Below, piece after piece: positions 1 to 64,000 of a DNA stretch of 64,000 nt. The notes below the pieces were generated by a model. It was not told the origin of the DNA. It ran no database searches and worked only from the letters and a program-made list of their open reading frames with translations. The stretch covers positions 31,401 through 95,400 of the forward strand of contig CAYPFA010000001.1 in assembly GCA_964410025.1 (NCBI GenBank), in the 5' to 3' direction. The stretch is from Candidatus Woesearchaeota archaeon (GTDB lineage: Archaea > Nanobdellota > Nanobdellia > Pacearchaeales > GW2011-AR1). How positions within the stretch are numbered: the stretch's first letter is position 1; every line of letters begins with the position of its first letter. The translations under genes were made by a program, and so were the position numbers.

Positions 1-1364
1 CTTCTTCCAAAGTAGGTAAACATTTGTGATTCGTAGGCACTTGATGAGGACGCAGCTAGCAGAGTAGAAGTTTGAGCTGCAGCACAAGAATTTGCAGAAT
101 TTGCACAAGAAATTCTTGCAACATATTGATCCAAGACCGTATCTCCAGGACCAGTTTGATCTTCCATAAGTGCAGTTATTTTTCCTACATTTTCAGGATC
201 GTATTGTAAAGAAGCCCAAGAAGTATCGGTTCCAATATCAACACCCGATAGAAATGTCTGAGAAGTTTCCCAAACTCCTGCTTGACAATTTGTTTGGCCA
301 AAACAACGGATTATATTAAAATAATCAACATTATTTAAACCATACATCAAAACAAAACCACCAGAAGAAGTTTCGGGCACTATATCAAAATTTCTAAATG
401 AAGTTCCATCCTGATATTCTCCTGCAGCAGTTATTTCCGTTACAGAACCCCAGCCCGAACCAGTCCACTCAACACAATTAAAATCTGCACCAGCATCTAC
501 AGAACAAACCATTATTCTATCGCTGTTTGGATAATTAACGGCCTTAACCCATTGAAAATCAGCAGTTTGACCGGCAGAAGCAGGGACGCTACTTTCAACA
601 CCGATAGTATTTGTAAATGTAATTGCCCTTAAGGAAGTTGCTGCTGCATCGGCCCAAACAATTAAAGCATCTCCCGAATCCTCGTAAGCAACCGCAAAAT
701 CTTCCTTAGTCGCAGTCTCCAAAGTCGTTTCCAATAAATAAGATATCGACCATGAAACCCCATTCCATTCCATTGCAATCAGATCAGAATTAGCATCAGC
801 TGCAATCATCATAATATAATTGCTAACACCATTATCTCTATCTGCAACCAAATTTATCCAATTTATCTGTCCAGTAAGATTAGTAACCACAAATCCGGAT
901 TTATAAAAAGAAGTTCCATTCCAAACCTGATATCTAACTTGACCCGCTGTTCCATTATTATAAGCAACCATAACATCCCCTGAAGCTTTTTCAACAGCGA
1001 GATCATATGCCCTATATAAATTCACACCAGAAGTAGCAGTCATGGTTGAAACAGCACTCCAATTGCTAGTCGAATTATAAAATTGAACTTTAATATCGTT
1101 GTTTGAATCAAGAGTACCTAAAATCGCCTTCTCTCTCACGGGATTATTTTTTAAAACAACCCATTGTAATGTTCCCGTTACTGCAGTCGCATTAAAGTTT
1201 GGAGAAAAAGAAGTTTCATTCCAGACCTGATATTGGGGAGTCGCTACGTACGCAGCGGTAGAATTTTGAAAAGCAACCATCCCAGACTCGGCACTAATGA
1301 AATTAATCAAGAATACCCCTAAAAGTAAAACTAGTATCCAACCCTCTTTTTTATCAATCACCAT
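1..1364 (-). CDS. secreted repeat-containing surface protein (C-terminus lies beyond window start)
   Basis: Hand translation of the minus strand from ATG 1364-1362 gives MVIDKKEGWILVLLLGVFLINFISAES... (signal-peptide-like), and the frame stays open to position 1. Recurring YQVWN[EG]TSF and W-rich segments suggest a repeat (propeller/lectin-like) protein. It is absent from the ORF track because no stop lies inside the window. Confidence 0.6.
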   Translation of the reverse strand, partial: MVIDKKEGWILVLLLGVFLINFISAESGMVAFQNSTAAYVATPQYQVWNETSFSPNFNATAVTGTLQWVVLKNNPVREKAILGTLDSNNDIKVQFYNSTSNWSAVSTMTATSGVNLYRAYDLAVEKASGDVMVAYNNGTAGQVRYQVWNGTSFYKSGFVVTNLTGQINWINLVADRDNGVSNYIMMIAADANSDLIAMEWNGVSWSISYLLETTLETATKEDFAVAYEDSGDALIVWADAAATSLRAITFTNTIGVESSVPASAGQTADFQWVKAVNYPNSDRIMVCSVDAGADFNCVEWTGSGWGSVTEITAAGEYQDGTSFRNFDIVPETSSGGFVLMYGLNNVDYFNIIRCFGQTNCQAGVWETSQTFLSGVDIGTDTSWASLQYDPENVGKITALMEDQTGPGDTVLDQYVARISCANSANSCAAAQTSTLLAASSSSAYESQMFTYFGR

Positions 1365-1553
1365 AAAATTTAAAATTATTTCGAAAAAAAATGATATTTC
1401 TCAAAATAAAACCGACTAATCACCATCCTCCTCATAAAATATTAAAGCAAGGACATTATTTAAACCTTGTTTTTTGCATTACAAAGAGAAATCCATAAAA
1501 ATTTACAACCAGTTACTTAAAAATCTTTATAAATCGAGAAAATATTAAAATAT

Positions 1554-2612
1554 ATGAAAAAATTATTACTTGTATTATTATTTATACTATTTGCATCAAC
1601 AGTTATGGCTCAATCACAAGCAGAATATTTTTACGGAATAGGTTGCCCGCACTGCACGAATGTTGCAGACTCTGGAGTTTTAGACAATATAAATAAATCT
1701 GGAAAAGTAGATTTAATCAAGCACGAAGTCTATTACGACGTAAAGGGACAAGAAAGATTTAAGGAAATTCAAAAAATACTTGGAATTACATCCACAGGAG
1801 TACCATTCCTATTCATTAACTATTCTGAAAATTATACCTATCTTGCAGGTGACACCCCAATAATTCAAAACGCAGAATATTATCTTTACACTGGAGACTT
1901 TACGCCAACAAAACAAGAACCCAGTGCAATAGTCCAAAACCTAACCCTTGGCGCAATAATAATCTCAGCACTTATTGATTCAATAAACCCGTGCGCCTTC
2001 GGAGTTTTAATTTTCCTTATGATTTCACTGCTAAAAACAGGCTCTTCCAAAAGAGCACTAAGATATGGTATAATATACAGCGCAGTAGTCTTTGCAATTT
2101 ACTTTTTAGCAGGTTTTGGAATTTTCAAAGCAATTCAAGCACTTACATTTTTACGAGGCTGGATTTATATAATTGCAGCCGCAATAGTTTTTATCTTTGC
2201 ACTTTTAGAATTTATTGACTTCGCTAACGCCGGAAAATCAGACAAAAAATCAATTTTAAAAATTCCACTAAGCGCAAAACCAATCCTAGAGGACACTGCA
2301 CAAAAAGGAACACTCTTCGCAATTATCTCACTTGGTGTCTTAGTTTCCCTATTCGAACTTCCTTGCACTGGCGGAATTTACCTGGGAATTTTATCACTAA
2401 TGGCAGCACAACAAACTTTCGCCTGGGGTTATTTATTCATCTATAATTTAATTTTCATTCTGCCACTAATCGTAATAACTCTTCTTGTTTACAAAGGAAC
2501 TTCTCCGGAAATACTTCAAAGATGGACAAACACTGAGAAAAGATGGATGAAATTCGCAGCAGCAATTATTTTAGTTCTTCTGGGAATTTATTTACTAAGA
2601 AGCGGATTGTAG
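1554..2612 (+). CDS. thiol:disulfide interchange membrane protein (thioredoxin-like CPHC domain fused to a DsbD/CcdA-type transmembrane core)
   Basis: Signal peptide and GCPHC redox motif, then a multi-TM core with INPCAFGVL and ELPCTGG cysteines typical of DsbD/CcdA electron-transfer proteins. Confidence 0.75.
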   Translation: MKKLLLVLLFILFASTVMAQSQAEYFYGIGCPHCTNVADSGVLDNINKSGKVDLIKHEVYYDVKGQERFKEIQKILGITSTGVPFLFINYSENYTYLAGDTPIIQNAEYYLYTGDFTPTKQEPSAIVQNLTLGAIIISALIDSINPCAFGVLIFLMISLLKTGSSKRALRYGIIYSAVVFAIYFLAGFGIFKAIQALTFLRGWIYIIAAAIVFIFALLEFIDFANAGKSDKKSILKIPLSAKPILEDTAQKGTLFAIISLGVLVSLFELPCTGGIYLGILSLMAAQQTFAWGYLFIYNLIFILPLIVITLLVYKGTSPEILQRWTNTEKRWMKFAAAIILVLLGIYLLRSGL

Positions 2613-3332
2613 TTAGGGTGAAATATGAAATTCTATATCAGGAATTTTTGCAAACTCTTCCGGAGCTAATCTTGTTTTATATGTTGAAAAAAGATAAGAA
2701 TTCAAATAACCAAGAAATCTATTACTATCACTAACGAAATCACTCCATCCGCCAAAAACAAGAGGAGTGGATCCACATCCTCCCAAAGATAACATTCTTG
2801 CAGAACCATGTTCGGAATCCAACTCGGCAATACTTGCAATAGGATCACTTCTCAAAACAGGATGTTTTCTTACACGAATAATATGTCCCAATCCTGAATT
2901 ACTCGTAGGATAAAAATATTCACTTGACTCAGAATTTTCAATAACTTGCTTATCAAACATCTTTGAAATACCATCAAAAGATTTTTTATCTCTACCAACA
3001 ATACTAGCAGCCAAACCAAACGTTCTTCCACCACCATTAATTTCAAAATAAAGATAATTTAATGGTGCAGGCAAAGTAATTCTTAAAGAACTATAATATA
3101 AATCTCCACCCTCCATATCTCTTTCATCATCTTCCACAATCCTCCTCTCTCTTTCACAGCTAGATTCTGCAAACTTACTTTCATCAAATTTTTCAGAATC
3201 ATCACCATCTTTACTATTCTTCTTATCGCTTATTTTTGTCCAAGTAGGCTCTAGTCCATCCTCTAGAAATCTGTAAAAGAACTTTCTTTCCGGCATAACT
3301 ATCTTTATCATAATACCACCAAAAAAGACCAT
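2613..3332 (-). CDS. hypothetical protein
   Basis: 239-aa ORF with an acidic N-terminal half and no motif I recognise. It abuts the stop of the convergent upstream gene. Confidence 0.45.
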   Translation of the reverse strand: MVFFGGIMIKIVMPERKFFYRFLEDGLEPTWTKISDKKNSKDGDDSEKFDESKFAESSCERERRIVEDDERDMEGGDLYYSSLRITLPAPLNYLYFEINGGGRTFGLAASIVGRDKKSFDGISKMFDKQVIENSESSEYFYPTSNSGLGHIIRVRKHPVLRSDPIASIAELDSEHGSARMLSLGGCGSTPLVFGGWSDFVSDSNRFLGYLNSYLFSTYKTRLAPEEFAKIPDIEFHISP

Positions 3333-3365
3333 TATATACAGATTTATTCACTAGAAGACACTAAT

Positions 3366-3617
3366 CTATTTTATCGTCCATCCCCTAACTTTCGCCTTCA
3401 TATATAATTCCCTCGGGCATTTCGTCCCAGATTTTGAAAACGCACAAACGATACAACACGAATGCATCGGAGTTCTAACCTCTTGCTTGCATTTCGGACA
3501 GGTATAAATCTGCGGAGAAAACTCAATACAAACCTTCGCAGTCGTTCCCTTTTTGCAATGCGGACAAACCAAAATAACACTCTTCGGAATCTTCTGAACG
3601 GATTTCTTTGACATCAA
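3366..3617 (-). CDS. zinc-ribbon protein
   Basis: 83-aa ORF with paired CPHC ... CPKC motifs plus a CCIVC cluster. Confidence 0.5.
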   Translation of the reverse strand: MMSKKSVQKIPKSVILVCPHCKKGTTAKVCIEFSPQIYTCPKCKQEVRTPMHSCCIVCAFSKSGTKCPRELYMKAKVRGWTIK

Positions 3618-3636
3618 ACAATATCACAAACAACAT

Positions 3637-4641
3637 TTAAATATTTTCGCAAACAAAATCCTTTCCTTTAGGATAAAATCCGAGAACTGACTTATGTTTT
3701 AAAACCCACTTTATCAATTCCCAAGAAAATATCGCATCCTCAACTTTCGGAAAAACTTCTCTATTTGATTTAAAAAATTCCTCAAACATTTTTATATATG
3801 GATTAACTCTCTCGTTAAAATCTATTATCTTACCGTCGATAAAAACGCAAGATTGTTTTTTGCCAAAAGCCTTACCGGTAACAAACTCAAACTCATTTTT
3901 TCCAGATTTTAAAACCAAATCAACAAATGTTTCCGTGTTTGACTTTTTACCCAGCTCGTTTTCATACTCATCATATTGCATCCTAGAAAATTTCTCAACG
4001 CTAAACAATCTCAAATCATGCCGGAGATCTTTTCTAATTCTAAATAACAAATTTAAAAAATGACTCTGAACCATGTCTCTAATTGCACCAATTTCATCGT
4101 AATATGAACGCCCCTCAAGCCCGACTTTCTCTAAAAAAACAAATTTTATTTTCCCGAAATTCCCCTTCATTTTACCAACCTCTTCCTTAAACAAATAATG
4201 ATCAGCTAAAAAAACCTTCTCGCTAAAATCACCGATAATATCTTTTAGTTCTTTTGCGCTCTCTAAATCATATCCAAATGGTTTTTCAATCAAAATAGAA
4301 ATATCAAAATTACGATCATAAATCTCCTTTAATTCTAGCAAAATACCCTTCAACATTTTTGGTGGCAACGAAACATAAAAATAATTTTTGCTATTTTTAT
4401 CCAAATCTCCAGCCAATTCCCCAAATAAACTTTCATCAAAATCAATTTTCTTATATCTAATCATTTTCTTTAATCCCGCAGAACAAGAATCACACACGCC
4501 AGAAACATACTGCTCACTAGACATATCTTTTCTACCTAATGCAATAATTTCAAAATCTTGTTTAAAACTCAAATCTTGCAACGCTGGCAAAACTTTCCGC
4601 CTAACCAAATCGCCAGTAGCACCAAAAATAAATAATTTCAT
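3637..4641 (-). CDS. glucose-6-phosphate 1-dehydrogenase family protein (short form)
   Basis: FGATGDLVRRKVLPAL dinucleotide-binding N-terminus, plus EKPFG and DHYLFKE signatures of the Zwf family. At 334 aa it is shorter than canonical enzymes. Confidence 0.7.
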   Translation of the reverse strand: MKLFIFGATGDLVRRKVLPALQDLSFKQDFEIIALGRKDMSSEQYVSGVCDSCSAGLKKMIRYKKIDFDESLFGELAGDLDKNSKNYFYVSLPPKMLKGILLELKEIYDRNFDISILIEKPFGYDLESAKELKDIIGDFSEKVFLADHYLFKEEVGKMKGNFGKIKFVFLEKVGLEGRSYYDEIGAIRDMVQSHFLNLLFRIRKDLRHDLRLFSVEKFSRMQYDEYENELGKKSNTETFVDLVLKSGKNEFEFVTGKAFGKKQSCVFIDGKIIDFNERVNPYIKMFEEFFKSNREVFPKVEDAIFSWELIKWVLKHKSVLGFYPKGKDFVCENI

Positions 4642-4732
4642 TACAATAATTTCAAAAAACTCTTTTTAACCATTTGTAAACCCTCTTAACTAAAACCAAA
4701 ATCCCTAAAAACCCACATAAACTGGCTAAACT

Positions 4733-5458
4733 ATGGGAATACTCAATATAATGAAAGGGTTAAGCGCCAACACACTCTACTATCCAGGATGCATGCTAAA
4801 AAACGTAATGACGCAAGAACAAGAAAACTATAAAAGAATAATGAACATCCTAGGAATCGACTTTGTAATGCTACCCAATAACGAAGTTTGTTGTGGAAGC
4901 CCAATAATAAATGCAGGATACAAGAAAGATGCAGTCATACTTGCCAAAAAAAATTTTGAAATTTTCAAAAAAAACAACATAACAAAAATAATAACTCCTT
5001 GCCCTGGATGCTACAATATGTTCCAAAATGAATATCCAAAACTCCTACGAGAATGGAATATTCAAGTTGAATTTGCACTACAAACAATTCTTGCAGAACT
5101 TAAAATAAGAAAATTAAAACAATATACTGAAAGAGAAATCGTTTCTTACCACGACCCTTGCCATCTAGGAAGATACTCTGATATATACGAAGAACCAAGA
5201 GAAATAATAAAACTTCTTGGCGGAGAATTAGTTGAAATGAAAAATAACAGGAAAAATGCAATTTGTTGTGGAGCGGGCGGAGGAATGAGAGCAAACTATC
5301 CAGAAATAGCAAAAGATATCGCAAAAAAAAGAATGCAAGAAAAACCAAACAATGCAAAATTTGTCTTAACGCCCTGTGGATTATGCACAGCAAATCTAAA
5401 AACAGCTGACGATTCTGTTGTAGAATTTTCAGAATGGATTTTAAGGAGGCTGTTGTGA
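4733..5458 (+). CDS. Fe-S oxidoreductase with two CCG cysteine-rich domains (GlcF/LutA/HdrB-like)
   Basis: EVCCGSP and AICCGAGGG motifs plus PCPGC and DPCH, the pattern of CCG-domain subunits. Confidence 0.7.
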   Translation: MGILNIMKGLSANTLYYPGCMLKNVMTQEQENYKRIMNILGIDFVMLPNNEVCCGSPIINAGYKKDAVILAKKNFEIFKKNNITKIITPCPGCYNMFQNEYPKLLREWNIQVEFALQTILAELKIRKLKQYTEREIVSYHDPCHLGRYSDIYEEPREIIKLLGGELVEMKNNRKNAICCGAGGGMRANYPEIAKDIAKKRMQEKPNNAKFVLTPCGLCTANLKTADDSVVEFSEWILRRLL

Positions 5459-6285
5459 AAATAAATTATCACGTTCATACAACTGGAAGCGACGGAAAAC
5501 TCTCACCAGAACAAGTAATTGAAAATGCAATTAAAACTGGAATAACTCATCTATGTTTAACTGATCACTATCCAGCACCAGAAGGAGTTGATCTTGATTC
5601 CCTAAAACACTACAGAGAAGGATTGTTCGAAGATCTAACTAAATTAAAAGAAAAAAACAAAGACAAAATAGATATTTCCATTGGCGCAGAATTTGATTGG
5701 GCAGAAGGATTTGATTCTTGGTATAAAACCGAAATCACAAAGAAAAAATACGATTACCTAATCGGCTCGGTTCACAGAGTAATAAATGAAAAAGAAAACT
5801 TCGGACTCTGGGACGGAAAAGAAACCGTAGAAAATTTCGTCAAAAGAATTGGCCCTAAAAAATACACAGAAAGATATTATGAAATGGTTCGCTCTCTAAT
5901 TAATTCAAAACTCTTCGACTGCGTAGGACACTTTGATATAATAAAAATACACAATTTAGAAAACCCAATTTTTTCTGAAAAAGATTCTTGGTATATAAAA
6001 GCAGTTGAAAACACGCTAGACGTTTTAGCAAAATCAAAAATGTGCGTGGAAATAAATATGCGTGGAATGGCAAAACAAGGAGAAGACCGACAATATCCTA
6101 GCTTTTGGATTTTACAAGAAGCACATAAAAGAAAAATTCCTATTACGATTGGAAATGATTTTCACGGTTTAAATTATGGAAATTTAGATCAACTTTTAGA
6201 CAAAGCCTACGAACTTGCAAAAAAGGCAGGATATAAATCAGCTTTAATTTTTAAAAATAGAAAACCTATCGAGGTGGAATTATGA
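5434..6285 (+). CDS. PHP-family metal-dependent phosphoesterase (HisJ-like)
   Basis: INYHVHTTGSDG N-terminal His motif and later DHY, GSVH, GHFD and NDFH ligand-like positions. Overlaps the upstream gene by 25 nt. Confidence 0.65.
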   Translation: MDFKEAVVKINYHVHTTGSDGKLSPEQVIENAIKTGITHLCLTDHYPAPEGVDLDSLKHYREGLFEDLTKLKEKNKDKIDISIGAEFDWAEGFDSWYKTEITKKKYDYLIGSVHRVINEKENFGLWDGKETVENFVKRIGPKKYTERYYEMVRSLINSKLFDCVGHFDIIKIHNLENPIFSEKDSWYIKAVENTLDVLAKSKMCVEINMRGMAKQGEDRQYPSFWILQEAHKRKIPITIGNDFHGLNYGNLDQLLDKAYELAKKAGYKSALIFKNRKPIEVEL

Positions 6286-7394
6286 CAAAACCCCTTTCAC
6301 CATATGAAACTGACGCATCTCAGGTAGTTGGAAAAGCAACGAAAATTATTCAACCAGAAAATATGCAAGAATTAAAAAATGCCATAAGAATGAATCCAAA
6401 AATCTGCATCAGAGGCGGTGGAAGCGGTTTAGCTGGCGGAGCAGTTCCTCAAAATGAAGCTGTTTTAGATTTATCAAAACTTGACAGAATAGACAATTTA
6501 GACACATCCCGAAGAACAATTGAAGTTGAAGCCGGAGTTATACTGGACGATTTAAACAATTATTTAGATAAATACAACCTAGAATTCCCTCTAAATCCTT
6601 CATCTCACGCAATTTGCACAATCGGCGGAATGATTGCCACAAATGCTGTCGGATCCAGAGCAATAAAATATGGAAGAACTTCCGAATGGATAAATTGGCT
6701 AGAAATAATTAATCCAATGGGAGAACAAGAAAAAAAAGCTCAAACAGAACTTTCAGACTACACAGGCATGGAAGGAATAACAGGAGTAATCGCAAAAGCA
6801 AGCCTGAGGCTTTCCGTAAAAAAACCCAAAAGAACAGCGACACTAATTTCATCTGGATACATAAATGAAATATCTGACTACGTAAGAAATTTAAAACGAA
6901 ATCCAAATGTTTCCATGATTGAATTTTTTGACAAGAAAATTTCTGAATGGCTTGGACTAGATTTCAAATATCATTTACTTATAGAATTTGAATCAGATGA
7001 AGGAAATCTAAAAGACGAGCAATATAATCAAATGATGGAAACAAGAGATAAAATTTATCCCATACTTGCCGAAAAAGGCTACAACAGAATCGAAGATCCA
7101 AAAATACTTTTAGATAGATTTGATAAACTTTTCACATATATTGAATCCTACGATATTCCCGTTTATGGACATCTTTCCGTAGGAATATTGCATCCCTGCT
7201 TCTCCAAATCTCAAGAAAGATTAATACCTGAAATAATGAGTTTAACAAAAAAACTTTGCGGACAAATAACTGGAGAACACGGAATTGGTTTATTAAAAAA
7301 AGAATTTATCGACGTAAATGACAAAAAATTAATCCAACTAATCAAAAGTAGAACAGATCCAACAAATAAATTTAATTCTGGGAAGGTTTTATGA
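6282..7394 (+). CDS. FAD-linked oxidase (GlcD / D-lactate dehydrogenase-like)
   Basis: GGGSGLAGGAVP FAD-binding motif and C-terminal GEHGIG motif. ATGA overlap with the PHP gene. Confidence 0.7.
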   Translation: MTKPLSPYETDASQVVGKATKIIQPENMQELKNAIRMNPKICIRGGGSGLAGGAVPQNEAVLDLSKLDRIDNLDTSRRTIEVEAGVILDDLNNYLDKYNLEFPLNPSSHAICTIGGMIATNAVGSRAIKYGRTSEWINWLEIINPMGEQEKKAQTELSDYTGMEGITGVIAKASLRLSVKKPKRTATLISSGYINEISDYVRNLKRNPNVSMIEFFDKKISEWLGLDFKYHLLIEFESDEGNLKDEQYNQMMETRDKIYPILAEKGYNRIEDPKILLDRFDKLFTYIESYDIPVYGHLSVGILHPCFSKSQERLIPEIMSLTKKLCGQITGEHGIGLLKKEFIDVNDKKLIQLIKSRTDPTNKFNSGKVL

Positions 7395-8425
7395 ACATCA
7401 CCTTCGCTCAATCCAGAGAATTTTTAGAAAGCATCACAGAAAAAGATAAAGTTGCAATTTTCACACACAAAGATTTAGATGGATTTGCTGCAGGAATTTT
7501 ATTTCAAGATTTTTGCGAAAAAAAAGGCTGCAAAAAAGTTCAAACATTCATTATAGATTATGGGATGAATAAAATCAGCGATTATAATTTAGATGAATTT
7601 AATATTGGTTTAGCGTCAGACCTAGCACCTAGTTCAGTTGTGGAAGATTTTGCAAAAATAAAAGATAAAAAAATATTTTATACAGACCATCATCCCAAAG
7701 ATGAAAAATATAAAATTCCGGATGAAGTTTCCTGCTTTATTACAACTTCCCAAGGCTATTTACCATCCACAAGAACTGTTTATGAACTCACAGAAAAAGA
7801 AAACAAAGAAAAACTTTGGCTAGCAACACTCGGCACTCTTTCGGACATGGCAGAAAAATATCCAGAAAATAAAGATTTTTTAGAAAATGCCTATAAAAAA
7901 TTAGGAACAAATCAAGAAGAAATGCTAAAATATTTATTCAAACTAAACTTTGCCCTAGTTGGTTCTCCTTCGTTAGAAAAAGCCTTCGAAGAAATTTCTA
8001 AACTAGAAAATCTAGAAGATATAGTAAAACTTTCCAAATATTACGAACCTGTAGAAAAAGAATTTGCAAGACTAGAAAAAGATTATGAAAATAAAAAAGA
8101 AAGATTTAATAAAATTGTCTATTATTATATTGAAACAGCCTATCCTGGATTAAAATCCGCATTTATTAATGCCATTTCCACCAAAGAGCCAGACAAAGCA
8201 TTAGTATTCACAACCACAAAAAAGAATAGCACGCTATCATTATCGTCCAGAAATCAATCAAGAGAATATAATGTATCAAAACTATTGCAAGATTGTTTAG
8301 CCGGATTAAAAGAAGGCTGGGCAGGCGGACACAAATCTGCAGCAGGCGGCCAACTAGACAAATCAGACCTAGAAAAATTTAAACAAAAATTAAAAAACTA
8401 CGATGTAGAATCAGCTAAAATATGA
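7391..8425 (+). CDS. DHH/DHHA1 family phosphoesterase
   Basis: DLDGFAAG, TDHHP and GGHKSAAGG motifs. Confidence 0.7.
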   Translation: MNITFAQSREFLESITEKDKVAIFTHKDLDGFAAGILFQDFCEKKGCKKVQTFIIDYGMNKISDYNLDEFNIGLASDLAPSSVVEDFAKIKDKKIFYTDHHPKDEKYKIPDEVSCFITTSQGYLPSTRTVYELTEKENKEKLWLATLGTLSDMAEKYPENKDFLENAYKKLGTNQEEMLKYLFKLNFALVGSPSLEKAFEEISKLENLEDIVKLSKYYEPVEKEFARLEKDYENKKERFNKIVYYYIETAYPGLKSAFINAISTKEPDKALVFTTTKKNSTLSLSSRNQSREYNVSKLLQDCLAGLKEGWAGGHKSAAGGQLDKSDLEKFKQKLKNYDVESAKI

Positions 8426-8820
8426 AAAAAATAAAGAAAAAAAATATAGAAGCATCAAACCTAATCGAAGAAGCAACAGAAATAATTCAAAATTGCATTA
8501 AATGTGGAATGTGCAAATCACTGTGTCCAGTTTTCAAATCACTAAAAGAAGAAGACGTTTCTCCAAGAGGCCACTCTATATTAATAAAAGAAAAAATAAT
8601 AAACGAACTATTATTTCAATGCACTCTCTGTAAGGCCTGCGAACAAAAATGCCCACTAAATTTAAAAATCTGCGACGCCATAAGAAATGCAAGAGAAGCT
8701 ATGGTTTTGCAAGAGCAAGGTCTAAAATCCAACAAGGAAATGATTGAAAACACACGAGAATCTGGAAGTCCGTTCGGAAAAGATAAAAAAATCTCTAAAG
8801 ACAAATTATATTGCTGTTAA
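8422..8820 (+). CDS. 2x[4Fe-4S] ferredoxin-type domain protein (GlcF N-terminal-like)
   Basis: CIKCGMCKSLCP and CTLCKACEQKCP cluster motifs. ATGA overlap with the DHH gene. Confidence 0.65.
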   Translation: MKKIKKKNIEASNLIEEATEIIQNCIKCGMCKSLCPVFKSLKEEDVSPRGHSILIKEKIINELLFQCTLCKACEQKCPLNLKICDAIRNAREAMVLQEQGLKSNKEMIENTRESGSPFGKDKKISKDKLYCC

Positions 8821-8865
8821 TCTCCCTACAATAATCTTTAAATATTGACTTTTCCATTAATAACT

Positions 8866-10881
8866 ATGCAAAAAAGAGAAAAGGTGATCTTCGCATTTTT
8901 AGGAATGCTAGTTTTAAACATTTTAGTAGCATCTGCCACGATTGAAATTACACAACCACTAGAAACATACAACTTTGGAGATTCAATTTTCACAACGGTA
9001 ACGCTAAACCCCCAAACAGTTTCTGGAAGTTTTGAAATCAATCTTTTCTGTGAAAACAAAACAGCCAATTTCTATAAAATAGCGCCAGCAGATGGGGCTT
9101 TTTCAGCGAATAAAGAACAAAAAATAAATCACAAAATAACATTAACAAAAGAATTTATCGAAAATCTTTCAGGGAAATGTAAAATTATTGTAATCCTAGG
9201 CAAAGAATCAATCTCCTCCAACGAATTTTTATTAACAAAGGAAATTACACTAACGACAAAAACAGATAAAGCTATATATAATCCTGGAGAAAAAATAATC
9301 TGGTCTCTAGAAGCACAAAAAGCAAATGAAATGCCACTTAACGGATTTGTAGAAATTTCTAGTAATATAACAAATTCAGCTAATGAAGTTATAGGCGGAA
9401 AGGCAACAAACTCATTTACTCTAGAAAATAATGCTAGAGCAGGAAGATACGAGCTTTCATTTTTTGCATACGATAAAGACGAAAATGGAATTTTAAATGA
9501 AAAAAGACAAAGCCTATTCTATGATATTAGGCAAGTTCCAACAAAAATAGAAGCAAGCATGTCTTCGCTTGAAGCAACACCTGGACAAAGCTTTGAATTT
9601 GGAGTAGATTTATTCGACCAATCTAATGAGAAAATGCCCGGAACACTTTCCTCTATTTACACTTCGGAAAAAAATGACAATAAACAAATTAGTGCCGAAT
9701 CAGGTTCAGTTGTAAAAATAGACTTTGCACAAAATGCAACACCTGGAAAATATTCTTTAGTGGTTTCACAAGGTAATTTAAAAACAACTAAAGAATTTTC
9801 ACTTAAAGAAGTTCCAAAATTAGACATTCAATTTTTAGAAAATTCTTCTATACTTCTTATAAGAAACATTGGAAACGTAATCTACAACAATAGTCTGGAT
9901 GTTGAACTAGGTGGAAAAATTACAAAAATAGAACTTAACTTAGCAGTTGGTGAAGAAAAGAAGTTTAACATAAGAGCTCCCGATGGATCCTACGATGTTA
10001 CGGCAACAAGCGGAGATTCCACAACTAAAAAGAATTTATTATTAACTGGAGACGTTATTTCAATTAGAGAAGGAAGCGGAACAATTATTTTTGAAGCAAG
10101 TCCATATATCTGGTTTTTCATCGTATCAATATTTTTATTATTAGGAACTACAATTTTTATGAAAAACAAAAAGCGAACGTTTAAATCCGAAGAAAGGTAT
10201 GGAAATGTTGTAGAGGAGAGGCCAACCTTAGAGCAAGTTAGCAAAAAAGCACATATGCAAAAACAATATCTCGATCTATCTCAACCAAGAATTAGTGAAG
10301 CAGAGTCAAATATATCTATGACAGGAAGCAAAGATTTCTGTTCTATAGTTTCGTTAAACATAAAAAATTCTAACGTTCTTGGCACCGAAGGAAACAGTAA
10401 AATAAATGAAATTTTAACAGAAGCTAAGTCTAGACTTGGTGTAGTAGATTGGAAAAGTCAACATGCTTTAATTATTTTCTCACCATTATTAACAAAGACT
10501 TACAATAATGAAATACTTGCAGCAAAAACTGCTTTTGAAATTAAAACAAAGATAGATGAATATAATAAAAGATTCAAGGATAAAATAGTCTATAACATAG
10601 GAATCCATGCAGGAGAGATGATTAACACTTTAATTAATGGAAAACTTAACTACACAAGCCTTGGAAATACTATAATCCTTGCAAGAAGAATTTCAGATTT
10701 AACAAATGAAAAACTTTTGGTCTCCGGAACATTTAGACAAAAATTATTAAGAGAATTAAAAGTTCAAAAAATAGAACATAAACTTGGCGACGTAGAAATT
10801 TATGAAGTTCAAAGAATCGCAGACATTGCTGCAAACGAAGAAAAACTTAAACAACTTTTAAAGAGAACAAATTTTAGTTAA
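8866..10881 (+). CDS. single-pass membrane protein with a large extracellular region and a cytoplasmic class III nucleotidyl-cyclase-like domain
   Basis: ATG 8866 is preferred over TTG 8845. It has an N-terminal signal anchor, about 420 aa of beta-rich ectodomain and one TM (YIWFFIVSIFLLLGTTIF). The C-terminal IGIHAGEM and GNTIILARRISD resemble cyclase catalytic motifs, but the first metal-binding Asp position reads SLNIKNS. Confidence 0.55.
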   Translation: MQKREKVIFAFLGMLVLNILVASATIEITQPLETYNFGDSIFTTVTLNPQTVSGSFEINLFCENKTANFYKIAPADGAFSANKEQKINHKITLTKEFIENLSGKCKIIVILGKESISSNEFLLTKEITLTTKTDKAIYNPGEKIIWSLEAQKANEMPLNGFVEISSNITNSANEVIGGKATNSFTLENNARAGRYELSFFAYDKDENGILNEKRQSLFYDIRQVPTKIEASMSSLEATPGQSFEFGVDLFDQSNEKMPGTLSSIYTSEKNDNKQISAESGSVVKIDFAQNATPGKYSLVVSQGNLKTTKEFSLKEVPKLDIQFLENSSILLIRNIGNVIYNNSLDVELGGKITKIELNLAVGEEKKFNIRAPDGSYDVTATSGDSTTKKNLLLTGDVISIREGSGTIIFEASPYIWFFIVSIFLLLGTTIFMKNKKRTFKSEERYGNVVEERPTLEQVSKKAHMQKQYLDLSQPRISEAESNISMTGSKDFCSIVSLNIKNSNVLGTEGNSKINEILTEAKSRLGVVDWKSQHALIIFSPLLTKTYNNEILAAKTAFEIKTKIDEYNKRFKDKIVYNIGIHAGEMINTLINGKLNYTSLGNTIILARRISDLTNEKLLVSGTFRQKLLRELKVQKIEHKLGDVEIYEVQRIADIAANEEKLKQLLKRTNFS

Positions 10882-11522
10882 TGATACGTGCAATCTTCTT
10901 TGATTTTGATGGAACAATCTCTGATACTCATTCTTTTATTTCAAAAACATTTATAGAGATACTCGAAAAAGAAAAATACTTCGTTGACAAATCAAAAATA
11001 AATTCCATAATGGGCGAGAAATTCCAGCACATGCTAAAAGATCTAGGAATAGTTGCTGAAATTGACTCATTAAGAAAAAAATTCTATAATCTACTAATAC
11101 AAAGAACAAAAAAAGAAAAACTCAAACCTTGCGTCTCTCTAGCGCCATTAAAAACACTTTCTAAAAAATATCCACTAGTAATAATCTCGAACGCAGAAAC
11201 CATATTTACAAAAATGCAAGCAAAAAAATTTGGCATAATAAATTTATTCAAAGAAATACGTGGCGCAGAAACTTTCGAAACAAAAGACAAAATAATGAAA
11301 CAACTTTTCAAAAAATATAAACTAAATCCCAAAGAAGTAATCTATATTGGCGATAGATTCTCCGACGTAGAATATGCAAAAAAAGCAGGCTGTTGGGCCG
11401 TTGCAATACACAACAAATGCTCTTGGAGTACAAGAAAAATAATTCTTGCAGAACACCCAGACTTTATTGTAAAAGATTTTTATGGACTAGAAAGAGTTAT
11501 TGAAAAGATAAATTCTATTTAA
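10881..11522 (+). CDS. HAD-superfamily phosphatase
   Basis: FFDFDGTISDT (motif I), ISNA, GDRFSDVEYAKKAG (motif IV). Confidence 0.75.
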   Translation: MIRAIFFDFDGTISDTHSFISKTFIEILEKEKYFVDKSKINSIMGEKFQHMLKDLGIVAEIDSLRKKFYNLLIQRTKKEKLKPCVSLAPLKTLSKKYPLVIISNAETIFTKMQAKKFGIINLFKEIRGAETFETKDKIMKQLFKKYKLNPKEVIYIGDRFSDVEYAKKAGCWAVAIHNKCSWSTRKIILAEHPDFIVKDFYGLERVIEKINSI

Positions 11523-12024
11523 GCGCTTCATATATTTCATTATAACTTTTCTCCCACTCTTCTGGCTGTCTCTTAAAAACAATTTTATCCACAGGTCCCT
11601 TTTTCACAAAAATTTCTTGCGCTTCAGTAGGATACATTATTCCAGTATATGCAATAACAAAAAAATCTCTGCCAAGTTTTTTTTTAGCAGCCTCCTTAAT
11701 GGCAGAAATAATATTCAAACTTCTTCCATAAGATCTCGTCAAAGATTCTACTCTTGTGTCAGTCGGCACCCGAAAAGCATGAATATCTGGATCAACATGG
11801 GTAATCATTGCTGAAAAAGGATTCTCTGCTCTTTCTACCAAGCCAACTAAAGAATAGCCACATCTCGTTATATCCAACTTTTTTTGCAACTCGTAATCGA
11901 TAGATAATTTATCTACGATTTGACTTTCTGCCATAAAAAGACTTCTGGTCCTGTCTTCATAATCTCTAGCAACCCATAAAACTCGCGGTTTGGTATCTGT
12001 CATAACAATAGTTAAAAAAATCAA
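11515..12024 (-). CDS. hypothetical protein
   Basis: 169-aa ORF with no recognised motif. Its 3' end overlaps the HAD gene stop region. Confidence 0.45.
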   Translation of the reverse strand: MIFLTIVMTDTKPRVLWVARDYEDRTRSLFMAESQIVDKLSIDYELQKKLDITRCGYSLVGLVERAENPFSAMITHVDPDIHAFRVPTDTRVESLTRSYGRSLNIISAIKEAAKKKLGRDFFVIAYTGIMYPTEAQEIFVKKGPVDKIVFKRQPEEWEKSYNEIYEALK

Positions 12025-12061
12025 CTAATAAACATTATCAATATAGAATATATTTTTGATA

Positions 12062-13108
12062 TTATTTGTTTCCATAAGCATCTTCATGAAGTTTGTGAAT
12101 CTCTTTATCGTCTCTTATATGCTTGAGCAGAATATTCAATTCCTTTGCAACTGCACCCTTCAAATCCATTGGGTGAAGTTTCTTCTCAACATAATCCTTT
12201 TCTACTTCTATATACGAACTATATTCTTTATTTCCACCAAACTTTTCAGGCCTAGTTATTACAAATTTCTCGTTTCTATCACCTTTTATTACAAATATTA
12301 AATATTTCAAAAGAGCCATAATACCATTTTCAGGATCTCCCTCAACGCATTCTGCTTTGTTAATTTTCTTAACGACATCTTCTTCTGTTTCCAAGGTATC
12401 TATTTTTGTCGACGGAATACTGGAACTCATTTTCATACCAACCAACCCTCTAATCATAGGATTCATTAATTCTATTCTTGCCTGATAGCCTATTTTTGGA
12501 AGATATTCTCTTGCGTAAACCATTATTTTTCTTTGGTCCATTCCGCCAAATTGCGCATCTACTTGTAAATATTCTTCATCTAAAGCTTGCATTAATGGAT
12601 AAATTATTCCGGACATTTTCGGATTGTCACCTAATTTTACAACTTCTGCTGCTGAATGTTTTGCATCATTAATTGTAGTCATTGTACTTAATCTCAATAA
12701 ATCGTGAAAATATTTGGGTTTAAGCTGTAGTTCGCTTCCTTTTACAAATTCTAATTTAGAAAGATCTACTCCAATTGTTTCTAGAACTAGTGTAATCATT
12801 TTCTTATAATAATTATATCTTTTTTCCAAAACTTCCCAAGGGACACTATCGAGTGCAGCATGCAAATCAGCCAAAAGTATTTTAACTTTTAATCCTGCTT
12901 TTAAAAAATCCGCGACTTTCATCATCGGGAAAAAATATGCTATCGAGATACTTCCAGTCGGCATTGTTCCCCAATACAAAGAAACCTCTTTTTTAGATGC
13001 TAATAATTCTTTAAGTTTATCATCGCCAATAATTTCCTGGAGATTTCTGCTAACCAAACTATATCTTTCTTCCACGCTCATTTCTGTCTTCTTAACCATA
13101 CAAATCAA
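12062..13108 (-). CDS. tyrS: tyrosyl-tRNA synthetase (archaeal/eukaryotic type)
   Basis: KMSSS loop, [38 protein letters not shown] and LHPMDLK. Colinear with archaeal and eukaryotic TyrRS as I recall them. Confidence 0.9.
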   Translation of the reverse strand: [348 protein letters not shown]

Positions 13109-13190
13109 TCACTTTCAAGTTATTTAAATCTTTTCAGAATAAATTTCTCCCCAAACAAACCTTTAAATATTACTTCCTCTTTAAAATTCT

Positions 13191-13586
13191 ATGAAAAGAA
13201 ATATCATTCCAATCCTTATTTTTTCAATAATCGGCAGTTTATTTGCAGGCTACCTTAGCTACAAAAAATTAACGTCAAACACCTGCGTTCTTACCGAGGG
13301 CTGCGCCAATTTTCTTGGTTTACCAACCTGCGTTTACGGATTTTTAATGTTCTTTCTAATTTTTGCGTTAGCTCTAATAGTCATGACGGCAAATATCAAC
13401 CTAAGAAAACCAATAAGAATAATTTCCATAATTGGAATTTTATTTTCCGGAAGTTTTTCAGTTTATGAATTATTTTTAGCTCCATTTAATATTTTGAACG
13501 GCGCAAAATTCTCCCTACTTCTTCCAAGCTGTGTTTATGGAGCATTAATGTTCCTAATAATTTTTATTTTAGAAAGAAAAAAATAA
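13191..13586 (+). CDS. small integral membrane protein with conserved cysteines
   Basis: 131 aa and about four hydrophobic helices, with a duplicated LP[TS]CVYG motif and CVLTEGC. Function unknown. Confidence 0.5.
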   Translation: MKRNIIPILIFSIIGSLFAGYLSYKKLTSNTCVLTEGCANFLGLPTCVYGFLMFFLIFALALIVMTANINLRKPIRIISIIGILFSGSFSVYELFLAPFNILNGAKFSLLLPSCVYGALMFLIIFILERKK

Positions 13587-13640
13587 GAATTTCCGTCAAT
13601 TTTCCAAAAACTATTTAAATACAGATATCTATTTTATATA

Positions 13641-14420
13641 ATGAAGTCTTACGTAAACAAGAAAGTTTATTTAAAAAAAATTGGTGAATTCTCGGGTTAT
13701 AAATTCTGGTATGTTAAAGGAAACTGGGTAAGAACAAATATCGACCCTGCATTTTCAAATTTTGGATATAATAGATACATGCCATTCATTCCCGAGAACG
13801 AAATGTGGATTGACCAAGAAAATGGCGTAAGAGAATCACACTTTTTTATAAATAGTTTTTTAACAATACAAAAGGAGCTAAAAAAAGGAAAAAGCTACAT
13901 CGAAGCAGTTAGGATAGCAGATATGATTGAAAGAAGAGAAAGAAAGAAAGCAAATTTTTTAAAAAATATAAAAAAAATAAAAGTTAAAGAAAAACTTATC
14001 GAAAAAATCCATAAAAAAAGATTATTCAAAAAATATACAAAAAAACTCAAAATTTGGCAAGTTAAGGGACATTTAGTAAGAAGTATTTTTGATCTTGACT
14101 TCAATCAAGGCGGACACGGACTCGTTTATCCATTTGTACCACAAAATGAAGTCTGGATTGATGATGATACCTACAAAAAAGAAATACCCTTTGTGCTAAT
14201 TCACGAACTCCATGAAAGATATCTAATGTCCATCGGCTGGAAATACGATGTTCTAGGAAATGAAGGCCAAAAAATATTTGTACGGAAAGAACAGGGCGGG
14301 AAAAAATCAGCTCACTTTGCATCAGAAGCCCTTGAAAACGAATGCCGAAACAATCCTAAGAAAATAATGAAAGTTTTGTTAAAAGAAATTGAAAAGAATG
14401 AAAAAATTATAAAAGAATAG
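13641..14420 (+). CDS. hypothetical protein with internal duplication
   Basis: Two related modules: FWYVKGNWVRTNIDPAF...FIPENEMWIDQ and IWQVKGHLVRSIFDLDF...FVPQNEVWIDD. Confidence 0.5.
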   Translation: MKSYVNKKVYLKKIGEFSGYKFWYVKGNWVRTNIDPAFSNFGYNRYMPFIPENEMWIDQENGVRESHFFINSFLTIQKELKKGKSYIEAVRIADMIERRERKKANFLKNIKKIKVKEKLIEKIHKKRLFKKYTKKLKIWQVKGHLVRSIFDLDFNQGGHGLVYPFVPQNEVWIDDDTYKKEIPFVLIHELHERYLMSIGWKYDVLGNEGQKIFVRKEQGGKKSAHFASEALENECRNNPKKIMKVLLKEIEKNEKIIKE

Positions 14421-14541
14421 GGTTATTTTTAAAAATATCCAAGAATTTTATATCAAAACAGCCATAAAACTACTAATTTAGCAGTTATTCGGTTATTTTT
14501 AACCAAAAAAAGCTTATAAACTCTACTACTATATAATAATC

Positions 14542-15294
14542 ATGGAAGGCAAAATTGAAGAATTCAACAAATTTTTAAGACAAGTTAAGAAAGCAAGAAA
14601 CGAGTTGAAATTCCACAGACCTGACTTTTGGAACAAGAACAGAGTAAACTTTAAAAATAACATCAAAACATTAATAAGTTTCTATAAATTCCCAGAAAAC
14701 TGGACAGTTAATGTAATCGCTTCAACATTTCTACTAGATAAAGAGTCCATGCCTTTTGACAGTGATGTTTGGAGCTTCTCAGACGTGGTCTCGGCAACAA
14801 AAGAACAAGGCTATAATATAGTTATCTTCTTTAATAAAGCAGATCTAGAATTCCTTTCCTTACCCGCCCTACTACCGATAGTAGTTCACGAAGCAGAACA
14901 CGTTTACCAAGTTCCAAAAAACTCAAAACAATATGTTTTAGCTGGAGTTGATGACGAAATAAGTAGAGAATTAGAAAAAGGCGCAGATGCAGAAGTAAAA
15001 AAATACTCTGATGAATATAGGAGAGAAAATGTTTTAGAAAAAATAATGTTCTGTTATGACAAACAAAGTTGGACTGGAGCAAAAAAAATGATTGATTATT
15101 TGTATAACGAGGCAAAAGATGCTTTCGGTGGCGGTTATGATCAAGAAGTAAACAAAGAAGAATATGACGCCTTCAAAAAAGCACTTGAGGAAAAAGATAT
15201 TGATATTTTTATTGACCATTTTATTGACAGCATTGAAAAAATGGAAGCCGAAAAAGAGAAAGAAGAGAAAGATAAACAAGATAAGAAAGAATAA
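14542..15294 (+). CDS. HExxH-motif protein (putative zinc metallopeptidase-like)
   Basis: VVHEAEHVYQ motif and a charged K/E-rich C-terminal tail. Confidence 0.5.
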   Translation: MEGKIEEFNKFLRQVKKARNELKFHRPDFWNKNRVNFKNNIKTLISFYKFPENWTVNVIASTFLLDKESMPFDSDVWSFSDVVSATKEQGYNIVIFFNKADLEFLSLPALLPIVVHEAEHVYQVPKNSKQYVLAGVDDEISRELEKGADAEVKKYSDEYRRENVLEKIMFCYDKQSWTGAKKMIDYLYNEAKDAFGGGYDQEVNKEEYDAFKKALEEKDIDIFIDHFIDSIEKMEAEKEKEEKDKQDKKE

Positions 15295-15302
15295 TTATTA
15301 AT

Positions 15303-15548
15303 TTATCGTAGTTTTAAAGAATCTTCAAACTTTTCTGTCAAATCCCGAGGAACTTCTATACCATAAACTTTTGCAATTCTTGAACATTCCTCATACGCCT
15401 GTCTCATTTCCAAACGAGAAATATTTCTCTACGATTCATCTCTTCCTACAACAAATAACAATTTTGTATGCAAACAATCAATATCATCAGCCAAGCTAGC
15501 AAATTTTATGCCATCTTCAAACGAACCATAATCTACCCTAATTTTCAA
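15303..15548 (-). pseudogene. small ORF interrupted by one in-frame TAG
   Basis: Hand translation gives (TTG)KIRVDYGSFEDGIKFASLADDIDCLHTKLLFVVGRDES-TAG-RNISRLEMRQAYEECSRIAKVYGIEVPRDLTEKFEDSLKLR-TAA. That is 82 codons with TAG at 15431-15429. It fills an otherwise ORF-free gap. Confidence 0.35.
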
Positions 15549-15622
15549 TCAGTTTCACCATTTAAAAAACCGACGTTTTCACACTTAACAAATCTTTTTA
15601 AATAAGCTTTCTAAATAACTAT

Positions 15623-16540
15623 ATGGAAGAGGAATACGATCTATTAATTCTCGGCGGAGGAATCGCTGGCATGACTGCAGGAATTTATGGAGCTAGATAT
15701 AATCTAAAAACTGCAATCATCGCAAACTCTTTTGGCGGAACAGGAAATCTTGCTGGACATGTTGAAAATTGGCCAGGCTTTGAAGGATCAGGTGCAGATT
15801 TAATGAAAAAAATCGAAGAACAGGCAAAAACCAAAGGCGTAAAATTTATTCAAGATGAAATAAAACAAGTATCCAAAGATAAAGAAAAATTTTCAGTCCT
15901 AATATCCAACAAAACAATAAAAGGTAAAACACTTATTTTAGCGTTGGGAATGCAAAATAAAAAACTAAACATACCGGGGGAAAAAGAATTCTTAGGAAAA
16001 GGCGTTTCCTATTGCACAACCTGCGACGGAATGTTTTTCAAAAATAAAAATGTAGCAATTATCGGAGGCGCAGATTCTGCAGCAAAAGCCGCTTTATTTT
16101 TATCCGAAATAGCAAAAAAAGTTTACGTAGTTTATAGAAAAGGCGAAATGCGATGCGAACCAGTTGTTTTAGAAAAATTAAAGAAAAAACCTAATGTAGA
16201 AATCCACTATTTCTCAAATCCTGGAGAAATCATTGGAGACAAAAAAGTTAAAGCTCTAAAATTAAATAAAGAAGAAGGACAAAAAGAAATGACCCTGGAC
16301 GTCGACGGAGTTTTTATTGAAATCGGTGCAACACCCACAACTGAACTAATAAAACCTCTGGGAATTGCAACCAACGAAATTGATTATATTATCACAGATA
16401 AAGAAAGTAGAACAAATATCCCGGGAGTTTACGCAGCAGGCGACACGACAGACACAAAATTCAAACAACTTGTAGTTGCCTCAGCAGCAGGCGCAACTGC
16501 AGCAAAATCAGCTTTTGATTATTTAAAAGGAAAGAAATAA
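15623..16540 (+). CDS. trxB: thioredoxin reductase
   Basis: GGGIAGMTAG FAD motif, redox-active CTTCDG, second dinucleotide fold GGADSAAKAA, and AAGDTTD. Confidence 0.85.
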   Translation: MEEEYDLLILGGGIAGMTAGIYGARYNLKTAIIANSFGGTGNLAGHVENWPGFEGSGADLMKKIEEQAKTKGVKFIQDEIKQVSKDKEKFSVLISNKTIKGKTLILALGMQNKKLNIPGEKEFLGKGVSYCTTCDGMFFKNKNVAIIGGADSAAKAALFLSEIAKKVYVVYRKGEMRCEPVVLEKLKKKPNVEIHYFSNPGEIIGDKKVKALKLNKEEGQKEMTLDVDGVFIEIGATPTTELIKPLGIATNEIDYIITDKESRTNIPGVYAAGDTTDTKFKQLVVASAAGATAAKSAFDYLKGKK

Positions 16541-16541
16541 A

Positions 16542-16799
16542 TTAAACACCTTTCTCTAATGGTCGTGCCGATCTTCTTGATTCAGAATCACCAACCTGAT
16601 ATAAATATTCAAATTCTTTATAAGATTCAGTCACAGTTGGTCCAAAAGAATCTACCGCTCTTCAATTTCTAACCCTTCCTTGTTTTGCAGCAGTTAAAGC
16701 TCTCTGATAATGAGTCTCTACAACATCTGCATAATGATATAAATTATCTCCACCAACAACACCGCTAGACATTCTTATTCTGAATATTTTTCCAACCAT
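16542..16799 (-). pseudogene. small ORF interrupted by one in-frame TGA
   Basis: Hand translation from ATG 16799 gives MVGKIFRIRMSSGVVGGDNLYHYADVVETHYQRALTAAKQGRVRN-TGA-RAVDSFGPTVTESYKEFEYLYQVGDSESRRSARPLEKGV-TAA. That is 86 codons with TGA at 16664-16662. It lies directly downstream of rpl10e on the same strand. Confidence 0.4.
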
Positions 16800-16866
16800 A
16801 TTTTCTAAAGTTAAAACTCATTTATAAGTATTATTATGATAAACTAGGAAATAAAAATATTTAGAA

Positions 16867-17403
16867 TTACTTTCTTCTCTCGGTCTCAACGTGTAATGTG
16901 CAAGGCATTCTCGCTCTTGAAGAACCAATTAATTCTCTTGCTAATTTTTCATTCTTTGCACCGTTTAATGCAATAACAAAAATAGGATCTCCTCTCTTTA
17001 ACAAACATGCTCTTCCCATAGATTTACCAAAAGATAACGCCATACCAGTCTGCATACGGTCAGCTCCAGCACCTGTAAGCATCTTATTTTCTCTCATAAT
17101 GTGATGCGGATATGGTTTTACTTCAAGATAAAAATCCTTACCAACGCCTTCAGTCAAAAATCTATTCAAAAACTGTCTAACAGCTTCAAGCGCATTATCT
17201 CTTAATTGAACTGCATGCTTTGTTCTAATTATTAAAATTGTTTTATATTTTCCAGCAGCATATCCTTTCATATCGCCCATTCTCATTTTTGTCAAATGAA
17301 CATTTGGAACTGTTCTAATATAATTCTTACCTTTAACTTTAGACTTTCTTGTAAACGGAACTGTATATCTTCTAGAATAACATGATGCTTTTCGTAATGC
17401 CAT
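16867..17403 (-). CDS. rpl10e: 50S ribosomal protein L10e (uL16)
   Basis: MALRKASCYSRRYTVPFTRKSK N-terminus and a length typical of archaeal/eukaryotic L10e. Confidence 0.9.
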   Translation of the reverse strand: MALRKASCYSRRYTVPFTRKSKVKGKNYIRTVPNVHLTKMRMGDMKGYAAGKYKTILIIRTKHAVQLRDNALEAVRQFLNRFLTEGVGKDFYLEVKPYPHHIMRENKMLTGAGADRMQTGMALSFGKSMGRACLLKRGDPIFVIALNGAKNEKLARELIGSSRARMPCTLHVETERRK

Positions 17404-17404
17404 C

Positions 17405-17665
17405 TTACTTAAATTTTACCTCTGTACCAATAGATTGTCCGGGTAATCCTCTCTCGAAAATTGCTCTAACAACGCCCTTGTTTCCATGAGCTGCTACTAC
17501 TTTTCCTTTAATTTCCGTTTTTGTAGGTGAAGTCCAAACTACTTCTTTACCGACGAATTTCTTTCCCTTGTCTCTATTGTCAGAACCTTCAATTTCAATT
17601 AAGAAATGTCTAGGATGGTAAGTCTTTCTTCCTCGTCTAAACTGTACTACAATTGCGTTAACCAT
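17405..17665 (-). CDS. rpl35ae: 50S ribosomal protein L35Ae (eL33)
   Basis: 86 aa with the HPRHFLIEI ... GKVVAAHGNKGVVRA pattern. Separated from rpl10e by 1 nt. Confidence 0.85.
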   Translation of the reverse strand: MVNAIVVQFRRGRKTYHPRHFLIEIEGSDNRDKGKKFVGKEVVWTSPTKTEIKGKVVAAHGNKGVVRAIFERGLPGQSIGTEVKFK

Positions 17666-17794
17666 GATTATCCTTAATAAAATTGGTTTTTAAACCTTAC
17701 GAGAGACAACTCGAGTCTTTACGTGCAAGCAAACCGCTTTGAGACAAGTTTAAATTAAAACATCCTCGACATTACCTTTTAAAACTTACAATTA

Positions 17795-18340
17795 TTACTT
17801 ATTTAAAAATTCTTCAAAAGCCCTTATAGCCTTATTTCTTTGCGAACAAAAATCCTTTTCCTCAGCGGTCATTTGAGCATAAGTTTTCGTATTTTCATTT
17901 GGCACAAATATTTGATCCCAACCTTTTTTAAAACCATTAGTTCCAATTGGCAAAACTATTTTACCGTCAGTTATTCCCTGTATACAAACCGGCTCTTTTC
18001 CTGGTTCACAATATCCAATAGAGGTTATTGCTTTTGCCTTATTATTTTTTGAAGCCAAAAGCGTTTTCACAAGTTTTTCATTTCCCATATTTTCTAAAAA
18101 ATGTTTTATATATGGTCCCGGCAACCACCCCCATTCATCAAAACATAAAGAAGTATCGTCGACAAAACACGACTTATTAATTACTTGACACGCAAGTTTT
18201 GCCTTTTCCTTAACTATCTCTTCGGGAGTTCCTTGAAGTTCTGGTAAATCAATTTTTTTTCTATCAAGCTTAAAAGAAATCATTCGTTGAAATTCTAAAA
18301 ATTTATCCTCGTTTCCTGTAATAAAAATAATTTCTTTCAT
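17795..18340 (-). CDS. non-canonical purine NTP pyrophosphatase (Ham1/RdgB ITPase family)
   Basis: IIFITGNEDKFLEF N-terminus, FVDDTSL, and a GWDQIF-type C-terminal motif. Confidence 0.8.
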   Translation of the reverse strand: MKEIIFITGNEDKFLEFQRMISFKLDRKKIDLPELQGTPEEIVKEKAKLACQVINKSCFVDDTSLCFDEWGWLPGPYIKHFLENMGNEKLVKTLLASKNNKAKAITSIGYCEPGKEPVCIQGITDGKIVLPIGTNGFKKGWDQIFVPNENTKTYAQMTAEEKDFCSQRNKAIRAFEEFLNK

Positions 18341-18361
18341 TTCTAAAAAGTTATTTATTAT

Positions 18362-20215
18362 TTAATTTCCTAATTCAAAATCGCCATATATTTTCTTAAA
18401 AATTCCCATTACCTCTGGAACAATCTTAACAGTATCTGCTTTAGAATCGGACAATGCTTTATTTAAATCATCAACATTCGAATCAACAAGTTTTTCTCCT
18501 CTTAATACGAATACTTTCCCAGCATCGACAACATAAACACTTTTCAAAAAGAAAACCTCAACAAGTTTTTCTGCTGTTTTTAAAACAAATCTCTTTCTAT
18601 CTATAGCAACAAAATCTTTTCTCTGAACATATTCAATCATAACATTTGTGATCTCTGCAGCCATTTTTCTGACATCTTCCATAGCAGTAATTTCTTTTGC
18701 CGTAACTTTTTTCTTTTTATCCTTATCAAAAGCTTCAAAATCTTTTTTAGTTTTAATAATAAATTTCAAATTTTCAGAAAATCTCGGCGGCATCTTTCCC
18801 TGCTTCACAAATTCATCATCGAATGCTTTTATAATAGCTGATTCTCCGCTCTTGCCCAATAAAGAACCAATCATTCCGAAAACGTCGCCATAAACCTGCG
18901 CAATCGACTTGTCCTGCATTCTTTTTTCAATCTGTTCTCTTAATTGCTTTAATCTTTTTATATAATCAATAGCATCTTTAGCAACTCTTTCAACTTCACT
19001 TCCACTCACTTTCTTAATCTTACCATGCTCCATTCCCTTATAATATTTAATACTAATTTCTTCCAAAATATCAGCATACTTCTTTTCAATTAATTTTTCT
19101 TTCTCAACAAATAATTCTCTAAACTCTTTGACAGTATCATAAACATTTCCCGGTGCTCTTCCATACAACATCAAAAGTCCTTGCGTTGGATATGAAACTC
19201 CAGTAAAAATATCCATAGTGACTATATCTAATAATCTTCTATTAATATTATCTTCAAGTCTATCTCCCGTCGACATAAACATATCCAAAGATTCTCTAGA
19301 TGCCTTAATCTTGCCCATCTTTAATAAAGATTTCCAAGGCAAAAATGCTCCTCTATCATAAAGTGGTATTCCGTCTCTAATAAAAGTAAACATAACTGGA
19401 TGAGCATCCTTAACCGCTTCCCAGAATTCAGTCATCAAATAAACCTGCGGAGAAAGAAGATTTTTAACGCCAGCAATAGCCGTTGCTTCCTGAATATATT
19501 GAAAAATAACTGAACGTAATTTTTCTTTCAATTCAAACCTAGGCATTCTTTTTACATCCGTATCATCAATAATAATAAAAACATCCACATCTGAAGTAGG
19601 CTTTGTTGTTCCTCTAACTAAACTTCCACCAATAACATAAGCACTAACATACTTTTCGAATTTTCTTAAAACCAAGGATTTGTGTATAGATGAAACTCTA
19701 AGCGCACCAAGTAATCCCTTATCTAAAATAGGATATGACATCGCCAAAGCTTCAAAAACATCGAATTTAGAATCCAATCCCAAATTCCAAATATCCACTG
19801 GAGTCATAATGTGCATCCAAATTTTATCATTAATATCTTTTGCTTTCTTTATGCACTCAAGTCTAATTTTCTGGATTTCCTTAAATTTATCCTCAGGAAC
19901 AACAACCAAAAGATGTATTAATTTTCTCTTGCAATCCGCTTCAGGAACCTCATACTCTTCTTCAATTTTTTGCGAAGCCTGAGCAGGAACAATTCCAATA
20001 GATTCTATAAATTTATATTGCTTAACCAAATCTTTTTTTAATTTTTCAATATCTGCCTTCGTTTTATCCATCTGCTTCACGACTTCTTTATCAAGTTCAT
20101 TTGCCATCGGTAAATTACCTAGCTTTGATTTTGGAATATAACCAGCAGAAAGATTTTGCTCAACAGTTTTTTCTTCTTCCTTTTTTCGATCTTTTTCAGA
20201 ATTACTATCAGCCAT
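18362..20215 (-). CDS. large nucleotidyltransferase-domain protein
   Basis: GGSLVRGTTKPTSDVDVFIIIDD is the pol-beta superfamily NTase signature. It is embedded in a 617-aa protein with a coiled-coil N-terminus and a long helical C-terminal region. Confidence 0.6.
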   Translation of the reverse strand: MADSNSEKDRKKEEEKTVEQNLSAGYIPKSKLGNLPMANELDKEVVKQMDKTKADIEKLKKDLVKQYKFIESIGIVPAQASQKIEEEYEVPEADCKRKLIHLLVVVPEDKFKEIQKIRLECIKKAKDINDKIWMHIMTPVDIWNLGLDSKFDVFEALAMSYPILDKGLLGALRVSSIHKSLVLRKFEKYVSAYVIGGSLVRGTTKPTSDVDVFIIIDDTDVKRMPRFELKEKLRSVIFQYIQEATAIAGVKNLLSPQVYLMTEFWEAVKDAHPVMFTFIRDGIPLYDRGAFLPWKSLLKMGKIKASRESLDMFMSTGDRLEDNINRRLLDIVTMDIFTGVSYPTQGLLMLYGRAPGNVYDTVKEFRELFVEKEKLIEKKYADILEEISIKYYKGMEHGKIKKVSGSEVERVAKDAIDYIKRLKQLREQIEKRMQDKSIAQVYGDVFGMIGSLLGKSGESAIIKAFDDEFVKQGKMPPRFSENLKFIIKTKKDFEAFDKDKKKKVTAKEITAMEDVRKMAAEITNVMIEYVQRKDFVAIDRKRFVLKTAEKLVEVFFLKSVYVVDAGKVFVLRGEKLVDSNVDDLNKALSDSKADTVKIVPEVMGIFKKIYGDFELGN

Positions 20216-20300
20216 ACCATATTGATGTTTTTGTGCTTTTTAAATGTTAAGAAACATATTCGTAAGCTTTAAAAGTCTTGAAAATTCTAAATTATTATAA

Positions 20301-20406
20301 GGGCCTATAAGCTAATGAACCATCGTGGTTGCTTATGGGTAAATAATAAATAAGGGCCTATAAGCTAATGAACCATCGTGGTTGCTTATGGGTAAATAAT
20401 AAATAA
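20301..20406 (+). repeat. two tandem 53-bp units, each starting with the first 17 nt of tRNA-Val
   Basis: Unit = GGGCCTATAAGCTAATG + AACCATCGTGGTTGCTTATGGGTAAATAATAAATAA. Identical copies lie at 20301-20353 and 20354-20406, and the third period begins the real gene at 20407. The unit is self-complementary (CCTATAAGC/GCTTATGGG and AACCA/TGGTT). Confidence 0.85.
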
Positions 20407-20477
20407 GGGCCTATAAGCTAATGGTAGACTCTCTCGCTTACACCGAGATGGCGGAGGTTCGATCCCTCCTGGGCCCA
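20407..20477 (+). tRNA. tRNA-Val (anticodon UAC)
   Basis: Acceptor GGGCCTA/TGGGCCC (one G-U), with T8, A14, G18G19 and A21. Anticodon arm TCTCG-CTTACAC-CGAGA and T arm GGAGG-TTCGATC-CCTCC. Discriminator A, and CCA is not encoded. The D stem has one C-A mismatch. Confidence 0.8.
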
Positions 20478-20503
20478 TTTAATATTTATAATTGAACCGG
20501 AGC

Positions 20504-20605
20504 TGGCGGAGGCGAAAATTTCGCTTTGAGTAAAAATAAATTAAGACAGAAAGCAATTTTTACGAAATGCAAAATTTGAGGAGATCCCTCCTGGGCCCAT
20601 TTAAT
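20504..20605 (+). repeat. partial 3' copy of tRNA-Val with 70 nt inserted in the T loop
   Basis: 20504-20512 TGGCGGAGG equals tRNA nt 44-53. A 70-nt insert follows (20513-20582). Then 20583-20605 GATCCCTCCTGGGCCCATTTAAT is identical to 20461-20483 (tRNA nt 57-73 plus 6 nt of flank). Confidence 0.7.
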
Positions 20606-20651
20606 TAAATACAATATAAATTCTTTTAAACCTATAGAAATTCCTTAATTC

Positions 20652-21107
20652 ATGCACATAAAAAATTTAGCAGATAGTTTGAATGTTACACCAGTTCCAA
20701 ATGTTGTTTGCAACGGAGATTTAATCGAAGTCCACAGAGGAATCGGCTGGCTAAAAAATACAATTGGAACAACCGATTTTCAAGAAACCTTACACAGATT
20801 TCATCCAGGACATCGAATGGGCGGAAATCATTATCATAAAAATAAAATTGAAGTTATAACAGTTTTAGAAAATCCTCTAGAAATTCATCTCGTAGACCCA
20901 AAAACAAAAACTTATTGGAATCAAGAAATACAACCAAATCACCAATTTACACTCGTCCCAGAAATCGCACACGCATTATTTTATAGAGGAAATAACCTAG
21001 CAATTGTTCTCGAACATGCCTCATTGGTTTTCAACCCAGCAGATCCAAGAAAAGACGTAATTCCATTTCAAATATTAGACAAAGAAACATATAATCAAAT
21101 TTACTAA
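20652..21107 (+). CDS. cupin-fold protein
   Basis: GGNHYHKNKIE (G..HxH....E) and PEIAHAL resemble the two cupin motifs. Confidence 0.5.
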   Translation: MHIKNLADSLNVTPVPNVVCNGDLIEVHRGIGWLKNTIGTTDFQETLHRFHPGHRMGGNHYHKNKIEVITVLENPLEIHLVDPKTKTYWNQEIQPNHQFTLVPEIAHALFYRGNNLAIVLEHASLVFNPADPRKDVIPFQILDKETYNQIY

Positions 21108-21108
21108 T

Positions 21109-21684
21109 TTAATTTCCAATCAAAACTTTTAAAATTCTATTCTGAATTTCTTCAACACTTCCAATCCCATCAACTTCAGAAACATCAGCGCCAGTATTGT
21201 CGTAATAATCTAAAATAGGAAAAGTTTCATGCTCATAAACTTCAAACCTTTTTTTTATCGTCTCTTCATTATCATCCGCTCTTCCCTGATGTTGGGCCCT
21301 CAACAAAAGTCTTTTCATTAATTCCTCTTCATCCGCAACTAAATTAATTATTCTCAAATTAGCATCATCAATTTCTTCAAGCATCTTATCTAATTCTCTC
21401 GCCTGAAAAACAGTTCGTGGATATCCGTCAAGTAAAATCCCCTCAGCTGAATCTTTATTTTCTTCCAAAAAATTTCCAACAAGCTTATTGGTGATTTCAT
21501 CAGAAATTAATTTTCCGCCATCCATTATTGCTGCAATTTCTTTACCAAAATCAGAACCCGATGCTTTTTCTTTTCTAAATAAAGCTCCAGTAGACAAATG
21601 CAAATAACCTAAATTCTTCGCAACTAATTCAGATTGAGTTCCTTTGCCAACTCCAGGCGCACCAAATAAAATTAATACTTCCAT
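21109..21684 (-). CDS. adk: adenylate kinase
   Basis: GAPGVGKGTQ P-loop, LSTGALFR, LLDGYPRT. Confidence 0.85.
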   Translation of the reverse strand: MEVLILFGAPGVGKGTQSELVAKNLGYLHLSTGALFRKEKASGSDFGKEIAAIMDGGKLISDEITNKLVGNFLEENKDSAEGILLDGYPRTVFQARELDKMLEEIDDANLRIINLVADEEELMKRLLLRAQHQGRADDNEETIKKRFEVYEHETFPILDYYDNTGADVSEVDGIGSVEEIQNRILKVLIGN

Positions 21685-21707
21685 TTTAAATATGAATTTT
21701 TACTTTT

Positions 21708-24700
21708 CTACTTTTCTACTTTTCCAATCTTACTTAAAATATCATTAACTTGAGAAGTCATTGCTTTTTGTTGCTCTGGTGAAATAACTTTTATAACCTT
21801 TTTCTCTTGAACCGGTTGAGCAGATTTCTGTTGTTGCATCTGTTGTGGTTTTACAATTATTTTCTGAATGGAAAGAATTTTCGGATTAGGTTTGTGATGT
21901 ATATTTATCTGCATAACTTTATTCTGAATAGGCTTTTGCGTTTGTATAACAACCGTTTTTCTATTTTGATTCTGTTGAACATTCATTCCTTTCATCTGTC
22001 CAATTTCCTGTCTAACAATATTTCTTATTTCATCTCTGATTGAAACAGAATTACTTGGTAAACCTTTTTTTTGAGGATTTTGCTTCAATAAATTTTTATC
22101 TCCGCCAGCTTTCTGAGCCAAGTTCTTAGCATTATTAACAACATTTGTCATTTTTGCAGCAGCTTTTTTTGCTTCAATTTTTCCTTTAATCACAGCCTGA
22201 GCAGCAGCCAATATTGCAATAGGAACTCTGTAAGGCGAACATGAAACATTACTTAATCCAATTCTATGACAGAATTCTACAGATGCAGGATCTCCGCCAT
22301 GTTCTCCACAGATTCCCATGTCCATATCTTTCTTTACACTTCTAGCTTTTGTTACAGCCATTCTCATAATTCTACCGACTCCTTCTTGATCAATTGTTTG
22401 GAATGGATCTTTTTCAAAAATATTTTTAGCTAAATAGGTAGGAATAAATTTACCAGCATCATCTCTTGAAAACCCTAAAGTTGTTTGAGTCAAGTCATTT
22501 GTTCCGAAAGACATAAATTCTGCAATCTTTGCAAGCTCGTCAGCAACAACAGCAGCTCTTGGAAATTCAATCATTGTACCAATTTTATATTTAACAACTC
22601 CTTCAGCTTTTGTATCTTTAGCAGCTTTCTTAACAATATCAACAATTAATTGAAACTCAACAGTTGAAATAATATTTGGAATTTCAATTTCTGGAATTGC
22701 GTTTATTCCTTGTTTTTTACATTCTATCGCAGCCTCAAAAACTGCTCTTGCTTGCATTTCAGAAATTTCAGGATAAACAACTCCAAGTCTACATCCTCTA
22801 AATCCCAACATTGGATTAAATTCGTGAAGCTCGTCGATCTTTGCCTTGATTTTTGCAACTGGCATATTTATTTTTTTAGAAAGTTCTTCAATTTCCTTAT
22901 CTTCTTTTGGTAAAAATTCATGTAATGGCGGATCTAAGAATCTTATAATTACCGGTAAATTATTCATTTCTCTAAATATTCCTTCAAAATCAGATCTTTG
23001 TAATGGAAGTAATTTCTCCAAAGCTTTTCTTCTACCCGCTTCATCATCAGCTAAAATCATTTCTCTTACCGAGTCAATTCTATCGCCTTCGAAAAACATA
23101 TGCTCTGTTCTTGTTAAACCAATTCCTTCAGCGCCAAATCCTCTTGCAATTTTAGCATCGCCTGGAGTATCAGCATTTGCTCTTACGCCAAGTCTTTTTG
23201 TCTTTTGAGCCCATTGCATTAATGTTCCAAATTCGCCAGCAAGAATTGGATCGATTACAGCCAAAGATCCTTTGTAAAAATCCCCTGTTGTTCCATCAAG
23301 TGTTAAATAATCTCCTTCCTTCAAAACCTCTCCGCCAATTGTCATTGTTTTCTTTTTTTCATCGATAATTAATTCAGAACATCCAGCAATACAACACTTA
23401 CCCATTCCTCTTGCAACTACAGCCGCATGTGAAGTCATTCCGCCTCTAGCAGTTAAAATTCCTTGAGAAACATGCATTCCCTTAATATCGTCAGGGGAAG
23501 TTTCAAGTCTTACTAAAATAACTTTTTCATCCTTTTCCACTGTCCATTCTTCAGCAACTTCTGCGTTGAAAACAATTTTACCAACAGCTGCACCAGGTGA
23601 AGCAGGCAAACCTTTTCCTAAAACATTAACTTTTGTTTTCGCAACCGGGTCAATTCTCTTGTGCAATAATTGATTAATTTGTTGTGGATCAACTTTCATT
23701 AAAGCCTCTTCTTCCGTCAATAATTTTTCTTTAACCAATTCAACAGCAATTCTAACAGCAGCAAGTCCAGTTCTTTTTCCATTTCTCGTCTGTAACATAT
23801 ACAATTTTCCTTCTTGTACTGTGAATTCAATGTCTTGCATATCCTTGTAATGTTTTTCTAAAGTTTGTCTAATTTCCAATAACTGCTTGTAAACAACCGG
23901 CATATCTTTTTCTAATCTTGCGATTGGCTCAGGTGTTCTAATTCCAGCAACCACGTCTTCGCCTTGAGCATTAATCAAATATTCGCCATAAAATTTATTT
24001 TCTCCATTTGAAGGATTTCTTGTAAAACAAACTCCAGTTCCAGATGTTGGTCCTAAATTTCCGAAAACCATTGCCTGAACATTAACGGCTGTGCCCAAAA
24101 GTCCTTTAATATCGTTCAATTGTCTGTACGTGATTGCTCTTGTATTATTCCACGAACTAAAAACAGCATCGACAGCCATAATTAATTGTTCTCTTGGGTT
24201 TTCTGGAAAAGATTTTCCTTTTTCTGCTTTAATCAAATCTTTATATTTTTGTACAATAATTTTCAAATCTTCAACTGTTAATTCAGTATCAATTTTAATT
24301 CCTTTTGTTTTCTTTTGATTATCTAAAATATGTTCAAATTTATCATGATCAACTTGCAAAACTACGTCGCCAAACATTTGTAAAAATCTTCTGTAAGAAT
24401 CGTAAGCAAATCTTGGATTTTGGGATTTCTGCGCCAAAGCCTCAACTGTTTTATCGTTTAAACCTAAATTCAAAATTGTGTCCATCATTCCTGGCATTGA
24501 AACCGCAGCACCAGAACGAACAGAAACTAAAAGTGGTGATTTATCATCATTAAATTTCATTCCAACTTTTTTTTCTAATTCAATAATAGCAGCGTCGATT
24601 TGTCCCTGTAATTCAGCCGGATATTTTTTTCCATTTTTATAATAAGCATCACAAGTTTCAGTAGAAATTGTAAATCCATCAGGAACTGGTAATCCCAAAT

Positions 24701-24791
24701 TAATCATCTCAGATAAATTAGCACCCTTTCCGCCTAAAAGTTGTTTCATCGAAGCGTTCCCCTCTTTGAATAAATATACGTATTTAGCCAT
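21708..24791 (-). CDS. ppdK: pyruvate, phosphate dikinase with a Q/K/N-rich C-terminal extension
   Basis: KGANLSEM, the phospho-histidine region GGMTSHAAVVARG, and the TIM-barrel motifs FMSFGTNDLTQ and CGEHGGDP. About 157 extra residues follow the usual C-terminus (...CSPYRVPIAILAAAQA). Confidence 0.9.
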   Translation of the reverse strand: MAKYVYLFKEGNASMKQLLGGKGANLSEMINLGLPVPDGFTISTETCDAYYKNGKKYPAELQGQIDAAIIELEKKVGMKFNDDKSPLLVSVRSGAAVSMPGMMDTILNLGLNDKTVEALAQKSQNPRFAYDSYRRFLQMFGDVVLQVDHDKFEHILDNQKKTKGIKIDTELTVEDLKIIVQKYKDLIKAEKGKSFPENPREQLIMAVDAVFSSWNNTRAITYRQLNDIKGLLGTAVNVQAMVFGNLGPTSGTGVCFTRNPSNGENKFYGEYLINAQGEDVVAGIRTPEPIARLEKDMPVVYKQLLEIRQTLEKHYKDMQDIEFTVQEGKLYMLQTRNGKRTGLAAVRIAVELVKEKLLTEEEALMKVDPQQINQLLHKRIDPVAKTKVNVLGKGLPASPGAAVGKIVFNAEVAEEWTVEKDEKVILVRLETSPDDIKGMHVSQGILTARGGMTSHAAVVARGMGKCCIAGCSELIIDEKKKTMTIGGEVLKEGDYLTLDGTTGDFYKGSLAVIDPILAGEFGTLMQWAQKTKRLGVRANADTPGDAKIARGFGAEGIGLTRTEHMFFEGDRIDSVREMILADDEAGRRKALEKLLPLQRSDFEGIFREMNNLPVIIRFLDPPLHEFLPKEDKEIEELSKKINMPVAKIKAKIDELHEFNPMLGFRGCRLGVVYPEISEMQARAVFEAAIECKKQGINAIPEIEIPNIISTVEFQLIVDIVKKAAKDTKAEGVVKYKIGTMIEFPRAAVVADELAKIAEFMSFGTNDLTQTTLGFSRDDAGKFIPTYLAKNIFEKDPFQTIDQEGVGRIMRMAVTKARSVKKDMDMGICGEHGGDPASVEFCHRIGLSNVSCSPYRVPIAILAAAQAVIKGKIEAKKAAAKMTNVVNNAKNLAQKAGGDKNLLKQNPQKKGLPSNSVSIRDEIRNIVRQEIGQMKGMNVQQNQNRKTVVIQTQKPIQNKVMQINIHHKPNPKILSIQKIIVKPQQMQQQKSAQPVQEKKVIKVISPEQQKAMTSQVNDILSKIGKVEK

Positions 24792-24848
24792 ACAAAACTA
24801 TTCTAAAAATTTGGTTTATAAATATTATGGTAATGAAAAAGATAAATT

Positions 24849-24929
24849 AATATTAAAATTAAAGAGCACTACAAATCTTTTTAAATCCTCGAAAAGTTAC
24901 ATTCTTAGGCAGTCGTGGTTAAGTGGTAG
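24849..24929 (+). repeat. 81-bp direct repeat, left copy (tRNA-Gly promoter region plus first 21 nt of the tRNA)
   Basis: AATATTAAAATTAAAGAGCACTACAAATCTTTTTAAATCCTCGAAAAGTTACATTCTTAGGCAGTCGTGGTTAAGTGGTAG is identical to 32151-32231. Downstream of nt 21 the sequence diverges into AT-rich DNA. Confidence 0.8.
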
Positions 24930-25035
24930 TTAAGTACCTTGTAGTATAATATATTTTGTGTTTACAATAGATACAATAACGACTCTTTAGTGACAAAATA
25001 GATAGATTTAAAATATTGTTTTTTATATAGATTAT

Positions 25036-26481
25036 ATGGTAGAGACAATATTGCTGGTTGGATTTGGTCATCACGCTAGAAGAATCTATTATCCTGTCTT
25101 AAATGAGGCAAGGGAGAAATATGATTTTATTATTGTAGATGTTGATAACCAAAAAGAAAGTATTGAAGGATTTTTTGCAGAAAGAGAACATAAGCCAAAG
25201 AAGATTATTTTATTAAAACAATTTTCAGAAGAGTTGCCAGAATTACCTCAAGAAACTAAGGCAATTCTTGATGCTGTAGTTGATAATTATAAAATAAAAG
25301 GAATGATCATATCTACTGATCCTCTTTATCATTTACACTATGCAAAATGGGCTCTAAAAAGAGAAATTTCTATTCTAATGGATAAGCCAATTAGTGCCCG
25401 TAAAAATATGTCTAGTGATGTGAACCAAGCCGAAAAGTTAAATAAGGATTATCAGGAGCTTTATGATCTCTATAGTACAAAAAGAAATAAGATTTTGTTC
25501 TCAGTTGTGTCACAAAGAAGATTTCATAGCGGCTTTCAAAAAGCAAAAGAGTTAATTAAAGAAGTTTTTGAAAAAACAAACTGTCCGATAACGTCTATAC
25601 AAATTAACCATGCAGATGGACAGTGGAGATTGCCAAATGAAATTATAGACATAGATTATCATTCATTTAATCAGGGATTTGGAAAATGTTCTCACTCTGG
25701 ATATCATTTTATTGATCTTCTTACGTTTTTATTTGAGGGTGCTACGAATGAAAGTAAGAAAGTAGACAATGTGGAAGTTTTTTCTAGTTTTCTAACTCCT
25801 CTAGATCATCTAAATCAGATTAGTTTAGAGGATTATGACAAATTATTTAGTAATTTTAGAGATTATAACAAATATAGTCATGAAGAATTAAAGAGAAAAA
25901 TGAGATTATTTGGAGAGATTGACGCATTTATTAATATGAATTTCAAGATTGGAGAAAATATAATCACTCTTTGTAGTTTAAATCTAGTACATAATGGATT
26001 CTCTCAGAGAGGTAATTTAATTCCAAATAAAGATCTATATAAAGGAAATGGGAGAGTAAGGCACGAAAGCTATATCATACAACAAGGTCCATTTCAATGT
26101 TTGCACATAGATTCTCTTCAATCTTCTGAAATTAAGGCAAACTCTGAGCCAAATTATGATATAGGCGGTGAGTATCATTTCGATATACATATTTTTAGGA
26201 ATGATAAGTTTAATAGCAAGTGGAAGAATTATGAAAAAATATCTATAAGACAATTACAGAAAAATAAAATGCTTAATTTATCTAGGGGACATCAAGAAGA
26301 TGCTAGAAGAGAAGCTACTTTTGAATTTTTGAATTATTTGGAGGGAGAGAGGAAAAAAGAATATGTGTCGGATTTCGCGCTTCATAAGAATACTGTGAAG
26401 CTTATAGCAGGAATTTACAAGTCTTCAGTCTTGAAACTAAATAATTCTAATCCATTGGTTAAAATTTCTTATGACTCCTAA
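25036..26481 (+). CDS. Gfo/Idh/MocA-like NAD(P)-dependent oxidoreductase
   Basis: N-terminal Rossmann start ILLVGFGHHARRIYYPVL, plus ISTDPLYHLHYAKWALKREISILMDKPIS (the EKP-like motif of the family). Confidence 0.6.
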   Translation: MVETILLVGFGHHARRIYYPVLNEAREKYDFIIVDVDNQKESIEGFFAEREHKPKKIILLKQFSEELPELPQETKAILDAVVDNYKIKGMIISTDPLYHLHYAKWALKREISILMDKPISARKNMSSDVNQAEKLNKDYQELYDLYSTKRNKILFSVVSQRRFHSGFQKAKELIKEVFEKTNCPITSIQINHADGQWRLPNEIIDIDYHSFNQGFGKCSHSGYHFIDLLTFLFEGATNESKKVDNVEVFSSFLTPLDHLNQISLEDYDKLFSNFRDYNKYSHEELKRKMRLFGEIDAFINMNFKIGENIITLCSLNLVHNGFSQRGNLIPNKDLYKGNGRVRHESYIIQQGPFQCLHIDSLQSSEIKANSEPNYDIGGEYHFDIHIFRNDKFNSKWKNYEKISIRQLQKNKMLNLSRGHQEDARREATFEFLNYLEGERKKEYVSDFALHKNTVKLIAGIYKSSVLKLNNSNPLVKISYDS

Positions 26482-27181
26482 AATATACGTAGTTGGTTTT
26501 GATGGCTTGCATAGATCTGGGAAAGGTACTCAAATTAATTATTTAAAAGAATATCTTACTGCAAGTGAGAGTCCTCATGTTGTTATTCGGGGAGATGGCA
26601 CTAGGCGGGGAAAAGGAGAGTTATCTTATGATCCAAAGTCAACTTGGTGGCAATTTAATTATGATTATTTTTTTAAACCAGATTCTTCCCCAAGCGAGAC
26701 TTTATATAAAAGGAATTTGCTCTATCAAAGAATTTCAAGAGAGGCTCAATTTTGGCTAAGAAGGGGATTGCCAACTATTGCTAGAGATTCTTCTGCAAAT
26801 AGAGCATTTTTAGTAATGGATCGAACTTTCTTATCTAGGTTATTTGTTATGAGGCAGATATGTCCGTCAATTAGCATAGATGAGGCTCTAAATTCTTATA
26901 ATCCAAATAATTCTAATATTGTTGAGTCTATTATACCAGATATAACCTTTGCTCTAGATGTTTCTAAAACAGAGTTACTCAGAAGGTGCGAAAGTGCAAC
27001 GGATCAGCCAGATAAGGCGGATTTTAGAAGGAACAATTTATTGAATCACTATGGGCTTTATGAGAAAGTTCTGGACGAAGTTTGTAGAGATTCGAGATTT
27101 AATGTTTGTCGTGTACCTGGGGAGTCTTCTCCGGAGGAGATCCATTCTTTTGTAAAAAAAGTAGTAATGGAGATGAAATGA
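26471..27181 (+). CDS. P-loop nucleoside/nucleotide kinase-like protein (dTMP-kinase-like fold)
   Basis: VVGFDGLHRSGKGTQ Walker A resembles the E/GxDGxGKST of thymidylate/deoxynucleoside kinases. Overlaps the upstream gene by 11 nt. Confidence 0.55.
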   Translation: MTPKIYVVGFDGLHRSGKGTQINYLKEYLTASESPHVVIRGDGTRRGKGELSYDPKSTWWQFNYDYFFKPDSSPSETLYKRNLLYQRISREAQFWLRRGLPTIARDSSANRAFLVMDRTFLSRLFVMRQICPSISIDEALNSYNPNNSNIVESIIPDITFALDVSKTELLRRCESATDQPDKADFRRNNLLNHYGLYEKVLDEVCRDSRFNVCRVPGESSPEEIHSFVKKVVMEMK

Positions 27182-28479
27182 GTGAAATTAAATGGTTCAA
27201 TTTTAAGAAAAACGACAGTAAAACAGATATATATTGTTCGAATGAAAAAAAATTGAAACTTTCTAGTTTGGCTATTATGAAAGAACTTGATTTGGCTTGG
27301 TTTAACTTTTTTGTAAAAAATACATCTAATGGGGGAGTATTGAAAAAAAATACATATGCTGAAGATTTTAATAAAGTGAGATTGGTACATATAACTTCTT
27401 CTTTCGATGAGATAGTTCGCACTGGAAAGATTTTCCCTAGCGGAGGAGGCTTAGGGTCTGTAATATATTGCTCACCCTTACATAAAGAAAATAGCGTTCA
27501 TAATCTATTTGAGCAATATCTTCATTTTCAGTTGCCAAAACATACTCCTAAAGAATTAACTCCGTTATGTATAGAGATCTCTTTAGAAAGAAGAGACAAG
27601 GATAATCTCAGTAGTTATGGAGTTGACTATACTAATTTTGGAGAGTTACATTGTATGGTGTGGAAAGTTCTGAAACGTGAACTTATGAAACCTTATATTG
27701 CAGAATTTGAAAATAAAATAAGTAGTCAAGTTATGAAATTACGAGATGTGTTTAATGTTTTTATAGATTATAACTTAAATTCGGTTTCTAGCAAAAAGTT
27801 AAGAGAATATTATAACAGCATTTTTATAGGGACCCCTTCCTTGAGATTCATTTTATATGAGATTCTTGCAGAATATATTTTATTATATCAAGACAATAAG
27901 AAGGCAGTTAAATATCGTGATATCGGTGAACTTTATAATTTGTCTCATAAGAAGTTTATATTTGATTTGTGCCCGTCTATGTTGAAAAGATTTAATATGA
28001 GGGAGTTTTTTATAAAAATAGAAGACATAGAGGAATATTTTTCTAAGTCTGATATCTTTGTTGAATTTAATAAGGATCAATTTGAGTGGTTTTTGAAGTG
28101 GAGAATGGGATTTTATATCAAGAAACTTTGTTTAAGGAAAATAGATTCTATAAACAGTTTTGATCAGTTAGTTTCAAATTATCCTAGGCTAGTTGGACAA
28201 ATAATTTATAGGGATTTCTTTGATAAAAATTTATTTGAACGAGTTAGAAGTAAAATTATATATCCTATGTGGAAAAAAGATAGAATTATTTGCCCTATTT
28301 ATCCAATTCTTCCAAAGGGCGAAGTTGGAGTAAATCCCTGTTTAGATGAATTGGGAGTGAAATATAAAATATATAAGGCAAAATATGACTCGAGAAGAGG
28401 AAAATTAATTTTATTGAAGGAGTTAAATATAAAATTAAATTCAGAATTAATATCTAAAGCCAAAACAACAGTAAGATGA
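27178..28479 (+). CDS. hypothetical protein (433 aa) with no recognisable motif
   Basis: Start chosen at MSEIKWFNF, where ATGA overlaps the kinase stop. The longer track ORF (27106) would overlap the kinase by 76 nt. Confidence 0.5.
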   Translation: MSEIKWFNFKKNDSKTDIYCSNEKKLKLSSLAIMKELDLAWFNFFVKNTSNGGVLKKNTYAEDFNKVRLVHITSSFDEIVRTGKIFPSGGGLGSVIYCSPLHKENSVHNLFEQYLHFQLPKHTPKELTPLCIEISLERRDKDNLSSYGVDYTNFGELHCMVWKVLKRELMKPYIAEFENKISSQVMKLRDVFNVFIDYNLNSVSSKKLREYYNSIFIGTPSLRFILYEILAEYILLYQDNKKAVKYRDIGELYNLSHKKFIFDLCPSMLKRFNMREFFIKIEDIEEYFSKSDIFVEFNKDQFEWFLKWRMGFYIKKLCLRKIDSINSFDQLVSNYPRLVGQIIYRDFFDKNLFERVRSKIIYPMWKKDRIICPIYPILPKGEVGVNPCLDELGVKYKIYKAKYDSRRGKLILLKELNIKLNSELISKAKTTVR

Positions 28480-29237
28480 GTATGCCTCTTTATTTAAAAA
28501 TTCAGAACAAAGTATTTGAAGATTTGCAGATTTTAGATTTAGAAACTTTAGAATGGATTAGAAGCAGACAAAATCCAAAGATATTTAGTATTTCTGAAAA
28601 TAAAGCCGATTTTAAACCTCTTAACGAAGAGGAAATAAAAGAAGTAATTCCCAAATTAGAATGGTTTAGTAATTCAAATAGGGCATTAAGTATTCATGGT
28701 AGATCACACGCAGTTAGAACTACTTTATTTTCATATGCTATTTGCAAATTAAATAATATTAGCAGTTATAAAAAGCATCTTGTTGCTGCTAGTATACATG
28801 ATATCTCTAGGGGTGTTGATAATGATGATTTTGATCATGGTGAAAGGTCAGCTAATTGGTTTAAAGAAAATCATAGTTTGTTTAGAGGGTTAACACAAAA
28901 AGAAAAAGAAGAGATATATTTTGCAGTGTACTATCATGATATTGAGCAAGAAAATATTCCAATAGAAATATTAGACAAAAATAGGGAGATTATCAATGTT
29001 CTCAAGTGTGCAGATGCATTAGATCGTTTTAGGTTGCCAAAAGAGAAATGGTGGCCAAATAGAAATTTTTTCAAGATAGATATTCCCGACTGGGTTTTTG
29101 AAATGGCTAAATGGTTAGTTTATCAATCAGAACTAGATATTATTAAATATTCTAAAGACCCAGTAGATGCTGTTTTAAGTTTAGGATTTAAGGCAGGATT
29201 AAATAAGTTTATAAATAAATCTTCTATTCCTATCTAA
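28476..29237 (+). CDS. HD-domain phosphohydrolase
   Basis: HGRSHAVR ... AASIHDISRG ... YYHD ... CADALDR gives the H..HD..D pattern. ATGA overlap with the upstream gene. Confidence 0.6.
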   Translation: MSMPLYLKIQNKVFEDLQILDLETLEWIRSRQNPKIFSISENKADFKPLNEEEIKEVIPKLEWFSNSNRALSIHGRSHAVRTTLFSYAICKLNNISSYKKHLVAASIHDISRGVDNDDFDHGERSANWFKENHSLFRGLTQKEKEEIYFAVYYHDIEQENIPIEILDKNREIINVLKCADALDRFRLPKEKWWPNRNFFKIDIPDWVFEMAKWLVYQSELDIIKYSKDPVDAVLSLGFKAGLNKFINKSSIPI

Positions 29238-29647
29238 TGGACGAAAAATACTTGTTTAAGGTTATTGTGGCAGCAGTTATATTTAATGAAGATAAGAAAT
29301 TTCTATTAGCAAAAAGAAGCTTAACTGAAGACGTCTTGCCGGGATATTGGGGTATACCTGGTGGGAAAGTAGAAACACGAGGCAATATACCTAATATTTT
29401 AGAGTACGAAGTAAAAAGAGAAGTCTTGGAGGAGGTAGGTATAGAGGTTGATGATTTAAAATATATAGAAAGTCATATGAATGATAGTGGGAAATTGAAT
29501 GTTTGTTTTTCGTGTAAAATTTCTGGCGGAGTTCCAAAAGCACTAGAAGATACTTCAGAAGTTGGATGGTTTTCCCTAAAAGAAGCGGAATGCATGCAAC
29601 TAACCCCTCATACCTTAGAAAGATTAAAGACTGCAATAGGTAATTAG
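29237..29647 (+). CDS. Nudix hydrolase
   Basis: Nudix box GGKVETRGNIPNILEYEVKREVLEEVGI. TAATG overlap with the HD gene. Confidence 0.8.
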   Translation: MDEKYLFKVIVAAVIFNEDKKFLLAKRSLTEDVLPGYWGIPGGKVETRGNIPNILEYEVKREVLEEVGIEVDDLKYIESHMNDSGKLNVCFSCKISGGVPKALEDTSEVGWFSLKEAECMQLTPHTLERLKTAIGN

Positions 29648-31326
29648 TTCTTTTTTATTAAAAAATTTCCTAGCGCCAGATAATCTAGGCCACTAGAATA
29701 GAAAGCCTTTATCGCATCACGAGGAGTACAAACAATCGGTTCACCCTTTCCGTTAAAGGAGGTATTCATAACAACTGGTATCTTAGTTATTTTTTCGAAT
29801 TCTTCAATGAGTTTATGAAATTTTTCATTTACTTCTTTTTTTACCGCGTGCGGTCTAGCCGTGCCATCTACATGAACTACTGCCGGTATATCTTTTATTT
29901 TTGAGCTTACTACATTAGATCCAACAATCATAAAACTAAAGCAGTCATTCAATTCAAAGAATTTATTCTTTCTCTCATAAAGTATACTTGGAGCGAATGG
30001 CCTCCATAACTCTCTTTCTTTTATAATATTTACATTTTTCCACATGTTAATGTTTTTAGGATCAGATAAAACAGATCTGTTACCTAGTGATCTTGGTCCG
30101 AATTCCATTCTTCCCTGAAACCACCCTACTATTTTTCCATCACTTATTAGTTTTGCGCACTTAGAACATATATTGCTTTCTTTTGTGTAACTTATTTTGA
30201 ATTTTTTAAGTTCTTTTTCTATTTCATTATCACTAAATTCTGGCCCAAAATATGTTGTTTCATATCTATTATTTGTTTTTTTGTCAACTTTTGCAGAGTA
30301 TTCCAAAGCGGCGCCGATTGATGATCCAGCGTCATTTGAAGCTGGCTGAACATAAATTTCTTTTACTTTTTTAGATTCTAATATTCTTTGGTTAGCTATA
30401 CAATTAAGTGCCACCCCGCCACTTAAACATAATTTATCTTGCCCGGTTAATTTGACGGCCAAGTCTACCAGTTTTAGTATTTTCTTTTCTAGAACTTTTT
30501 GTGCAGATGCAGCAATATTTTTTTGAATGTTTGAAAAATCAACTGTTTTTGAGAATTCTCCTGTCATTTTGTTAAAGGAAGTATTTGTTTTGTCTTTTTC
30601 TCCAAAAAGATTCTCAAAGTTTTCAATCCATTTAGAAACAATAATTGTTTGTTGTCCTCTTTTATTTTTTAATTCTTTTGAGTCTAAGGTAATATTTATT
30701 GATTCTAGCTTTTTTATAATTTCTTCGTCTGGTTTTCCATAGGGTGCTAACCCCATTAATTTTCCTTCATCCCCGTTTCTCATTCCAATATATCTTTCTA
30801 TTGAGCTATAAAAATACCCTATAGAATCTTCGATTTTGTTGTTCCAAACTTTTTTTATTTTATTTCCCTTGCCCGCCCATATGGACGCAGAGCAATATTC
30901 GCCTTGCCCATCTATCACAAGTATAGCGGCATTCTCAAACCCAGAGCACCTAAAAGAGCTAGATGCGTGCGCCAAATGATGTTCTACGTAGCCAATCTTA
31001 GGTATTTTTTTGTATTGAAAATATTTTTTTGGAAAAAATTTATTTAATATATCTTCTGGAGGTACAGAGTAAATTGTTTCTCTATCTGGTCCGACATTTT
31101 CCCAATCCCAACTAAATACCACATAATCAATATCATCTAATTCTAGTTTTTGGCTATCTAGACAAGCTTTTACGCTTAATAATGGTAGAGAGTCATATGC
31201 ACGTTTTTTCCTAAGTAGTCTTTCTTCTTCTATTGCAAATTTTATTTCTCCATCTACTACGAGAGTAGCAGAGACATCGTGGTTAACACTAAGCCAGGGG
31301 GAGGCATTAATCCCTAAAATCTTCAT
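29644..31326 (-). CDS. carbamoyltransferase (NodU/CmcH/TobZ family)
   Basis: MKILGINASPWLSVNHDVSATLVVDGEIKFAIEEERLLRKK N-terminus and C-terminal NTSFNGKGEPIV..PRDA, typical of the family at 560 aa. Confidence 0.85.
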   Translation of the reverse strand: MKILGINASPWLSVNHDVSATLVVDGEIKFAIEEERLLRKKRAYDSLPLLSVKACLDSQKLELDDIDYVVFSWDWENVGPDRETIYSVPPEDILNKFFPKKYFQYKKIPKIGYVEHHLAHASSSFRCSGFENAAILVIDGQGEYCSASIWAGKGNKIKKVWNNKIEDSIGYFYSSIERYIGMRNGDEGKLMGLAPYGKPDEEIIKKLESINITLDSKELKNKRGQQTIIVSKWIENFENLFGEKDKTNTSFNKMTGEFSKTVDFSNIQKNIAASAQKVLEKKILKLVDLAVKLTGQDKLCLSGGVALNCIANQRILESKKVKEIYVQPASNDAGSSIGAALEYSAKVDKKTNNRYETTYFGPEFSDNEIEKELKKFKISYTKESNICSKCAKLISDGKIVGWFQGRMEFGPRSLGNRSVLSDPKNINMWKNVNIIKERELWRPFAPSILYERKNKFFELNDCFSFMIVGSNVVSSKIKDIPAVVHVDGTARPHAVKKEVNEKFHKLIEEFEKITKIPVVMNTSFNGKGEPIVCTPRDAIKAFYSSGLDYLALGNFLIKKN

Positions 31327-31582
31327 AAAAATAAATGATTAACTACCTTTAAATATTTAGCGCAACATTCAAATATAATAAAGAGTAATTACTTTTATGA
31401 AAAATAGGGTTCATAATATAATATAGATAATTCATCCAGTTCATAAAAAATATATAAAAACGCGTTAAAAACTATAGTTTCCTCAATTTATTATTGTGTT
31501 TGATCAATAAATAGGTTATTAGTAAAGAGTATTGCTAGAAGTAGCATATATAAAAAAATACCTAAAGAAGATTAAAATATTT

Positions 31583-32095
31583 TTAGGAATACAACTCTTT
31601 AAATTTAGATAAAAATAAAAAATCTCTTTTTAAAACAAATTGATGAGTATAAGCAGATGGAGAACATTTTTTTAATAAAAGAAGAGCTTCATCAAGAGGG
31701 ACCCAACAGATTTTAAATTTTTCATCTTTCTTTAAATAAGAATCTTTATCATTTTTAATATCAAAAGCATTGCAAATAAAACAATTAGAAATCTGAATTT
31801 GCCCATATTTGTTCTTATGCTCTGTGACTACTCCAAACTCTTTAAAACCATCAGCACTGCAATTAATCTCTTCTCTTATAATTCTTGAAAGAGCAGCTAC
31901 ATAGTCTTCGTTACCCAATATCTCTCCTCCTGGTAATTTGTAGTAATCATCACTATCAGATCTAATAATTGCGACATTCCTATTAGTGTCTAAAACAATT
32001 GCTCGTACAGTTTTTCTTAACCGAAACTCCTCTTTGTCCCAGATTATCTCTTTTCCAAAAACATCCATATCTGTTATCTCGTGTATAAATTGCAT
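31583..32095 (-). CDS. Nudix hydrolase (second copy in island)
   Basis: Nudix box GGEILGNEDYVAALSRIIREEINC. Confidence 0.75.
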   Translation of the reverse strand: MQFIHEITDMDVFGKEIIWDKEEFRLRKTVRAIVLDTNRNVAIIRSDSDDYYKLPGGEILGNEDYVAALSRIIREEINCSADGFKEFGVVTEHKNKYGQIQISNCFICNAFDIKNDKDSYLKKDEKFKICWVPLDEALLLLKKCSPSAYTHQFVLKRDFLFLSKFKELYS

Positions 32096-32150
32096 ATCTT
32101 ATATTAGAAAATTAAGTTTATAATTTTAACGTAGGTATATCACAAATAGC

Positions 32151-32231
32151 AATATTAAAATTAAAGAGCACTACAAATCTTTTTAAATCCTCGAAAAGTT
32201 ACATTCTTAGGCAGTCGTGGTTAAGTGGTAG
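32151..32231 (+). repeat. 81-bp direct repeat, right copy (functional promoter plus 5' part of tRNA-Gly)
   Basis: Identical to 24849-24929. The TTTTTAAAT TATA-like box is centred about 27 nt upstream of tRNA position 1. Confidence 0.8.
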
Positions 32232-32281
32232 AATATGACCTTGCCAAGGTTGTGACCCGAGTTCGATTCTCGGCGACTGCA
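32211..32281 (+). tRNA. tRNA-Gly (anticodon GCC)
   Basis: Acceptor GCAGTCG/CGACTGC and D loop AAGTGGTA. Anticodon arm TGACC-TTGCCAA-GGTTG and T arm CCGAG-TTCGATT-CTCGG. Discriminator A, and CCA is not encoded. Confidence 0.85.
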
Positions 32282-32329
32282 TAGAACAAAAGTGTTCAAC
32301 ATGAGAATCTTTATAAAATAAAATCATTG

Positions 32330-32372
32330 CCGAGAAGCGAAGGAGGAGAGTGAGATTCTCGGCGACTGCATA
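32330..32372 (+). repeat. partial 3' copy of tRNA-Gly with an expanded T loop
   Basis: CCGAG is followed by 19 nt (AAGCGAAGGAGGAGAGTGA) replacing TTC. Then GATTCTCGGCGACTGCATA is identical to 32265-32283 (tRNA nt 57-73 plus 2 nt). Confidence 0.7.
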
Positions 32373-32482
32373 TCGACGCTTTTGATGATTTTATCGACGG
32401 TGGAAATGTATAATATTTATTTTAGTATTGTTGCGGCAGGAATCATATTTACGATTTATTTGTTTAATTAGCTATTTTAAAA

Positions 32483-32576
32483 CATGTTTCAAGTCCATGT
32501 AGGATACAACGCGTCATGTTTCAAAAAATGCAACCATTTTGGCAACACGTTTCAGTAAATTATATCTCTCGTTTCA
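32483..32576 (+). promoter_or_regulatory. four phased direct repeats C[AT][TC]GTTTCA upstream of the 32620 gene
   Basis: CATGTTTCA at 32483 and 32515, CACGTTTCA at 32546 and CTCGTTTCA at 32568. The spacings of 32, 31 and 22 nt are about 3, 3 and 2 helical turns. Confidence 0.4.
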
Positions 32577-32619
32577 TTCTAAGGAATATATGAAAAAGAT
32601 GAAAGGAGGTAAAAACAAA

Positions 32620-33003
32620 ATGAAAAAAACAATGTTAGTAGCTATGATGGCAATAATGACAATGTTAACTATTGGCTCAGTGTTTGCATATCAGTATGGG
32701 AACAGAACAAATGCAAACCCAGCGGTAGACAGAATAGCAGCAGAAGCGGCTATTGAGTCTGGAGACTATAATGCTTGGAAATTATTGCATGCAGAATCTA
32801 GTGGAAAGATGGCGTCATTGATAAACGAAGGAAACTTCTATTTATTAAAAGAAATGCATGAAGCTAGAGAGGCTGGAGACTTTGCAACAGTTCAAAAGAT
32901 TAAAACTGAATTAGGTTTTAAATCTGGAAACGGGCAAGGTAATGGAATGCATGATGGACAGGGAAAAGCTAAAAACAGCGGAAATTGCCCATATGCAAAC
33001 TAA
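32620..33003 (+). CDS. small secreted protein
   Basis: Start chosen at MKKTMLVAMMAIMTMLTIGSVFA (signal peptide), 9 nt downstream of a GGAGGT Shine-Dalgarno-like site. The C-terminus is G/N/Q-rich with one Cys. Confidence 0.55.
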   Translation: MKKTMLVAMMAIMTMLTIGSVFAYQYGNRTNANPAVDRIAAEAAIESGDYNAWKLLHAESSGKMASLINEGNFYLLKEMHEAREAGDFATVQKIKTELGFKSGNGQGNGMHDGQGKAKNSGNCPYAN

Positions 33004-33093
33004 AGCAAGAAGCTTAAAATAAATTTTTTATTTTTTTTATTTTTTAATAGTTAGATTATTAAATATCGAATTATGTACTATAAGGAGGAAAAA

Positions 33094-33321
33094 ATGCCAA
33101 TAGGAAAATATTTAGCACAAACAACGGGATTGTATGGATACGGATGGGTATTCGAAATTTTAATACTTGTAGTTTTCTTTTTTATAGTATACTGGATCGT
33201 GAAAAGTTCACAAAAGAAAGAGTCTGCATTAGAAATTCTAAACAGAAGATATGCTAATAATGAAATTACAAAGAAAGAATATGGACAATTAAAAAAAGAC
33301 ATCTCTTGCGAGGATAATTGA
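33094..33321 (+). CDS. membrane protein with a SHOCT-like C-terminal motif
   Basis: Start after AGGAGG. One TM, then RRYANNEITKKEYGQLKKDI resembling the SHOCT short C-terminal domain. Confidence 0.5.
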   Translation: MPIGKYLAQTTGLYGYGWVFEILILVVFFFIVYWIVKSSQKKESALEILNRRYANNEITKKEYGQLKKDISCEDN

Positions 33322-33734
33322 TGGAGATTTCAACAAAGAAGATTATTCTTGCTTTGGGTTCGGTATTTATCTTAGGTGTATTATTCGCTATTTCTAATGG
33401 GATCTATACGGAAACAACAGACTCTTCTTTCCCCATATTTGTTTATGTAATTGCTTTAGTCTCGCTATTAACTGGCGTGTTTATTTCTTTCCTATTTCAA
33501 TGGAAAATAAACAAACTCCAGTTGGAAAGAGTATTAAAAATACTTCCAGAGGAAGAAAGAAAAGTAGTATCACTCCTAATTCAAAATAATAATTCGTTAG
33601 AGCAAAATAAACTTGTAGCATTAACGGGAATAAATAAAGTAAAAATGTCGAGACTTCTTGGAGACCTAGAATTTAGACAAATTATAAAAAAATCAGATCT
33701 AGGAAATACTAATTTAATAGTATTAATAATCTAA
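33318..33734 (+). CDS. membrane-anchored winged-helix (MarR/ArsR-like) putative regulator
   Basis: Two N-terminal TM helices, then EERKVVSLLIQNNNSLEQNKLVALTGINKVKMSRLLGDLEFRQIIKK (HTH-like). ATGA overlap with the upstream gene. Confidence 0.5.
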   Translation: MMEISTKKIILALGSVFILGVLFAISNGIYTETTDSSFPIFVYVIALVSLLTGVFISFLFQWKINKLQLERVLKILPEEERKVVSLLIQNNNSLEQNKLVALTGINKVKMSRLLGDLEFRQIIKKSDLGNTNLIVLII

Positions 33735-33761
33735 AAAATAAAAAAATAAAATTTTTTGTGT

Positions 33762-34415
33762 TTATTCTGTAGCTAAGAAAGCCCACCAAGGCTTTTTAGT
33801 TTGAATAATTTCTCCATTTTCAGCATCTACTTGAACCTGAACTTCCATCTGTGCCCTGAATAATCCCAAAACTTTTGATTGTTTTTGAGTTTTTATTTCA
33901 TAAGCAACTCTTGTTTGATTTCCAGTTCCAACTTCCCTAAGTTCCATAGTGCAATTGTTTATTTCGCATTTTGCACCAAGTTTTGCTAATGCTGTTTCTG
34001 AAGCAGTGTTAGGCATTATCTTAACCTCTGCATTCAATCCATTGGACAATTTAACTTGAAGTTTTGTTCTATTCTGAACTTGCTCCTGGGTTATATTCAT
34101 AGAAGAATGTGCCTCTATGTCCCTAACTCTCAAGGTTGTACCCTTTTCTTCGCCAGATTGGATTTGCATTTGCTCTCCATCCTGATTAGAGTAATTTCCA
34201 GTTTGAATTTGGATTTGTGCTTGTTTCTGTACTCCGTTTCCAGAGCCAGCATTTACTTGCACTTGATTTTGTAAACTATCGTCAACTCCTTCATTTTGAG
34301 TTTCAGAATTAGTAGCTAACGGAACATTTACTCCCGCTTGTGCGCCATTTCCTACTGCAAAAACCAATGAAGTTGTTAGCATTAGAGCTAAAAAAATTAA
34401 AAATACTTTGTTCAT
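33762..34415 (-). CDS. secreted Q/N-rich protein
   Basis: Signal peptide MNKVFLIFLALMLTTSLVFA. No recognised catalytic motif. Confidence 0.5.
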   Translation of the reverse strand: MNKVFLIFLALMLTTSLVFAVGNGAQAGVNVPLATNSETQNEGVDDSLQNQVQVNAGSGNGVQKQAQIQIQTGNYSNQDGEQMQIQSGEEKGTTLRVRDIEAHSSMNITQEQVQNRTKLQVKLSNGLNAEVKIMPNTASETALAKLGAKCEINNCTMELREVGTGNQTRVAYEIKTQKQSKVLGLFRAQMEVQVQVDAENGEIIQTKKPWWAFLATE

Positions 34416-34530
34416 ATTTTACCCCCCTTCATCTTTTTCATTACTTATACAAGGAGCACCCAACTATATAAGGGTTACTAACAGATAAAAATTTAGAAAC
34501 ATATTTAAACAAGATTAGATAAAAGATTTT

Positions 34531-35094
34531 ATGAAAAAAGGAATTGATAAAAAAAATTTAGTTTTTTTAATTATAGGTGTAATAGTGGTTGTGTTTCTAG
34601 TTATGCTTCTTTTGCCGCAAAAAACTCAAATTACGAGGGGGAATTGCGTATCAGACCAATGTTTATCTGTTTCAAATTTAAGCTATCCAGTAGGCGAACT
34701 TCCTGCAGATATAAAAAATACACTAGATTTGGCAATGAATGATGAATATATGGCTCACGCTTTCTACCAAAGTGTTATCGATAAATTTGGATTAAGTAAT
34801 CCCTTTTCAATGATTATTAGAGCCGAAGAAGGTCATATATCAATGCTTAAGGCATTATATGATAAATATGGGCTTGAAATTCCTGCAGATAATTGGATTA
34901 TTAATTCTACTTCACCGGACACATTTAAAGAAGCTTGTCAAATAGGAGTAGCTGCTGAAATTGCAAATGCTGCATTATACCAAGAACAACTTTTGCCCGT
35001 AGTAAGCAATTATGAAGATTTAACACAAGTTTACAATAGCTTAATGACAGCTTCCCAACAGAAGCATTTGATAGCTTTTCAAAAGTGTGCATGA
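34531..35094 (+). CDS. membrane-anchored ferritin-like (DUF2202-type) protein
   Basis: N-terminal TM, with NDEYMAHAFYQ and AEEGHISML helices resembling the ferritin-like diiron E..H pattern. Confidence 0.5.
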   Translation: MKKGIDKKNLVFLIIGVIVVVFLVMLLLPQKTQITRGNCVSDQCLSVSNLSYPVGELPADIKNTLDLAMNDEYMAHAFYQSVIDKFGLSNPFSMIIRAEEGHISMLKALYDKYGLEIPADNWIINSTSPDTFKEACQIGVAAEIANAALYQEQLLPVVSNYEDLTQVYNSLMTASQQKHLIAFQKCA

Positions 35095-35208
35095 TTTGAT
35101 AAACTATCCGATTCTCTTCGTAAATATTCACTTCTAATCTATTGACAAACACCTCCAGCCTAAAATTCCTCACCAACTCCTCTTAATTAATTCCCTTAAT
35201 CGCAGGTT

Positions 35209-36375
35209 TTATGGGTTAATAGAATCTATCAACATTTTCTCAGAAAGTTTTTCTTCTTTTCCAGTCTTCATATTTTTCAAAGTATATTTTTTATTCCTAA
35301 CTTCATCTTCTCCAATAATAATTACTTTCCCAATTTTTTTCGCATTTGCAAAATCCAAAGCCTTACTTGGCGCTTTATCTGTTAACAAAACAACTGCAAC
35401 ATTTTTCTCCCTTAATTTCTGCGCAATCTCTATTGCTTTCTCGTCTTGATTCATTGATAAAATTAAAAAATCTTTATTCTCATTGTCAATTTTTGAAAGC
35501 AAAAATAATGGTTCGAGTCCAAAGGAAATTCCAGCTGACTGACTTCCGTTTATCATATAGGCACCACCACCAGAAAGTGCAACACCCAAATCCTTGCTCC
35601 AAATTTCAAATACACTTCCGTTATAATAACTCAAACCCCTTGCTAGAAACGGTCTGAATTCAATTTCAACACCATAACTTTTACAAAGTTCTTTCAGTTT
35701 AACAATATCTTTATAATAAGAATATTTCGCAAAACTTTTTTCTGGAGATGTAAATATATCAACCAACTTTTCAGCTTTCAATTCCTTAAGATTTTTCTTA
35801 ACTTCTTCCTTAGATAATTTATCTAACTTATCAAGCTCTCTTATAACCTGCTCTCTTTCTCTTTCTGGAATTCGCTCAGCTTCCAAAACTTCATTAATCA
35901 ATTTTCTATTATTAAAATAAATTGTTGCTGGGATTTTCAAACCTTCAAAAACATTTTTCGCCAAAGCCATTAACTCAGCCTCTTCTTTTATGGAACTTCC
36001 AATAACATCTGCATCACACTGAATAAACTGCCTAAGTCTGCCTTTCTTTATCGGCTCATCTCTAAAAACATAACCAATCTGATATCTTTTGTATGGCAAT
36101 TTTTGATTTTTTGCAATTCTTTTTAGCTGAAATGTAAATTCAAATCTTAAAGCAAGTTTTCTTTCTCCCCTATCTTGCAATCTAAAAACATCCCTAACGG
36201 CCTCGTCTTTTTCATTGTCGCCTTTAACAAATTCTTCAGATTCTACAATCGGAGTCTCAGCCGGTTCAAAACCAAATAATTTAAATTGATTTCTAATTAT
36301 CTCCATCATATTTTCTCTCTTCTTAGCATCCTCGCCAAAAAAATCCTGAAATCCCTTAATAGTTTCTGTGTTCAT
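35209..36375 (-). CDS. histidyl-tRNA synthetase-like protein (probable HisZ regulatory subunit, or divergent HisRS)
   Basis: Class II HisRS-like motifs GFQDFF, FRDEPIKKGRLRQFIQCD and SGGGAY (Arg of the GGGRY motif replaced), plus a C-terminal anticodon-binding-like alpha/beta domain. It is the last gene of an operon that starts with a short-form hisG, which normally needs HisZ. Confidence 0.65.
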   Translation of the reverse strand: MNTETIKGFQDFFGEDAKKRENMMEIIRNQFKLFGFEPAETPIVESEEFVKGDNEKDEAVRDVFRLQDRGERKLALRFEFTFQLKRIAKNQKLPYKRYQIGYVFRDEPIKKGRLRQFIQCDADVIGSSIKEEAELMALAKNVFEGLKIPATIYFNNRKLINEVLEAERIPEREREQVIRELDKLDKLSKEEVKKNLKELKAEKLVDIFTSPEKSFAKYSYYKDIVKLKELCKSYGVEIEFRPFLARGLSYYNGSVFEIWSKDLGVALSGGGAYMINGSQSAGISFGLEPLFLLSKIDNENKDFLILSMNQDEKAIEIAQKLREKNVAVVLLTDKAPSKALDFANAKKIGKVIIIGEDEVRNKKYTLKNMKTGKEEKLSEKMLIDSINP

Positions 36376-36806
36376 TTTAGCTCCTTCTCATAAATAAACT
36401 GATTTTTACTCAATTTATATCTTTTGTTTTTATAAAATTTAAATGCTTTCGAACTTTTAAGACTAATCAACATCAAAAGTTTACAACCTCGTCGTGCATA
36501 TTCTTTCTCCATCCAGTCTAAACAAAAACTTCCGAGACCCTTATTTCTGAATTCTCCTTTAATTGCAAATTGTTCTAGCGATGCAACCTGCCCAGAAATA
36601 AACTGATAAGGATTTATCACAAAAAATCCAACAATTTTATTTTTATAAAAAACAGAATAAACATCACAATATCTGGAAAAAACTTTCAATTTTTTCAGAG
36701 CAAGTTTCGGCGTCCAACTTTCATTATACTCTTTTGAAAAAACGTCCGAATAAATTTCAGCAATTTTTCCATATTCCCAAAACCTAGTTTTTCTGATTGT
36801 TATCAT
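36372..36806 (-). CDS. GNAT family N-acetyltransferase
   Basis: EFRNKGLGSF acetyl-CoA-binding motif (Q/RxxGxG/A). Confidence 0.7.
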   Translation of the reverse strand: MITIRKTRFWEYGKIAEIYSDVFSKEYNESWTPKLALKKLKVFSRYCDVYSVFYKNKIVGFFVINPYQFISGQVASLEQFAIKGEFRNKGLGSFCLDWMEKEYARRGCKLLMLISLKSSKAFKFYKNKRYKLSKNQFIYEKELK

Positions 36807-38035
36807 AATAATTCCTTCTCTAATTTAATTAGATTTTTCTTATTTATTAAGGTTTCTTTCTCAAGTCTAGCCAGTGCGGCTTTTTTGTGTCCGTCAAGTC
36901 CCTCAAGTTTCGCCAGTTTAGCAGCAATATTTTGAAGCGCCTTGCTATTCTTATTTATTTTTTGGAAAGTAGTAATTTTAATAAAATCTTTTACAGATAA
37001 TCCAGATGCATATCTTGCAGCACCTCCAGTAGGTAATGTGTGATTTGTTCCAGAGCAATAATCTCCAAAGACTTCTGCGGAATAATTTCCAATAAATAAA
37101 GATCCGTAATTACTTAATTTACTAATTATTTTTTCTGGATTCTTTATTTGTAATTCTAGGTGTTCCGGAGCCATGGAGTTAGAAATATCTATGGCTATTC
37201 CGAGATTCTTTACGACTTGAATCTTGCTTTTTCTTAATGAGATGCGAGCGACATCTTTTGTTTTTAATTCCGCCAACTGAATTTTTAATTCGCAAGCTAC
37301 ATCTTCAGCGAGTTTTTTTGATGTTGTTAGTAAATTGGCTTTCGCTTCCATATCGTGTTCTGCTTGAGCCAATAAATCGGCGGCAATAAACTTTGGAACA
37401 GCAGTCTCATCGGCTATTATTAATACCTCACTTGGTCCAGCAATAAAGTCAATCCCAACATCACCATAAACCATTCTCTTTGCTTCTGCTACATATTTAT
37501 TTCCCGGTCCCACAATTTTATCCACCATTGGCACTTGCCTTGTCCCATAGGCCATTCCAACTATTGCCTGAACACCACCAATGTTAAAAATTTCATCTGC
37601 ACCAGCGATATCTGCTGCCACAATACTTATTGGAGAAATTTTAGGAGAACAAACTATTATTTTTTTCACGCCAGCTACTTTGGCAGGAATAACCGTCATA
37701 AGTGCAGTAGATGGGAGAGGATATCTTCCGCCAGGAACATAACATCCAACACAATCTAAGGGAATAATTTTCTGTCCGATTACTCCATAATTTTTTTTAA
37801 CACTAAAATTCCTAAATTGTTTCATTTGCGATTTTGCAAAACTTCGGATATTTTTAGCAGCCATAATTAATGTTTCTATTGCGTTTCTATCGGTTTTGGC
37901 ATATGCTTCTTTGATTTGTTTTTTTGTTAATCGAAAGCTAAAATTATCATTGTCATCGTAAAATTTATTATATTTTAAAATAGCCAAATCTCCATTTTGT
38001 TTTACATCTTTAATTATTTTTTTTACAATTTTCAT
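36803..38035 (-). CDS. hisD: histidinol dehydrogenase
   Basis: YVPGGRYPLPSTALM, AGPSEVLIIAD, QAEHD and NHTLPTGGAARY motifs. Confidence 0.9.
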   Translation of the reverse strand: MKIVKKIIKDVKQNGDLAILKYNKFYDDNDNFSFRLTKKQIKEAYAKTDRNAIETLIMAAKNIRSFAKSQMKQFRNFSVKKNYGVIGQKIIPLDCVGCYVPGGRYPLPSTALMTVIPAKVAGVKKIIVCSPKISPISIVAADIAGADEIFNIGGVQAIVGMAYGTRQVPMVDKIVGPGNKYVAEAKRMVYGDVGIDFIAGPSEVLIIADETAVPKFIAADLLAQAEHDMEAKANLLTTSKKLAEDVACELKIQLAELKTKDVARISLRKSKIQVVKNLGIAIDISNSMAPEHLELQIKNPEKIISKLSNYGSLFIGNYSAEVFGDYCSGTNHTLPTGGAARYASGLSVKDFIKITTFQKINKNSKALQNIAAKLAKLEGLDGHKKAALARLEKETLINKKNLIKLEKELL

Positions 38036-38745
38036 TTTTTATCTCTCCTTAAATTTTCAAAAATGGAATAGTCGGTTGTAGATTTTGCGAGTATTTTTAT
38101 TGTGTTAAATATGGGGAAATCTGCACAATTGTCATCTACAATTAAAGGAAGTTCCGTGCATCCCAAAACTATTCCTTCTGCACCACACTGTAGTAATTTT
38201 TGCGATATTTTTAATAAATAATTCTTATCCACCTCAGTTTTATTCCCACCCAATACTCTTAGGATTATGTTGTTTATTTCTTCTATTTCATTATTGGACG
38301 GGGTTAGAATGTCAATACCATATTCTTTAAAATATTTTTGATAGAGTTTAAAATTATAAGTTGTTTTGGTGGCAAGCAATCCCACTTTTTTAATATTTTT
38401 TTTAGTTAAAAATATTGCAACTTCTTCTATGAGATTTAATGTCTTGATTTGAGCTGCATTGCTATAGGCGTCATAAATAATATTTATAGTATTGCATGGT
38501 ATGGAAATAATTTCAGCCCCAAGGATTTCGAGTTTTTTACAGCAATCTCTCATCATTTCCTCTGCGAGTTGAAGATTGGAAACATTTTCAACAATATCTG
38601 GAATTGGTAAATTTATAATATACATCTCCGGATATTCTGAGTCATATACGGCACCGTATTCATTTTGAAAAATATTTATTATCTCTTGGTAAAAGCGTAT
38701 TGTAGCTTCAGGACCCATGCCTCCGATAATGCCTATTTTTTTCAT
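38032..38745 (-). CDS. aspartate/glutamate racemase family protein
   Basis: IGIIGGMGPEAT N-terminus, with the two catalytic Cys contexts IPCNT and LGCTELP. Confidence 0.8.
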   Translation of the reverse strand: MKKIGIIGGMGPEATIRFYQEIINIFQNEYGAVYDSEYPEMYIINLPIPDIVENVSNLQLAEEMMRDCCKKLEILGAEIISIPCNTINIIYDAYSNAAQIKTLNLIEEVAIFLTKKNIKKVGLLATKTTYNFKLYQKYFKEYGIDILTPSNNEIEEINNIILRVLGGNKTEVDKNYLLKISQKLLQCGAEGIVLGCTELPLIVDDNCADFPIFNTIKILAKSTTDYSIFENLRRDKK

Positions 38746-39038
38746 TTTTTATCTCTCCTTGCATTTTCTTTATAAATATCTTCAAGCGTAATTTCAGCTT
38801 CGGTCATATAAACTAAAAGAAAATACATCAAATCTGCGCATTCCCAAATAAGATTCTCCTTGTCTTTTGATGTTATAACTTCTGCCGCTTCTTCTATTAA
38901 CTTTCTTTTCAAAAGTTCTTTATCTGCAACCAACTTTTTAGTGTAAGAATTTTCTTCTCCACTGGCAATTTTCGTTTTAATTTTTTCATAGAGCTCTTCT
39001 AAATTAAGTTCGTTATTCGTTTTCATTTTTACCTCCAA
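38742..39038 (-). CDS. hisE: phosphoribosyl-ATP pyrophosphatase
   Basis: NSYTKKL, KLIEEAAEV and ECADLMYFLLV motifs of the HisE/MazG-like family. Confidence 0.85.
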   Translation of the reverse strand: MEVKMKTNNELNLEELYEKIKTKIASGEENSYTKKLVADKELLKRKLIEEAAEVITSKDKENLIWECADLMYFLLVYMTEAEITLEDIYKENARRDKK

Positions 39039-39585
39039 TTATTACAATATCCGATTCGAAAATTTTATCATAGACTTTTAATCCGGCTTCTTCAGCCGAC
39101 TTTCCGGAATAAACAATATCGACGACTAAATCAACAATCTTGTTGACAAAAGCAGATTCGGTAGCACCAGAAAGATATATTTTTTCAAAAACAAAGCCGC
39201 GTTCAAATTCAAGTCTCGCCAAATATTTCTTGGCGATTTTGGAGTATTTCCGATTGATGCAAACTCTTAGTTTTTTTTCAAGCTCTTCAATTTTTTTATT
39301 TTTGTCTCCAAGTAAACAGAGAGTTGGTTTGCCATAAACGCAATCAGAATCGTTCCATGAGACAGTTTTAATTTTCTCAAATTTACTATTTCTATTTCTA
39401 ATACAAAATTCTTTCAGTAAATCCTCTCCAGTGATGCCAATGACTTTCTTGTTTTGCCTAAAAAGCTCATCAACAAATAACGGAACATCCTCTCCACGAA
39501 CCTCCAATATCTCTCCAGAATACTCCTTAGAAATTTCTTTACAAATAGCAAGTCCAGAATTTTTCGGTACGATGAATATAATCAC
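39013..39585 (-). CDS. hisG: ATP phosphoribosyltransferase, short form
   Basis: 190 aa with a GTG start. GITGEDLL and DLVVDIVYSGKSAEEAGL match the HisG catalytic region, and there is no C-terminal regulatory domain. Confidence 0.8.
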   Translation of the reverse strand: MIIFIVPKNSGLAICKEISKEYSGEILEVRGEDVPLFVDELFRQNKKVIGITGEDLLKEFCIRNRNSKFEKIKTVSWNDSDCVYGKPTLCLLGDKNKKIEELEKKLRVCINRKYSKIAKKYLARLEFERGFVFEKIYLSGATESAFVNKIVDLVVDIVYSGKSAEEAGLKVYDKIFESDIVIIGGKNENE

Positions 39586-39783
39586 AGCTTTGTTGAGCTA
39601 CCATGTTATACTCCGAGAAATAAAAAATTGCGAGTAGGGAATCGGATTTGTAGATTTATAGGCAGATGGGCTGGAAGGTGCGAGCAAAACGCTTTTGCTT
39701 TTATCTTGCACAGCAACTATTATTTCGTTTTTCGCAAATGCATTTTGTGAGTAAAGAATCGGACTGACCGATTCACATTTAAG

Positions 39784-39927
39784 GGCGGAAGGTGTGAGAC
39801 CTTTAGAGAAGGTCATCCCCACGGGAAATCGGACTTGTCCGATGAACACATTAAAGGCGGAAGGTGTGAGGCCTTTAGAGAAGGTCATCCCCACGGGAAA
39901 TCGGACTTGTCCGATGAACACATTAAA
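39784..39927 (-). repeat. two tandem 72-bp units, each a cloverleaf-like fold ending in the tRNA-His 3' terminus
   Basis: Unit (minus strand) = TTTAATGTGTTCATCGGACAAGTCCGATTTCCCGTGGGGATGACCTTCTCTAAAGG[C/T]CTCACACCTTCCGCC. Copies lie at 39927-39856 and 39855-39784 with 1 mismatch. The last 13 nt equal the T-stem 3' strand, acceptor 3' strand and C73 of the adjacent tRNA-His. A degenerate further copy CGCACCTTCCAGCC lies at 39682-39669. Confidence 0.85.
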
Positions 39928-40083
39928 GGCGGAAGGTGTGAATCGGACACACGTCTCACGAGTTCTGTCTTGTTGTCTGTCGCCAGACAGGAAGGATAGT
40001 TTTTCTACCTTCCTAGAGGCTCTTTTTTCTAAAAAGAACCTGTAGACCACAGTCGCGTATTCTACCATTGAACTACATCCGCC
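39928..40083 (-). tRNA. tRNA-His (anticodon GUG) with an 84-nt intron at 37/38
   Basis: The 5' exon is encoded G-1, GCGGATG, D arm GTTC-AATGGTA-GAAT, then CGCGA-CTGTGG. The intron spans 40046-39963. The 3' exon is C-TCGTG, AGAC, T arm GTGTG-TCCGATT-CACAC, CTTCCGC and discriminator C73 opposite G-1. Splice sites lie in 3-nt bulges (GG|T and AA|C) flanking a CTGT/ACAG helix, a relaxed bulge-helix-bulge. Confidence 0.7.
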
Positions 40084-40097
40084 ATATTTATTTCTGA

Positions 40098-40144
40098 ACG
40101 TCTCTGAGCCACAGTCACGCATTCTACCATTGAACTACCGAGCT
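40098..40144 (-). pseudogene. intron-less partial tRNA-His-like copy (about positions 1-47) immediately upstream of tRNA-His
   Basis: AGCTCGG-TA-GTTCAATGGTAGAAT-G-CGTGA-CTGTGG-CTCAGAGACGT. The D arm and anticodon loop are identical to tRNA-His, but the acceptor strand differs, there is no G-1 and no matching 3' strand. A TATA-like ATTTAAAG lies about 28 nt upstream. Confidence 0.5.
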
Positions 40145-40665
40145 TTAGCTTTTGACAACTTTCCTGTTCTTTAAATCTTCCGTATGGACAAAAGACAAGG
40201 CAGGGAAAGGAGCCATTAATTATATTTAAATCTAAATTCGAGGGTATAAAAATGTTGTTAGAATTGGAAATAAAGCAAAGGCTAGTTGAATTACAAACTG
40301 TGCCGATAACTCCATTGATTTACCATAATAATTTTAGAGCTACCACCTTTAAAAAGTTTTCTATTCCAAATCAAACCATACCTTTTTAATCTCCTTTCAC
40401 GACTATATTTTATGGACAACAAATTTTTAGCGATAAGAAACAAGAGCATGATTGCCAGGACTAAGTCTAGACAAGGCAATCAAAATATGAAAACACTCGG
40501 TATAACTAACCCAAAGTATAATGAACGTGGAGAAAGAAAAAGAGAAAGATACCAAAAAGCAAGCGAAAAAGGAAGAGATCTCTACCATAAGGCAAGAAGA
40601 CGTGGAGCAAACAATCAAAGAACAAGAAGACGTAGAAGAAGATAAATTAGAAGGATTTTTATAGA

Positions 40666-41742
40666 TTGAAAATATTTAGTTTTATGCCAATAAAATTTAG
40701 AAAATTAAAAAATCCGACAAGAGGGACAGAAATTGGATATGCGACAATTCCATTAAAAGATATTGATTCTCCGGAAATTTATAGAGATATTTCTACTGCA
40801 ATTGAGAAAGTTTATGATTCTGTAGAAAATGGAGAATACGATAGAGGAAGAAGCAATCCGATTAAGCGTGTCGCAGAAGGTTGGCATAAGCCCAATGCTT
40901 CCACATATAAAATGTCAGATGAGCAATTATTGAATCCAATGGTGAAAGAACTTAAAGAATTTGCGAAATCAGATAAAAAAGAAATGAGCCTGGAAGTACT
41001 GAGCCCTAAAGAATCGGACCCATTTTATTTTTCATTAAGAAAGACAAGGGGGCAAATATTAATAGTCCCAAGACCATTTATCCATACTATTTATAGAACA
41101 AGAAAAAACAAACTTGATACAACAGGGCAAGCAGATGTTGGTTCTTCTACAGCCCAATATAACGACGTACTTTCTATTTTAAAAGAAGGTTTTAGTCTCC
41201 CAACTGGAAAACATTGGGACACTAATGCATTACCTAAAAAATCCAAAGAACATAGATTTAATGAAAGTTATTCTGCTGGAGATAGAAAAGAGGAAGGAAA
41301 TGTAACTAGCAAGGACAGGTATTCAATAGAATTATTTCATGATGAAGGAAGGACCAATGGGAGTGAATATGCAATTATTTCAGCTTCACCCCAGAGAATA
41401 TTATCTGTTAATATACAATTAGATAAGGATGCCTCTGAGGAAGAAAAAGAAAAAAAGATGCAATTTTATGATAAAGAAATAACAGGAAGATATAAAGTTC
41501 CAGTAAGATTTTTTGATGACTCTGGGAAAAGAGCATTCCCAACACAACAATCTCTTGAACAAAAATTCTCAGTCATCGCCATCGTCGGTTTTTTATCTTC
41601 TTTATTTTTCATCGGTTCGAGTGTGACAGGAAATGCAATTGCAGATTTAACTTCAACAACTTCTAATTTTATCGGAGCAGGATTATTTTTAATCGGAATA
41701 GTTGGAGCTTTATTTTATTTTAAATCAAAAAACAAATTTTAA
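40666..41742 (+). CDS. hypothetical protein with C-terminal transmembrane anchor
   Basis: 358-aa ORF (TTG start, alternative ATG at 40684) with two C-terminal hydrophobic helices. No recognised motif. Confidence 0.5.
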   Translation: MKIFSFMPIKFRKLKNPTRGTEIGYATIPLKDIDSPEIYRDISTAIEKVYDSVENGEYDRGRSNPIKRVAEGWHKPNASTYKMSDEQLLNPMVKELKEFAKSDKKEMSLEVLSPKESDPFYFSLRKTRGQILIVPRPFIHTIYRTRKNKLDTTGQADVGSSTAQYNDVLSILKEGFSLPTGKHWDTNALPKKSKEHRFNESYSAGDRKEEGNVTSKDRYSIELFHDEGRTNGSEYAIISASPQRILSVNIQLDKDASEEEKEKKMQFYDKEITGRYKVPVRFFDDSGKRAFPTQQSLEQKFSVIAIVGFLSSLFFIGSSVTGNAIADLTSTTSNFIGAGLFLIGIVGALFYFKSKNKF

Positions 41743-42806
41743 TCCTCTTCCAGTTTCGCCAATTCTTCAAACAATTTTATCTGAGCCTTACTTAATTTCT
41801 TCGGAGTTCTAACTGTAATATTAACAAACTGATCTCCATGATGATGCGTATCACCAAGATGTTGAATCCCCTTACCTTTCAATCTCAAAACTTTTCCAGA
41901 CTCAGTTCCCTTATCTATTTTAATTTTTATCTTTTCGGAAGACAACGTTGGAATTTCAAGCTCAGCTCCAAGTGCAGCCTGTGGAAAACTTACATCAAGT
42001 TCAATATAAACATCATGCTCTTCTCTTCTAAAAACATTATCTGGTTTAACATTAATTAATAAAAATAAATCTCCTTCTGCACCATTTTTAACAGCACCCC
42101 CTCCGCCTCTAATCTTCAAAGTCTGTCCATCATCAATTCCAGCTGGAATTTTTACTTTCACCTTTTCTTTATTCAAAAAAACTCCTTTCCCGTAGCAAGC
42201 AGAGCAAACGTTTTCGGGGATTTGCCCCTCGCCATTACAACTCTCGCACCTAATTGTTCTACTAATTACTCCGAATGGAGTTTTTTGATTGACTTTCAGC
42301 CTTCCACGACCATTACAATTAGAGCAACTTCTAAACTCTTTATCTTCCGCTCCAGTCCCATCGCACTCTTCACAGGGCACATTTCTTTCGACCAAAATTT
42401 CTTTTTCACATCCAAACACAGCTTCCTTAAATTCAATTATTAATCTGAAACGCAAATCTTTTCCAACTTCATCTTCCTCATCTTCATCATCGTATCCGCC
42501 GCCAAAACCTCCGTTTCTAAATAAATTAATTATGTCTTCAAAACCTCCGCCACCACCACGAGAACTAAATCCTTGACCCGAATGGCTTGTCTCACCCATA
42601 TCATATTTTCTTCGTTTTTCATCGTCTTCCAATGTACTAAAAGCCTCATTTATTTCCTTAAATTTTTCCTCATATTCTTTCTTTTTATCAGCTTCAGCTT
42701 TATCCGGATGAAATTTCAAAACTAATTTTTTATAAGCCTTTCTAATAGTCTCGCTAGAATCGCTCTTCTTCACTCCAAGTATTTCATAATAATCCTTTTT
42801 TGCCAT
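41739..42806 (-). CDS. dnaJ: molecular chaperone DnaJ
   Basis: J domain DYYEILGV...HPD, a G/F-rich linker, and four CxxCxGxG zinc-finger repeats. Confidence 0.9.
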   Translation of the reverse strand: MAKKDYYEILGVKKSDSSETIRKAYKKLVLKFHPDKAEADKKKEYEEKFKEINEAFSTLEDDEKRRKYDMGETSHSGQGFSSRGGGGGFEDIINLFRNGGFGGGYDDEDEEDEVGKDLRFRLIIEFKEAVFGCEKEILVERNVPCEECDGTGAEDKEFRSCSNCNGRGRLKVNQKTPFGVISRTIRCESCNGEGQIPENVCSACYGKGVFLNKEKVKVKIPAGIDDGQTLKIRGGGGAVKNGAEGDLFLLINVKPDNVFRREEHDVYIELDVSFPQAALGAELEIPTLSSEKIKIKIDKGTESGKVLRLKGKGIQHLGDTHHHGDQFVNITVRTPKKLSKAQIKLFEELAKLEED

Positions 42807-42901
42807 TATACAATCACCATTGTTCCTAGTATCATTTGTATTGGATGCGTTTTAACCATAATTGATAAGAACCTTTTTGTTTTTTAAATTCATCTGTAGA
42901 A

Positions 42902-44719
42902 CTATTTCTTCTCGCCAACTACTTCAGCATCAACTATTTTTGAATCAGCATTATCTCCGCTCGCGCCAGCTTGTTTTTCAGCTTGCTCTTTTGCAGATTG
43001 TTCGTAGATTTTTACTCCAAGTTCTTGTGAAATCTTCTTAACTTCTTCCAATGTTGATTTTATCTTATTAGCATCATTTCCTTTACAGACTTCTACTAAA
43101 ACATCTAATTCTTTTTGTATTCTATCAATTGTTTGTTTAAGTTCTGGCTTATCCTTATATTCTTCCATCATTTTTTCAGTTGAATATATCAAAGATTCAG
43201 ATTCATTTCTAGCCATAATTAATTCTTTTTTCTTCAAATCTTCTTCTTTAAATTTCTCAGAATCCTTAACCATTCTTTCAATTTCTGCTTCAGTCAAAGC
43301 TCCGCCAGTAACGGTGATTTTTTGTTCTTTACCCGTTCCCAAGTCTTTTGCAGAAACATGAACAATTCCATTTGTATCAATATCAAAACTAACTTCAATT
43401 TGAGGTATTCCTCTTGGAGCTGGCGGTATTCCAACCAAATCAAATTTACCTAGAGATTTATTGTCTTCAGCCATTTCTCTTTCACCCTGTAAAACATTGA
43501 TTGTTACAGCCTGTTGACCATCTGCAGCAGTTGTGAAAGTCTCGCTCTTTCTTGTTGGAATAGTTGTATTTCTTTCAATCAGAGGAACTCTAAGTCCGCC
43601 CATTGTCTCAATTCCCAAAGTTAATGGTGTAACGTCTAAAAGTAAAATATCTTTAACATCTCCACTTATAATTGCGCCTTGAATTGCAGCACCAAGTGAA
43701 ACAGCTTCGTCGGGATTTACAGATTTATCAGGAACTAATCCAGTAAGATCTTGAACTATTTTCTGAACCAACGGTATTCTTGTTGAACCACCAACTAAAA
43801 TAACCTTGTCAATCTTTGGCATCTTAGCGTCCTTAAGTGCTTGTTTTACCGGATTCTTTAATCTCTCGAAAATAGGATCACAAATCTTTTCAAAATTTGC
43901 TCTTGTTAATGTAACATCCAAATGCTTTGGACCATCGGCGCCAGCAGAAATATACGGAATAGTAACCTTTGTCTGTTGTGCCGAGCTCAGTTCTATTTTT
44001 GCCTTTTCAGAAGCATCTCTCAATCTTTGCAAAGCAACTAAATCAGATCTTAAATCAATTCCGTTTTCTTTCTTAAATTCTGTAGCCAAAAAATCCATCA
44101 ATAAATTATCAATATCATCACCACCAAGGAAGTTATCTCCGCTTGTCGACTTAACTTCAAAAATTCCACCACCAAGTTCTAAGATAGAAACATCAAAAGT
44201 TCCACCACCGAAATCAAAAACTAAAATTGTGTGATCATGAGATTTTTCTAAACCATAAGCCAAAGCAGCAGCAGTTGGTTCGTTAATAATTCTTTTAACA
44301 TTCAATCCAGCAATAACACCTGCATCCTTAGTTGCATTTCTTTGAGCGTCTCCAAAATAAGCTGGAACAGTAATTACAGCGTCAGTAACTTCATGACCTA
44401 AATATGCTTCAGCGTCTTTCTTTAATTTTTGTAAAATCATTGCAGAAATTTGCTCAGGTGAATATTCCTTATCGCCAACAACAGACATTTTCTTTGTTCC
44501 CATCAATCTTTTAATGCTTCTAATTGTACTTCTTGGATTTGCCACAGCTCCTCTTTTTGCGACGTCACCAACTAAAATTTCATTTCCATTAATAGAAACT
44601 ACGCTCGGTGTTGTATTGTTTCCTTCTGTATTCGGAATGATTTTTGCCCTTCCGCCTTCCATGATGCTTACAGCTGAGAATGTTGTTCCTAAATCAATTC
44701 CTATAATTTTAGTGTTCAT
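42902..44719 (-). CDS. dnaK: molecular chaperone DnaK (Hsp70)
   Basis: [31 protein letters not shown]. Confidence 0.95.
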
Positions 44720-45270
44720 TTTTTGTCCTTTACCCTACTGACTTTAACTTTTGATGCCCTTAAAAGCTTATCGTTTAGGAAATATCCCTTCTGAATTTCT
44801 TCTAAAATAATTCCGTCTTTTTCTCCATCAACTTTTATAACTGCTTCATGTATTTTTGGATTAAAAATTCCAGTAGAATCAACGTTTTTTACACCATTAT
44901 TTTTCAAAATTTCATTAAGCTCGTCGTAAATCATCACAACACCTTTATCTTTATTATGTTTCAAAGCTAATTCAAAATGATCCAACACTGGCAATATTTC
45001 AGAAATTAAATTTGCATTTGCATTAATTAAATTTTCCTGCTTTTCTTTTTCCATTCTTTTTCTATAATTATCAAAATCTGCCTGTTGTCTTGCAATTTTA
45101 TCTAAATATTCGACTTCCTTATTTTCTATTGTAGCCTCAGTAGCTACTTCTTTAAATGCGTTTAATATTTTATCCATTACTTCGTTACTTTCAGCATCTG
45201 ACATTTCTTCTTCTTTTGGAGCATCCGCTGATTCTGCTACCTTAACGCTTTCTTTATCTTTTTCTACCAT
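44716..45270 (-). CDS. grpE: nucleotide exchange factor GrpE
   Basis: Length, an acidic N-terminus, DFDNYRKR, and a C-terminal beta domain. ATGA-type overlap with dnaK. Confidence 0.85.
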
Positions 45271-45364
45271 ATAATATCTTTTGAATAATCCCTTTTAAAG
45301 GATGCGGTTTTGAAAATTTCGTCAAATTACTCAGCTTTAAAAACCTATTTTTAAGTATATTTTC

Positions 45365-45898
45365 ATGTTAAAAATTAAAGGCAATGAAATAGAAGAACCG
45401 AAGATAGCAACGTCTTTTGATCGTAAAGCTGTACAAATACAAAATAATATTGTACAGACACTAAGACTACTCGAAGTAGATCGAGATCATATAGATATGA
45501 AAATGGAAAAAATCGCACAAAGAAAAGCTCCCGCTTCTGTATCTTGGTATTTCGAAGGAAGAAATTTAAAATACAGCTATTCACAAATGAAAAATTTTGT
45601 AGAAAATCTTTACATCCTAGATAAAGTTCTGAAATGTGAAGTCGCGAAACTTATTGCTGAAGAAATAACTCCGAGCCAATTCATGCAAGAATTTTCCGAA
45701 GATGATAACTTATCAGAGCAATTGGTAGAGGCAAGAAAAACTCTGGGCGTTGATTCAACTGAAAAAGATTTTGAACTAATAAGTAAAAAATATAAAGATT
45801 TAGCAAGAACACACCACCCTGACATGCCAGCAGGAAATCACAATACTTTCCAAAAAATTAATGCAGCACACAAGCTACTTAAAAAAGAACTAACATAA
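45365..45898 (+). CDS. protein with C-terminal J domain
   Basis: YKDLARTHHPDMPAGNHNTFQKINAAHKLL carries the HPD tripeptide in J-domain context at the C-terminus. The N-terminal 120 aa are unrecognised. Confidence 0.55.
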   Translation: MLKIKGNEIEEPKIATSFDRKAVQIQNNIVQTLRLLEVDRDHIDMKMEKIAQRKAPASVSWYFEGRNLKYSYSQMKNFVENLYILDKVLKCEVAKLIAEEITPSQFMQEFSEDDNLSEQLVEARKTLGVDSTEKDFELISKKYKDLARTHHPDMPAGNHNTFQKINAAHKLLKKELT

Positions 45899-45942
45899 AT
45901 CTTCTCACAAACCTTTTTAATCCCAAAAGACTTATTTAAATT

Positions 45943-47103
45943 ATGCCAACATCTTGTTTCAAAATTCTTCACAAAGATAAAAAAACCGACGCACGAGTTG
46001 GCGAAATTTCAACAAAAAAAGGAAAAATTAAAACTCCTTTTTTTATGCCCGTTGCAACAAAAACTTCTGTTAAACATATTAATTCTCGAGACCTAGAAGA
46101 AATGAATTGCCCGGCAGTAATTAGCAACACTTTTGTTTTACATTTACGACCTGGAGAAAAACTAATCAAAAAATTCGGAGGAATTGGAAAATTTATGAAC
46201 TTCAAAGGAATTAACGTAACAGATTCTGGTGGTTTCCAAATGTATTCTCCGTCGCTATATCATTCCTCCGATGAAAAGGGAGTTACTTTCAAAAATCCCT
46301 ATGATGGCAAAAAAGTTTTCATCACACCAGAAAAAGATATGCAAATTCAACTAGACTTGAACGCAGAAATTGCAATGTGTTTAGATACAATGCCTCTGAT
46401 TGAACATCACAAAGAACAAATTCAGCTCGCAGTTGAAAGAACAACAGCCTGGGCAAAAAGATGTAGAGAAACTCACAATAAACTTCAATCAAAAATTCCA
46501 CAAAATAAAAGACAACTTCTTTGGGGAATAACTCAAGGTGGAATTCACGCAGACCTGAGAGAAAAATCAGCTAGAGAATTAAAAGAAATTGATTTTGACG
46601 GTTATTCTGTTGGCGGATTAGCCCTAGGCGAAACTATCGAACAAGAAATGGAAATGATTGACATTCATAAAAAAGTTATTGGAGAAAGCAAGCCTTGTTA
46701 TTTAATGGGCGCAGGAAATCCAGTTGAAGTTTTAGAAGCAATTTCCAAAGGAGTTGATATGTTCGATTCAAGATTCCCGACGCAAAACGCGAGAAGAGGA
46801 ACAATTTTTACATCAAAAGGAAAACTAAGAATTTTTAGAAAAAAACACATAATGGAAAACAAACCATTAGATGAAAATTGCGATTGTTTCGTCTGTAAAA
46901 CCTACACTAGAGGCTACATAAGATACCAACTTTTTCAAGAAGAAGCAGTTGGAATGCGTTTAGCAACTTTCCACAATTTATATTATCTAACAAAACTAAT
47001 GGAACAAGCAAGAGCTGCAATAAAACAAGGAAAATTTTTAAAATTCAAAAACAAAATCAAAAAGATCTACGAAAAAGAAGACGCTGGTGTTGAACAGAGA
47101 TAA
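45943..47103 (+). CDS. tgt: tRNA-guanine transglycosylase (archaeosine/queuine TGT family, catalytic domain only)
   Basis: FMPVAT, TDSGGFQ, GGLALGE and the zinc site CDCFVCKTYTRGYIRY. At 386 aa it lacks the C-terminal PUA-containing domains. Confidence 0.85.
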   Translation: MPTSCFKILHKDKKTDARVGEISTKKGKIKTPFFMPVATKTSVKHINSRDLEEMNCPAVISNTFVLHLRPGEKLIKKFGGIGKFMNFKGINVTDSGGFQMYSPSLYHSSDEKGVTFKNPYDGKKVFITPEKDMQIQLDLNAEIAMCLDTMPLIEHHKEQIQLAVERTTAWAKRCRETHNKLQSKIPQNKRQLLWGITQGGIHADLREKSARELKEIDFDGYSVGGLALGETIEQEMEMIDIHKKVIGESKPCYLMGAGNPVEVLEAISKGVDMFDSRFPTQNARRGTIFTSKGKLRIFRKKHIMENKPLDENCDCFVCKTYTRGYIRYQLFQEEAVGMRLATFHNLYYLTKLMEQARAAIKQGKFLKFKNKIKKIYEKEDAGVEQR

Positions 47104-47111
47104 AATTAATT

Positions 47112-47507
47112 TTAACGTCTACCTAAAACATTTCCACCAAGGGGATTTCTTAAAAAGTCACTTCTTCGTTTTTCTTCTTTTTTTCTTATCGATTCTCGTT
47201 CTATAAAATCTCTTTTTTCTAGTTGCCTACCCCTTTCTCTATTTGCCGCCAACACTCTTTCTTGATAAACTTTATTTTTCCAATCCGCAACTTTTCTATC
47301 ATGACTTTGTACTTTATCATCTAATCGCTTTATATCTCCACCAATATTAGAAAAGAGCCGTTTTAATGCCCCGCTTTTTATTAGAAAAAATAATATAAGG
47401 GCCATTATCCCAACCATAAAAGAATTTTTAATATCTTTAGTAAAAATTAATCCTATTATAAAACCAACTACAAACCAAATTAAAACACTCTTTATTGTTT
47501 TATTCAT
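47112..47507 (-). CDS. small membrane protein with a basic coiled C-terminal tail
   Basis: Two N-terminal TM helices, then a K/R/E-rich tail. Confidence 0.5.
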   Translation of the reverse strand: MNKTIKSVLIWFVVGFIIGLIFTKDIKNSFMVGIMALILFFLIKSGALKRLFSNIGGDIKRLDDKVQSHDRKVADWKNKVYQERVLAANRERGRQLEKRDFIERESIRKKEEKRRSDFLRNPLGGNVLGRR

Positions 47508-47590
47508 AAAATATTTAGGATTCTACTATTTTTAAATCCTACGAATAGGAATTAGTCAACACTCCGTCTCCACAAACCGTCGTCCATCTT

Positions 47591-47616
47591 GGGCGGGTGG
47601 GCGGGAGTGCGTCGTT
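47591..47616 (+). repeat. GC-rich box copy 1 (GGGCGGGTGGGCGGG-AGTGCGTCGTT), G-quadruplex-capable
   Basis: Four G3 tracts separated by single nucleotides, in an AT-rich intergenic region. It shares CGGGTGG-(0/7 nt)-GCGGGARTRCGTCGTT with 58564-58593. Confidence 0.6.
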
Positions 47617-47654
47617 CTCCAAATACTTATAAACTATATTCTCGTCATCAAATC

Positions 47655-48848
47655 ATGAAACGAGAGGGCAGCAGAAAAAATATTTATCTTTTAGGCACTT
47701 CTAGTATGTTCAACGACATTGGAAGCGAAATGGTTACCCCGATTCTTCCATATTTTATTAGTTCTTTGGGCGGAGGCGGGGCTGCAATTGGTTTAGTTAG
47801 CGGTTTAAGGGAAGGAATTTCAAGCCTACTAAAACTCGTAGGTGGTTGGCTTTCAGACAGACTCGGAAAAAGACTAGGAATTGTTTTCTTCGGCTATATT
47901 GCATCAGCCCTGCTTAAATTACTAATGGCTTTTGCACAAACTCCTGCACAAATAGCTGGTTTTATCTCCCTTGAAAGAATTGGGAAAATGAGAGACCCGC
48001 CAAGAGATGCAATAATTGCTAAAACGAATATTCCTCAAGGAAAGGGTTTCGGAATTCACCAAAGATTTGATAGCATAGGTGGTGCAGTTGGAACCATACT
48101 GGTTCTTTTAATTTTCTGGCTTTTACATTGGGACTTTAGAACAATTGTTTTTGCAGCAGCTGGAATCACCATGCTTTCGGTTATACCCCTATTTTTTGTT
48201 AAAGATAAAAACTCAGCACCAATAAAAAGAAATCTTCTTGGAAGTATTGGAAATCTGGACTCGGGATTAAAAAAAATAATTTACATTATGGCCATATTTT
48301 CATTTGCGAATTTCGGACTTTACATGTTTCTCATATTAAGAGCAAAGGAAATTTCCGGGAACGAAATATATCCCTTAATTATATTTACAATATTTAATCT
48401 CATATATGCCTTTACATCAAAACCATCAGGGAAGCTATCAGACCACATAGGAAGAAAGAAGGTTTTAGCACTTGGATATTTGCTCTTTATGATTCTTTGC
48501 ATAGGATTCGCTGTAACGTACGATCTTATAACTATGGGAATTTTATTTGGACTTTATGGGCTTGTATTCGGCCTGACAGAACCAATTCAAAAGGCATATG
48601 TATCCGATTTGTCTAATGGACAAAAGGGAACGGCCATGGGCTACTTTTATTTTATAAAAGGATTGGCAGTAATTATCGGAGGCCTTGTAGCCGGACTTAT
48701 TTGGGACATCGGCGCAGTGTATATGTTCTTTTATCTGGCAGTGGTCGCCTTTGTGGCACTAGTCGCGCTTTTCAGAACAAGACAAACACCATTGCATAAA
48801 ATTTTCTCAAAGGAATATGTAACTAATATGATACCAAAGAAAAAATGA
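47655..48848 (+). CDS. MFS transporter
   Basis: Start moved to ATG 47655 (MKREGSRKNIY). It has 12 hydrophobic segments and a GWLSDRLGKR motif between TM2 and TM3. Confidence 0.75.
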   Translation: MKREGSRKNIYLLGTSSMFNDIGSEMVTPILPYFISSLGGGGAAIGLVSGLREGISSLLKLVGGWLSDRLGKRLGIVFFGYIASALLKLLMAFAQTPAQIAGFISLERIGKMRDPPRDAIIAKTNIPQGKGFGIHQRFDSIGGAVGTILVLLIFWLLHWDFRTIVFAAAGITMLSVIPLFFVKDKNSAPIKRNLLGSIGNLDSGLKKIIYIMAIFSFANFGLYMFLILRAKEISGNEIYPLIIFTIFNLIYAFTSKPSGKLSDHIGRKKVLALGYLLFMILCIGFAVTYDLITMGILFGLYGLVFGLTEPIQKAYVSDLSNGQKGTAMGYFYFIKGLAVIIGGLVAGLIWDIGAVYMFFYLAVVAFVALVALFRTRQTPLHKIFSKEYVTNMIPKKK

Positions 48849-49696
48849 AAAACAACATCTCTCAAATCGAAACAGCATTAAAGAAAGATAAATGTATCGC
48901 ACTTCTAGCTCCGAGCTTCATTGCGGAATTTAGCTATCCAGCAATAGTCTATGTTCTGAAAGAGTTAGGCTTCTCAAAAGTAATCGAACTAACATTCGGT
49001 GCAAAAATGATCAATAGGGACTACCATGAAATTTTAAAAAAGAAAGACAAGCTTTGGATTTCAACTACCTGTCCCGGAATTTGTGAATTTATAAAAAATG
49101 AATATCCTCAATATACAAAAAACCTAATTCCTATTGATAGCCCGATGATTGCAACAGCAAAAATCTGCAAAAAAAACTATCCAAACTTCAAAACAATTTT
49201 CATCTCACCATGTGCTTTCAAAAAACAAGAAGCTGAATCTTCAAAATATGTAGACTACACAATTGACTACCAACAACTTAAACAACTTTTCACAAAAAAT
49301 AAAATAAAACTAAAAAACAGAAAAGCCGGAAAATCAGAAATATTTGATTCTTTCTACAACGACTACACAAAAATCTATCCTGCTTCTGGAGGATTATCTA
49401 AAACAGCTCATCTAAAAGGAATCTTAAGCAAAAACGAAGTAAAAATAATTGACGGAATAAAAAAAATAAAAGAATTTTTAGAAAATTACAAAAAACATCC
49501 AAATAAGAAATTGGTTTTTCTAGACGTAAATTTCTGTGTTGGCGGTTGCCTAGGCGGACCCTTTTTTACAAATAAAAATCTTTCGCAAAAAAAGAAAAAA
49601 CTTCAAAAATACATGAACTACGCACTAAAGGCAAGAATCCCAAATAAAAATAAGGGATTCATAAAACAAGCAGAAGTAATAAAATTTAGAAATTAA
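48845..49696 (+). CDS. [FeFe]-hydrogenase H-cluster-domain-like protein (minimal, 283 aa)
   Basis: LLAPSFIAEF, TTCPGICEFIKNEYP (P1-like with a single Cys), SPCAFKKQE (P2, PCxxKxxE) and FCVGGCLGGP (P3-like). It has no N-terminal ferredoxin domains. Confidence 0.6.
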   Translation: MKNNISQIETALKKDKCIALLAPSFIAEFSYPAIVYVLKELGFSKVIELTFGAKMINRDYHEILKKKDKLWISTTCPGICEFIKNEYPQYTKNLIPIDSPMIATAKICKKNYPNFKTIFISPCAFKKQEAESSKYVDYTIDYQQLKQLFTKNKIKLKNRKAGKSEIFDSFYNDYTKIYPASGGLSKTAHLKGILSKNEVKIIDGIKKIKEFLENYKKHPNKKLVFLDVNFCVGGCLGGPFFTNKNLSQKKKKLQKYMNYALKARIPNKNKGFIKQAEVIKFRN

Positions 49697-50223
49697 AAAC
49701 TCAAAACTCTATCTGCAAACAAAGATAAATCTGCCAAAGTTTCTTTCTTCGTTTCTCCAACCACAAGGCATACTGACTTTAAAGAATTCTGACGAAATTT
49801 AGATGTTATGCTATTCATAAATCTCAACACTAAAAGAATATTATTATGAAGCACCAATCCGGAAAAACTATCCAATATAACTAAATCTGTTTCACTAGAT
49901 AAATTATTCAAAGCTATAGCCAATTCTGTTAAAGCTCTCGGAGAACTAATATACTCACACTGTTTAGCCGGAATTTGCTTCATAGAGGAAGCAGAAATAC
50001 AATCAATAAAATGGAATTTTGAAAAATCTATTTTTCTACCTTTCAATTTTTCAGCCAAAGAAAAATAGGGCATATTAGCGCTAACGATACAAATTTTTTT
50101 AAATTTACCCTTAGCAGACTCACACAAATCCAGAAGAGCTTCACCTGGACTCTCTTTATTGCAAACTAAAACAATACTCTGTCCACCCTCTAATGACTTT
50201 TTTAAGCTAATAATTTTTTCCAT
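49693..50223 (-). CDS. RecA/KaiC-like fold protein with degenerate Walker A (paralogue A)
   Basis: The pattern SIVLVCNKESPGE (no GxxGxGKT), a Walker-B-like DLVILDSFSGL and C-terminal LFADRVLSF resembles KaiC/RadA-like domains. It is a paralogue of 50599-51120. Confidence 0.4.
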   Translation of the reverse strand: MEKIISLKKSLEGGQSIVLVCNKESPGEALLDLCESAKGKFKKICIVSANMPYFSLAEKLKGRKIDFSKFHFIDCISASSMKQIPAKQCEYISSPRALTELAIALNNLSSETDLVILDSFSGLVLHNNILLVLRFMNSITSKFRQNSLKSVCLVVGETKKETLADLSLFADRVLSF

Positions 50224-50225
50224 TT

Positions 50226-50597
50226 TTAACCAAGAAGTTTTTTAACCCTCATTTTAAAATCGTTAATATCTACAATTGGTTTCTGGAAATAATCCACTGC
50301 CTTTAATTTCTTTACCAAACTCTGCCCCTCTAAACCCAATTGAATAGCGGTCAAAAAAGCAACCTTTTGATTTTTCAATTTAGAATCAGCTCTAATCTTT
50401 TCCAACACTTCTCTTCCAGACATTTCCGGCATCATAATATCTAATAAAACCAAATCAAAATTTTCCTTATTCATAATCTTTAAAGCAGACATTCCACTAT
50501 CCACTGTTTTACAACCATAACCCATTCCATCGATAAGCATTTTTAAAGAAGAGACTATATCTTTCTCATCATCAACAACTAAAATTTTTTTAACCAT
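50226..50597 (-). CDS. response regulator receiver (stand-alone CheY-like)
   Basis: ILVVDDE, DLVLLDIMMPEMSG and the conserved K (FQKP) fit a receiver domain. There is no output domain. Confidence 0.85.
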   Translation of the reverse strand: MVKKILVVDDEKDIVSSLKMLIDGMGYGCKTVDSGMSALKIMNKENFDLVLLDIMMPEMSGREVLEKIRADSKLKNQKVAFLTAIQLGLEGQSLVKKLKAVDYFQKPIVDINDFKMRVKKLLG

Positions 50598-50598
50598 A

Positions 50599-51120
50599 CT
50601 AAATTATCTCCACCTTATCTGCAAACAAAGACAAGTCTTCCATAACCTCTTTATTTGTATCATGAAATAATAAATAAACTGCTTTGTTTTTTGCCTGTCT
50701 AACTTTCGCCATCAAACTATTCAAAAATTGCAAAGTTGCCACATTCCCATTATAGGTTAATAATCCAGAAACATTATCAAAAATAATTATATCAAACTCA
50801 GTCAATTTACCATCAATTTCCATTGCCAAATCAACGAGAGACTCTGGGGAAGTAAGGTAGACACATTGCTTCGAAGATTTTTCAGCCATCATCAAACTAG
50901 AAGAAATACAATCAATAAAAAACCATTTAGAAAAATCAATCTTTTCACTTTGAAATTTACTTGATAAAATCGGAAAAGATTTATTCGTAGTAACATAAAG
51001 CACCTTACTGTTTTTAGGAATAGTTTTCAAAAAATTAAGAGTAAAAGTTATAGGATCCGACTCTCGACACAAAAAAACAACGTTCTGATTTTTTTTAAAA
51101 TATTCGTCAATTGGTTTCAT
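50599..51120 (-). CDS. RecA/KaiC-like fold protein with degenerate Walker A (paralogue B)
   Basis: Colinear with 49693-50223: FIDCISSS, a Walker-B-like DIIIFDNVSGL, and LFADKVEI. Confidence 0.4.
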   Translation of the reverse strand: MKPIDEYFKKNQNVVFLCRESDPITFTLNFLKTIPKNSKVLYVTTNKSFPILSSKFQSEKIDFSKWFFIDCISSSLMMAEKSSKQCVYLTSPESLVDLAMEIDGKLTEFDIIIFDNVSGLLTYNGNVATLQFLNSLMAKVRQAKNKAVYLLFHDTNKEVMEDLSLFADKVEII

Positions 51121-51135
51121 AGAAAGTTGTATAAA

Positions 51136-51507
51136 TTAAGAAAGTATCCTCTTTAATTTTGTTTTAAAATCATCAATATCTACAATTGGCTTTTGAAAAT
51201 ACTCAACTGGCTTCAATGTTTTTACAAAATTTTTCCCTTCTGAACTTAATTGAATTACGGATAAAAATGCTACCTTTTGTTTTTTCAATTTAGAATCAGC
51301 TCTAATCTTTTCCAACACTTCTCTTCCAGACATTTCCGGCATAAGTATATCTAATAAAACCAAATCAAACTTTTCTTTAGACAATATTTGAAGTGCGGAT
51401 TTTCCGTCATTTACAATTTTAGAACTAAATCCCATTGCGTCAACAAGCATCTTGACCGATGAAGCTATATCATTCTCGTCGTCAACAATAAGTATCTTCT
51501 TTACCAT
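51136..51507 (-). CDS. response regulator receiver (stand-alone)
   Basis: ILIVDDE and DLVLLDILMPEMSG. It shares a 62-bp identical block with the two other receivers. Confidence 0.85.
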   Translation of the reverse strand: MVKKILIVDDENDIASSVKMLVDAMGFSSKIVNDGKSALQILSKEKFDLVLLDILMPEMSGREVLEKIRADSKLKKQKVAFLSVIQLSSEGKNFVKTLKPVEYFQKPIVDIDDFKTKLKRILS

Positions 51508-51650
51508 CTCTCTTTAATATATCTACTAGATATCATTATATAAATCTTTCTGACTGATAAAAAAGACCGCGCACAAGGTTTAAATTTATTTAAACATTTT
51601 CTAAGCTTTAACATTTAAAATTCTCATAAATAAAAATCGTGACCCCTAAA

Positions 51651-51667
51651 GCGCGCGAGTAGCGCGC
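51651..51667 (-). terminator. GC hairpin GCGCGC-GAGTA-GCGCGC downstream of the PAS gene
   Basis: A perfect 6-bp GC stem in an AT-rich spacer, about 65 nt after the stop at 51732, followed on the minus strand by T-rich sequence. Confidence 0.3.
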
Positions 51668-51731
51668 AAATAATCAAAACAAATTTTTTCGTAAAAAAAA
51701 TTTGACAAATACATAAAAAAATAACTTTATT

Positions 51732-53327
51732 TTATTTCTTTTCTTCCTCAAGCTGCTTAATTTTTTTCTTCAGCTCCACCATCTTCAATTCTCTATCGAT
51801 GGCGATATTATTGAATCTCTCTAATTCTGATGCTCTTTCCTCCAACTCTCGAGATTTTACACTTCTCTCAGTTATATCTTGCATAATAGCGAATATTTTA
51901 TTTGGATGATTTTTTATTAAAGTTGCGCTAATTTCAATATCAATTACAGAACCATTTTTATTTTTAATCTGTGTTTCAAATTTAATAGATCCCCTCTCTC
52001 CTATTTTTTTAATATTAGCCTTTAACTCTTCTTTACTCAATTTTATATCACAATCTCCCAAACGCATCTTAAGTAATTGCTCTCGGGAATATCCTGTAAT
52101 ATTACAATAAGCATCATTCACCTCTTGAATATTGCCCTCACCATCTGAGACAATAAATCCATTAGTCATTGTTCTAATAAGCGTGTTATATTCTGTCTGC
52201 GTTTTTTTCTTTTCAGTAATATCTTCAGAAATTCCCATCAAATATTTTAACTTACCATCTTCCATAATTGGAATTTTTTTAGTGTGCAGCAACCTTTTAC
52301 CGCCCTTAGTATCTATTGGCTCCTCTGGAATATCCAATAATTTTCCACTTTTTAAAACCGCACGATCTTTCTGTGTAAAAAAATCTGCCTGCTTTTTTGG
52401 AAAGAAATCATAATCTGATTTCCCAAACAACTGTTCCTGTTTTTGTCCCAATAACATTTCTCCTGCTTTATTAAATAATTCAAATTTCAAATCTTTAGCA
52501 TCCTTAACAAAAATCATATCCGGAACATTTTCAAGAACAGAACTTAAGAAAGTAGTTTGTTTTTGCAATTCTGCAGTTCTTTCAATAACAATTTTATCCA
52601 CATTTTCTTTTGCTTTTCTCAATTCTTCTTCTGTTTTCTTTTTTTCAGTAATATCGTGCATAATACCGATGGCATAAAGTAATTTACCTCTAGAATCAAG
52701 TATAGAATCTGCCCTTTCCCATAAAGAAAACAATTCCCCCTTAGAATTAAATGCATTCAATATGCCTTCCCAGCTCTTACCTTTATTAAGCAATGGAACA
52801 ACTTGGCTATTTAATATCTTGACTGATTCTGGCGGGTAAAAATCTCTATAATTTATCTTTCTAAATTCTTCAAGTGTTTTTCCAAAAAGCTTTTCATGAG
52901 CCTTATTAATATCAATAATTTTACCGTCTGAATCGCTAATTGCAAAAGCTTCACTTGAAAAATCAAATACCTTCTTGTAAATATTTAATTTATCTTCGAG
53001 TTCTCTCAAATGGATAACTACTTTTTCTTTTTCCCTATTCGCAATTTCTAATTCATCTGCTCGCTTTTGTTTTTCGCTATTTTCAAAAACAAGTTTTCTA
53101 TTGGCAATAACCAGTTCAGCAACTCGTTTAGCTTTTTCTGCTACAGCAATTTCTAATTCATGTGCTCGCTTTTGTTTTTCACTATTTTCAAAAACAAGTT
53201 TTCTATTGGCAATAACCAGTTCAGCAACTCGTTTAGCTTTTTCTTTATTTTCAAAAACAAGTTTCTTATTAGCAATAATAAATTTGTCAGCTAGTATCGC
53301 TTTTTCCTTCAACTCTCTTTCATCCAT
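51732..53327 (-). CDS. multi-PAS sensor protein without a kinase domain, with N-terminal 22-aa repeats
   Basis: N-terminal repeats of IANRKLVFENSEKQKRAxELE, then three PAS-like modules each followed by DITE[RK]K, and a C-terminal coiled coil. It has no HisKA/HATPase motifs. Confidence 0.75.
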   Translation of the reverse strand: MDERELKEKAILADKFIIANKKLVFENKEKAKRVAELVIANRKLVFENSEKQKRAHELEIAVAEKAKRVAELVIANRKLVFENSEKQKRADELEIANREKEKVVIHLRELEDKLNIYKKVFDFSSEAFAISDSDGKIIDINKAHEKLFGKTLEEFRKINYRDFYPPESVKILNSQVVPLLNKGKSWEGILNAFNSKGELFSLWERADSILDSRGKLLYAIGIMHDITEKKKTEEELRKAKENVDKIVIERTAELQKQTTFLSSVLENVPDMIFVKDAKDLKFELFNKAGEMLLGQKQEQLFGKSDYDFFPKKQADFFTQKDRAVLKSGKLLDIPEEPIDTKGGKRLLHTKKIPIMEDGKLKYLMGISEDITEKKKTQTEYNTLIRTMTNGFIVSDGEGNIQEVNDAYCNITGYSREQLLKMRLGDCDIKLSKEELKANIKKIGERGSIKFETQIKNKNGSVIDIEISATLIKNHPNKIFAIMQDITERSVKSRELEERASELERFNNIAIDRELKMVELKKKIKQLEEEKK

Positions 53328-53462
53328 CTTTTTTACCTCTCATTATATAATCTAGCACATATTTAAATTTATTTAAACTAACTTTTATAGAAAAAATATT
53401 ACCTAGTTTTTTTACCATATTAGATTATAAAGAAAAACAAACCAGTTATTTTTCACCTTAAC

Positions 53463-53837
53463 TTACTTCAAAGCATTCTTAATCTTCTTCAGTATTTTCG
53501 GAGCAGAAAGTGTCTTGTCTATAAATGCAGTAAGTTTAAGTTTACCAATTACTTTTTCTCCAACTTTAGCCAATGAAACTACAGACAAGAAGGCAACATT
53601 TTGTTTTTTCAATTTAGAATCAGCTCTAATCTTTTCCAACACTTCTCTTCCAGACATTTCCGGCATCATAACATCCAGAAGAACCAAATCAAATTTTTCT
53701 TTTTTAAGAAGATTCAAAGCATCCTTACCACTAACAACAGTATTAACAACATAGCCACTATTTTCAAGAAGCATCTTCATAGAAATTAATGTGTCTTGCT
53801 CATCATCCACAACTAAAATTTTTTTTGCACCAACCAT
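53463..53837 (-). CDS. response regulator receiver (stand-alone)
   Basis: ILVVDDE, DLVLLDVMMPEMSG. Confidence 0.8.
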   Translation of the reverse strand: MVGAKKILVVDDEQDTLISMKMLLENSGYVVNTVVSGKDALNLLKKEKFDLVLLDVMMPEMSGREVLEKIRADSKLKKQNVAFLSVVSLAKVGEKVIGKLKLTAFIDKTLSAPKILKKIKNALK

Positions 53838-53840
53838 CTT

Positions 53841-56045
53841 TTATACTTTTCCTAATTCCTCCGTCTTTTTAAACTTTGCCTTTAATGGAAGAGTAAAATA
53901 AAATTTGCTACCCTTTCCAAATTCAGATTCAACCCATATTTTTCCACCATGTGCTTCAACTATGTGCTGACAAATATTTAATCCTAGCCCCATGCCACCC
54001 TGCGCTCGACTAATGACCGACTCTACCTGGAAAAACGGTTTAAACAAATGATCTATTGATAGAGCAGAAATACCTTTTCCCGTATCCTGAACCTCAACTA
54101 AAATTTCATCGTCACGTTTTTTAGCACGAATAACTATCTCTCCCTTCTTTGTAAATTTAATTGCATTATCCACCAAATTAGTAATAACCTCTAATATTCT
54201 TCTTTCATCACCTGCAACTTCCAAATTCTCTCCATCTTTATAAAACAACTTAACTCCCGAAGAAATAGACAATTTTTCAAAATTATCCACCACTTGTTTT
54301 ATACAATTTGACACATTAACTTTAGATATTTCTAATTTAAAATTACCCGACTCCATTACTGAAATTTCTAATAAATCCATTATCATAGCCTTTAATCTTT
54401 CCGTATTACGTAAGACAATCTCAAAACTCTCCCGCTGTTTATCATTCAAATTTCCACGACTACCGTCTATAAGCATCTGTAATTGAAGCATAGTGGGGGC
54501 AAACGGAGTTTTTAATTCGTGAGAAGTTAATACTAAAAAATTATTTCTAAAAGCCTCAGCCTCTTTTACGTGTTTAAGTGCGTCAGCTAATTCTCTTGTC
54601 CTCTCCTCAACTTGTTTTTCAACATTTTCCTTTGCTTTTCGCAATTCATCTTCTGTTTTCTTTCTTTCAGTAATATCTTGAATTGAACCAAACATCTTAA
54701 TTGGACTTTTGCCACCATTAAACTCTAATTTGCCAATACCATGAACCCAATGAGTAGTTTTATCTGACTTACGGACAATTCTATATTCCTTATTAAAATT
54801 TTTATGTTTTTGTAAAACTTCTATATTAAAATAAGAATTCATCATTTCCCTATCTTCCGGATGAATTAAATTAATCCAACCCTCTATAGAACGAACGTAT
54901 CTGGAATCAATTCCAAAAACACTGTCCATTTCAGAAGTGCTACTCCAAAGACCAGTTTTTATATCTAGGACATAACTTCCAAGATGCGCTAGTTTTTCAG
55001 CTCCCTCTAAAATATTATTTTTATTTTTTATAATCTCCTCTGCCTTCCTTCTATTAGTAATATCTCTAGACAGTGTAAGAATTACGGCAGATTTCCCGGA
55101 GTTAAAAAGTGCAGCGTTAATTTCCATGGGAATAATTTTGCCCTGTCTAGTTACATAATCAATCTCTAAATTCCTAATAGGCCTATGCTCAAAACACTTT
55201 TTCATTTCCGCTCTACTTCTTTTCAAATCATACTCTGCAATCAATTCGCTCATATTTCTACCGACTATTTGCCGTAAATTATCATGCCCTGTTAATTTAA
55301 GATACACATGATTTGCATCTAAAACATTTCCCTTTGCATCAATGGTCACATAGCCCATTTCAGTTGTATCAATCAAAGTCTCATATTTTGCAACACTCGT
55401 CTGCAATTCCTCCCACATTTTTTTAAGCTCACTAAAATCCTCTTCCGATTTTGCAACCTCTACAATTTCTCCCGCTTCAAAAATAGGAGAATAGGTGATA
55501 TTTACGAATACTTTCTCACCACCCTTATTTACTCTAACTTGTTTAGAGAAAAAAGTAGGTTTGCCTTCCATAATTGACTTGATATTTCTTTCTGCTTCAG
55601 CCCTGTTTTCCTTAGCAATTATTTTTGTAATATTCTTACCCAGCATTTCCTTTTCCGTAAATCCATAAATCAGCTCAGCCCCGGGATTCCATGCCCTAAT
55701 AATTCCATTAAAATCTTGAATGGTAATCGCCTCTTTAGAATCTATTACAACTGTTTTATAATATTTTAACTTATCTTCGAGTTCTCTCAAATGGATAACT
55801 ACTTTTTCTTTTTCCCTATTCGCAATTTCTAATTCATCTGCTCGCTTTTGTTTTTCGCTATTTTCAAAAACAAGTTTTCTATTGGCAATAACCAGTTCAG
55901 CAGCTCGTTTAGCTTTTTCTGCTACAGCAATTTCTAATTCATCTGCTCGCTTTTGTTTTTCGCTATTTTCAAAAACAAGTTTTCTATTAGCAATAATAAA
56001 TTTGTCAGCTAGTATCGCTTTTTCCTTCAACTCTCTTTCATCCAT
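53841..56045 (-). CDS. PAS-domain sensor histidine kinase
   Basis: Same N-terminal 22-aa repeats and several PAS modules. The H box is LTSHELKTPF and the HATPase motifs are DNAIKFT, DTGKGI and GMGLGLNI. Confidence 0.85.
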   Translation of the reverse strand: MDERELKEKAILADKFIIANRKLVFENSEKQKRADELEIAVAEKAKRAAELVIANRKLVFENSEKQKRADELEIANREKEKVVIHLRELEDKLKYYKTVVIDSKEAITIQDFNGIIRAWNPGAELIYGFTEKEMLGKNITKIIAKENRAEAERNIKSIMEGKPTFFSKQVRVNKGGEKVFVNITYSPIFEAGEIVEVAKSEEDFSELKKMWEELQTSVAKYETLIDTTEMGYVTIDAKGNVLDANHVYLKLTGHDNLRQIVGRNMSELIAEYDLKRSRAEMKKCFEHRPIRNLEIDYVTRQGKIIPMEINAALFNSGKSAVILTLSRDITNRRKAEEIIKNKNNILEGAEKLAHLGSYVLDIKTGLWSSTSEMDSVFGIDSRYVRSIEGWINLIHPEDREMMNSYFNIEVLQKHKNFNKEYRIVRKSDKTTHWVHGIGKLEFNGGKSPIKMFGSIQDITERKKTEDELRKAKENVEKQVEERTRELADALKHVKEAEAFRNNFLVLTSHELKTPFAPTMLQLQMLIDGSRGNLNDKQRESFEIVLRNTERLKAMIMDLLEISVMESGNFKLEISKVNVSNCIKQVVDNFEKLSISSGVKLFYKDGENLEVAGDERRILEVITNLVDNAIKFTKKGEIVIRAKKRDDEILVEVQDTGKGISALSIDHLFKPFFQVESVISRAQGGMGLGLNICQHIVEAHGGKIWVESEFGKGSKFYFTLPLKAKFKKTEELGKV

Positions 56046-56086
56046 CTTTTTTACCTCTCATTATATAACAAATATTCTATTTAAAT

Positions 56087-58087
56087 TTATTTATTACCTG
56101 AAAAATGCCATTTTCTAGGTATAGTAAAATAAAAAGTTGATCCCATTCCGACAGCACTCTCAACACCAATTCTTCCTTTATGCGATTCCACAATTCCCTT
56201 ACAAATAGCCAAACCTAAACCAGTTCCTTTTTGATTTAATTTATATGAAGCAACCACCTGAGAAAAAGGCTGGAAAAGTGTTTTTATATGTTCTTGAGAA
56301 ATTCCAATACCTGTATCAATAACCTTAATAATAACATCGTCGGCATTTTCCTTTGCCTCCACCGTAATAAAACCACCCTCAGGAGTAAACTTTATAGCAT
56401 TACTTAACAAATTAGACACCACTTGCCCAATTCTTCTAACATCAATCAGCACCGAATGCAAATGTTGCAATTTAAGATCAATCTTAATATTTTTTTGCTT
56501 TGCCAATGGCTCAATACTTGAAACCATTTGCCTAATAATTTGAGCAACATCTGTCCTAAGTGGAAATATTTTTAAATTTGCCGTCTGAATAACCGAAACA
56601 TCCAAAACATCACCAATCAACTGATTAAGCGTTTTCATATTTCTAACAATCATATCCATACTCTTTTTTTGCCCTTCAGATAATTTCCCAAAATCTCCCT
56701 CTTGCATCATTTGAGCCTGAATTAAAATTGGCGTCAGTGGAGTTTTCAATTCATGAGAAGTAAAAGATAAGAATTCATTTTTCAATTTATCTAATCCCTT
56801 TAGTTGTTTATATGCTTCATTTAATTTTTCCTTCGACTCTTCCACGTCCTCAAGTATATTTAATGTTGCAGTCTTTGCCTGAGTAGCCTGAATATTTCTT
56901 CTTTCCAAGCTACGTTGAGATTCAGATAATTGACGCGTTCTATCTCTAACCTGCCCCTCAAGAGAATTTCTCAACGAACTCAACTCCAAACTCATCTGAT
57001 TAAAAATAATCGCCAAATCACCCAATTCGTCTTTAGTATAAACCTTTGCGTGAACACTTAATTCTCCACTTCCAATTCTTTTTGCGATTTTCCCCAATTC
57101 AGTTATTTGATATATGTAAGACTTAGTCACAAAAAATACAATCGTTAAAAAAACGATAGAAACAAGAACCACAAAAAAACTAGCCAACAAATCTAAATTC
57201 TTCACATAGATAGACAACTCTTTATTAGAAACATAGGTCGCTACAATTTTCCCGTCTGTTAAAACTAAATATCCCAAAACTCCATCACCCAACTGAAGCA
57301 CTCCATTCTCTCCAAGTTTTCCCTCTTGCCTTAAATTTTCCAATAAAGACAAATTAATATTTGTTTGAGGTTCAACAATAAAATCTCCATACTTATCCAT
57401 TAAAAAAGAATATCCTGTATTCAAAATTTTAGAAGAAAAAATAAATTTTCTAATATTATCCAAACTCATATCTATACCTGTAACACCTATAAATTTTCCG
57501 TCAGAAGTATAGGTAGGAACCACGTATGAAAACATAGTCACATTCGTTATTACGTCAGAATAGACCTCTGTCCACATTCCACTCTTCAATTCCCGAGGAC
57601 CATAATACCAAAACATCTGGGGATTTGAAGGATAAAAAACCCCCAATGGCTCATTCGCGACAGAAATTATCGAACCATTTTCAAAAACAAACCAATTCCC
57701 ATAATTCCCCTGAAACACATCCACATCATAATTATCATAAACAGCAATAGCCTGACCCGCATTCTGAGACAATTTTAATAATATTTCCTTTTCCACACCA
57801 GCCATAGAGTCCACCCTTTTCTGCAAATATGCTTTATCCACTACAGCTTTATTATAATCAAATTCGCTCGCCATTAAACTACCTATAGCTACTACGGCAG
57901 ACTCAATCATTTTATCCTGAGTAAACATTTTATTAGCAATATTTTCCGTTTGCACAACGACTAACTCCTGAACATGTGTCCTAGAAATATTTGATAAATA
58001 AAAATAAGAAGCAATATAATAAATAGTACTAATCAAAACAATAAGAACTACCAAAAACCAAAGAATTTTACGCCTTATGCTAGCCAT
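56087..58087 (-). CDS. membrane sensor histidine kinase (Cache-like ectodomain, HAMP, HisKA, HATPase)
   Basis: Two TM helices flank a roughly 280-aa ectodomain. The HAMP segment is IAKRIGSGELS...DELGDLAIIFNQM, the H box is FTSHELKTPL, and the HATPase motifs are SNAIKFT, DTGIGI and GTGLGLAI. Confidence 0.85.
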   Translation of the reverse strand: MASIRRKILWFLVVLIVLISTIYYIASYFYLSNISRTHVQELVVVQTENIANKMFTQDKMIESAVVAIGSLMASEFDYNKAVVDKAYLQKRVDSMAGVEKEILLKLSQNAGQAIAVYDNYDVDVFQGNYGNWFVFENGSIISVANEPLGVFYPSNPQMFWYYGPRELKSGMWTEVYSDVITNVTMFSYVVPTYTSDGKFIGVTGIDMSLDNIRKFIFSSKILNTGYSFLMDKYGDFIVEPQTNINLSLLENLRQEGKLGENGVLQLGDGVLGYLVLTDGKIVATYVSNKELSIYVKNLDLLASFFVVLVSIVFLTIVFFVTKSYIYQITELGKIAKRIGSGELSVHAKVYTKDELGDLAIIFNQMSLELSSLRNSLEGQVRDRTRQLSESQRSLERRNIQATQAKTATLNILEDVEESKEKLNEAYKQLKGLDKLKNEFLSFTSHELKTPLTPILIQAQMMQEGDFGKLSEGQKKSMDMIVRNMKTLNQLIGDVLDVSVIQTANLKIFPLRTDVAQIIRQMVSSIEPLAKQKNIKIDLKLQHLHSVLIDVRRIGQVVSNLLSNAIKFTPEGGFITVEAKENADDVIIKVIDTGIGISQEHIKTLFQPFSQVVASYKLNQKGTGLGLAICKGIVESHKGRIGVESAVGMGSTFYFTIPRKWHFSGNK

Positions 58088-58303
58088 ACTCTTTACCCTC
58101 TTTAATTTTATTTCCCCTCAATTCAATCATCTTCCTCTTCCTTTATGATTGTTCCTAGAATGTTAAACTAATTCTCAACACCCCATCGAAACACCTTATA
58201 ATCGATAGAAAACCTAATATATAAAGATTTCACTTACACAAATAACAAAACTACTCAGAATATCTAACTCTTAGAATTAAATAGATAATAAAATATTAGA
58301 AAC

Positions 58304-58489
58304 TTACTCCTCAATACTTATCGCGCCCACAGGACACGAATCAGCAGCTTCTTTTTCACAAGTTATTTTGTCAACTTTTGCCTTCTTAGCAACAGACTTT
58401 CCGTCTTTCATTTCAAAAGAACCAGGACAAATAGAAACACAGGCTCCGCATCCAATACAAAGTTTCTTATCAACACTTATTTTTGCCAT
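58304..58489 (-). CDS. small ferredoxin
   Basis: 61 aa with CIGCGACVSICP plus distal C..C..CP cysteines. Confidence 0.8.
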   Translation of the reverse strand: MAKISVDKKLCIGCGACVSICPGSFEMKDGKSVAKKAKVDKITCEKEAADSCPVGAISIEE

Positions 58490-58563
58490 TTTTATTTTTA
58501 CCTCTAAAAAAGAAATAAGAAGTAGAGTTTATAAATATTATTAAAAATAAATATAAAATCGCA

Positions 58564-58593
58564 CGGGTGGTCGGCGGGCGGGAATACGTCGTT
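58564..58593 (+). repeat. GC-rich box copy 2 (CGGGTGG-TCGGCGG-GCGGGAATACGTCGTT)
   Basis: Matches 47594-47616 apart from a 7-nt insertion and two transitions. It abuts the stop codon of the 58593 gene and lies about 76 nt upstream of the ferredoxin start on the minus strand. Confidence 0.6.
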
Positions 58594-59102
58594 TAACCTT
58601 TCATCCCTTTCTGTATCTGCTCAACTATTTGTTCCCTCGTCTTCCCTTCTACGTCCACCACAAAACTCGAATCAAACTGTCTGACCAAAGCATAAACTTC
58701 CTGCACGTCCTTATCTTTCAAAATTCCGCCTCGTTTTCTATTCCTATTTATACAAGTCTCCACTTTCGCCTTCAATGTCACAACAAACATCTTCTCGTGC
58801 TTCAAATTCTTCGCAAAAAAATCAATTTGTTCCTTATAATAAAAATTCCCATCAACAATTACACTCTGCCTTTCCAAAAACTTTCTTATATCTTCTAAAA
58901 CATCTTCTTCAACTGCTAGAAAATTAGCAACAGGAATACATCCACTCTTCGGATCAACCCTATCTAACTTCGCATCTTCCAGAAGTTTATCTATAGAAAC
59001 AACTTTCGCACCAATTCTCTCTGCAAAAATCTTACTAATCGTAGTTTTCCCAATTCCCAGTGGTCCACGAATAATAATTAAAGTATTTACCATAAACAAC
59101 AA
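58593..59102 (-). CDS. P-loop kinase-like ATPase
   Basis: IIIRGPLGIGKTTIS Walker A. The size and layout resemble small-molecule or nucleotide kinases. Confidence 0.55.
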   Translation of the reverse strand: MLFMVNTLIIIRGPLGIGKTTISKIFAERIGAKVVSIDKLLEDAKLDRVDPKSGCIPVANFLAVEEDVLEDIRKFLERQSVIVDGNFYYKEQIDFFAKNLKHEKMFVVTLKAKVETCINRNRKRGGILKDKDVQEVYALVRQFDSSFVVDVEGKTREQIVEQIQKGMKG

Positions 59103-59131
59103 GAGAATTAGATGTTTTTAAGAGTATGGGA

Positions 59132-59584
59132 TTATTTCTTCAATCTCTTACTTAAATGAAACCCTTCTTCTAACTCGAAACCATTTTTCTTCCAAAAAGC
59201 TTGTGCATTTTTATTAGCAGCATGTGAAAAAGAAGCAATTCTTGTGCACTTATTTTTCTTAAACAATTTCAAAACATGTTGAACAAGAATTTTTCCGATA
59301 CCTTTTCCCCTAGCATCTTCTTTAACAAATAAGGTATGAATTACGCCCGTATGCTCTTTACCCTGCAAACGAAAATTAATATCTATAAATCCCAAAGGAA
59401 TACCCTTTTCTTCTGCAATAAAATATAAAGTCCCAAGCCTCATGAATTTTTTATTCACTTTTTTTAATTCTGCAATTTTCGAAACTCCCAGCCTTTTATC
59501 TAAAGAATTTTCATATAAACCATACCCTTGATCAAATTTAGCAATAATATTCAAATCTTTTTCCGTTGCCTTTCTAATTTTCAT
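59132..59584 (-). CDS. GNAT family N-acetyltransferase
   Basis: DARGKGIGKIL acetyl-CoA-binding motif. Confidence 0.75.
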   Translation of the reverse strand: MKIRKATEKDLNIIAKFDQGYGLYENSLDKRLGVSKIAELKKVNKKFMRLGTLYFIAEEKGIPLGFIDINFRLQGKEHTGVIHTLFVKEDARGKGIGKILVQHVLKLFKKNKCTRIASFSHAANKNAQAFWKKNGFELEEGFHLSKRLKK

Positions 59585-60384
59585 ATCCCTTCCTCAAAAA
59601 CATCCTTCGTCTTCTGATAAAATATCCCCAAAGGAATCTTCGTATCAGCTTTTATCCCATTATAATCAAACTCTTCAGCTTTTCTCATCGCTTCTTCAAA
59701 ATTAGTTTTATCATGTCCTTTTTCCTGCAAATTATATGTTTTTTCTTTATATCCTGCATCGTTATGGAAAATAATACATGGCTGTATAACTTCAATAAAA
59801 CAAAATCCTTTATGCTTCTGCGCTTCTTCCAAAACATTCGCAACTTGATTCACATCTGCAAAAACTCTCGCAACAAAACTCGCCCCAGCACCCAGCATCA
59901 ACTTAATTGAATTAATTGGCTGCAATTTCACACCAACCGGATTTGTCTTATCCTTATACCCCTTCTCAGTCGCAGGAGACGGCTCAGCAATTGTCAAAGC
60001 AAAAACCTGATTATTATGAACTAAATATTTTATATTCGAATTATATCTAGCCATATGTATCAAATGCTCCATTCCCTCAGCATACGCATCACCATCACCA
60101 GAAAAACCAAGCACATTCAATTTAGGATTTCCAATTTTCATTCCTAACGCAACAGGCAAAACTCTTCCATGAAGAGAATTAACTCCCTGTAAATTCAAAT
60201 AATCAAATATTTTTCCAGCACATCCAATCCCAGAAACAACTGCAAAATCCTCTTTCTTTTTACCAGAAGCAATTTGCTTTTCTAAAAATCTCTGCACACC
60301 TGCAAGTATCATAAAATTAAAACAACCTGGGCACCATGTCGGGACAGCTGAAGTTCTAATATTTTTATTTACCATCACAACCAC
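59581..60384 (-). CDS. 2-oxoacid:ferredoxin oxidoreductase, beta (TPP-binding) subunit
   Basis: WCPGCFNF, SGIGCAG, HGRVLPVALG, GDGDAYAEG. Confidence 0.85.
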   Translation of the reverse strand: MVVMVNKNIRTSAVPTWCPGCFNFMILAGVQRFLEKQIASGKKKEDFAVVSGIGCAGKIFDYLNLQGVNSLHGRVLPVALGMKIGNPKLNVLGFSGDGDAYAEGMEHLIHMARYNSNIKYLVHNNQVFALTIAEPSPATEKGYKDKTNPVGVKLQPINSIKLMLGAGASFVARVFADVNQVANVLEEAQKHKGFCFIEVIQPCIIFHNDAGYKEKTYNLQEKGHDKTNFEEAMRKAEEFDYNGIKADTKIPLGIFYQKTKDVFEEGI

Positions 60385-60893
60385 CTCCCAACAATATAAG
60401 TATCAACATATCTTCCATCGTCAGTTAGTAAAGCTTTCTTTTTTGTTCCTTCAATTTTAAAACCACATTTCTTAGCAAGCTTCCAAGAACCAACATTTTC
60501 AATTGCGCACTCCGCCTCAGCTCGTTTAAATCCTTTTTTCTTTGCATAATCCAAAAGCGTCTTCAATAATTTCGTAGCAATTCCCTGCCCAGCATAATCC
60601 GGATGCACTCCCCATCCACAATCAACTCTGTGTCTCAATCTTCCACTTTTTTTAAATGAACCAAAAACAGAACCTACAACCTTTTTCGCCTTTTTATCAA
60701 TAGCAAGAAAAATAAAATGATCCTTTCCCAATTCTTCATATTGCTTTCTCATCTTCGCAATTTTTTCCTCATCAGGTATTTTATTACTACCATTATACAA
60801 CCAAAATTTCCTCTTCAATCCTTCAGATACCATCTCTGCCACAGAAACTTCATCTCCAGGTTTTGCTTTTCTAATAATTATATTTGAGCTCAT
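60375..60893 (-). CDS. GNAT family N-acetyltransferase inserted between the OFOR subunit genes
   Basis: YAGQGIATKLL motif. It overlaps both neighbours, by 10 nt and 4 nt. Confidence 0.75.
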   Translation of the reverse strand: MSSNIIIRKAKPGDEVSVAEMVSEGLKRKFWLYNGSNKIPDEEKIAKMRKQYEELGKDHFIFLAIDKKAKKVVGSVFGSFKKSGRLRHRVDCGWGVHPDYAGQGIATKLLKTLLDYAKKKGFKRAEAECAIENVGSWKLAKKCGFKIEGTKKKALLTDDGRYVDTYIVGRWL

Positions 60894-62464
60894 TGTATCC
60901 TCCTCCTAATCTCCCCACTCAGCTCATCACTAAAAAATGGCCTTCCGTCGTATCTCAATATTTTATTTTTATCCTCAACAATAAACCCAGTTTTCTCTGC
61001 AATCAATCTACTTAATGGCGATTCAGAATTATTTTCAACAACAATTACCTTCTTAGATTTCTTAATTTCATCTTTTATTTTATCAGAAAACGGATTCATA
61101 TAAAGAACTTGCAGAAACTTAGCATCTAATTTTCCGTCGGAAATAGCATCTAAAATCGCACCTTTAGTTGAACCCCAGCCCAAAACCAAATTTTTGCTAT
61201 TCTGATTCCCATAAATCTTAAACATTCTGCTCATCAGAGCTGACCCCCGCAGGGCTCCTTCGCATTCTCGCTCAATTTCCTTTTGTTTTTTTATTCTCGC
61301 TTCAAAATTCGCCTTAATGACATCAGTATCTTCAGTCGCAATATTTTCTTTTTTACCATCCATTTCATAAGAATTAAATCTCTCTCCAGCCTTCACGCCA
61401 CTTTTAATTTCTTTAATTCCCTTCAAAACTTTCTTTTCATCAAACAAACTCTTCGCTTCAGCCAAATGTTTATCATTCAAAACTATCGACGGAATTTTAT
61501 ATTTTTGTGAAAAATAAAACGCATCATTTGTCAACTTCATTGATTCTTCATTATCTCCTGGAGCCAAAACCATTCTAAAAAATTCTCCATGCCCTGAATG
61601 TAAAGCCATATTCAAATCCCCTTGCGAAGTGTAAGTCGCAACTCCCGTTCCCGGTCCTGGCCTCTGTGACAAATAAAACACCAACGGAACTTCAGCCATC
61701 GCAGCAAAGCTCATTGTTTCCGTCATTAAATCAAATCCACCACCGGAAGTTCCAACCATAACTCGCTTACCAACAACCGAACTCCCAACTCCAGCCAAAG
61801 CAACTGCAATTTCATTTTCAACTTCAATAACCTTAAACTGACTCTTACTTGCATTCTGCCGAGCTGAATCCAGCGTGAGAGTTCCAAGCTCCATCATCAA
61901 TGGAGTCGCAGGGGTCATGGGATAAGCATAATAAATATCCAAACCAGATTTTATAGCAGACAAGGCCATCGCCTTACTACCATTCATCAAAACCAAATCC
62001 TTTATTTTTCTGCCAGCGTTTACAGTAGTTATTTTTCTTTTCTCCGCATCGAAACCCCCTTTAGCATCTTTCATATTCTCATCAAACTTATGCAACTTCT
62101 TCAACTCTTTTTCCAAAACATCAAACCCGATTCCCAATAATTTAAACAAGGCTCCAGCATAATACATATTACCTTTTCCTTCTACAAATTTCAAAACAAC
62201 TGCTTTACTAGACAAATCAGATTTATGCAACTTCTCCGTATTGTCATCCAAACAAACCAAAACATCTGTCTTAGAAGAATTGCTATAAATTTCCTTATCT
62301 GAAAAACTTATTAAATTAAAATTATGCCCGCCTCTAATTAACGATTGATAATCTCTCGAATAAAAAACATAATAACCTTGCTCAATCAAACCCTGTGAAA
62401 CAACTTCCGAAAGAATGTTCGGTCCTTGCCCGGCCTTACCACCAACTAATATCTCGCACCTCAT
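60890..62464 (-). CDS. 2-oxoacid:ferredoxin oxidoreductase, alpha subunit with fused gamma domain
   Basis: N-terminal gamma-like GGKAGQGPN...RGGHN, followed by the alpha-type AYPMTPATP and GTSGGGF. Confidence 0.85.
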   Translation of the reverse strand: MRCEILVGGKAGQGPNILSEVVSQGLIEQGYYVFYSRDYQSLIRGGHNFNLISFSDKEIYSNSSKTDVLVCLDDNTEKLHKSDLSSKAVVLKFVEGKGNMYYAGALFKLLGIGFDVLEKELKKLHKFDENMKDAKGGFDAEKRKITTVNAGRKIKDLVLMNGSKAMALSAIKSGLDIYYAYPMTPATPLMMELGTLTLDSARQNASKSQFKVIEVENEIAVALAGVGSSVVGKRVMVGTSGGGFDLMTETMSFAAMAEVPLVFYLSQRPGPGTGVATYTSQGDLNMALHSGHGEFFRMVLAPGDNEESMKLTNDAFYFSQKYKIPSIVLNDKHLAEAKSLFDEKKVLKGIKEIKSGVKAGERFNSYEMDGKKENIATEDTDVIKANFEARIKKQKEIERECEGALRGSALMSRMFKIYGNQNSKNLVLGWGSTKGAILDAISDGKLDAKFLQVLYMNPFSDKIKDEIKKSKKVIVVENNSESPLSRLIAEKTGFIVEDKNKILRYDGRPFFSDELSGEIRRRIQ

Positions 62465-62735
62465 TGCGATATTTTTTGGAAATTTATTTGAGAAAAAATC
62501 GCAATGTAACGAACTTGCTGAGTTACACTATCGGACTTTTTTGACCAAACTGCAAGTTTGGAATTATCCAAAAAACGTCCTTTACATATCACCATTCGTT
62601 TACCAATAAAAGCCATTATTTAAAGATTTCTTAATGATGTTAACGATCCGAGCCTACGGAGGATTGACAAAAATGTTTCTTTTTATTTAGAAAAATTTTT
62701 CTTTTGTAAAGAAAAAGAACTCACAGTATATTAAC

Positions 62736-64000
62736 TCAAATCTCTCCAAATCCATTAACAAACTCAACACCATTTTTTTCAAAAATCTTATTGGCTTCTT
62801 TCATGCTTTTCTCCCCTAAAAATACAGCCACAACATTTCTTTTAGACTTCGCAAGTTCTTTCTTCATTCTGCCTTCCATGGCTGACACCCGCGTGTGCTC
62901 TACACTAAATTCTTCCTTAATCTTTACTACTACCCTTGCAGTCTTCTCCATTTCACTCATACTCTGCGGAGTTAAAATAACAAATAATGTTTCAAATGAT
63001 TTATTTTTTATCTCATTAAAATTCCTCATATAATCTTCAGCCAAAGCAGTTCCTATAATATCCAATGACTTATCAACAATTTTTACATTTCTCCTAACTA
63101 AATAATCAGAAAGCAGAACTCCTGCGCCGCCTGCATTAGTTATTATAAAAGCAGACTTACCTACTTTTATCTTATTACCTCTAATATTTCTCTTTATACC
63201 GCTCGCCTTCGTTAATTGCATATCGCCAGATATGGAACTATGTTCTTTGGTTTCCAGGGAAGCTTTCTTTTTAAGAAAGGAAGCCTCAAACATTTCCAAA
63301 AAATTCTCACACATTTCAACACCAGCTTGCCTAAACGCGCCAGTATAGATCGCATAATCAGAAGCCAAACTCGCAGTATGACTTATCGCAGCCCTTTCTC
63401 CCGCATCTGAACTTCCGCCCTTAATTGCATAAATCCGCTTACCGTTTTTAATCGCTTTCTTACAAGCTTCCAAAAATCTTTTTCCGTCCTTCAATTTCTC
63501 AACGTACAAAACAATTGACTTAGTTTTTTTATCCTTCCCAAAATATTCTATAAAATCATTAAAATCCATATTATCCATATTCCCCAGACCAACAAACGCA
63601 GAAATTCCAAAACCACCCTTCAAATCAGCAACATAACTCCACATCGCCCCAGACTGACTCACAAAAGCAATATCTCCTTTCTCTGCCATAGAATTTGCAA
63701 AAGTCAAATCAAGACCAGCCCAAGGATTACAAGTTCCAAAACAATTCGCACCACTAAATCTTATCCCATACTTCTTAGCAACCCTCAAAACTTCCTCCTC
63801 ATCTTTCATATTTCCGACCTCAGAAAATCCCGCACTAATCAAAATAACTTCTTTTATCCCCTTCTTCCCGCACTCTTCCATCGACTTAGCTACAAAAGAA
63901 GCCGGAATAGCAATAACAGCCAAATTAATTTTCTCTTTAACTTTCAAAACCGATTTATAACACTTAATTCCTAAAAGCTCATCGTGATTCAAACTTATCG
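62736..64000 (-). CDS. ADP-forming acyl-CoA synthetase (CoA-binding/ligase domains), N-terminus beyond window end
   Basis: GIKCYKSV..INLAVIAIPA, VILISAGFSEVG, FVSQSGA and GLGN motifs. The frame is open upstream of the TTG at 63992 through to position 64000. Confidence 0.75.
   Translation of the reverse strand, partial: ISLNHDELLGIKCYKSVLKVKEKINLAVIAIPASFVAKSMEECGKKGIKEVILISAGFSEVGNMKDEEEVLRVAKKYGIRFSGANCFGTCNPWAGLDLTFANSMAEKGDIAFVSQSGAMWSYVADLKGGFGISAFVGLGNMDNMDFNDFIEYFGKDKKTKSIVLYVEKLKDGKRFLEACKKAIKNGKRIYAIKGGSSDAGERAAISHTASLASDYAIYTGAFRQAGVEMCENFLEMFEASFLKKKASLETKEHSSISGDMQLTKASGIKRNIRGNKIKVGKSAFIITNAGGAGVLLSDYLVRRNVKIVDKSLDIIGTALAEDYMRNFNEIKNKSFETLFVILTPQSMSEMEKTARVVVKIKEEFSVEHTRVSAMEGRMKKELAKSKRNVVAVFLGEKSMKEANKIFEKNGVEFVNGFGEI

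Follow-up and report, generated by a model that had tools for sequence, protein, structure and literature searches.

A transferable gene block of DPANN archaea with a possible role in tailoring pyrimidine nucleotides

Which pathway, if any, is encoded by seven closely packed ORFs at positions 25036-32095 of a 64,000-nt stretch of DNA (the window) from a DPANN archaeon? We call them g1-g7, in order. An earlier note, made from the letters alone, had taken them for a coherent set acting on nucleotides or nucleosides, and this is supported; the genes found beside their homologues point more specifically to pyrimidine nucleotides. We tentatively favour a cytosolic pathway that would tailor a pyrimidine (deoxy)nucleotide and end in its O-carbamoylation by a TobZ-like enzyme. 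Most likely this would be a route of pyrimidine DNA or RNA building-block modification undescribed so far. The flow proposed below is built on family membership and gene linkage, from which we infer every substrate.

A conserved and transferable unit

The ORF coordinates (Table 1) bear out the seven ORFs and the overlaps noted before: g1-g5 run forward with overlaps of exactly 11, 4, 4 and 1 nt, and the convergent g5 and g6 overlap by 4 nt. The earlier description of the block as an island also gains support, from a 93-nt direct repeat whose two copies are 95% identical and bracket exactly g1-g7. The repeat includes the 5' part of tRNA-Gly, and repeats that bound a block at a tRNA gene suggest horizontal acquisition. 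There is no integrase inside the block, and GC content does not differ between block and flanks. g1 starts 95 nt downstream of the left copy, which is possibly a borrowed promoter for g1-g5, as a T/A-rich box lies about 25-30 nt upstream of the tRNA start. None of the seven products has a hydrophobic segment, so all are predicted to be cytosolic.

Table 1. Features of the block and its boundaries (positions in the window)
Feature	Position	Strand	Basis or remark
Left repeat copy	24849-24941	+	promoter-like stretch and first ~33 nt of tRNA-Gly
g1, Gfo/Idh/MocA-fold NAD(P) oxidoreductase, 481 aa	25036-26481	+	weak Pfam match; AF2/Foldseek
g2, thymidylate-kinase-family P-loop kinase, 236 aa	26471-27181	+	PF02223; PDB profile matches
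g3, family not in Pfam, 433 aa from ATG	27178-28479	+	AF2 model; alignment
g4, HD-superfamily metal-dependent phosphohydrolase, 253 aa	28476-29237	+	PF01966; motif residues
g5, MutT/NudG-like Nudix hydrolase, 136 aa	29237-29647	+	PF00293, E 1.7e-14
g6, TobZ/NodU/CmcH-type O-carbamoyltransferase, 560 aa	29644-31326	-	Pfam; TobZ alignment
AT-rich non-coding gap, no ORF	31327-31582	.	position of the ThyA-like gene in related clusters; empty here
g7, second Nudix hydrolase, 170 aa	31583-32095	-	PF00293, E 2.4e-8
Right repeat copy (32151-32243), running into the intact tRNA-Gly(GCC) gene (32211-32281)	32151-32281	+	

The DPANN archaea that carry the cluster are tiny and symbiotic, and the genes might form no functional unit at all, lying together through the compact packing of a small genome. 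Such a view would fit the position of g6 and g7 on the opposite strand, and the separate occurrence in other organisms of g1 with a kinase and Nudix gene and of g3 with an HD gene. It is very improbable, however, and already contradicted by synteny. g1-g6 are collinear in at least nine distinct, independent DPANN loci, and the genes flanking the cluster vary from genome to genome and are unrelated. The g1-g5 order with convergent g6 recurs in at least eight divergent genomes, in loci L001, L004, L008, L009, L010, L011, L012 and L015, with variant arrangements in L045 and L079. Identities are 36-78%, and that of g3 among collinear DPANN loci falls to 43%. The same order in at least nine independent loci is more than chance, and the translational coupling through overlapping start and stop codons and a repeat that encloses exactly these genes also argue against mere packing. 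Many DPANN archaea thus keep the cluster together, where the earlier note had allowed that it might be found nowhere else.

In DPANN archaea g1-g7 form a real unit, operon-like and transferable. This unit is not one indivisible system, but two separable modules (g1 with kinase and Nudix; g3 with HD) together with a carbamoyltransferase.

The oxidoreductase, its kinase and Nudix partners, and the carbamoyltransferase

Within the set conservation is highest for g1, which has more than 1300 homologues in CPR bacteria and DPANN archaea. It matches PF01408 (GFO_IDH_MocA) under the Pfam gathering score (E 2.7e-4), and its AF2 model (pLDDT 92) matches Gfo/Idh/MocA structures at E 1e-16 in Foldseek; the motifs GxGxxA, DKP and HxxxH/D are invariant in 32 homologues. 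The best structural match is the glucuronide 3-dehydrogenase 8tdi (E 1.4e-16), and an NAD-dependent glycoside hydrolase, DgpA, levoglucosan dehydrogenase, KijD10, GenD2 and WlbA are also among the top matches. As modelled, g1 resembles sugar C3-dehydrogenases. These nearest structural neighbours act on glycosides and NDP-sugars rather than on nucleotide riboses, which counts against a pyrimidine substrate.

Part of the company of g1 points the other way. A Tmk-family kinase always adjoins it and a Nudix gene often does, and this combination occurs widely among CPR bacteria and DPANN archaea. g2 adjoins g1 in 44 of 81 loci, on the same strand every time; near g1, the g2-type kinase and a more canonical Tmk substitute for each other and never occur together. 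Elsewhere g1 sometimes adjoins dCMP deaminase, ribonucleotide reductase and ThyA-like genes, and also stands beside glycosyltransferases, radical-SAM enzymes or carbamoyltransferases. The thymidylate-kinase-like kinase and the ThyA-like, dCMP deaminase and ribonucleotide reductase neighbours suggest pyrimidine (deoxy)nucleotides specifically.

By its sequence, g2 is a divergent member of the thymidylate kinase family rather than a canonical Tmk. It matches PF02223 (Thymidylate_kin) at E 7.7e-7 and scores 26.9 bits against TIGR00041, the NCBIfam dTMP-kinase equivalog with a cut-off of 83. The best PDB matches of its family profile are thymidylate kinases (3hjn, E 4.8e-15), and the P-loop Lys, DR motif and LID Arg are nearly invariant. 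In NCBIfam g5 comes closest to a Nudix hydrolase and to the pyrimidine (d)NTP diphosphatase NudG, with all scores under their cut-offs; g5 is 50-72% identical across all related clusters. Orthologues of g7 (35-43% identity) are present in L001, L004 and L008, where they adjoin the ThyA-like gene, and in L045, where the orthologue lies upstream. Read by eye, the g7 Nudix box is partly degenerate.

g6 matches Carbam_trans_N (E 2.5e-53) and Carbam_trans_C (E 1.4e-65), and aligns over its full length with TobZ (3ven, E 6.5e-100) at about 40% identity, as estimated from the alignment, retaining the HHLAHA, DGQGE and GPRSLGNRS motifs. Together with the structural matches of g1, this closeness to TobZ favours a sugar or cyclitol pathway, in which g1 would act at C3, oxidising a glycoside, an NDP-sugar or an inositol-like compound, and g6 would carbamoylate the same compound, much as TobZ carbamoylates aminoglycosides. 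The pathway would yield either a precursor of surface glycans or an aminoglycoside-like metabolite, and the kinase, Nudix and HD enzymes would handle the nucleotide carrier or phosphorylated intermediates. In several CPR loci g1 lies between GT8 and GT2 glycosyltransferases with an O-methyltransferase, and in other loci it adjoins a carbamoyltransferase and an aminotransferase. g3-like domains are also fused to sugar-phosphate enzymes, as set out below. We consider this pathway unlikely, although with an appreciable chance. Neither a nucleotidyltransferase, a glycosyltransferase, a flippase nor any membrane protein is encoded in the DPANN cluster, g1 has a thymidylate-kinase-family kinase as its constant partner, and the link of g3 to ThyA-like genes, dCMP deaminase and CYTH would be left unexplained.

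A new family, its HD partner and a specialised ThyA-like enzyme

g3 is an undescribed family that no Pfam family or solved structure matches. The earlier note had recognised no motif in it, and the profile libraries likewise gave no match (Pfam, NCBIfam, PHROGs and PADLOC, including 86 diverse members scanned singly). In its AF2 model (pLDDT 90, pTM 0.91) strands from the two termini form a beta-sheet core and enclose a large helical insert. Foldseek, the comparison proposed earlier for this protein, found nothing below E 0.7 in PDB or BFVD, and its sequence has no relative in PDB. A longer ORF with a TTG start begins at 27106. The family comprises 231 representative clusters, and His71, Ser88 and Glu382 are invariant.

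g4 matches PF01966 (HD) under the gathering score (E 2.2e-3), and among solved structures the uncharacterised HD hydrolase 2pq7 comes closest to it (E 1.6e-3). Across 11 homologues the H...HD...D signature is kept: His74, Asp109 and Asp183 never vary, and His108 is nearly invariant. g3 and g4 are fused in other organisms, in both orders; on this genomic evidence g4 is a predicted functional partner of g3. Distant g3 homologues in CPR lie in two further arrangements: CYTH, a putative g4-like gene with no Pfam match, g3, ThyA-like, CYTH and kinase; and methyltransferase, dCMP deaminase and g3. Giant Omnitrophota proteins contain g3-like domains together with 3-dehydroquinate-synthase-like, ROK kinase, epimerase, HAD and phosphoribosyltransferase domains.

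In other genomes g3 recurrently adjoins a rare, short ThyA-like enzyme of 211 aa, whose gene in related clusters fills the position of the gap. The window has no such gene (no tblastn match below E 0.1 anywhere in its 64 kb), which counts against the pyrimidine reading, and several relatives also carry the cluster without it. The family is as rare as g3, with only nine close relatives, all on cluster-bearing contigs; its distribution argues that the enzyme is specialised, not housekeeping. The catalytic Cys is kept. The equivalent of E. coli N177 toggles between Asn (dUMP type) and Asp (dCMP type) among orthologous clusters, and the Asp of L045, L079 and L098 makes dTMP synthesis impossible there. 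The L143-equivalent is Ile or Leu, the state linked to methyl transfer rather than hydroxymethylation, so a hydroxymethyl acceptor for g6 is not predicted, a further point against the pyrimidine reading.

Ordinary thymidylate supply or salvage has to be weighed here. Nudix and dCMP deaminase would yield dUMP, the ThyA-like enzyme would be the thymidylate synthase and g2 the thymidylate kinase, while g1, g3 and g4 would provide or recycle an unusual reductant or one-carbon carrier where folate synthesis is absent. The ThyA-like enzymes of the closest relatives, with Asn and Ile/Leu at the two positions, are in the thymidylate-synthase state; the exchange of g2-type kinases with more canonical Tmk, the ribonucleotide reductase and dCMP deaminase neighbours, and GTP cyclohydrolase II-like and NIF3 genes near some loci fit as well. 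There is little chance, however, that this is the answer: the ThyA-like family is so rare, three loci have the cytosine-type Asp, the window and several relatives lack the gene, g2 falls far under the dTMP-kinase cut-off, and the carbamoyltransferase would have no role.

In the pyrimidine pathway that we tentatively favour, g5 and g7 would convert a (d)NTP to a (d)NMP, and in related genomes the ThyA-like enzyme would add a one-carbon unit at C5. As the window lacks that gene, the route here would start from an already substituted nucleotide, or the enzyme would be encoded elsewhere. g1 would oxidise or reduce a hydroxyl, most simply the one at the 3' position of the nucleotide's sugar, on the model of Pur10 in puromycin synthesis; g6 would O-carbamoylate a hydroxyl with carbamoyl phosphate and ATP; and g2 would re-phosphorylate the modified NMP. 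g3 and g4 would form one two-part enzyme, whose HD half would hydrolyse a phosphoester and whose g3 half, with its invariant His, Ser and Glu, might act on that nucleotide too, by hydrolysis or by transfer of a group. This would yield a modified pyrimidine nucleotide that bears a carbamoyl group and that the cell could build into its own nucleic acid or release as an analogue. Of the three roles raised by the earlier note, synthesis of a carbamoylated nucleoside is best supported. A surface-glycan role is weaker because the block has no membrane proteins or glycosyltransferases, and defence has no direct support.

Comparison with known systems

The family calls of the earlier note all held in Pfam, NCBIfam, PDB and Foldseek. 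It had known of no pathway or defence system of this composition, and g1-g7 have no system-level match in Pfam, NCBIfam, PADLOC or PHROGs; the profile searches also gave no match to a known sugar-nucleotide or cofactor pathway. The closest precedents are phage 5-hydroxymethylcytosine carbamoylation and the Pur10/Pur7 aminonucleoside pathway, neither of which is a membership match.

TobZ, the nebramycin/tobramycin 6''-O-carbamoyltransferase, shares with g6 the full-length two-domain architecture (Kae1-like and YrdC-like) and the conserved metal-binding and carbamoyl-phosphate-binding motifs. In contrast to TobZ, g6 belongs to an archaeon without aminoglycoside genes and has nucleotide enzymes as neighbours. 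The CMP 5-hydroxymethylase MilA has the catalytic Cys and the MRAN[DN]A[FY]R and S-x-H-I-Y motifs in common with the relatives' ThyA-like enzyme, which matches PDB 5b6d at E 8.4e-20, comparable with true thymidylate synthases. Unlike MilA and short ThyA homologues, it lacks the N- and C-terminal parts of ThyA, its L143-equivalent is hydrophobic and its base-specificity residue varies.

[quoted passage not shown] The puromycin/A201A/ADG core (Pur10, Pur4, Pur7, Pur3) may be likened to our block in combining a nucleotide-sugar NAD dehydrogenase, a Nudix NTP pyrophosphatase and a phosphatase; g1 is set beside Pur10 by analogy, not by sequence. The aminotransferase, however, is absent from the window and the DPANN clusters, which counts against the pyrimidine reading; here the Tmk-like kinase, the carbamoyltransferase and g3 are added, and the context suggests pyrimidines, not ATP or GTP.

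This precedent also bears on purpose. A sugar- or base-modified pyrimidine nucleotide might be a weapon or antiviral that poisons the polymerase of a virus, host or competitor, with the Nudix and HD enzymes, like Pur7, shielding its producer. Around g1 the accessory genes are variable (radical SAM, aminotransferase, glycosyltransferases, carbamoyltransferase) in a pattern resembling diversifying selection, and the repeat-bounded block at a tRNA gene would suit a transferred weapon. We regard this variant of the favoured pathway as rather improbable. No PADLOC system matched, a generic Nudix model being the only one above the default threshold, and there is no exporter or immunity gene. Moreover, g1 is very strongly conserved and lies amid ribosomal, aminoacyl-tRNA synthetase and ribonucleotide reductase genes in many reduced genomes, which looks like core metabolism.

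In the phage pre-replicative modification that yields 5-carbamoyloxymethylcytosine, 5-hydroxymethylcytosine receives its carbamoyl group, on free nucleotides and on DNA alike, from a TobZ-family enzyme, whose gene is linked to those of a ThyA homologue, a dCMP deaminase and a nucleotide pyrophosphatase (Yang et al. 2021, eLife, PMC8670742). g1-g7 belong to cells and not to viruses; 50,697 phage records contain neither g1 nor g3, and IMG/VR has no g1. g6 is only 24% identical to the characterised phage enzyme, far closer to TobZ, and has TobZ-type residues (W408/G421/R423) at three discriminating positions. Residues of this type are linked by Yang et al. to carbamoyltransferases not acting on DNA (PMC8670742), which again counts against the pyrimidine reading. 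The phage system has no counterpart to g1, g3 or g4, and the relatives' ThyA-like enzyme lacks the acidic L143-equivalent of hydroxymethylases. The related DPANN clusters have the same combination of genes as the phage system, together with a dNMP-kinase-like gene.

The seven genes and their setting

Most parts of the cluster belong to known enzyme families; what is new is their arrangement, around a protein family that is undescribed. Our leading reading, held tentatively, is that the genes encode a cytosolic pathway tailoring a pyrimidine (deoxy)nucleotide, O-carbamoylation included. It is based on a linkage network joining g1, g2, Nudix, g3, g4, ThyA-like, dCMP deaminase, RNR and carbamoyltransferase genes, and on the solubility of all seven products. 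From family membership, synteny, fusions and neighbourhoods, which were observed directly, we infer every substrate, the order of the steps and the fate of the product.

The seven open reading frames lie where the earlier note had placed them, and the five forward genes overlap by 11, 4, 4 and 1 nt, as it had said; g5 and g6 converge with an overlap of 4 nt. The families it had named for g1, g2 and g4 to g7 were borne out by Pfam, and the weak matches then by structure, profile or ligands. The product of g3, in which it had recognised no motif, had no match in Pfam, NCBIfam, PADLOC or PHROGs. None of the seven genes gave an equivalog-level NCBIfam match, and in PHROGs only the carbamoyltransferase and the Nudix proteins were matched well.

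Features of the seven-gene cluster, its surroundings and related metagenome loci
Feature	Sequence	Position	Strand	Remarks
g1	window	25036-26481	+	Gfo/Idh/MocA-fold oxidoreductase, 481 aa; Pfam GFO_IDH_MocA, weak (E 2.7e-4, score 22.1, cut-off 24)
g2	window	26471-27181	+	thymidylate-kinase-like kinase, 236 aa; Pfam Thymidylate_kin (E 7.7e-7)
g3	window	27178-28479	+	undescribed family, 433 aa
g4	window	28476-29237	+	HD phosphohydrolase, 253 aa; Pfam HD, weak (E 2.2e-3, 18.7 bits, cut-off 22)
g5	window	29237-29647	+	predicted Nudix; Pfam NUDIX, over gathering score
g6	window	29644-31326	-	TobZ-type carbamoyltransferase; two Pfam carbamoyltransferase domains (E 1.4e-65 and 2.5e-53, 220.5 and 182.2 bits), far over cut-offs
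g7	window	31583-32095	-	second predicted Nudix; Pfam NUDIX, over gathering score
Direct repeat, left copy	window	24849-24941		93 nt, copies 95% identical
Direct repeat, right copy	window	32151-32243		93 nt
tRNA-Gly 3' end	window	32259-32283		
Repeat of tRNA-Gly 3' end	window	32348-32372		89 nt downstream, 92% identity
tRNA-Val 3' end	window	20461-20483		
Repeat of tRNA-Val 3' end	window	20583-20605		122 nt downstream, 100% identity
Tandem repeat	window	20297-20423		53-nt unit, ~2.4 copies
Rfam tRNA match	window	39928-40082	-	spread over 155 nt, model positions 1-71, 43.8 bits
Mechanical ORF	window	39598-40122		contains the Rfam tRNA match
FkbM-family methyltransferase	L010	2497-3351		divergently upstream of g1
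FkbM-family methyltransferase	L012	593-1387		divergently upstream of g1
FkbM-family methyltransferase	L015	7102-7905		divergently upstream of g1
g1, split	L004	7877-9305		two ORFs, 257 and 217 aa
g1, intact	L005	432-1874		480 aa
ThyA-like gene	L063	5579-6226	-	Gly replacing catalytic Cys

A known anti-phage defence system was rejected as a description of the cluster, since PADLOC gave no multi-component match. Its sole match over the default threshold was the generic Nudix model PDC-S07, on g5 and g7, with g4 and g6 marginal only (E 0.015 and 0.026, about 12 bits). This agrees with the earlier note, which knew of no defence system or pathway of such composition; our literature searches likewise found no description of the gene combination. 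As to a phage origin, neither g1 nor g3 had a tblastn match in GenBank phages, and g1 had none in IMG/VR. That the cluster makes a nucleotide-analogue weapon or serves an antiviral role seems quite unlikely.

The surroundings are housekeeping genes (pyruvate phosphate dikinase, adenylate kinase, histidyl-tRNA synthetase, histidinol dehydrogenase, DnaK, thioredoxin reductase and a class I aminoacyl-tRNA synthetase) together with tRNA-Val and tRNA-Gly. The right copy of the 93-nt repeat begins 60 nt upstream of tRNA-Gly(GCC) and takes in the first ~33 nt of that tRNA, and the left copy, 95 nt upstream of the start of g1, holds a 5' tRNA fragment with a promoter-like box. The copies therefore bracket exactly the seven genes, which supports calling them a candidate island, as had been proposed, despite the absence of an integrase among them in Pfam. 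Base composition does not favour the term, as GC is 30-36% throughout the window and unbroken at the cluster. The repeat suggests that g1 to g5 are perhaps transcribed from a duplicated tRNA promoter.

Further repeats occur at both tRNA genes: the 3' ends of tRNA-Gly and tRNA-Val each recur downstream, and a tandem repeat continues into tRNA-Val at its 5' end. Past integrations at both genes may have left these repeats as scars. Elsewhere in the window, Rfam gives an extended tRNA match, missing from the ARAGORN output, which could reflect an archaeal tRNA with an intron.

Conservation of the cluster and the g1-kinase pair

The cluster is conserved as a unit elsewhere. Genes g1 to g5 with a convergent g6 occur in exactly this order in the metagenome loci L001, L004, L008 to L012 and L015, and variants were found in L045 and L079. 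Identities across the related clusters range from 36% to 78%, and the nearest relatives of the cluster proteins are in metagenome-assembled genomes of Pacearchaeota and Woesearchaeota. The flanks are unrelated between genomes (RtcB/archease in L001, IF-2/S6e and eIF2-gamma in L004, ribosomal L1/L10/L12 in L015). Chance adjacency of the seven genes is scarcely credible. No tRNA gene adjoins any of the related clusters, so the association with tRNA-Gly is specific to the window genome.

Some relatives carry additional genes. In L001, L004 and L008, a 211-aa ThyA-like gene and the second Nudix gene lie between g6 and the flank, and L001 has in addition a LOG-like gene and a further Nudix. The Woesearchaeota-like versions in L010, L012 and L015 have an FkbM-family methyltransferase gene that is not in the window. 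The g1 of L004 is split into two ORFs and is intact in another assembly of the same population (L005); the split reflects either a frameshifted variant or an error of assembly.

The g1 family is large and strongly conserved, with more than 1300 homologues at 45-70% identity, mostly in Patescibacteria and DPANN. Some 80 residues are the same in all of 32 sequences compared, among them G9-x-G11, D116-K117-P118 and H220/H224/D227. The protein has the Rossmann GxGxxA, the (E/D)KP lysine and the C-terminal alpha/beta domain of Gfo/Idh/MocA enzymes, and in Foldseek its AF2 model (pLDDT 92) matched the sugar 3-dehydrogenases of this family (E 1.4e-16, probability 1.00). Its neighbour g2 scored 26.9 bits against a cut-off of 83.25 for TIGR00041, the NCBIfam thymidylate kinase (Tmk) equivalog. 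It retains K18 of the P-loop, the D117-R118 motif and the LID arginine R172, and the best PDB relatives of a 26-homologue profile were thymidylate kinases (E 4.8e-15); g2 is therefore a member of the family and not an orthologue.

We clustered the genes neighbouring g1 in 80 fetched metagenome loci and two found earlier. In these loci g1 nearly always adjoins a kinase of the thymidylate kinase family on the same strand, of the g2 type in 44 of 81 loci and a more canonical Tmk in 7; the two never occurred together beside g1. A Nudix gene adjoins g1 in 34 loci. Besides the DPANN order seen in the window, we found g1-kinase-Nudix, behind which dCMP deaminase and a methyltransferase come in some loci. 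Another conserved order is seen in many CPR-like loci (L021, L027-L029, L038, L056, L070): RNR, oppositely oriented, comes first, and the kinase is followed by g1, a ComB-like 2-phosphosulfolactate phosphatase gene and a radical SAM/SPASM gene. Other arrangements were GT8-g1-GT2-GT2-O-methyltransferase-Tmk and carbamoyltransferase-g1 followed by an aminotransferase.

The main rival to a pyrimidine-nucleotide pathway is a sugar or cyclitol pathway, which we consider somewhat unlikely. In its favour are the enzymes that g1 resembles in structure, the close similarity of g6 to TobZ, and the glycosyltransferases and sugar enzymes associated at other loci.

The g3-g4 pair and the ThyA-like gene

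Close relatives of g3 number only 12 among 5.8 billion proteins; an exhaustive profile search gave 231 representative clusters. The AF2 model is confident (pLDDT 90, pTM 0.91) and predicts three N-terminal and three C-terminal strands around a helical insert of ~230 residues. Foldseek against PDB and BFVD found nothing below E 0.7, profiles of 12 and of 86 sequences found no relatives among PDB sequences, and a Pfam scan of the 86 members gave no matches; the fold and profile checks proposed for this gene thus returned nothing significant in PDB, BFVD or Pfam. Among these 86 sequences His71, Ser88 and Glu382 are invariant, and Thr73, Gly90, Tyr97, His108, Asn109, Glu228, Glu251, Lys258 and a PKGExG motif are nearly so. 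The spacing H71...Y97-x10-H108...E382 is one that we take to resemble the H-Y-E ADP-ribosyltransferases, whose fold has His on strand 1, Tyr on strand 2 and a catalytic Glu, a likeness to which we give little weight; no ADP-ribosyltransferase appeared in Foldseek against PDB below E 1.8 or in PDB and Pfam profile searches.

One clear partner of g3 is g4, to which some of its homologues are fused, in both orders (P0163, 686 aa; P0143 and P0176, ~770 aa). Across 11 homologues, g4 has invariant H74, D109 and D183 and a nearly invariant H108, and so retains the H...HD...D metal ligands of the HD phosphohydrolase superfamily; its nearest PDB match is 2pq7 (E 1.6e-3). Domains like g3 also occur in giant proteins (P0243, 4266 aa; P0269, 5619 aa; P0258, P0260, P0255). 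The two with a source name are both from Candidatus Omnitrophota, and the three that were scanned contain epimerase, ROK kinase, 3-dehydroquinate-synthase-like, HAD, phosphoribosyltransferase, APH or radical-SAM domains. Distant g3 genes in CPR bacteria lie near a ThyA-like gene, in the order methyltransferase-dCMP deaminase-g3, or between CYTH genes, as CYTH-241-aa protein-g3-ThyA-like-CYTH-P-loop kinase, where the 241-aa protein occupies the position of g4 and has no Pfam match. With a confident model outside Pfam families and solved structures, and with clear genomic partners in an HD fusion and a rare ThyA-like neighbour, g3 is a well-defined target for enzyme discovery.

That neighbour is present in L001, L004, L008, L017, L045 and L079. 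No ThyA-like sequence was found anywhere in the 64-kb window, and the gene's place is taken by a 257-bp AT-rich gap in which we found no remnant. The relatives' protein retains the catalytic Cys, has the MRAN[DN]A[FY]R motif in common with the CMP hydroxymethylase MilA, and scores about equally against MilA and true thymidylate synthases. The residue equivalent to N177 of E. coli ThyA is Asn in L001, L004, L008 and L017 and Asp in L045, L079 and L098; that equivalent to L143 is Ile, Leu, Lys or Gly, never acidic. In published criteria Asp177 goes with cytosine substrates, and products other than methyl with an acidic residue at 143 (PMC13326640, PMC8670742), and the product here may be methyl, hydroxymethyl or other.

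Only nine close homologues were found, on the same contigs as the cluster. Rarity, the Asn/Asp toggle and same-contig occurrence point to a specialised enzyme and not the general thymidylate synthase of DPANN; the first two make a housekeeping role unlikely. Ordinary thymidylate supply as the function of the whole cluster also seems very unlikely. In L063 a ThyA-like protein adjoins g1-kinase-Nudix and, with Gly for the catalytic Cys, would be unable to work as a normal thymidylate synthase.

Significance and relation to known systems

Much of microbial diversity belongs to the CPR bacteria and the DPANN archaea, whose genomes are tiny and which rely on hosts for their nucleotides. That these lineages strongly conserve a putative, hitherto undescribed network for nucleotide tailoring points to novel nucleotide chemistry, maybe central to their lifestyle. 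A far-reaching and very doubtful extension is that DPANN, and through the g1/kinase/Nudix/ThyA-like network many CPR bacteria, synthesise a non-canonical pyrimidine deoxynucleotide and incorporate it into their own chromosomal DNA. If so, this would be phage-style pre-replicative hypermodification in cellular organisms, host-dependent cells could tell their own DNA from scavenged host DNA, and the hypermodification pathway would include g3-g4 as a new pair of enzymes.

In a phage, a TobZ-family enzyme encoded beside a ThyA homologue carbamoylates 5-hydroxymethylcytosine in dNTPs, DNA and RNA, and this 5hmC-specific subtype departs from TobZ at W408, G421 and R423 (PMC8670742, Yang et al.). The g6 protein has both Carbam_trans domains and the catalytic motifs, and aligns to TobZ over its full length (E 6.5e-100). 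At the discriminating positions it agrees with TobZ (GWFQGRMEFGPRSLGNRS), and the phage enzyme has FINIVRGNMEFGPRALCNTT there. With these residues and 24% identity to the phage enzyme, g6 was rejected as its orthologue. The 5cmdC phage system thus differs in its carbamoyltransferase subtype. It also needs a ThyA homologue with a catalytic Cys, which the window lacks and several relatives have, and its hydroxymethylase signature of Asp177 with an acidic residue 143 is not seen in the relatives' ThyA-like proteins.

The second comparison is with Pur10, an ATP dehydrogenase that depends on NAD and resembles RifL; together with an aminotransferase, a phosphatase and the Nudix Pur7 it leads to 3'-amino-3'-deoxy nucleosides (PMC11641026, PMC9239236). 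The aminotransferase that acts on the 3'-keto intermediate is absent from the seven window genes (Pfam), and the loci in which one follows g1 (L080, L082, L083 and L094) are unrelated. The fold of g1 resembles sugar 3-dehydrogenases, and the protein might correspond to the nucleotide 3'-dehydrogenase Pur10. In likeness to Pur10/Pur4/Pur7/Pur3, the window cluster has dehydrogenase-like, Nudix and phosphohydrolase parts, and g5 and g7 would match the Nudix NTP pyrophosphatase family. These parallels with phage DNA hypermodification and aminonucleoside antibiotics provide concrete, testable substrates.

Follow-up and report, generated by a model that had tools for sequence, protein, structure and literature searches.

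A tRNA-His-led histidine operon of DPANN archaea with a proposed +1 frameshift at the start of hisG

Sites of +1 frameshifting are known from prfB (RF2), antizyme and yeast Ty1, in which a short 0-frame ORF ends soon after the site. In prfB and Ty1 the P-site codon is CUU, which can re-pair one base forward, while a slowly filled A site, occupied by a stop codon in prfB and by a rare Arg codon in Ty1, acts as the sensor. For Archaea, a 2021 review lists fucA1, a −1 case, as the only frameshifted cellular gene (PMC8211752), and nothing on hisG frameshifting was found in literature searches. In the hisL attenuator (Rfam His_leader) the his operon begins with a short SD-led ORF that reads the supply of His-tRNA-His through a run of seven His codons, and the output is transcription termination.

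Other described systems bring a tRNA together with a protein-coding gene. In tRNA–mRNA units, such as thrU-tyrU-glyT-thrT-tufB of E. coli and the tRNA punctuation of organelles, an upstream tRNA shares its promoter with the protein gene. The thrS operator carries a mimic of the anticodon arm at the ribosome-binding site, while T-boxes, which are bacterial, carry specifier and T-box sequences. HisZ is reportedly a HisRS-like regulatory subunit of the short-form ATP phosphoribosyltransferase (Sissler et al. 1999). A paralogue of the HisRS catalytic domain with degenerate aminoacylation motifs, it occurs alongside a short HisG without a regulatory domain and has been described as bacterial only (PMC9437257).

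Organisation and conservation of the operon

The window, by which is meant the whole 64-kb stretch of DNA analysed, belongs to a DPANN archaeon according to its homologue matches. An earlier sequence-only reading had drawn on bacterial analogies; since the host is an archaeon and not a bacterium, sigma-70 boxes and the analogies to T-boxes and thrS are not directly transferable. The elements described in that reading were all recovered in place: on the minus strand a tRNA-His 5' fragment is followed by tRNA-His(GUG), a set of 72-bp units, a TATAAAT box, a T-run and hisG, and further on by the gene for a HisRS-like protein. The his operon on this strand comprises hisG (39013–39585), a block (36372–39038) of hisE (39038–38742), an Asp/Glu-type racemase gene (38745–38032), hisD (38035–36803) and a GNAT acetyltransferase gene (36806–36372), all four assigned with Pfam and NCBIfam, and finally the HisRS-like gene (35209–36375); every adjacent pair overlaps. 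None of hisC, hisB, hisH, hisF, hisA and hisI was found within the 64-kb window.

In about 84 of 104 non-redundant DPANN hisG loci the his operon is immediately preceded by a tRNA-His gene on the same strand; the count rises to about 90 when tRNA-His–hisS–hisG orders are included. ARAGORN places the end of a same-strand tRNA-His(GUG) no more than 400 nt from hisG in 77 of the 104 clusters; in seven further loci the tools missed a tRNA-His gene that contains a T-loop intron, and in five others the gene lies farther upstream, tRNA-His–hisS–hisG orders among them. The linkage extends to HisG sequences as divergent as about 44% identity and is found in several DPANN phyla, and tRNA-His keeps its position at the head through changes in gene order, whether hisG or hisS comes first. 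The HisRS-like gene is likewise a conserved member of the operon in most loci with enough flanking sequence. This conservation in relatives bears out the earlier suggestion that the juxtaposition of tRNA-His and hisG is not accidental.

The 3' end of the tRNA and the first ATG are separated by a median of 28 nt; the distance is at most 45 nt in 61 of 80 loci and falls to a minimum of 0–13 nt. A median spacer below the size of an archaeal promoter implies co-transcription of tRNA-His and the his genes. Runs of five or more T occur in just 20 of 80 related spacers, and strong termination between tRNA-His and hisG is, by this count, not a conserved feature. TATA-like hexamers peak at −40 to −31 upstream of tRNA-His (85 loci), and a cTTTTTATAccc motif stands about 30–40 nt upstream of the tRNA in four close relatives. 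In the window, a BRE/TATA-like element, AACATTTTTATACCC (40242–40256, minus strand), probably serves as promoter for the tRNA-His/his transcription unit; it lies about 160 nt upstream of tRNA-His because the 5' fragment intervenes. The TATAAAT box (39660–39654) has no A-rich BRE-like sequence upstream. A T-run, TTTTTTATTT (T6-A-T3; 39618–39627, minus strand), right before the ribosome-binding site, is a possible partial archaeal terminator. Co-transcription is least certain in this species, in which the T6 run and TATAAAT lie within a gap of 322 nt between tRNA-His and the ATG.

These features are best accounted for, with a confidence somewhat above even in the explanation as a whole, if the locus is the head of a compact histidine module kept across DPANN archaea, consisting of a promoter, tRNA-His, a short spacer, short-form hisG in first place and a HisRS-like protein. 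A single promoter upstream of tRNA-His would produce a transcript bearing both the tRNA and the his mRNA, from which, to judge by the spacing, RNase P, RNase Z and the splicing endonuclease would free the tRNA.

tRNA-His and its duplicated fragments

The tRNA-His(GUG) gene (39928–40083, minus strand) was identified with Rfam RF00005, at 43.8 bits against a gathering score of 29, and with ARAGORN. It encodes both G-1 (at 40083) and C73 (at 39928), and its two exons (40083–40047 and 39962–39928) are separated by an intron of 84 nt at position 37/38 (40046–39963), a feature absent from the sequence-only description. Because of this intron the default setting of ARAGORN misses the gene; with the threshold lowered, it is reported as tRNA-His (gtg) i(38,84). 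A relative, L009, has an intron-less tRNA-His whose sequence is almost that of the two exons, unusual T-loop UCCGAUU included, and introns occupy the same position in 25 of the 77 ARAGORN-called tRNA-His genes of relatives. A bulge-helix-bulge can be drawn by hand, pairing CUGU (32–35) with ACAG (39968–39965) and giving 3-nt bulges (GG/U and AA/C) and a 7-nt anticodon loop; its outer helix is just 2 bp and a constrained MFE fold favours a GUCU/AGAC pairing instead.

Upstream of this gene lies a decayed tRNA-His 5' half (40109–40143, minus strand; repeat D4), which comprises the D arm and the anticodon arm up to position 37, where the likeness ends. The repeat of 30 nt is 93% identical to positions 40047–40076 of the real gene and closer still to the tRNA-His of L009; the acceptor strand of the fragment does not match, and no 3' partner for it was found.

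Downstream of the gene, the 72-bp tandem satellites (39757–39927, minus strand; families D1 and D2) were delimited by TRF as a repeat of period 72 with 2.6 copies and 93% matches (39757–39941). Each unit consists of the trailer TTTAAT, an interrupted copy of the T arm, a 30-nt insert at T-loop position 59/60, and CACAC-CTTCCGCC; true T-loop introns at 59/60 are present in relatives. The 13-mer CACACCTTCCGCC, which represents the 3' strands of the T stem and acceptor stem together with C73, occurs three times at a spacing of 72 nt. Allowing up to two mismatches it has six matches in the window against 0.25 expected; the exact ones are confined to the satellite region, a degenerate fourth copy lies at 39684–39668, and no 72-bp units were found elsewhere in the window. 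An older degenerate remnant of the tRNA 3' end and trailer (CTCGCACCTTCCAGCCC ... TCCGATTCCCTACTCGCAA; 39628–39684, minus strand; repeats D3 and D5) includes the TATAAAT box.

It had been proposed from the sequence that these satellites act as tRNA mimics, binding the HisRS-like protein in the manner of thrS or pairing with uncharged tRNA-His in the manner of a T-box. The juxtaposition of tRNA-His, fragments and HisRS-like gene is real and its linkage conserved, and the HisRS-like protein retains an anticodon-binding domain, which makes some tRNA binding conceivable. Nevertheless the satellites are seen in this species alone: relatives at 60–68% HisG identity have spacers of 20–60 nt, and even within the species copy number differs between samples, with four copies of the 13-mer in a JGI contig (L001) and three in the window. 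Of the acceptor and T stems the satellites contain just the 3' strands, and they have no anticodon arm; they are therefore unable to form an acceptor helix or to offer G-1:C73 or an anticodon. The predicted fold of the spacer is not significantly more stable than those of shuffled sequences (z = −1.96; 2 of 100 shuffles fold equally well), and an Rfam search of 39300–40500 at E ≤ 10 returned neither a T-box (RF00230) nor a His-leader match in a host that is, moreover, archaeal. Titration or recruitment of the HisRS-like protein by such tRNA-derived structures is accordingly regarded as very improbable.

A second possibility is a passive history, in which tRNA-His is a hot spot for recombination or integration, the his genes are its neighbours by chance, the duplicated tRNA ends are att-type scars and the linkage persists by inertia in streamlined genomes, without regulatory significance. 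At least seven other independent loci have duplicated tRNA-His 3' ends in their spacers, four loci (L018, L023, L035 and L052) have additional tRNA-His copies nearby, and the satellites in the window are clearly unstable. The direct repeats of the tRNA 3' end flank only 35–115 nt (about 700 nt in one of the seven loci, L096), and in the window the operon is not bracketed by a distal direct copy of the tRNA end. No integrase was recognised near the locus, where a neighbouring ORF of 358 aa has no Pfam or NCBIfam match and a weak PHROG match only. Inertia sits poorly with the depth of the linkage, which has survived changes in gene order across phyla, and with its tight spacing, and it leaves the out-of-frame ATG, the His codon and the His-free proteins discussed below unexplained. 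As an account of the locus it is improbable, if less so than tRNA mimicry. The repeated tRNA fragments themselves look like local debris. As part of the explanation favoured overall, again at a little better than even, the satellites, the older remnant and the 5' fragment would be lineage-specific duplications of pieces of tRNA-His without a conserved role, whose effect in this species would be to lengthen the transcribed spacer.

The out-of-frame start of hisG

As annotated from an internal GTG (39585), hisG encodes a short-form ATP phosphoribosyltransferase of 190 aa. The protein contains PF01634 only, without a C-terminal regulatory domain, and scores 65 bits with TIGR00070, under its cut-off of 75.75; it has 277 homologues at E ≤ 1e-5, and those that are named belong to DPANN archaea. 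The GTG lies about 85 nt past the last tRNA remnant. Upstream of it, a Shine–Dalgarno sequence GGAG (39614–39611) precedes an ATG (39604) which opens a 0-frame ORF ending at TAA (39541–39539) and encoding MVAQQSCDYIHRTEKFWTCYL. This region (39539–39614, minus strand) is proposed to be the true start of hisG, with the body of the gene in the +1 frame and a +1 frameshift site at AUU CAU C (39571–39577, minus strand), read as Ile-His in the 0 frame and as (A)UUC AUC in the hisG frame.

The evidence for frameshifting comes from comparative sequence analysis of metagenome assemblies. Of 116 non-redundant hisG clusters, 90 have an SD-led ATG whose frame differs from that of the hisG body, always with an offset of 3k+1; in 90, too, NTT-CAY can be read in the ATG frame, its distance to the downstream Pro-Lys/Asn codons fixed at 10 or 13 nt. 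Both the His codon and the TTC codon are present at the site in 90 of 90, while TTC makes up 27% elsewhere in hisG. The start region is identical in four independent samples. The 0-frame ORFs stop 3–29 codons past the His codon (71 in one case) and show no conservation beyond it. Orthologues with hisG in frame are one nucleotide shorter at the site and encode ...DYIIVPK or ...DCIIVVPN; six of them (L006, L023, L034, L045, L047 and L057), from both length classes, match the +1-corrected sequence exactly, L006 reading CDYIIVPK, L023 reading DYFIVPK and L045 (AKDCIIVV) equalling L050 once the latter is corrected. Re-pairing from NUU to UUC would hold two of three pairs and, for GNN anticodons, exchange a G:U wobble for a G:C pair. 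The sole candidate stimulator is a conserved (G)UGAU 3 nt upstream of the site, which is presumably complementary to the 3' end of 16S rRNA and is equally well explained as NTG followed by AU.

Not all of the evidence points to frameshifting. In about 80 of 90 loci the position of the would-be start is occupied by NTG in the hisG frame (GTG in 50, TTG in 15), the residues that follow in this frame are of conserved hydrophobic character, and a start there gives the canonical N-terminal length of HisG. The in-frame relatives lack this T, which ties it to the frameshift-type layout and means that it could belong to a real start codon. In L010 and L044 the 0-frame ATG is absent and an SD-ATG-NNN-TGA mini-ORF of two codons overlaps the NTG, which suggests reinitiation there, while V-F-I is retained in the in-frame L022, L051 and L124, so that an alternative N-terminus is evidently tolerated. 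A synonymous/non-synonymous test upstream of the site did not discriminate between the frames. Apart from this test, the observations would fit a leader-peptide uORF without frameshifting, in which HisG starts from its own-frame GTG or TTG and the single His codon of the SD-ATG ORF, by letting ribosomes advance or stall, governs initiation or reinitiation at the overlapped start. Such a uORF would also explain why the SD-ATG and the His codon are conserved and why the operon is free of His.

Several features are difficult to reconcile with the uORF. In 22 of 90 loci ATG, GTG and TTG are all absent from the hisG frame before the conserved strand, and about nine loci have no NTG of any kind; an in-frame stop lies beside the site in L064 (TAG TTC) and L106, and in L014 a 75-nt insertion leaves the ATG frame open to the site and closes the hisG frame. 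The hisG bodies are intact in all of these. An SD-like sequence is found 4–16 nt ahead of the 0-frame ATG in 78 of 85 loci but ahead of the hisG-frame start in just 2 of 68, and in L042 the stop of hisS overlaps the 0-frame ATG as ATGA. A stop 20–95 nt downstream of the NTG makes for a poor reinitiation geometry, and a ribosome stalled at CAU would have its P site 9 nt past the NTG and mask it, such that starvation would lower HisG, the wrong sign of control. Finally, D-C/Y-I is preserved in the in-frame orthologues through synonymous changes, and such purifying selection is unexpected if these residues were never part of HisG. The uORF is unlikely, though it is the strongest of the rival accounts.

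The proteins of the operon are poor in histidine. In the window it encodes 4 His in 1467 aa against a background of 1.53%; all four are in hisD, and hisE, the racemase and the GNAT protein have none. HisG of the frameshift type has 0.02 His per 100 aa, with 86 of 89 genes having none, against 1.01 in neighbouring ORFs; that of the window has none. The CAU in the 0 frame is the sole His codon before hisD.

The best explanation, held with rather more confidence than doubt, is that the first his enzyme gene needs a ribosomal +1 frameshift and stands in a tRNA-led unit that senses histidine; that the frameshift depends on histidine is a further step of inference. Ribosomes would initiate at the SD-led ATG (39604), which is displaced by one nucleotide from the frame of the hisG body, and ten codons on would hold AUU in the P site and CAU, the proposed sensor, in the A site. 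When His-tRNA-His is plentiful, CAU would be decoded and translation would stop 10 codons later, releasing a 21-residue peptide and no HisG. When it is scarce, the ribosome would pause and the P-site tRNA would slip from AUU to UUC (+1), giving full-length HisG (...SCDYI-IVPK...); the overlapping genes downstream would probably be translated by coupling. This direction of control is consistent with need, starvation leading to more HisG. Sensing of tRNA-His charging, which the sequence-only reading had raised, is probable in itself, by way of the conserved His codon at the +1 site of hisG and not by tRNA mimicry.

If the frameshift is real, it would be a third translational way to sense an amino acid, beside attenuation and T-boxes. 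It would also give Archaea their first conserved case of +1 recoding in a cellular gene. Ultra-small archaea with few transcription factors would then regulate a pathway by wiring it to a constitutively transcribed tRNA gene, with control moved to the ribosome. Gene callers place the hisG start at an internal GTG, as in the window; given the 22 or more lineages without such a start, the annotation of HisG is probably wrong across DPANN genomes.

The HisRS-like protein and comparison with described systems

The HisRS paralogue that had been noted at the end of the operon is indeed encoded there, as a protein of 388 aa (PF13393 and PF03129) with the anticodon-binding domain PF03129 at residues 306–385. 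It retains an intact motif 2 and HisA but has lost the HisB motif (GG-GAYM for GGGRYDxxVG), and motif 3 reads GLEP for GLER. The protein has no His residue, as is the case for nearly all operon HisRS-like proteins. It falls below the cut-offs of both hisS (TIGR00442; 267.9 bits, cut-off 286.75) and hisZ (TIGR00443; 113.1 bits, cut-off 271.65), and its best PDB matches are to HisRS (6nhi, 152 bits) far ahead of HisZ (3od1, 49 bits). As with HisZ, it is encoded with a short HisG without a regulatory domain; the loss of motifs fits HisZ, but the presence of PF03129 does not. It is a catalytically degenerate paralogue and probably a HisZ-type partner of the short HisG. Some operon-linked relatives retain GGGRYD and GLER and may be true synthetases. 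With an anticodon-binding domain and without catalytic motifs, the protein of the window may represent an intermediate between HisRS and HisZ.

Taken together, the locus might even constitute a self-contained DPANN device for histidine homeostasis, a tentative idea in which less confidence is placed than in the frameshift. It would combine co-transcription of tRNA-His, a hungry-codon +1 switch, other early proteins that are His-free and so can be made in starvation, and a dead HisRS paralogue whose anticodon domain couples the activity of short HisG to histidine or uncharged tRNA-His, like the HisRS-like domain of GCN2. Such a device would offer the first natural example of frameshifting as the gate of an amino-acid pathway.

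Among described systems, the thrS operator and T-boxes share with this locus the theme of tRNA, synthetase family and cognate gene expression. Unlike the thrS operator, it has no anticodon-arm mimic at the ribosome-binding site, and its satellites, absent in all relatives, end at least about 85 nt upstream of the GTG; specifier and T-box sequences are likewise lacking, in keeping with the Rfam result. The locus resembles tRNA–mRNA units in that 3' processing of the tRNA would create the 5' end of the mRNA. In contrast to those units, the tRNA, the pathway and the synthetase paralogue here all serve one amino acid, and the arrangement, its co-transcription inferred from spacing, is conserved across an archaeal superphylum. 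The HisRS-like protein parallels HisZ in its degenerate motifs and its association with a short HisG, but retains the anticodon-binding domain, scores higher with hisS than with hisZ (268 versus 113 bits) and is archaeal.

The his operon here and that under hisL control share a short SD-led leader ORF with a His codon and biosynthetic proteins that are poor in the cognate amino acid. Where hisL has its run of seven, a single His codon is present here (two in a few relatives, e.g. L008); the leader ORF overlaps hisG, neither a terminator/antiterminator pair nor an Rfam match to His_leader is present, and what would change is the reading frame, not the termination of transcription. A further likeness is to prfB, antizyme and Ty1. 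The locus has the same overlapping-frames layout, with a short 0-frame ORF (39604–39539), here SD-led, that ends soon after the site and the hisG body in +1; a NUU-type P-site codon (AUU, CUU or GUU) that may re-pair one base forward; an A site that would fill slowly under starvation and act as sensor; and an autoregulatory logic. The site is also phylogenetically conserved, with scattered in-frame orthologues that encode the trans-frame product. It differs from prfB and Ty1 in its archaeal setting, in a shift that would occur about ten codons into hisG, in having (G)UGAU as its only candidate stimulator and in being known from sequence alone. Moreover, the A-site codon is neither a stop nor a rare Arg codon, but a sense codon for the amino acid of its own pathway.

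Linkage of tRNA-His to the his operon

On reading the minus strand from 40500 to 38700, every element listed in the sequence-only reading was found in place. First comes a 35-nt tRNA-His fragment (40143–40109), a copy of the D arm and of the anticodon arm to position 37 (repeat D4, 93% over 30 nt). Then comes the tRNA-His(GUG) gene, with G-1 at 40083, C73 at 39928 and an insertion in its anticodon loop; its Rfam score is 43.8 bits against a gathering score of 29. It is followed by a 72-bp tandem repeat (39757–39941; 2.6 copies and 93% matches in Tandem Repeats Finder), TATAAAT (39660–39654), the T-run TTTTTTATTT (39627–39618) and the GTG of hisG (39585). A promoter-like motif on the same strand, cTTTTTATAccc (40256–40242), occurs in close relatives 30–40 nt before the tRNA. 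The operon encodes HisG (190 aa, short form), HisE, an Asp/Glu-type racemase, HisD, a GNAT protein and a 388-aa HisRS-like protein, each gene overlapping the next. A 174-aa ORF (39598–40122, minus strand), annotated by JGI as a 120-aa gene at 8076–8438 of L001, a contig of the same species, spans the tRNA gene and the satellites, and is most likely a spurious call made by the repeats.

HisG homologues with names belong to Pacearchaeota, Woesearchaeota and Nanoarchaeota, and a scan of GTDB species genomes gave 62 archaeal loci, nearly all labelled DPANN; the window (GC content about 33%) is therefore archaeal. A bacterial (CPR) origin was considered on account of DnaK, DnaJ, GrpE and a 386-aa TGT, and was ruled out by the HisG homologues and the 60 GTDB loci that are DPANN. 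The TGT itself (45943–47103, plus strand; PF01702, 424 bits) is of bacterial-like length and adjoins GrpE-DnaK-DnaJ; archaeosine TGTs are expected to carry extra C-terminal domains, none of which it has. Four other samples also yielded assemblies of the window species.

HisG homologues were aligned, and 62 loci from genomes and 80 from metagenomes were retrieved; at 95% identity these loci fall into 116 clusters, of which 104 have enough upstream sequence. In 77 of these 104, a tRNA-His(GUG) gene on the same strand ends no more than 400 nt from hisG. Seven loci with a T-loop intron in tRNA-His can be added, as can five with the tRNA farther upstream, three of which have the order tRNA-His, hisS, hisG. 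The juxtaposition noted in the sequence-only reading is thus meaningful and kept across relatives: tRNA-His heads the operon in roughly 85% of DPANN short-hisG loci, at HisG identities down to about 44%. The HisRS-like gene is a conserved operon member. Three layouts exist, tRNA-His-hisG-hisE-hisS, tRNA-His-hisS-hisG and the full operon tRNA-His-hisG-hisC/HAD-hisB-hisH-hisF-hisA/I/E-hisD-hisS (locus L030), and the window operon is a reduced form, with hisC, hisB, hisH, hisF, hisA and hisI all absent from the 64 kb. Between 39604 and 35209 (minus strand) it retains hisG, hisE and hisD and has gained the racemase and GNAT genes, both histidine-free; many relatives retain hisG-hisE-hisS only. HisG homologues are often fusions, such as HisG-HisE (about 285–300 aa), HisI-HisG (333 aa) and HisG-HisD (for example P0004, P0010, P0082 and P0105), and pathway genes appear to fuse freely in DPANN. 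Three Iainarchaeum-like loci (L053, L061 and L160) are without tRNA-His upstream of hisG and have in common a motif, ATGAATCCCACTTTTTTCCCAC, about 90–120 nt upstream, which may mark where a conserved small ORF begins, or may be a regulatory site. No report of the linkage was found in the literature, although coverage was incomplete and a prior description is possible.

The gap between the tRNA 3' end and the first ATG is short: its median is 28 nt, it is at most 45 nt in 61 of 80 loci, and the smallest values are 0–13 nt. In archaeal promoters the TATA box precedes the start site by about 26 nt, and these mRNAs carry a Shine-Dalgarno (SD) sequence; given the short gap, a separate promoter would therefore fall inside the GC-rich 3' end of the tRNA. 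Upstream of the tRNA, TATA-like hexamers are most frequent at -40 to -31, and T runs of at least 5 occur in only 20 of 80 spacers. Together, these arrangements imply that tRNA-His and the his genes are co-transcribed. With 322 nt, the window spacer is the extreme outlier, lengthened by its satellites.

An 84-nt intron at position 38 of the window tRNA-His had gone unnoticed in the sequence-only reading. The gene was detected by Rfam and, as tRNA-His (gtg), by ARAGORN at a lowered threshold; default ARAGORN and ARAGORN -i did not detect it. The intron is probably of archaeal type. Its junctions can be drawn as a bulge-helix-bulge, with CUGU (32–35) paired to ACAG between 3-nt bulges (GG|U and AA|C); the outer helix is weak and the energy model favours a neighbouring pairing, and unconstrained folding of the pre-tRNA gave no cloverleaf. 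At 18 seemingly tRNA-less loci Rfam at its gathering threshold found no match upstream of hisG. Reading their sequences revealed tRNA-His genes in seven (L020, L038, L040, L056, L138, L153 and L158), 100–300 nt upstream of hisG, with a non-canonical T-loop intron of 26–44 nt at 59/60 and often a 37/38 intron too. This second intron, in the T loop, is why both ARAGORN and Rfam at gathering threshold missed them, and negative results from these tools are unreliable at such loci. The T loop of the window tRNA-His is UCCGAUU (39928–39962), with C at position 55, where U (pseudouridine) is nearly universal. The same loop occurs in nine other loci (L009, L011, L029, L032, L041, L057, L094, L102 and L103); its recurrence across several related lineages means that it is no mark of a pseudogene.

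Two reading frames at the start of hisG

In the spacers, a strong GGAGG and an ATG always lie 3k+1 nt (7, 13, 16, 19, 22, 25, 28 or 31) before the codon aligned to HisG residue 1, so that the frame of this ATG (the 0 frame) is offset from that of the hisG body (the hisG frame). This layout is found in 90 of the 116 clusters, and the frames overlap at NTT-CAY (as read in the 0 frame), exactly 10 or 13 nt before conserved Pro-Lys/Asn codons. In the window, the 0-frame ORF MVAQQSCDYIHRTEKFWTCYL runs on the minus strand from the ATG at 39604 to a stop at 39541–39539, and the site reads AUU CAU C (39577–39571), which is (A)UUC AUC in the hisG frame. Across the 90 clusters the putative P-site codon is ATT in 70, CTT in 11, GTT in 7 and TTT in 2, followed by CAT (83) or CAC (7). 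The overlapping Phe codon of the hisG frame is TTC in all 90, although TTC makes up only 27% of the Phe codons in the rest of these genes.

An SD-like sequence stands 4–16 nt before the 0-frame ATG in 78 of 85 loci, and before the nearest hisG-frame start in 2 of 68. Past the His codon the 0 frame is unconserved and stops after 3–29 codons (71 in one case), and the synonymous fraction is 0.40 in the hisG frame versus 0.09 in the 0 frame. Upstream of the site, counts of synonymous and non-synonymous pairs did not separate the frames (0.08 versus 0.07) and are not used as evidence. In 19 clusters hisG has an ordinary in-frame ATG, and several of these genes have exactly one nucleotide fewer at the site: the L006 sequence is TGC GAT TAT ATT ATT GTA CCA AAG (CDYIIVPK), that of the window TGT GAT TAT ATT C ATC GTA CCG AAA. 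In-frame and corrected sequences match in both length classes, L023 having the same DYFIVPK as corrected L007, and L045 the same AKDCIIVV as corrected L050. Among in-frame genes the codons for Asp-Cys/Tyr-Ile vary synonymously (GAC TGC ATC; TAC ATA; TGC/TGT) and the residues stay the same; these residues are therefore selected as protein. In L042 (~1100–1220) hisG comes after hisS, whose stop codon shares the sequence ATGA with the 0-frame ATG, as is usual for coupled genes; here a start of the frameshift type is thus coupled in translation to the HisRS-like gene.

Read most simply, these sequences point to synthesis of HisG through a +1 shift at NUU-CAY. A pure leader-peptide model would dispense with the shift: the SD-led ORF would act as a His-codon leader, and HisG would start from an NTG in its own frame. 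The hisG-frame codon at the would-be start is indeed NTG in about 80 of 90 loci, the T of this NTG is missing in in-frame relatives, hydrophobic hisG-frame residues follow it, and a GTG start would give HisG its canonical length. In addition, L022, L051 and L124 are in frame yet retain Val-Phe-Ile, while L010 (~2450–2480) and L044 (~6990–7020) have no 0-frame ATG and instead carry a two-codon ORF, SD-ATG-NNN-TGA, whose stop overlaps the NTG (TTGA/CTGA), which looks like termination-reinitiation. However, in 22 of the 90 loci the hisG frame offers no ATG, GTG or TTG from the upstream stop to the site, and there the model fails; L064 and L106 have a stop codon right next to the site, and L014 has a closed hisG frame and a 75-nt insertion that leaves the ATG frame open to the site. 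Moreover, a ribosome stalled at CAU covers the NTG, which gives the regulation the wrong sign. The pure leader-peptide model is therefore considered unlikely, although NTG initiation may occur in some lineages, or alongside the shift.

A proposed histidine-sensing frameshift in a histidine-poor operon

Frameshift-type HisG bodies contain three histidines in 89 genes (0.02 per 100 aa, versus 1.01 in neighbouring ORFs). In the window, hisG, hisE and the racemase, GNAT and HisRS-like genes encode none and hisD encodes four, against a background of 1.53%; nearly all operon-linked HisRS-like proteins are likewise without histidine. The 0-frame leader has no His codon before the site in 85 of 85 loci, and the CAU of the shift site is thus the sole His codon before hisD. 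Outside the operon, the window has a single histidine-free ORF of at least 150 aa (454 aa, 3–1364, minus strand), with no Pfam match.

In the proposed +1 frameshift, scarcity of His-tRNA-His would leave the A site empty at CAU, and the P-site tRNA would slide from NUU to UUC, the next codon decoded being AUU, AUC or ACU. The predicted product would carry the junction peptide MVAQQSCDYIIVPK, and the enzymes could then be built without histidine. The dependence of the shift on His-tRNA-His supply is inferred from these sequence features. A (G)UGAU conserved 3 nt before the P-site codon, and complementary to the 16S 3' end GGAGGUGAUC, could be a stimulator by analogy with prfB, or could equally reflect the NTG followed by AU. 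Quadruplet decoding of CAUU by tRNA-His is less likely: in-frame orthologues have Ile, Val or Thr at this place, never His, and the mature anticodon loop is 7 nt. Co-transcription combined with a +1 frameshift at a His codon is the best-supported mechanism, and the whole chain is moderately probable; that histidine is sensed at the level of translation through the conserved SD-led ORF, whatever the mode of that ORF, is more probable still.

The satellites, the HisRS-like protein and known systems

By analogy with thrS and the T-box, the sequence-only reading had suggested that the tRNA-His-derived satellites titrate or recruit the HisRS-like protein, or sense charging. Such tRNA mimicry is not supported. 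The units are limited to the window species, relatives at 60–68% HisG identity having short spacers; they are without any 5' strand and therefore cannot present G-1:C73; and the spacer folds no better than shuffled sequences (z = -1.96), which gives no support for a tRNA-like fold. The 13-mer CACACCTTCCGCC (3' strands of the T and acceptor stems, and C73) occurs in three copies at 72-nt spacing and nowhere else in the window, with a degenerate fourth copy at 39684–39668. L001 has four copies versus three in the window, and three Logan assemblies break within the array. A possible parsing of each unit is TTTAAT (the usual trailer), a T-arm with an interruption, 30 nt inserted at the exact place of the relatives' T-loop intron (59/60), and CACAC-CTTCCGCC. 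At least seven other loci have a single duplicated tRNA 3' end in the spacer, and the tRNA-His 3' end is therefore probably a recurrent hot spot of recombination or integration. A search for an integrase next to the tRNA gave only a 358-aa ORF (40666–41742) with no Pfam or NCBIfam match and one weak PHROG match, and no distal direct repeat of the tRNA 3' end, a mark of genomic islands, was found within the window. The satellites and the 5' fragment are regarded as unstable by-products. In the window species the satellites lengthen the leader, and it is possible that they supply a promoter (TATAAAT) or a partial terminator (T-run).

The HisRS-like protein has a HisRS catalytic domain and an anticodon-binding domain. 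It scores 268 bits for hisS (cut-off 287) and 113 for hisZ (cut-off 272), and it matches HisRS structures far better than those of HisZ. It keeps motif 2 and the HisA motif intact but has a deletion of the HisB motif (GG-GAYM for GGGRYDxxVG), and proline stands in place of the motif-3 arginine (GLEP). The deletion and GLEP are common to the closest relatives, and GGGRYD and GLER are kept in more distant operon-linked copies; an active synthetase therefore seems unlikely from the sequence of the window protein. As HisG is of the short form, the protein is probably a HisZ-type partner. HisZ has been said not to occur in archaea (PMC9437257).

A 2021 review of archaeal recoding gives fucA1 (-1) as the sole frameshift among cellular genes (PMC8211752). 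Literature searches for hisG frameshifting, histidine-codon frameshifting and HisZ in DPANN, incomplete in coverage, found nothing relevant, and these too may have been described before. The DPANN hisG arrangement is neither a T-box nor a thrS-type operator. In its proposed working it is closest to the +1 frameshift sensors of prfB, antizyme and Ty1, and its purpose would be that of the bacterial his attenuator, but it belongs to neither kind.

Follow-up and report, generated by a model that had tools for sequence, protein, structure and literature searches.

The DNA directly behind the tRNA-His gene of the window (the whole 64-kb stretch analysed, from a Candidatus Woesearchaeota archaeon) holds a tandem array of 72-nt units, each of which closes with a copy of the 3' end of that tRNA. 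We posit that this array is probably not a gene but a set of recombination scars of the att-site type, formed at the end of tRNA-His and amplified in tandem. The array is specific to its species and differs in copy number between assemblies, and short inserts bounded by tRNA-end repeats recur at the tRNA-His genes of other lineages. We infer a mechanism of recombination, an order of events and co-transcription. Nothing indicates a selected RNA function, and the array is presumably neutral.

The tRNA-His locus and its repeat array

The tRNA-His(GTG) gene (39928..40082, minus strand) looks functional. The Rfam model RF00005 matches it with 43.8 bits, leaving a long insert in the anticodon loop; the DNA also encodes G-1, at 40083, and the fold of the tRNA has a z-score of -4.0. 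The 5' exon (40082..40047) and the 3' exon (39962..39928) are separated by a canonical 84-nt bulge-helix-bulge intron in the anticodon loop (40046..39963; h=5, outer CGCGA/TCGTG, central CTGT/ACAG, bulges GGT and AAC). The gene was missed by ARAGORN run without its intron mode and found by Rfam and the bulge-helix-bulge scan. Its U6-U67 mismatch is shared with the related loci L015, L017, L043 and L048. On its upstream side, the 5' part of a tRNA-His gene stands alone as an orphan fragment that has no intron and a GTG anticodon (40099..40143, minus strand; positions 1 to about 48); it is also present in L013. This fragment matches the tRNA exactly at positions 7-24 and 29-39, including the intron-less junction GGCTC, while its acceptor strand has diverged (GCTCGG). 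Farther upstream, comparison with relatives places the ancestral promoter region of tRNA-His at a TTTTTATA box (40245..40252, minus strand), which is a putative promoter element. In relatives the tRNA starts about 31 nt past this box; in the window about 70 nt are inserted after that position (~40213). The 60 nt upstream of tRNA-His in L015, L019 and L030 all include CTTTTTATACC...TTAAATATAA..AATG directly before the tRNA.

On the downstream side, Tandem Repeats Finder reports a 72-nt period with 2.6 copies and 93% matches at 39757-39941. Unit 1 (39856..39927, minus strand) starts directly after C73 of tRNA-His and is followed by unit 2 (39784..39855, minus strand); the two differ by a single base, AAAGGCC in unit 1 being AAAGGTC in unit 2 (C to T). 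Both are built in the order TTTAAT, the palindrome ATCGGAC-AA-GTCCGAT, a 30-nt G+C-rich middle and TCACACCTTCCGCC, the last of which corresponds to tRNA-His positions 60-73 (39869..39856 in unit 1 and 39797..39784 in unit 2). The module, presumably the newest of the array, consists of 58 nt and this 14-nt repeat, 72 nt in all. The 13-mer CACACCTTCCGCC has three exact occurrences at a spacing of 72 nt and, with up to two mismatches allowed, six matches against 0.25 expected by chance. An earlier sequence-only reading had described two near-identical units beginning right after C73, each ending in the 13-nt terminus of tRNA-His and trailed by diverged remnants. This description holds in all its parts, with the exact identity block extending to 14 nt from tRNA position 60. 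The hairpin of unit 1 (39915..39900) combines an inverted and a direct copy of the T-loop, its right arm being T-loop sequence. The T-arm copy of the unit is broken at 59/60 (GTCCGAT / 30 nt / TCACAC), which is the position of a genuine 32-nt bulge-helix-bulge intron in the T-loop of the tRNA-His of L058.

Behind unit 2, alignment and a k-mer map delimit an older module of 115 nt with 40% G+C, U' (39669..39783, minus strand). It keeps the ends and the first hairpin of the unit and nothing else of its fold. It has the left end and the T-loop palindrome of the units (here GAATCGG-TCA-GTCCGATTC, 39774..39756), its right end has decayed to CACCTTCCAGCC, and its 84-nt middle is unlike that of the units. 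U' also contains T-arm pieces, namely an inverted 10-mer and a direct 9-mer (p<0.003), the former being a perfect inverted copy, TGTGAATCGG, of CCGATTCACA. The oldest and most decayed module, U'' (39620..39668, minus strand), is represented by AAATCTACAAATCCGATTCCCTACTCG followed by a T-rich stretch. It matches the hairpin module of L019 at 74% (E 0.23, weak alone) and has a direct TCCGATTC match. Thus, from units that are 99% identical with 50.7% G+C, through U' with 40% G+C and only its ends preserved, to the barely recognizable U'', the modules form a gradient away from the tRNA, suggesting that the newest module adjoins the gene. The G+C content of the units stands against 33% for the window and falls in the top 0.2% of its 144-nt windows, in line with the G+C-rich region that had been remarked upon earlier; in a genome of 33% G+C such a composition could mean selection rather than youth.

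The array ends at a conserved hisG leader, TTCTCGGAG (39586..39619, minus strand), with a Shine-Dalgarno-like GGAG at 39614..39611. An ATG at 39604..39602 opens a conserved 19-nt segment and a short out-of-frame ORF, and hisG itself (39585..39013, minus strand) starts with GTG at 39585. The leader is 82-95% conserved with L017, L019, L026, L030 and L101. By Pfam and NCBIfam, hisG heads an operon (35209..39585, minus strand) in the order hisG, hisE, Asp/Glu racemase, hisD, GNAT acetyltransferase and a HisRS/HisZ-like gene, the product of which has 388 aa and an anticodon-binding domain; the same gene order is found in L001 and L013. This conserved layout, in which tRNA-His comes before hisG and the operon closes with a HisRS-like gene, is notable in itself. 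The named homologs of hisG come from Pacearchaeota, Woesearchaeota, Nanoarchaeota or are labeled "archaeon". A search with hisD among the GTDB representative genomes returned no close relative, the best match being bacterial at 47%. The window also codes for the ribosomal protein L10e and for a TyrRS matching the tyrosine-tRNA ligase model NF006330, which is of the archaeal type. With these features and the archaeal kind of intron in tRNA-His, the host is most probably a DPANN archaeon.

The array is no assembly artefact. It is carried by three JGI assemblies in addition to the window, and an identical ORF is also found on an NCBI contig. In six independent Logan assemblies whose hisG is identical, the contig begins exactly 31 nt short of the base by which the units differ, as expected of an assembler with k=31 that runs into a repeat. 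Two unit copies are present in the window and in two of the JGI assemblies, and three in the remaining one (in the order C, C, T), a difference that could in part be short-read assembly ambiguity. A search of the 64-kb window, its flanks (about 20 kb) and some 90 related loci found no second site of the unit, nor anything like it. Neither the tRNA 3' end nor the unit core has a match in the viral contigs searched, and BLAST against phages and plasmids gave no match to the unit. Over the array lie ORFs of 174 and 83 aa, both of which had been called spurious; a protein database search with the 174-aa ORF found homologs in the same species only. Between that search and those of viral, phage and plasmid sequences, no unit homolog outside the species was detected.

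Inserts at the tRNA ends of relatives and of the window

A metagenome scan with a hisG profile yielded 80 related loci. In at least 50 of these, ARAGORN placed tRNA-His(GTG) directly upstream of hisG, usually at 30-60 nt, implying that the linkage is ancestral; further such loci were seen by eye where introns defeat ARAGORN. In L014, the second-closest relative with DNA (hisG 76% identical), an intron-less tRNA-His lies about 35 nt before the ATG, with no units between them. Several other lineages have an insert at the end of tRNA-His: 36 nt in L026, 78 nt in L040/L041, 114 nt in L017/L018, 138 nt in L101/L102 and 674 nt in L025, where it contains a 170-aa ORF and is bounded by 19-nt repeats. 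Direct repeats of the tRNA end bound every one of them, and the conserved hisG leader follows the downstream copy. The inserts of different lineages are mutually unrelated; outside the hisG leader, BLAST gave only marginal matches between them, so that no common element family is established. Neither Pfam nor PHROG yielded a match for the ORFs that the larger inserts of L025 and L046 contain. In P0004, a close hisG relative, a 131-aa ORF is called directly upstream of hisG and might hide a similar array.

[quoted passage not shown] In nine independent cases, identity to the tRNA covers a block of 12-23 nt that opens at one of tRNA positions 57-64 and reaches 0-8 nt beyond the end of the gene. 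Direct and inverted pieces of the T-arm are significantly over-represented in the inserts, and T-loop palindromes comparable to those of the window occur in L019 (AATCGAAC-AG-TTCGATT) and L040 (GGAATCGAA-C-TTCGATT). The downstream remnant in L019 fits another T-stem type than that of its current gene, suggesting that the 3' part was imported. More generally, the tRNA-His genes of this clade are often disrupted, with introns of 11-159 nt and insertions in the D-arm and T-loop.

The other two tRNA genes of the window show comparable structures, such that all three carry miniature repeat-insert-repeat scars. At tRNA-Val (20407..20477, plus strand; scar 20297..20605), the upstream side (20297..20402) holds a perfect tandem of two 53-nt units; each opens with ATAA followed by the first 17 nt of the tRNA, and an inverted copy of the tRNA 5' end, GCTTATGGG, lies within it. 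Downstream, a 23-nt copy of the tRNA 3' end and its flank is found at 20583..20605, 122 nt from the original. At tRNA-Gly (32211..32281, plus strand; scar 32211..32372, also in L001), positions 57-73 plus 2 nt recur as a 19-nt copy at 32354..32372, 89 nt downstream, and the insert includes an inverted 8-mer of the T-arm. The likeness of the tRNA-His units to 3' copies at the Val and Gly genes, which had been pointed out from the letters alone, is thus real. No further tRNA genes were found in the flanks beyond the window (L095, L097).

Origin of the array

Two features of integration at tRNA genes are recovered here. A direct repeat of the 3' part of the tRNA, from the T-loop or 3' end to past the gene, is present in the nine independent cases, and the displaced copy keeps the downstream flank, the hisG leader following every downstream copy at the His loci. 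Integrases are known to use T-loop and 3'-end sublocations of tRNA genes (10.1101/2020.11.02.365908), and partial tRNA genes resulting from integration have been documented in archaea (PMC9897764). Accordingly, the possibility that the units belong to an att site, which the sequence-only reading had named as fatal to its proposal of a new element, is favored by the evidence, though favored rather than proven. We found no integrase, cargo or attP among the window ORFs, the insert ORFs of L025 and L046, the viral contigs, phages and plasmids. In particular, the roughly 50 window ORFs scanned (at least 150 aa) include no integrase, Cas1 or transposase, and the viral contigs, phages and plasmids searched hold no free element with a matching att site. 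Counting against an att-site origin, inserts of 36-138 nt are orders of magnitude below any described integrated element, and the enrichment in T-arm pieces is not obviously explained by a foreign element.

On the att-site reading, tRNA-His would have preceded hisG by 30-60 nt in the ancestor, the two probably sharing a transcript. In the lineage of the window, short DNA may then have been inserted repeatedly at the T-loop or 3' end of tRNA-His, each time together with a fresh copy of the terminal 12-20 nt of the tRNA. The gene would be rebuilt by the incoming DNA, while the former 3' end and everything behind it would be pushed downstream; the displaced 3' fragment would keep its old flank, which is the geometry of attL/attR. 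The newest 72-nt module may have reached two to three copies by unequal recombination or replication slippage between the direct repeats of 14-20 nt, an amplification that would explain the difference between two and three copies. U' and U'' would meanwhile be decaying towards the A+T-rich background, and the array would now sit in the trailer of the tRNA and the leader of the his operon, where it is presumably transcribed.

Among the competing explanations, one dispenses with an element altogether: fold-back priming and serial template switching during the repair of breaks or stalled forks at a hairpin-prone, highly transcribed tRNA end, followed by amplification through slippage. We regard this as possible, if on the unlikely side. 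It would account well for the significant enrichment of inverted and direct T-arm fragments in the inserts, for the T-arm palindromes of the window, L019 and L040, for the 10-nt inverted copy in U' and for the inverted tRNA-Val 5' end that the 53-nt units contain; the lack of a recombinase among the scanned ORFs and of an element in the viral contigs also agrees with it. However, neither the tRNA nor the adjoining DNA has a counterpart to the middles of the modules (30 and 84 nt) or to most of the other inserts, the 674-nt insert of L025 brings a complete foreign ORF between its 19-nt repeats, and the L019 remnant, being of a different T-stem type, speaks for an imported 3' part. We consider it improbable that the unit is a mobile element in miniature, which a transposase or a casposase-like enzyme would insert with a 14-nt target duplication, its new copies being added beside the tRNA. 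The 14-nt duplication of the tRNA 3' end with the T-loop just upstream does recall the Aciduliprofundum boonei target (PMC5137440), and the newest copies are indeed nearest the tRNA, with the 72-nt units and U' sharing their ends and differing in the middle. Against this, the repeats vary from 12 to 23 nt across cases instead of being fixed, no other copy of the unit occurs in the window, flanks and related loci, and the scanned ORFs include no Cas1 or transposase. There are also no terminal inverted repeats save a 7-nt GCCTTTA/TAAAGGC spanning the unit junctions of the window; the reading of these as terminal inverted repeats was dropped, as other inserts are without such a repeat.

The remaining explanations place the units in RNA. 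The sequence-only reading had seen in them a cloverleaf-like and possibly functional new element folding into a four-way junction, for which we find no support: there is no match to any Rfam family, no homolog outside the species and a fold at the level of shuffled sequences. A permissive Rfam scan (E<=10) of 39560-40260 recovered the real tRNA-His and nothing over the units, and a scan of the whole window at gathering thresholds returned three tRNAs only, the units missing the RF00005 threshold (29 bits). The z-scores of units 1 and 2 are -0.28 and -0.95, within the shuffle range. The four-way junction, which had been drawn for each unit, is the minimum-free-energy fold of unit 2 but not of unit 1, and it does no better than shuffles. 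With C in place of T (AAAGGCC), the GACCTT/AAGGTC arm has an A-C mismatch where it would otherwise have an A-U pair, and in the three-unit assembly most units are of this mismatched form. A protein search with the 174-aa ORF found no diverged unit homologs in which covariation could be assessed.

A functional trailer or leader RNA could nonetheless be imagined in two versions. As a mimic of the tRNA end, the array might titrate HisRS/HisZ or a processing enzyme and thereby tune the expression of hisG-hisS, which we think doubtful; that it serves as a stabilizing structure at the mRNA 5' end left by RNase Z cleavage is doubtful to the same degree. The placement of the units between tRNA-His and an operon with hisG, hisE, hisD and a HisRS-like gene, their high G+C in an A+T-rich genome and the retention of the first hairpin in the units, U' and the inserts of other lineages would all suit such a role. 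A bacterial precedent exists in thrS of Escherichia coli, where a tRNA-like operator is bound by its own synthetase. Yet close relatives have the same operon without units, the copy number varies, the fold stays at shuffle level with no Rfam match, and the sole substitution between the copies breaks a pair. Moreover, without a 5' acceptor strand, the G-1:C73 identity element cannot form within the unit.

Least probable, and very much so in our estimation, is a split or multi-intron tRNA-His in which the archaeal splicing endonuclease would join the units, as 3' halves, to a 5' part. The richness of the clade in disrupted tRNA-His genes and the coincidence of the L058 intron with the point at which the unit is interrupted (59/60) lend themselves to it. 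However, no bulge-helix-bulge, strict or relaxed, links the tRNA or the orphan fragment to the units. With a criterion of two 3-nt bulges, a 4-bp helix between them and flanking helices, the T-loop intron of L058 was recovered as a positive control, and the strict scan likewise recovered the 84-nt anticodon-loop intron, all its other hits being at shuffle level; there were 18 strict hits against 24 in shuffled sequence and 14 relaxed hits against 22.5. In addition, the 5' strand of the T-stem is interrupted in the unit, an intact tRNA-His lies immediately upstream, and GCTCGG, the acceptor strand of the orphan fragment, could not pair with CTTCCGC.

Several further candidates were rejected. 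A CRISPR array has repeats of 25-40 nt, as opposed to the 14 nt found here, and the 58-nt intervals are identical between the units rather than unique. A dispersed MITE is contradicted by the absence of copies at other sites in the 64-kb window, about 20 kb of flanks and about 90 related loci. Plain tandem duplication of the tRNA end with its flank cannot give the initial repeat-insert-repeat layout. A T-box or his attenuator is at odds with the archaeal host, the missing Rfam match and the orientation of the units, which have the same sense as the tRNA end and are not its complement.

Beyond the att-site reading, we tentatively raise a more speculative and rather unlikely proposal, namely that a process active in this DPANN clade may add short modules at tRNA gene ends, on the tRNA-proximal side, made in part from direct and inverted copies of the T-arm (of the 5' end in the case of Val), and that such modules could seed T-loop (59/60) introns and fragmented tRNA genes. 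If this were true, the units would be snapshots of the birth of disrupted tRNA genes rather than ordinary integration scars.

Relation to known systems

In practical terms, arrays of this kind make spurious ORFs (174 aa here), break short-read assemblies and can pass for tRNA-like genes, and annotation has to reckon with them. The presence of scars at all three tRNA genes of the window and at the tRNA-His of several relatives suggests that, in small DPANN genomes, recombination is unusually active at the ends of tRNA genes. Because disrupted tRNA-His genes with several introns also abound in the clade, the locus may offer a way into the link between attack by mobile elements and the fragmentation of tRNA genes. 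The disrupted genes themselves offer one comparison: DPANN endonucleases accept non-canonical introns (PMC3239211, PMC5829648), and, like the T-loop introns and disrupted tRNA genes of DPANN and Thermoproteales, the unit is broken at 59/60 in a clade with many disrupted tRNA-His genes. Unlike those introns, the units are located outside the gene and show no bulge-helix-bulge, and the tRNA can be made without them.

A second comparison is with the casposon of Aciduliprofundum boonei and with leader-proximal insertion in CRISPR systems. The casposase target in A. boonei comprises a 15-bp duplication overlapping tRNA-Pro and requires a T-loop segment (PMC5137440). The array shares with these systems a 14-15-bp duplication of a tRNA end, additions on the tRNA-proximal side and a repeat-insert-repeat layout (PMC5137440), but differs from them in having no terminal inverted repeats, no Cas1 that we could find, identical inserts within the array and a duplication length that varies by locus.

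The closest likeness is to the partial tRNA genes made by integration. The described integrations at tRNA genes involve elements of 9-23 kb, repeats of 40-50 bp and an integrase (PMC9897764; 10.1101/2020.11.02.365908). As in these, the direct repeat at our loci runs from the T-loop or T-stem to a few bases past the gene, with an intact gene on one side and a fragment bearing the original downstream flank on the other. By contrast, the inserts measure 36-138 nt (one 674 nt), the repeats 12-23 nt, and there is no recognizable integrase or cargo; the module has also multiplied in tandem, and T-loop sequence occurs inverted within the inserts. The claim that no element like the unit had been described thus stands for its small size and tandem form, but not for the class, given that partial tRNA genes made by insertion are on record (PMC9897764). 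Hence, the array is best placed in a known class, the tRNA-gene fragments that arise from insertion at tRNA ends, of which it is a miniature form amplified in tandem.

Repeats and copies at gene ends

The two 72-nt tandem repeats that lie 3' of tRNA-His, each ending in a copy of the tRNA end, have a counterpart at a 5' end, namely two perfect 53-nt tandem units upstream of tRNA-Val (window 20297-20402, +). Each 53-nt unit contains the first 17 nt of tRNA-Val and a hairpin in which CCTATAAGC is paired with GCTTATGGG around the inner stem AACCA-TCG-TGGTT. The repeat-insert-repeat layout seen at tRNA ends, which we prefer to read as an insertion scar, also occurs at the start of a protein-coding gene: in L049, L056, L058, L071 and L074 (related metagenomic loci, as are the other L-numbered loci), hisG has a pseudo-copy of its first ~14 codons (e.g., TTGGTTATATTCATTGTT, reading LVIFIV...) about 150-200 nt upstream of tRNA-His. 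As a result, the hisG 5' end is directly repeated on either side of the tRNA-His gene and its promoter region. Two further loci each carry a tandem pair of tRNA-His genes upstream of hisG, separated by 2.5 kb holding two cysteine-rich secreted ORFans in L046 (248-2940) and by 190 nt in L048 (1524-1860); these may represent larger versions of the insertion process at tRNA ends.

Elsewhere in the window, two neighboring PAS-domain sensor and histidine-kinase genes harbor tandem repeats with a period of 105 nt (at 53041-53306 and 55822-56024; 1.9 copies with 89-97% matches). The repeats have related consensus sequences and look like a recent internal or paralogous duplication.

Unusual tRNA-His genes

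The tRNA-His of L058 (about 990-1060) possesses a second intron of 32 nt in the T-loop at position 59/60, which forms a bulge-helix-bulge with the T-stem as its outer helix, a central helix with one mismatch and a 10-bp inner helix. The tRNA-His genes upstream of hisG in L071 and L062 display, respectively, a similar insertion and a D-arm insertion alongside a canonical intron of 159 nt. ARAGORN either missed these three genes or mislabelled them as Tyr or Asn. In this clade, the tRNA-His acceptor stem (GCGGATG/CTTCCGC) contains a U6-U67 mismatch, as in the window (40082-39928, -), L015, L017, L043 and L048; some relatives have the acceptor strand GCGGTTG, with two predicted U-U mismatches.

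The tRNA-His-hisG neighborhood and leader

Comparison of the window (35209-40083, -) with at least 50 related loci indicates that the order tRNA-His, hisG, hisE (or hisIE) is kept in this DPANN clade, together with a HisRS/HisZ-like protein with an anticodon-binding domain and, in some loci, hisD; the histidine pathway is only partly encoded there. The tRNA lies 30-60 nt upstream of hisG, thus suggesting a shared transcript. Near tRNA-His, this archaeal genome also codes for a bacterial-type queuine tRNA-guanine(34) transglycosylase (45943-47103, +; TIGR00430, 407 bits), of which tRNA-His would be one predicted substrate.

The hisG leader (39586-39619, -) contains a conserved 19-nt segment, ATGGTAGCTCAACAAAGCT, between a Shine-Dalgarno-like GGAGG and the GTG start, which is shared with L015-L019, L026, L028 and L035 and absent from L014. 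An ATG within it, correctly spaced from the GGAGG, starts a short out-of-frame ORF (MVAQQSCDYIHRTEKFWTCYL* in the window) overlapping the start of hisG. The same 19 nt are also reminiscent of the D-arm of a tRNA (GTAGCTCAA..AGCT).
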